DNA from: Spirochaetota bacterium
GTDB taxonomy: Bacteria > Spirochaetota > UBA4802 > JAFGDQ01
Assembly (NCBI GenBank): GCA_043803405.1
Contig: JAZDKB010000042.1
Coordinates: 1 to 11,130 of the forward strand
DNA: 11,130 bases
Direction: 5' to 3'
The notes below the pieces were generated by a model. The model was given only the letters and a program-made list of their open reading frames with translations, made no database searches and was not told the DNA's origin. Each line of letters begins with the position of its first letter. Position 1 is the stretch's first letter. This document shows, piece after piece, positions 1 through 11,130 of this stretch. The position numbers and the translations under genes were made by a program.

Positions 1-204
1 AAAATTAATATTTAATTTTAATCTTTTTAATAATACTTTTATTAAATATTTATACCGGCTCTATAAAAAGAAACTGGAATGATTGATCTTGTTGCTTTTA
101 TTCTTTTTATGAATACCCTGACCCCACCTGTCACCTCTGCAATAGAAGGTAGAATAAAAACCTTTGAGTAAATAACCTCTTATCATCAATTCCTTCGCAT
201 ATTT

Positions 205-240
205 AAAACCTTTTGCGAAATCGCAAAAGGTTTTTTTTTT
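205..240. terminator. Intrinsic (Rho-independent) terminator, probably bidirectional
   Basis: Perfect inverted repeat AAAACCTTTTGCGA (205-218) / TCGCAAAAGGTTTT (221-234). It is followed by T10 on + (231-240) and by TTTT on -, and lies just downstream of the icmF stop at 250. Confidence 0.9.
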
Positions 241-249
241 AATATTAAT

Positions 250-3200
250 TTACATATTCCGCCTGTACTGTCCTCCAACGTCAAATAAAGCCTGCGTAAT
301 TTGTCCCAGTGAACAGCATTTAACGGTCTCCATAAGTTCTGTGAAAACATTTTTCCCGGAAAGAGCTGCCTGCTGCAGATGTTCGAGAGCCTTCGGCGCT
401 TTATCGGCATTGAGTTTTTTAAACTCGTTAAGACGTTTAAGCTGAGATTGTCTTTCTTCTTCGCTGGCTCTCATTAAATCAACGGATGAACTAGTCTCTC
501 TCTGATTTTCGTCCGGATTAAGGAATGTATTTACTCCTATTATGGGGAACTCGCCTGTGTGTTTAAGCGTTTCATAATAAATCGATTCTTCCTGAATTTT
601 ACTGCGCTGATATCCTTTCTCCATAGCGCCGAGAACTCCGCCGCGTTCGGTTATCCTGTCAAATTCCAGGAGTACGGCATCCTCAACAAGCTTTGTCAGC
701 TCCTCGACAATAAAACTGCCCTGGTATGGATTCTCGTTCTTGGCAAGCCCCCATTCGCGGTTAATAATGAGCTGTATTGCGAGAGCCCTGCGTACGGATT
801 CAGGGCTGGGCGTTGTTATAGCTTCATCGTATGCGTTGGTGTGCATACTGTTTGCATTATCGTAAACACCGCACAGAGCCTGCAGCGTTGTCCTTATGTC
901 GTTGAACTGAATATCGCGGCTATGCAAAGAGCGTCCCGAAGTCTGAACATGATACTTAAGCATTTGTGACCGTTCTGCTCCGGTATATTTGTGCTTTATG
1001 GCAACCGACCATATCCTGCGCGCAACGCGGCCGATCACCGTATACTCGGGATCCATGCCGTTCGAGAAAAAGAAAGACAGATTCGGCGCAAAACTGTCTA
1101 TATTCATCCCTCTTGAAAGATAATATTCCACGTAAGTAAATGCATTTGCAAGGGTAAATGCAAGCTGTGTTATCGGATTTGCTCCTGCTTCGGCAATATG
1201 ATAACCGGAGATAGAAACCGAGTAGAAATTCCTGACATTATTATCAATAAAATATTGCTGGATATCGCCCATCATTTTCAGAGCAAATTCAATAGAAAAT
1301 ATACAGGTATTCTGCCCCTGGTCTTCCTTTAAAATATCTGCCTGAACAGTGCCCCTGACAGTCGAAAACGCCGAAGCTTTTATTTTCGCGTATTCCGCCT
1401 CCGAAGGTTCCCTCTTATTAGCATTTCTAAAGGCATCAACCTGCTGATCAACAGCAGTGTTAAGAAACATTGCGAGCATAACAGGCGCAGGACCGTTTAT
1501 AGTCATTGAAACTGAAGTTGACGGCGCGCAAAGGTCGAAGCCGTCATATAATACCTTAAGATCATCCAATGTGCATATACTAACGCCGGCCGTGCCTACC
1601 TTGCCGTAAATATCGGGACGCAGGTCGGGATCGTAACCGTACAATGTAGCAGAATCGAACGCTGTTGAGAGCCGCTTCGCTTCATAGTTGCCGGAAACAA
1701 GTTTAAAGCGCCTGTTCGTTCTCTGCGGATCGCCCTCTCCAGCGAACATCCGTGTCGGATCCTCATTTGTTCGTTTAAGCGGGAAAAGCCCTGCTGTATA
1801 GGGAAAGTTACCCGGAATGTTTTCTTCCCTCATCCACTTGTATATCTCCCCCGGATCCTCATACTGCGGCAAAGCAATCTTGGGAATTTTTAAATGACAT
1901 AAAGACTCGACTTTTAATGGAATTCTCAGCTCTTTGCCCCTCACATAATATATTAGTTCATCCTTTTTATAAACAGATTTAATATCATTCCATTTCGTTA
2001 AGAGTTCAGTTGTTTCTTCATCCAGTTGTTTCTTTGCATCATCAATCTCCGCAGCGATTTTATCTGTCACATCGCTGTTATTTTTAAGAGACTTCATTGT
2101 TTCCTCTAGATGCCAGACATGCCTGAGACATTTTGCCTGTGCTTCCGTTTGTTTATGATATTCCCTGATAGTGTCCGCAATCTCTGAAAGATAACGCGTG
2201 CGTTCGGGAGGAATGATTATTGTTTTTGATGTTGATATTTTTGTGAGTGATTTCGGAAGATGCGTCTTAAACTCAACTCTGCTTTTTTCCTTGAGCAAAC
2301 CGATAAGTGCGCTGTAAAGCGCAGTAACGCCGTCATCGTTGAACTTCGAAGCAATAGTTCCGAACACCGGCATTTCTTCGGTCTTTTTCTCGAATGTTTT
2401 ACGATTTCTCTGCACTTGCTTGCGCACGTCGCGCAACGCGTCCTCGCTCCCGGGCTTTTCAAACTTGTTAACTACTACAAGATCGGCGTAGTCGAGCATA
2501 TCAATTTTCTCAAGCTGCGAGGCGGCCCCGAACTCGCCCGTCATTACGTACATGGAAATATCGACCAGATCAGTAATCTGGGAATCGCCCTGCCCTATTC
2601 CGGCAGTCTCCGCTATAACAAGATCAAATCCTGCGGCCTTTACCACCTTGATTGCGTCAATAAGTACGGACGAAATCTCCGAGTTCGACTGGCGCGTTGC
2701 CAGGCTGCGCATATAAACCCTGTCGTTAAAAATAGAGTTCATCCTGATCCTGTCGCCCAGAAGCGCGCCTCCGGTTTTACGCCTTGAGGGGTCGCAGCTA
2801 ATTACAGCTATGCTAATATCCTTTATATCCTGTAAAAATCTTATAATAAGCTCGTCAATAAGCGAAGATTTGCCTGCGCCGCCGGTCCCCGTAATACCTA
2901 TAACCGGAATTTTCTTTTTTTCTATTTTGCTGCTGATTTCGTTCTTGAGTTTATCTATAATTTTCTGATCGTGTCCGGGAGCCTCAATCGCTGTTATCGC
3001 TTTAGCAATATATAATTTATTCGATTCCGAAAGTCCGCCGTTGAAATCAAAATTTTTAACTGTAGAAAAATCCATATTCTGTATCATGTGATTTATCATT
3101 CCCTGAAGACCCATTTTACTTCCGTCCTCAGGAGAATAAATTTTAGTCACGCCGTATTTCTCCAGGTCAGCGATTTCCGAAGGTATGATAACGCCCCCGC

Positions 3201-3501
3201 CGCCGCCGAACACTTTAATGCCTGCTCCTCTTTCTTTCAGCAGATCAACGATATATTTGAAATATTCGACATGCCCTCCCTGGTAGCTGGAAACAGCAAT
3301 TCCCTGCGCATCTTCTTCTATAGCTGCGTCAACGATTTCACGCACAGACCTGTTATGGCCAAGATGAATAACTTCAACACCAGAATCCTGCAGGATTCTC
3401 CGCATTATATTTATAGAAACATCGTGGCCGTCAAAAAGCGACGTTGCAGTTACAACTCTTATGTTGTTTACCGGATTATATTTCTCCGCTTCGATGTTCA
3501 T
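250..3501 (-). CDS. icmF: Fused isobutyryl-CoA mutase / MeaB-like G-protein chaperone (IcmF), adenosylcobalamin-dependent
   Basis: 1083 aa with the IcmF domain order. N-terminal B12-binding domain ([20 protein letters not shown]); MeaB GTPase ([36 protein letters not shown]); C-terminal mutase barrel ([68 protein letters not shown]). SD GGAGG at 3506-3510 on -. Confidence 0.97.
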
Positions 3502-3536
3502 ATTACCTCCGCAAATTTAATAGTTAAAAATGTACA

Positions 3537-3564
3537 ATTATGCAAATCAAATAAAAATAATCAA
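3537..3564 (-). promoter_or_regulatory. Possible sigma70 promoter for icmF
   Basis: On the - strand: TTGATT (3564-3559), 16 nt spacer, CATAAT (3542-3537), about 35 nt upstream of the start codon. The region is very AT-rich, so a chance match is possible. Confidence 0.4.
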
Positions 3565-3603
3565 GCAAAAGTGAAATTTTTATATTCATAAATGAGTTTA
3601 TAT

Positions 3604-3632
3604 TTGACAAAAGAATATTTAATTTTTATAAT
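3604..3632 (+). promoter_or_regulatory. Consensus sigma70 promoter
   Basis: TTGACA (3604-3609), 17 nt spacer, TATAAT (3627-3632): a perfect match to consensus. Confidence 0.85.
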
Positions 3633-3712
3633 CTATGTTTAATTGCAACTTTGACAATAAATATAGAAATTATTGTTTTATTATAAATAATACGGGCATA
3701 ACAGGTAAAAAA

Positions 3713-4273
3713 ATGAATATTAGAAATAAAATCTTAAATATATCTGTCATTTTACTGCTTTTTGCTTTTATAAATGTTTTTAACGACAGTCTGCATTCCG
3801 CCGTACTGTTTAATTCATGGGGATTATCCAAAGAAACAGTCATAAAAAAACATATCACACCGGGTGAAGAAACAGTAACATTTACACCCTCGAAAAACCC
3901 GGATTACGAAAATAAAATAATGAATATGGTAAAACTAATCGTAAAAAATGTAGATTCCGATGCTGATAAAGATATTGAAATAATCAGCACAAAAACGACT
4001 CCAAGAAAGGATTTTTTACTTTTTAAAAATAAACTATTTTCCGTTCTTGAACTTTATAACTCTATTTCAAAAGATGAACTAAAAAGCGTTATTAAAAAAT
4101 TATCCGGTCAATACGGAGAACCGAATTATAATCCCGGAAGTGAAATGGATATATATTTTATCTCAAATAAAGAAACAAAGATCATTGTTCATTATTATAT
4201 TAAATCAAAAAAATGCGAAATCTATTTTTATGATTCCCATCTGTATCATAAATTATCCTCCAATGAATTTTAA
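3713..4273 (+). CDS. Hypothetical secreted/periplasmic protein (186 aa)
   Basis: The ORF track starts at 3635, but that ATG lies only 2 nt after the -10 box. ATG 3713 has an AGGT SD-like motif upstream and begins a typical signal peptide (MNIRNK-ILNISVILLLFAFINVF...SLHS/A). The mature part has WGLSKETV and LSGQYGEP motifs; no family recognised with confidence. Confidence 0.75.
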   Translation: MNIRNKILNISVILLLFAFINVFNDSLHSAVLFNSWGLSKETVIKKHITPGEETVTFTPSKNPDYENKIMNMVKLIVKNVDSDADKDIEIISTKTTPRKDFLLFKNKLFSVLELYNSISKDELKSVIKKLSGQYGEPNYNPGSEMDIYFISNKETKIIVHYYIKSKKCEIYFYDSHLYHKLSSNEF

Positions 4274-4350
4274 AATCTGATTATTGCTGTAAATATTATT
4301 TTAATTCTTTATAAAAACTAATAAAATTTTTATTTTTTTTATAAATATTC

Positions 4351-4378
4351 TTGACTCTGATTCTAATTTATTTCTAAT
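4351..4378 (+). promoter_or_regulatory. Probable sigma70 promoter for rpsT (and possibly the tRNA)
   Basis: TTGACT (4351-4356), 16 nt spacer, TCTAAT (4373-4378), about 40 nt before the rpsT start. Confidence 0.5.
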
Positions 4379-4418
4379 TGTGGCTTAAAATAAAATTTTC
4401 TATGGAAAAGGTATCAAG

Positions 4419-4697
4419 TTGGCAAATACAAAATCGACAGAAAAGAGAATAAGACAAAGCGAAAAAAGCAGAAAACATAATGTTGAAATAAAATCTTCAC
4501 TCAGAACAGCCGCAAAAAAAGTATTAAAAAAGATAAGCGCTTCTTCCAACCCGGAGGAAACAAAAGAAAATTTTAGACAATTTGCAAAAGGCATTGATAC
4601 TGCCGTAAGGAAAGGCGTTGTTCATAAAAAAACTGCTGCAAGAAAAAAATCCAGGCTGGCAAAAAAAATTAATTCGTCAGCTAAAAAAAGCAGTTAA
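4419..4697 (+). CDS. rpsT: 30S ribosomal protein S20
   Basis: 92-aa basic protein: MANTKSTEKRIRQ...N...KSSLRTAAKK...IDTAVRKGVVHKKTAARKKSRL. TTG start (as known for rpsT) and AAAGG SD at 4407-4411. Confidence 0.97.
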   Translation: MANTKSTEKRIRQSEKSRKHNVEIKSSLRTAAKKVLKKISASSNPEETKENFRQFAKGIDTAVRKGVVHKKTAARKKSRLAKKINSSAKKSS

Positions 4698-4806
4698 TCA
4701 GGTAATCTTTTTAACGTTTTTAGATTCAGGCATCAATATAAAATTTAATTCAGAGAAGTACAGAAAAAAAGACAGGTTTTATAAGTAAAATTTGATTTAT
4801 ATGTCA

Positions 4807-4879
4807 GGGCGCTTAGCTCAGCTGGGAGAGCATCTGCCTTACAAGCAGAGGGTCGCAGGTTCGATCCCTGCAGCGCCCA
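4807..4879 (+). tRNA. tRNA-Val (anticodon TAC), 3' CCA not encoded
   Basis: Acceptor stem GGGCGCT/AGCGCCC plus discriminator A; D arm GCTC-AGCTGGGA-GAGC; anticodon arm TCTGC-CTTACAA-GCAGA (TAC at 4840-4842); T arm GCAGG-TTCGATC-CCTGC. Followed by ATAC rather than CCA. Confidence 0.97.
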
Positions 4880-4883
4880 ATAC

Positions 4884-4909
4884 GAAACCCTGATAAAATA
4901 CAGGGTTTC
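4884..4909 (+). repeat. 9-bp inverted repeat immediately 3' of the tRNA (terminator-like or att-site-associated hairpin)
   Basis: GAAACCCTG (4884-4892) - ATAAAATA - CAGGGTTTC (4901-4909); no long U-tract follows. Confidence 0.7.
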
Positions 4910-4992
4910 AGGAAACTACCGAACAACCGGCGTTTCTCAAATCTAAAAAATGTCAGATAAATGTAATAAGAATCTGATGAAAGATTGAGAAA

Positions 4993-5139
4993 ATGGCCGG
5001 TTTTTCTATTTATACCCGCAAGTACAAGAACGGAAAATCCGTTTACTACGCACGATTTAAAAAATACTTAAATCTTATTTGTATTTATAGCTGTTTAAAT
5101 AATCATTTTTATACTCTTCTTAGGTTCTCATATATATAA
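4993..5139 (+). pseudogene. Probable truncated N-terminus of a tyrosine recombinase/integrase (48-codon ORF)
   Basis: Manual translation: MAGFSIYTRKYKNGKSVYYARFKK-YLNLICIYSCLNNHFYTLLRFSYI*. The first ~24 aa resemble the N-terminal arm-binding beta-hairpin of phage/island integrases; the rest is AT-rich filler. It lies about 110 nt downstream of a tRNA. Based on pattern recognition, not a database hit. Confidence 0.55.
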
Positions 5140-5175
5140 CAATTTCCATTAATAACAATTCATAAATATCATGAA

Positions 5176-5205
5176 TTGACATTGCTGTCAAAAACGGAAT
5201 TTAAT
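5176..5205 (+). promoter_or_regulatory. Promoter of the hydrolase gene with a palindromic operator over the -35 box
   Basis: TTGACA (5176-5181)-TTGC-TGTCAA (5186-5191) is a perfect 6-4-6 palindrome. Candidate -10 TTTAAT at 5200-5205 (18 nt spacer). Confidence 0.55.
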
Positions 5206-5276
5206 CAGGTATCAAATAAAATCAAACATATAAGTTTAAATAATATAATATTATAAAATCAATCAAAGGAGGCATT

Positions 5277-6077
5277 ATGTTCAAATTACTAATTATATGT
5301 ATATCCTGCTTCGGGATTCTACTCACGTTTAACGATTCAGCTTCGGCAAAAATTATTACAAAGGATATTGAGTATAAAGAAGGGGATACTGTTCTGCAGG
5401 GATATCTTGCATATGACAATTCAATAAAAGGAAAGCGTCCCGGTATTTTAATTATTCATGAGTGGAACGGACTTGGCTCCTACGTTAAAATGCGTTCAGA
5501 GCAAATTGTAAAACTCGGGTATGTGGCTTTTTGTGCGGATATTTACGGGAAAGGCATAAGGCCGAAAAATATGGAGGAATCAGGCAAACAAGCCGGTATT
5601 TACAGAGCTGACAGGGAGTTGATGCGAAAACGCGCGGCAGCCGGTCTTGCTGAACTCAGGAAACAGCCAATGGTCGACTCGGCAAGAATAGCAGCAATGG
5701 GTTACTGCTTCGGAGGCCAGTGCGTGCTTGAATTAGCCAGAAGCGGAGCAGATATTTCCGGAGCTGCAAGCTTCCACGGTAATCTCGACACACCTTTTCC
5801 CGAAGATGCAAAGAACATAAAAGCCAAAATCCTTGTAATGCATGGCGCAAACGATCCTTATGTTACCCGTGATCAAATGAATGCGTTTCAGGATGAAATG
5901 CGTAAAGCAGACAATGTCGACTGGCAGTTGATAATCTACAGCGGAGCAGTACACGGTTTCACAAATCCGGCTAATGGTAATGATTCTGCCAAGGGACTTG
6001 CCTATAATAAAAATGCTGATAAACGTTCGTGGGATGCAATGAAACAATTCTACAAAGAAATATTTATTTTAAAATAG
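5277..6077 (+). CDS. Dienelactone hydrolase family protein with N-terminal signal peptide
   Basis: 266 aa; HEWNGL, nucleophile motif GYCFGG, FHG, HGANDP, AVHGFTNP, ADKRSW. Signal peptide ends at ASA/K. SD AAGGAGG at 5266-5272. Confidence 0.93.
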   Translation: MFKLLIICISCFGILLTFNDSASAKIITKDIEYKEGDTVLQGYLAYDNSIKGKRPGILIIHEWNGLGSYVKMRSEQIVKLGYVAFCADIYGKGIRPKNMEESGKQAGIYRADRELMRKRAAAGLAELRKQPMVDSARIAAMGYCFGGQCVLELARSGADISGAASFHGNLDTPFPEDAKNIKAKILVMHGANDPYVTRDQMNAFQDEMRKADNVDWQLIIYSGAVHGFTNPANGNDSAKGLAYNKNADKRSWDAMKQFYKEIFILK

Positions 6078-6132
6078 GAAAATATCTATTAACTAATTAG
6101 CTAGCCATCAGTAGGATAATAAAATACAGTTG

Positions 6133-6840
6133 TTAATTAGATTTTTCAGAAAGATATTCATTTATCTTTGTCATAAGTTCACCGGGATGCCTGAGCAATA
6201 TCTTTGCTCCATTTTCCATAAGCTCTTCCGCAGTGCGGAAACCCCATAGAGCGCCTATTGCGAACATGCCGCATTTATTTGCGGTCATCATGTCTATACC
6301 TGTGTCGCCAAGATATAAAATTTTCAAAGGAGGAATCCCGAAGATTTCGCTAATTTGCAATGCGCCTGTAGGGTCGGGCTTTGCAGGCATATCCGGACGG
6401 CTGCCTATCACTGTTTCAAATCTCCTATCCGGCAAAAGTGCCTTTACTAAGGTACGCGTCAAAATATCAGCTTTATTAGAGAGCACTGCCATTTTAAAAT
6501 TCAATTGCTCAAATTCATCGATCATTGCCGCAATGCCGTCATACAGCCTGGTATCCTTGAGATAATTAACCCTGTAGTCTTCCATCAAGAGAGCCAGGCA
6601 TTCTGCAATAGTCTCTTTTCTCCTCTCCTTCTCCGGAAGCGCCTCTATCACGAGATGTTCAAGCCCGCGGCCAACGAAATATTTATATGCGTTATAATTA
6701 TGAGCCGGAAATCCCATGCGGGAAAGAACCCTGTTCATTGAACCAGTTATATCGAGAAGCGTATCTGCAAGGGTTCCGTCAAGGTCAAAGATTATGCCTT
6801 TGAATCTGATTGTAATTATGTTAGTATTTTTTTTAGTCAA
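6133..6840 (-). CDS. HAD-superfamily hydrolase (phosphoglycolate phosphatase-like, subfamily IA)
   Basis: Motif I IIFDLDGTLADT, motif II LSNK, motif III KPDP, motif IV GDTGID, and C-terminal WGFR...EEL...GA. TTG start with AAGGA upstream; the exact start is uncertain. Confidence 0.92.
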   Translation of the reverse strand: MTKKNTNIITIRFKGIIFDLDGTLADTLLDITGSMNRVLSRMGFPAHNYNAYKYFVGRGLEHLVIEALPEKERRKETIAECLALLMEDYRVNYLKDTRLYDGIAAMIDEFEQLNFKMAVLSNKADILTRTLVKALLPDRRFETVIGSRPDMPAKPDPTGALQISEIFGIPPLKILYLGDTGIDMMTANKCGMFAIGALWGFRTAEELMENGAKILLRHPGELMTKINEYLSEKSN

Positions 6841-7258
6841 AATATTTCTTCCTTATATCCTTTGTTCTGAAAAAACATCAATAGCATCTTTATAACTAAT
6901 TATCTCAATTGTAATATTAACAAACCAGACAACCTTTAATCAGTACAATTTTTTAATTAATTATTGCAATTATTTTAAAATTATAATTAAATAAAAGTTA
7001 GACCATTACATATAATCCTTTGTGAACATACCGCAGCCTGATGTTTATTATTGAAAAACCGATCTTATCATAATCAGCCGCCAGAATCGAGCATTGTTTA
7101 AAAACCGGTAATGGTGACTTGAAGTGCACAGGGAATATTGCAGACCAAAAGATAAGTATACAACTCTTGAGCTAATCAACTCCGCTCAAAAATTAACAAT
7201 CTGGCAACAACATTAAGCAGCAGGACGCAGGCACAAAGAAATCGGTGAGGAGAAATCT

Positions 7259-9346
7259 ATGAGCAATTTCATAGTACTTGTCAAGCAGGTCCCGGATATT
7301 TCCCAAATTACTGACAATGCATTTAATTCTGAGACCGGTACACTTATTCGCACCAGATTGCAAAATGTCATCAACGGGCTCGATGCAGAGGCCCTTGCGT
7401 TTGCATATCAAATGAGGAAGGTCAGCGGAGATGTAAATGCCAGGATTATCTGTCTTTCTATGGGTCCTCCGATGGCAGAAGAAGTCCTGCGTTATGCGTT
7501 GAGCCGCTGCGCCGATACCGCCATACTTCTCACTGACCGTGCGCTAGGCGGCGCCGATACAGTAGCTACGGCAAATCCGCTTGCTTATGCAATCCGAAAA
7601 ATTGAGCGTGATCTTTTAGACGGGAGCCGCGATTACTATGTCATTACCGGGATGCAGTCCGTGGATGGGGATACCGCGCAGGTGCCGGCACAGATCGCAG
7701 AGGAGCTTGGGATCGGATGCGTTCCGTATGTAACCAGTGTTGATTTTCATGAAGGCAGATTTTTATTTAACAGAATTATAAGCGGCGGTAGCCAGACAGT
7801 AGCTCCAAAAATAATTCCGACGGTCATTACAGTTGCAAAATACGAATATCCGCTCTATGCCGGTTTTTCGGCGACAAGGCGCGCCAATAAAACAAAAATC
7901 ATCGAATGGAGTGCCGCTGATATACAGGCGACTCAAACAGGAGTGAAAGGATCAAAAACCCAGGTAATAAGAATTTTCCCTCCCGGAAAATCAACCCGCA
8001 AATGCAAACAGGTCAAGGATTTAAATGAGCTTTCCGAAGCTCTTTTAAACAGTTATTATACGGGTGCCGGCAAATCAGCCGGTACATCCGGATCAGCTTC
8101 ATATGTTTTACCCGGAAAAAGAAATCATTTTTTTGAGCGCAATTTTGAAAGCCTTGAGAGAGAAAACCAGAGCTTTAAGATACTTGCCGATAAAATGCGT
8201 GAACTCGGTATTGAAGATCTCTATGACCTTGATGAAGAATTGATGTCAAGGCTGACACTTAATCTTAGACCGCATTTAGAAGAGCATAATATTAAAACTA
8301 TGATCGAGGGGATGAAGCAATTCAATGCATCTTTTCAGGGGGATGTGTGGGTTGTTGCAGAACATGACCAAGGTGTAATTCATCCTGCTTCTCTTGAGTT
8401 AATCGGAAAAGCGAGGGAGCTTGCAAATTCCCTGGAAGTCAAAGTCGGCGCTGTGCTTGCCGGCTACATGGTGGAAGGACTGGCCCGCCAGCTTATAATT
8501 TACGGCGCCGATAAAGTCTATTGCGCCGAGCATGAGCTCCTGGATCATTTTGATCCCCTGTCTGCCCGCAAAGCTGTTGCGGACCTTATATCTGCGAACT
8601 GGCCTCAGATCGTTCTTTTTGCTGCGACACCGGCCGGGAGGATACTGGCGCCGATGGTTTCTTACAGGCTGAATTGCGGTCTTACTGCAGACTGCACATC
8701 TCTGGACATAAGAGACAATACAAAAAAAGGTCAGATTGCCGTTCTGCTTCAGACAAGACCGGCTCTCGGCGGAAACATTATGGCTACGATAGCTACTATC
8801 AATTCACGTTCGCAAATGGCTACAGCACGCCCCGGAATAATGAAAAAAATCAAGCCTGATGAATCGCGCACCGGATCTGTTTTCAAACACGAGTTAAAAC
8901 TCACCGAATCAGATTTGTGCATGGAAATTCAAAAAAGCGAAGAAGCAACAGGAAGGGTAAATTTTGATGTCGAAGTGATTGTCAGCGGCGGAAAAGGTCT
9001 TCAGGACAGGGATAATTATGAAGAGTTGATAGACTCCCTATGTAACATATTAAAGAAAAAGTTAGGTACCGAGGTAGAAAAAGGCGCATCGAGGGCAGCT
9101 GTTGAAAGGGGTTTTATTGGGAGGCCTTACCAGGTTGGGCAAACCGGTACGGCAGTAGGGCCGAAATTATATCTGGCACTGGGAATAAGCGGAGCTATCC
9201 AGCATATGATTGGGGTTGCAAACACTGAAACCATAATTGCAATCAACAGCGACCCCAATGCGCCGATTTTTAAAATGTGCGATTATTACATGATAGGCAA
9301 TGTTGAGGAAATAATACCGCTATTGGTCAAAGAGCTGGAGGCATAA
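7259..9346 (+). CDS. Fused electron transfer flavoprotein beta-alpha (EtfB-EtfA / FixA-FixB-like), bifurcating-type motifs
   Basis: aa 1-~265 are EtfB-like (VKQVPD, SMGPP, LLTDRALGGADTVATA, GMQSVDGDTAQVP, GVKGSKTQV). aa ~362-695 are EtfA-like (VWVVAEH, GLTADCT, QTRPALGGNIMATI, QMATARPG, IVSGGKG, GASRAAV, QVGQTG, GISGAIQH, AINSDPNAPIF). The frame is continuous; SD GAGGAG at 7247-7252. Confidence 0.93.
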   Translation: MSNFIVLVKQVPDISQITDNAFNSETGTLIRTRLQNVINGLDAEALAFAYQMRKVSGDVNARIICLSMGPPMAEEVLRYALSRCADTAILLTDRALGGADTVATANPLAYAIRKIERDLLDGSRDYYVITGMQSVDGDTAQVPAQIAEELGIGCVPYVTSVDFHEGRFLFNRIISGGSQTVAPKIIPTVITVAKYEYPLYAGFSATRRANKTKIIEWSAADIQATQTGVKGSKTQVIRIFPPGKSTRKCKQVKDLNELSEALLNSYYTGAGKSAGTSGSASYVLPGKRNHFFERNFESLERENQSFKILADKMRELGIEDLYDLDEELMSRLTLNLRPHLEEHNIKTMIEGMKQFNASFQGDVWVVAEHDQGVIHPASLELIGKARELANSLEVKVGAVLAGYMVEGLARQLIIYGADKVYCAEHELLDHFDPLSARKAVADLISANWPQIVLFAATPAGRILAPMVSYRLNCGLTADCTSLDIRDNTKKGQIAVLLQTRPALGGNIMATIATINSRSQMATARPGIMKKIKPDESRTGSVFKHELKLTESDLCMEIQKSEEATGRVNFDVEVIVSGGKGLQDRDNYEELIDSLCNILKKKLGTEVEKGASRAAVERGFIGRPYQVGQTGTAVGPKLYLALGISGAIQHMIGVANTETIIAINSDPNAPIFKMCDYYMIGNVEEIIPLLVKELEA

Positions 9347-9350
9347 TACT

Positions 9351-11021
9351 ATGGAGACAGAAAAAAAGAACAACAAAACATCCGTACTTATTGTTGGTGC
9401 AGGACCGGCAGGACTTACATGCGCGCTATCCGCAAAGCGCAATAATCCGGGACTCGAAATATGCGTTATCGATAAGGGATTTGACCTGGGAAACCATACT
9501 CTGTCAGGCGCCCTGCTGGAATCCGATGCCGCGCACCGGTTGATGGATTTAATAAAGGAAAACCGGCAGGATGATGAATCAGTAATAGAGTTATTTTCCA
9601 GAACCGTTGAACGCGATGATATAATTTTTTTGTTTGGAAAAAAAATAAAATTAAACGTGAGTTTTTTAATACGTATTGCAAGTCTGCTAAAGCTCGGCAT
9701 AGGTAAAATGAGACATGATGGAGATTATATAGTTTCAATTTCCAGGCTTACAAAGTGGCTTGGACAAGAGGCACGCAAGGCCGGCATAGAAGTTTTGTCA
9801 GGTTTTTCCGCTAAAGATATTCTGCTAAACGATAACGGGAGCGGAGCAACCGGCATTAAGCTGGTTGACCAGGGCATTGATAAGGAAGGGAATAAACAGC
9901 CGAATTATTCCGAAGGAGAGATAATTGAAGCTGATGTTATTGTATTGGCAGAAGGATGTGATGGACTTGTAACCGAAAGCTTTATAGAAAAAGCGTCGCT
10001 CAAACGACAGAGAAACCAACTCTTTTCAATCGGAGTGAAAGAAGTCATAAAGGTCAGTGAGGAACAATATAAAAAATTCGGGGATAACAGGGTTGTTCAT
10101 ACGCTTGGCTATCCTATATGGACTCCGGTTCTGGGACCAGGCATATTCGGCGGCGGACTTATGTATTCTTACGGAGACAACTGCATCGCGGTAGGAATTA
10201 TATGCGGGCTTGACTGGAAGGAATTTGATTTTAATCCGCAGGATGCGCTTACACACTTTAAAAATCATCCTTTTGTAAACCAGTTTATTAAGGATGGGAA
10301 GGTAATCGAAGCGGGAGCAAAGATGATACCCGAAGGCGGATATTACGCTATTCCCCGAAGTAATAGAACAAATAGTATCGGGAAAGGTAATGTGATAATT
10401 ATTGGAGACAGCGCCGGTTTTGTAAATATGCAAAAAATCAAGGGTCTTCATAATGCGATATATTCAGGAGTTATTGCGGGCAAAGTAGTTTCCGAAGCCG
10501 TAAAAGATCCTTTTACAACAGCGCAAAGGTTCACCGACAGTATTGATCAATCGTCAGTAATTAAAGAAATGAAACAGGCCGGGAAGTTTCGCCAAACAAT
10601 TGCAGCATTCGGCAACCTTTTGGGTCTCCCCTTAACTGTTTTCGGAAGGGCTCTTCCGCTTTTCCAAACTGAGCCTGATTACCGTGCCATGAGGAAAAAG
10701 AAATACAGATATAAAGGGAACAGGGAATTTGACAAGGATACATTCACCGCCCTTGCAAACACCGAACATCGCCACGAACAGCCTTCACATCTTACAATTC
10801 TGGATTCACATACTTGTTCAACAAAATGCAGACCTGTATTCAAGGAACCGTGTATTACGTTTTGTCCTGCCGGCGTATACGAAAATATTCTTGGTGTGCT
10901 CAGGACGGCAAATCCTTCGAATTGTCTGCACTGCAAGACATGTCAGCGAAAGTGTCCCTTTGACAACATACGCTGGACGGTTCCCGAAGGAGGAGGCGGA
11001 CCAAAGTATAAGTTGATGTAA
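9351..11021 (+). CDS. ETF:quinone oxidoreductase (FixC/ETF-QO family) with a C-terminal 8-Cys ferredoxin (FixX-like) domain
   Basis: FAD-binding IVGAGPAG, GNHTLSGA, LAEG, GVKEV, AKMIPEGG, GDSAGFVN, KIKGLHNAI. C-terminal HEQPSHL, CxxxC-x7-CxxxCPAGVYE, NCxxCxxCxxxCP and WTVPEGGGGPKY. SD GGAGG (9337-9341) lies inside the end of the etf gene, with a 4-nt gap. Confidence 0.93.
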   Translation: METEKKNNKTSVLIVGAGPAGLTCALSAKRNNPGLEICVIDKGFDLGNHTLSGALLESDAAHRLMDLIKENRQDDESVIELFSRTVERDDIIFLFGKKIKLNVSFLIRIASLLKLGIGKMRHDGDYIVSISRLTKWLGQEARKAGIEVLSGFSAKDILLNDNGSGATGIKLVDQGIDKEGNKQPNYSEGEIIEADVIVLAEGCDGLVTESFIEKASLKRQRNQLFSIGVKEVIKVSEEQYKKFGDNRVVHTLGYPIWTPVLGPGIFGGGLMYSYGDNCIAVGIICGLDWKEFDFNPQDALTHFKNHPFVNQFIKDGKVIEAGAKMIPEGGYYAIPRSNRTNSIGKGNVIIIGDSAGFVNMQKIKGLHNAIYSGVIAGKVVSEAVKDPFTTAQRFTDSIDQSSVIKEMKQAGKFRQTIAAFGNLLGLPLTVFGRALPLFQTEPDYRAMRKKKYRYKGNREFDKDTFTALANTEHRHEQPSHLTILDSHTCSTKCRPVFKEPCITFCPAGVYENILGVLRTANPSNCLHCKTCQRKCPFDNIRWTVPEGGGGPKYKLM

Positions 11022-11090
11022 TGGATGGCGAACATTTCCAATAGGAAATCTGGTATGGCAAGTACTCTATATTTTCATTTATAAAAAACA

Positions 11091-11120
11091 TTGACATTAC
11101 TATAAAATATATTATATATA
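11091..11120 (+). promoter_or_regulatory. Possible sigma70 promoter for a gene beyond the window
   Basis: TTGACA (11091-11096) followed by TATATA-type hexamers at 16-18 nt spacing. Confidence 0.45.
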
Positions 11121-11130
11121 TAAGTATATT

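Follow-up and report, generated by a model that had tools for sequence, protein, structure and literature searches.

A Single-Chain, Bifurcating-Type ETF Encoded Next to a Two-Cluster ETF:Quinone Oxidoreductase

A monomeric bifurcating ETF has already been characterized, and a monomeric ETF adjoining ETF/Qor has been reported (Das 2025, PMC12042025). Fused etfA/etfB open reading frames are also cited as group 2C1 in PMC9751042, after Garcia Costas 2017. SaETF with its EtfBA homologues, and the fused group 2C1 ETFs, are, like the ETF described here, single chains that run EtfB then EtfA with bifurcating signatures, and neighborhoods with ETF/Qor or FixCX are reported for them (PMC12042025). The layout of our locus is already known, and the suggestion in the initial annotation that a doubly fused architecture might be undescribed is largely refuted by a monomeric ETF beside ETF/Qor being in print (PMC12042025; PMC9751042). 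Judged from sequence, what is new is a separate clade that has a helical insert of about 90 residues and two altered loops (RxGV to RxRL and SPT to SKT). Another close system is the Fix/EtfABCX complex (T. maritima 7KOE; A. vinelandii FixABCX), with which the locus shares its predicted cofactors (3 FAD and 2 [4Fe-4S]), a FixX-type pattern of eight cysteines, and the predicted chemistry of NADH reducing ferredoxin and quinone. In contrast to these complexes, the locus comprises two genes instead of four and is not linked to nif.

The window, meaning the whole 11,130-nucleotide stretch that was analyzed, carries the two genes on the forward strand. An open reading frame of 695 aa (7259-9346) follows a Shine-Dalgarno-like GAGGAG (7247-7252, forward strand) and is separated by 4 nt from one of 556 aa (9351-11021). 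The GGAGG ribosome-binding site of gene 2 lies within the end of gene 1 (9337-9341, forward strand), 9 nt upstream of the ATG, which suggests translational coupling through this internal site. The initial annotation had described just such a two-gene operon, in a window with neither an ACAD nor a nif gene, and both points hold, with none of these genes among the seven window open reading frames scanned. A promoter and terminator scan stayed at chance level (7 found against 9.4 expected). The window also encodes IcmF.

Gene 1 encodes a single-chain ETF in the order EtfB, insert, EtfA. Pfam recognizes two ETF stretches plus ETF_alpha in the one frame, in agreement with the EtfB+EtfA fusion first proposed, and this fusion is no assembly artefact because 71 full-length relatives, the window copy included, span 695-707 aa, a range outside the 592-656 aa of the SaETF survey. 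The EtfB part (7259-8059, forward strand; residues about 1-267) contains KQVPD, RxRL, GADTxAT, DGDTAQ with Gly137, and GSKTxV, and the EtfA part (8330-9346, forward strand; residues 358-695) contains RPALGG (R500) and the electron-transfer FAD site SRAAVE/QVGQTG/SGAIQH. The motifs listed in the initial annotation were all located: KQVPD at residue 9, GADTxAT (as GADTVAT) at 98, DGDTAQV at 136, and the alpha motif QTRPxxGGNIMATI (as QTRPALGGNIMATI) at 498. Between the two parts lies the conserved insert (8060-8329, forward strand), which lacks Cys and is predicted to form helices at residues 300-315, 326-336, and 342-353; it gave no Pfam match and no usable match in an ESM Atlas search. This insert could hinder ferredoxin docking. 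No longer fused forms (1218-3475 aa) were found at E<=1e-30, in a search that counts as weak evidence.

Signature motifs and trees place the ETF with bifurcating-type ETFs, in line with the initial annotation. DGDTAQ is a bifurcating signature, as opposed to the canonical consensus D-D-D-S-N-Q (PMC8958531), and Gly137 matches Af Gly123; the F. nucleatum ETF, shown by experiment to be canonical, is marked by a Phe there (PMC12630350). The DGDTAQ zipper together with the Gly at the Af123 position, one criterion for group 2, occurs in 71/71 full-length members. RPALGG is equally invariant (71/71), where the group 2 alpha motif is RPxFGG and AfETF has RPAAGG. GADTxAT is found in all 71 as well, with both discriminating Thr residues kept, and we take these to correspond to T94 and T97 of RpaETF. 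In RpaETF without T94/T97, AMP stays in the bifurcating site (PMC8958531). The alpha Arg had also been offered as a mark of the bifurcating group, but the same residue is present in 447 of 449 canonical ETFs (PMC8958531) and thus does not discriminate. The best PDB matches of both halves are bifurcating ETFs; those of alpha range from 4e-74 to 1e-54, and the human protein reaches 2e-30. The beta and alpha trees, which have only two named canonical rows, a long stem, and a midpoint root, both place the fused family with Fix/Bcd-type ETFs and apart from the canonical rows, and an AU test rejects a clade that would unite them (p-AU 0.013). For the alpha half, the sister group is EtfA of the ACAD-linked Parabacteroides type rather than FixB. 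Two group 2 beta motifs are altered, both in loops near the bifurcating FAD. RxGV (PMC10734219) is replaced by RxRL in 71/71 members with the Arg kept; ACAD-linked group 2-like reference rows likewise depart from RxGV. The GxxSPTxV loop is changed too (SPTxV in 0/71, GSKTxV in 68/71), and three ETFs from the host order that lack the Gly also carry GSKT. The equivalent T. maritima variants R38Q and P239G are only partly active, at 0.6 and 0.9 ferredoxin compared with 1.4 (PMC10734219). On sequence grounds, the fused ETF is bifurcating-type and group 2-like.

Gene 2 encodes a single-chain ETF:quinone oxidoreductase with FAD and quinone-binding domains (9351-11021, forward strand) and a ferredoxin tail (10725-11018, forward strand), matching Pfam ETFQO_UQ-bd and Fer4_ETF_QO. 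Its fold is closer to ETF-QO (TM 0.87 to 2gmh) than to FixC (0.56), as is its sequence (1.7e-73 to 2gmh versus 1.3e-23 to EtfC), and the next fold matches are geranylgeranyl reductases. The tail holds eight cysteines in the FixX/EtfX pattern (C489, 493, 501, 505, 525, 528, 531, and 535), retained in 59/59 full-length family members, that align at the sequence level to the two [4Fe-4S] motifs of the X module in 7koe_D and predict two clusters. Canonical ETF-QOs (pig 2GMH and proteobacterial) are also single chains with FAD, quinone, and ferredoxin domains, but they have four tail cysteines for one [4Fe-4S] cluster; the present family branches outside this 4-Cys clade and is partnered by a bifurcating-type ETF. 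Gene 2 also departs from the FixABCX scheme, in which the quinone reductase is of FixC lineage and FixX is a protein of its own. The earlier label of FixC/ETF-QO with an 8-Cys tail therefore survives for the ETF-QO lineage and the cysteines, whereas the FixC part is contradicted by the fold and the tree. Because gene 2 has an ordinary single-chain ETF-QO architecture, the locus holds one fusion, not two, and FixABCX condensed into two polypeptides is no longer an apt description; the other option in the initial annotation, a hybrid of a bifurcating-type ETF with an ETF-QO-lineage oxidoreductase, is backed by motifs, trees, and fold. The idea that a second cluster signifies a bifurcating partner was ruled out with a control set, as the EtfB genes adjoining other 7-Cys ETF-QOs lack the Gly in 21/21 cases. 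The Tyr following the CP motif (CPAGVY) is kept and is the probable counterpart of a similar Tyr that raises the cluster potential in Fix/ETF-QO (PMC13761266).

The clade gave 360 genome matches, and 75 of the best 80 of these belong to Planctomycetota. The oxidoreductase lies 3′ of the ETF in 69/81 loci; of the 12 where it is missing, 10 break off no more than 61 bases from the ETF. Among the annotated neighbor proteins there was no ferredoxin or flavodoxin, nor any ACAD in the 39 of them. IcmF was rejected as a partner since it does not recur next to the operon in relatives. A divergent corrinoid-protein gene accompanies the operon in 43/81 loci (37/67 of those with upstream room) and was also set aside; neither the window nor loci L001-L003 contain it, and kin share gene order.

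Anatomy, motifs, lineage, the conserved gene pair, and host gene content are directly established, and cofactor content, bifurcation, direction, and partners are inferred. The best explanation is that the module, a fused group 2-type ETF with a two-cluster ETF-QO, would be a two-polypeptide functional equivalent of EtfABCX, and that it probably allows electrons from NADH to be split between ferredoxin or flavodoxin and (demethyl)menaquinone. A second FAD, at the interface of beta and alpha, would be reduced by NADH; one electron would then pass through the electron-transfer FAD (alpha domain II), the high-potential [4Fe-4S] cluster of the tail, and the FAD of the oxidoreductase to (demethyl)menaquinone, and the other would go to ferredoxin or flavodoxin. 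A Fix-like role appears to fit the source genome, which has nifHDKENB (the nitrogenase being on another contig), the futalosine menaquinone genes (MqnA/D family matches, an MqnP-like prenyltransferase, a decarboxylase, and MenG), and cytochrome bd. In this host, nitrogenase could receive the low-potential electrons and cytochrome bd could serve as quinol sink. Fix proper (group 2D2), which serves nitrogenase, is nif-linked or confined to diazotrophs, and nitrogenase is present in only 1/50 other hosts of our family. In the planctomycete hosts, ring synthesis, oxidases, and complex I are found in almost none of 45, and MenG is missing in 3/4 near-complete genomes. A MenA-like gene and a 7-heme cytochrome c each occur in 40/45. 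MenA may make the quinone from scavenged naphthoate, and a membrane pair of the 7-heme cytochrome c and a cytochrome b may drain the quinol. Conservation of the clade in anaerobic planctomycetes, which are regarded as lacking a respiratory chain, hints that they have a concealed route through quinone.

Other explanations were weighed against this bifurcating module. We consider it unlikely that the ETF binds two FADs and oxidizes NADH with both electrons going to quinone, the altered loops and insert blocking ferredoxin reduction. The RxRL and SKT changes are family-wide and the helical insert is conserved, and another NADH outlet would be useful to hosts that mostly lack NuoA and NqrB (1/45 and 0 over cut-off); however, every residue tested as a marker of FAD versus AMP in the bifurcating site is conserved, and fused SaETF retains bifurcating-type redox properties (PMC12042025). 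Confurcation, in which quinol replenished from outside by way of the cytochrome c/b pair would join reduced ferredoxin in reducing NAD+, is less probable still. Known quinol sinks are indeed few in the planctomycetes (cytochrome bd in 2/45 hosts, one partial; NarI family in 0/45; haem-copper oxidase and NrfD in 0/4 near-complete genomes), but the source genome has terminal oxidases and an RnfD-like gene (33/45) already offers a ferredoxin-to-NAD route. Fermenters, moreover, usually carry surplus reducing power. From published potentials, confurcation would be near or above equilibrium unless ferredoxin were very reduced (PMC10734219). Equally improbable in our view is a canonical relay from acyl-CoA dehydrogenase through an ETF, whether fused or the host's other one, to ETF-QO and quinone. 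Gene 2 is ETF-QO by fold and tree and the sole ETF-QO/FixC homologue of the source genome (tblastn), which also has eight ACAD matches and a second, non-Gly ETF, and IcmF is in the window. Against such a relay stand the bifurcating signature, the non-recurrence of IcmF, and a conserved ACAD that sits with its own etfB-etfA pair (10 host loci); in addition, a 714-aa membrane protein with a NarI-family match and Fe-S oxidoreductase similarity could serve the source genome's canonical ETF. Reduction of a non-respiratory acceptor such as a lipid, a soluble naphthoquinone, or a humic shuttle by this member of the geranylgeranyl reductase superfamily is very improbable: MenD (0/51 over cut-off) and MqnA/D (1/45 planctomycetes) are scarce and geranylgeranyl reductases follow in the fold matches, but gene 2 matches ETF-QO over its full length, quinone-binding Pfam domain included, and MenA-like genes are widespread.

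If the module does bifurcate, it would be a two-chain quinone-linked system that is easier to express than four-subunit EtfABCX and would wire bifurcation to ETF-QO instead of FixCX. The family is also a natural test of the need for the RxGV and SPT loops and of the role of the second FixX-type cluster (PMC13761266). A bolder and rather doubtful proposal is that anaerobic Phycisphaerae called strictly fermentative may hide a minimal quinone chain, with the module bifurcating NADH to ferredoxin and demethylmenaquinone (from scavenged naphthoate, by MenA only) and the membrane 7-heme cytochrome c and cytochrome b exporting quinol electrons, and that two-cluster ETF-QOs may have persisted as the intermediate that links FixC+FixX to the mitochondrial ETF-QO. 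Bifurcation by the module, if true, would revise the energy metabolism of sediment and peat planctomycetes that have been reported to have no respiratory chain.

The two linked open reading frames described in the initial annotation are confirmed, with a gap of 4 nt and a GGAGG Shine-Dalgarno sequence within the 3′ end of the upstream gene. In gene 1 (7259-9346, + strand; 695 aa), EtfB (about residues 1-267) is joined to EtfA (358-695) through an insert of about 90 residues that contains no Cys. The insert is modelled as three helices; its profile hits 78 ORFs across the best 80 loci, and neither Pfam nor the ESM Atlas has a match for it. Gene 2 (9351-11021, + strand; 556 aa) has Pfam domains for ETF-QO quinone binding and Fe-S and bears the eight cysteines previously noted in its ferredoxin tail. 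The window is an entire 11-kb contig of a genome that is 94% complete, and the other genes scanned in it are rpsT, one unassigned ORF, and genes for IcmF, a dienelactone-hydrolase-family protein, and a HAD phosphatase. The full-length IcmF, a fused isobutyryl-CoA mutase/GTPase (250-3501, − strand), and the unassigned 212-aa ORF (3635-4273, + strand; low GC, no Pfam or NCBIfam match) are not recurring neighbors of the operon.

The reading that we moderately favor is that the two proteins would bifurcate NADH electrons, with one branch leading to ferredoxin or flavodoxin and the other reaching quinone by way of the electron-transfer FAD, a high-potential cluster, and the FAD of the QO. This route is modelled on EtfABCX, for which it has been shown (PMC10734219, PMC13761266). 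By its sequence, gene 1 is a bifurcating-type ETF. DGDTAQ, a published bifurcating signature (PMC8958531) whose diagnostic Gly (Gly137 here) was validated in F. nucleatum as a marker of FAD versus AMP (PMC12630350), is present in 71/71 full-length family members; all of these also have the previously noted GADTxAT, as well as QVGQTG and SGAIQH, motifs for the electron-transfer FAD. An Arg also cited as a bifurcating mark does not serve as one, being found in 447 of 449 canonical ETFs. In the proposed phylogenies of both ETF halves (45 rows), the family forms a long-stemmed clade among Fix/Bcd-type rows, and the AU test rejects a topology uniting it with the two canonical rows (p-AU 0.013). For the alpha half, the sister group (98/97) comprises Parabacteroides-type EtfA and the hosts' own second, ACAD-linked EtfA. 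This second bifurcating-type etfB-etfA (L151-L160) is heterodimeric and accompanied by a ~600-aa acyl-CoA dehydrogenase (ACAD), a set resembling the Parabacteroides operon in locus L112. The bifurcating reading of gene 1 is weakened because two group 2 loops, RxGV and GxxSPTxV (PMC10734219), are replaced family-wide by RxRL and GSKTxV, and because three ETFs of the host order that lack the Gly also have GSKT. Mutation of the equivalent sites in T. maritima leaves partial activity (PMC10734219). A non-bifurcating route from NADH to quinone is unlikely; confurcation, the same chemistry in reverse, and a canonical relay of electrons from acyl-CoA are each quite unlikely.

Bifurcation would also involve gene 2, for which the proposed fusion of FixC to FixX is not borne out; similarity, fold, and tree make it an ETF-QO. 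It matches pig ETF-QO over its full length (phmmer, 1.7e-73) versus 1.3e-23 for T. maritima EtfC and 6e-13 for EtfX, and its AlphaFold model (pLDDT 93) gives TM 0.87 to 2gmh and 0.56 to 7koe_C. In the suggested comparison with FixC (FastTree, 126 rows, restricted to representatives of 480-640 aa whose tail is intact), 122 single-chain proteins split from 4 FixC rows with support 100. The family lies with forms that have 7-8 Cys, and 54 rows of the 4-Cys proteobacterial type make up a nested clade (support 97). Two clusters may be ancestral in ETF-QOs, a lead only because the outgroup is long and the tree method quick. All 8 tail cysteines are kept in 59/59 full-length family members; beyond the family, the closest QO (55%) is one assigned by name to Desulfurivibrio sp. 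C05AmB. Other ETF-QOs often have extra cysteines too, and these do not predict a bifurcating partner, since among 80 metagenome loci, mostly 7-Cys ETF-QOs, 21 have EtfB nearby and 0/21 of these have the diagnostic Gly. One large 7-Cys group (L216-L295) has Asp at the eighth ligand position and partner EtfB of LQSDDxGxxQ type; its second cluster is possibly Asp-ligated or [3Fe-4S].

A genome scan returned 360 relatives, the best 80 of which are labelled Planctomycetota (75), Spirochaetota (2), Pseudomonadota (2), and archaeon (1). The planctomycete labels (Sedimentisphaerales, Phycisphaerales, or Pirellulales) interleave in the trees, so we infer that these hosts are probably one lineage. The closest named copies among the 80 are the two Spirochaetota rows (77-80%). 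Of 30 genomes related to the host, G002 alone carries the fusion, so its distribution there is patchy and transfer is plausible. One copy, from a bin labelled Candidatus Methanoperedens (L074), falls inside the planctomycete rows in each of the three trees; mis-binning of its contig or a transfer may explain this. The QO lies directly downstream of the fused ETF in 69/81 loci; of the other 12, 10 stop at the end of a contig or locus, in one 310 bases remain, and L075 lacks it. The 39 annotated neighbor proteins include no ACAD, ferredoxin, or nif product. A stand-alone MtbC/MtgC-like corrinoid protein gene, often followed by one for a 564-aa sigma-70/HTH protein, diverges from the operon in L063 (2112-2738) and 42 other loci.

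The window's own genome has a Mo-nitrogenase cluster on contig C3 (3081-14548), with nifH, nifD, nifE, and nifB over the cut-off and nifK and nifN slightly below it. Futalosine-pathway genes are present as well, together with MenG, cytochrome bd, a haem-copper oxidase-like gene, NuoA, and RnfD; tblastn found no second ETF-QO and no FixC. With this complement, a Fix-like role for the operon would be coherent. In addition, two nifH-nifDK-like clusters (C15:22355-26962, C20:76545-80282) are present beside ABC-transporter genes. A 714-aa membrane protein (C13:64158-66299) with a NarI-family match resembles CCG-type Fe-S oxidoreductases and may partner the host's canonical ETF.

The search of gene content covered 50 of the 80 hosts (45 Planctomycetota); as their genomes are incomplete and related, and all carry the operon, co-occurrence is no test. 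Nitrogenase occurs in 1/50. Among the 45 planctomycetes, a MenA-like gene occurs in 40 (35 over cut-off), MqnA/D in 1, and MenD in none, which suggests that quinone is made from scavenged naphthoate; MenG is over cut-off in 1 of 4 near-complete genomes. In five loci (L138, L140, L145, L146, L202) the MenA-like gene adjoins miaA and a polyprenyl-synthase-like gene. An acceptor other than quinone is most improbable. The same 45 hosts have cytochrome bd in 2 (one partial), NuoA in 1, RnfD-like genes in 33, no NarI-family gene, and no NqrB over cut-off. A membrane-anchored 7-haem cytochrome c occurs in 40; a profile check of 3 genomes places a cytochrome b gene after it in each, and some homologues have a membrane tail fused to it. 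The conserved pair (L200:7714-10310, L199, L201, L204-L215) encodes a ~634-aa protein, hydrophobic at the N-terminus, with 7 CxxCH motifs and with membrane helices at the C-terminus, then a Ni_hydr_CYTB cytochrome b, in some homologues fused to the first; it has no NCBIfam name and is a candidate quinol-to-periplasm conduit. Sedimentisphaerales have been described as strictly fermentative, with the respiratory chain missing, in a paper whose main text does not use the words "quinone" or "flavoprotein" (PMC11266412).

The suggestion of a novel architecture largely does not hold. A monomeric ETF that bifurcates was characterised by Das et al. 2025, who also described monomeric ETFs with ETF/Qor or FixCX as neighbors (PMC12042025), and group 2C1 is cited for fused ETF ORFs (PMC9751042), so the design is known; the variant itself is new. 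The survey of Das et al. retained proteins of 592-656 aa, and the clade, at 695-707 aa, therefore fell outside it (PMC12042025). A literature search without most subscription papers found no study of the clade, a two-cluster ETF-QO, or bifurcation via ETF-QO. The module is thus real, probably bifurcating, and of known design, and this variant is of interest mainly for the altered flavin loops, the two-cluster ETF-QO, and the hosts.
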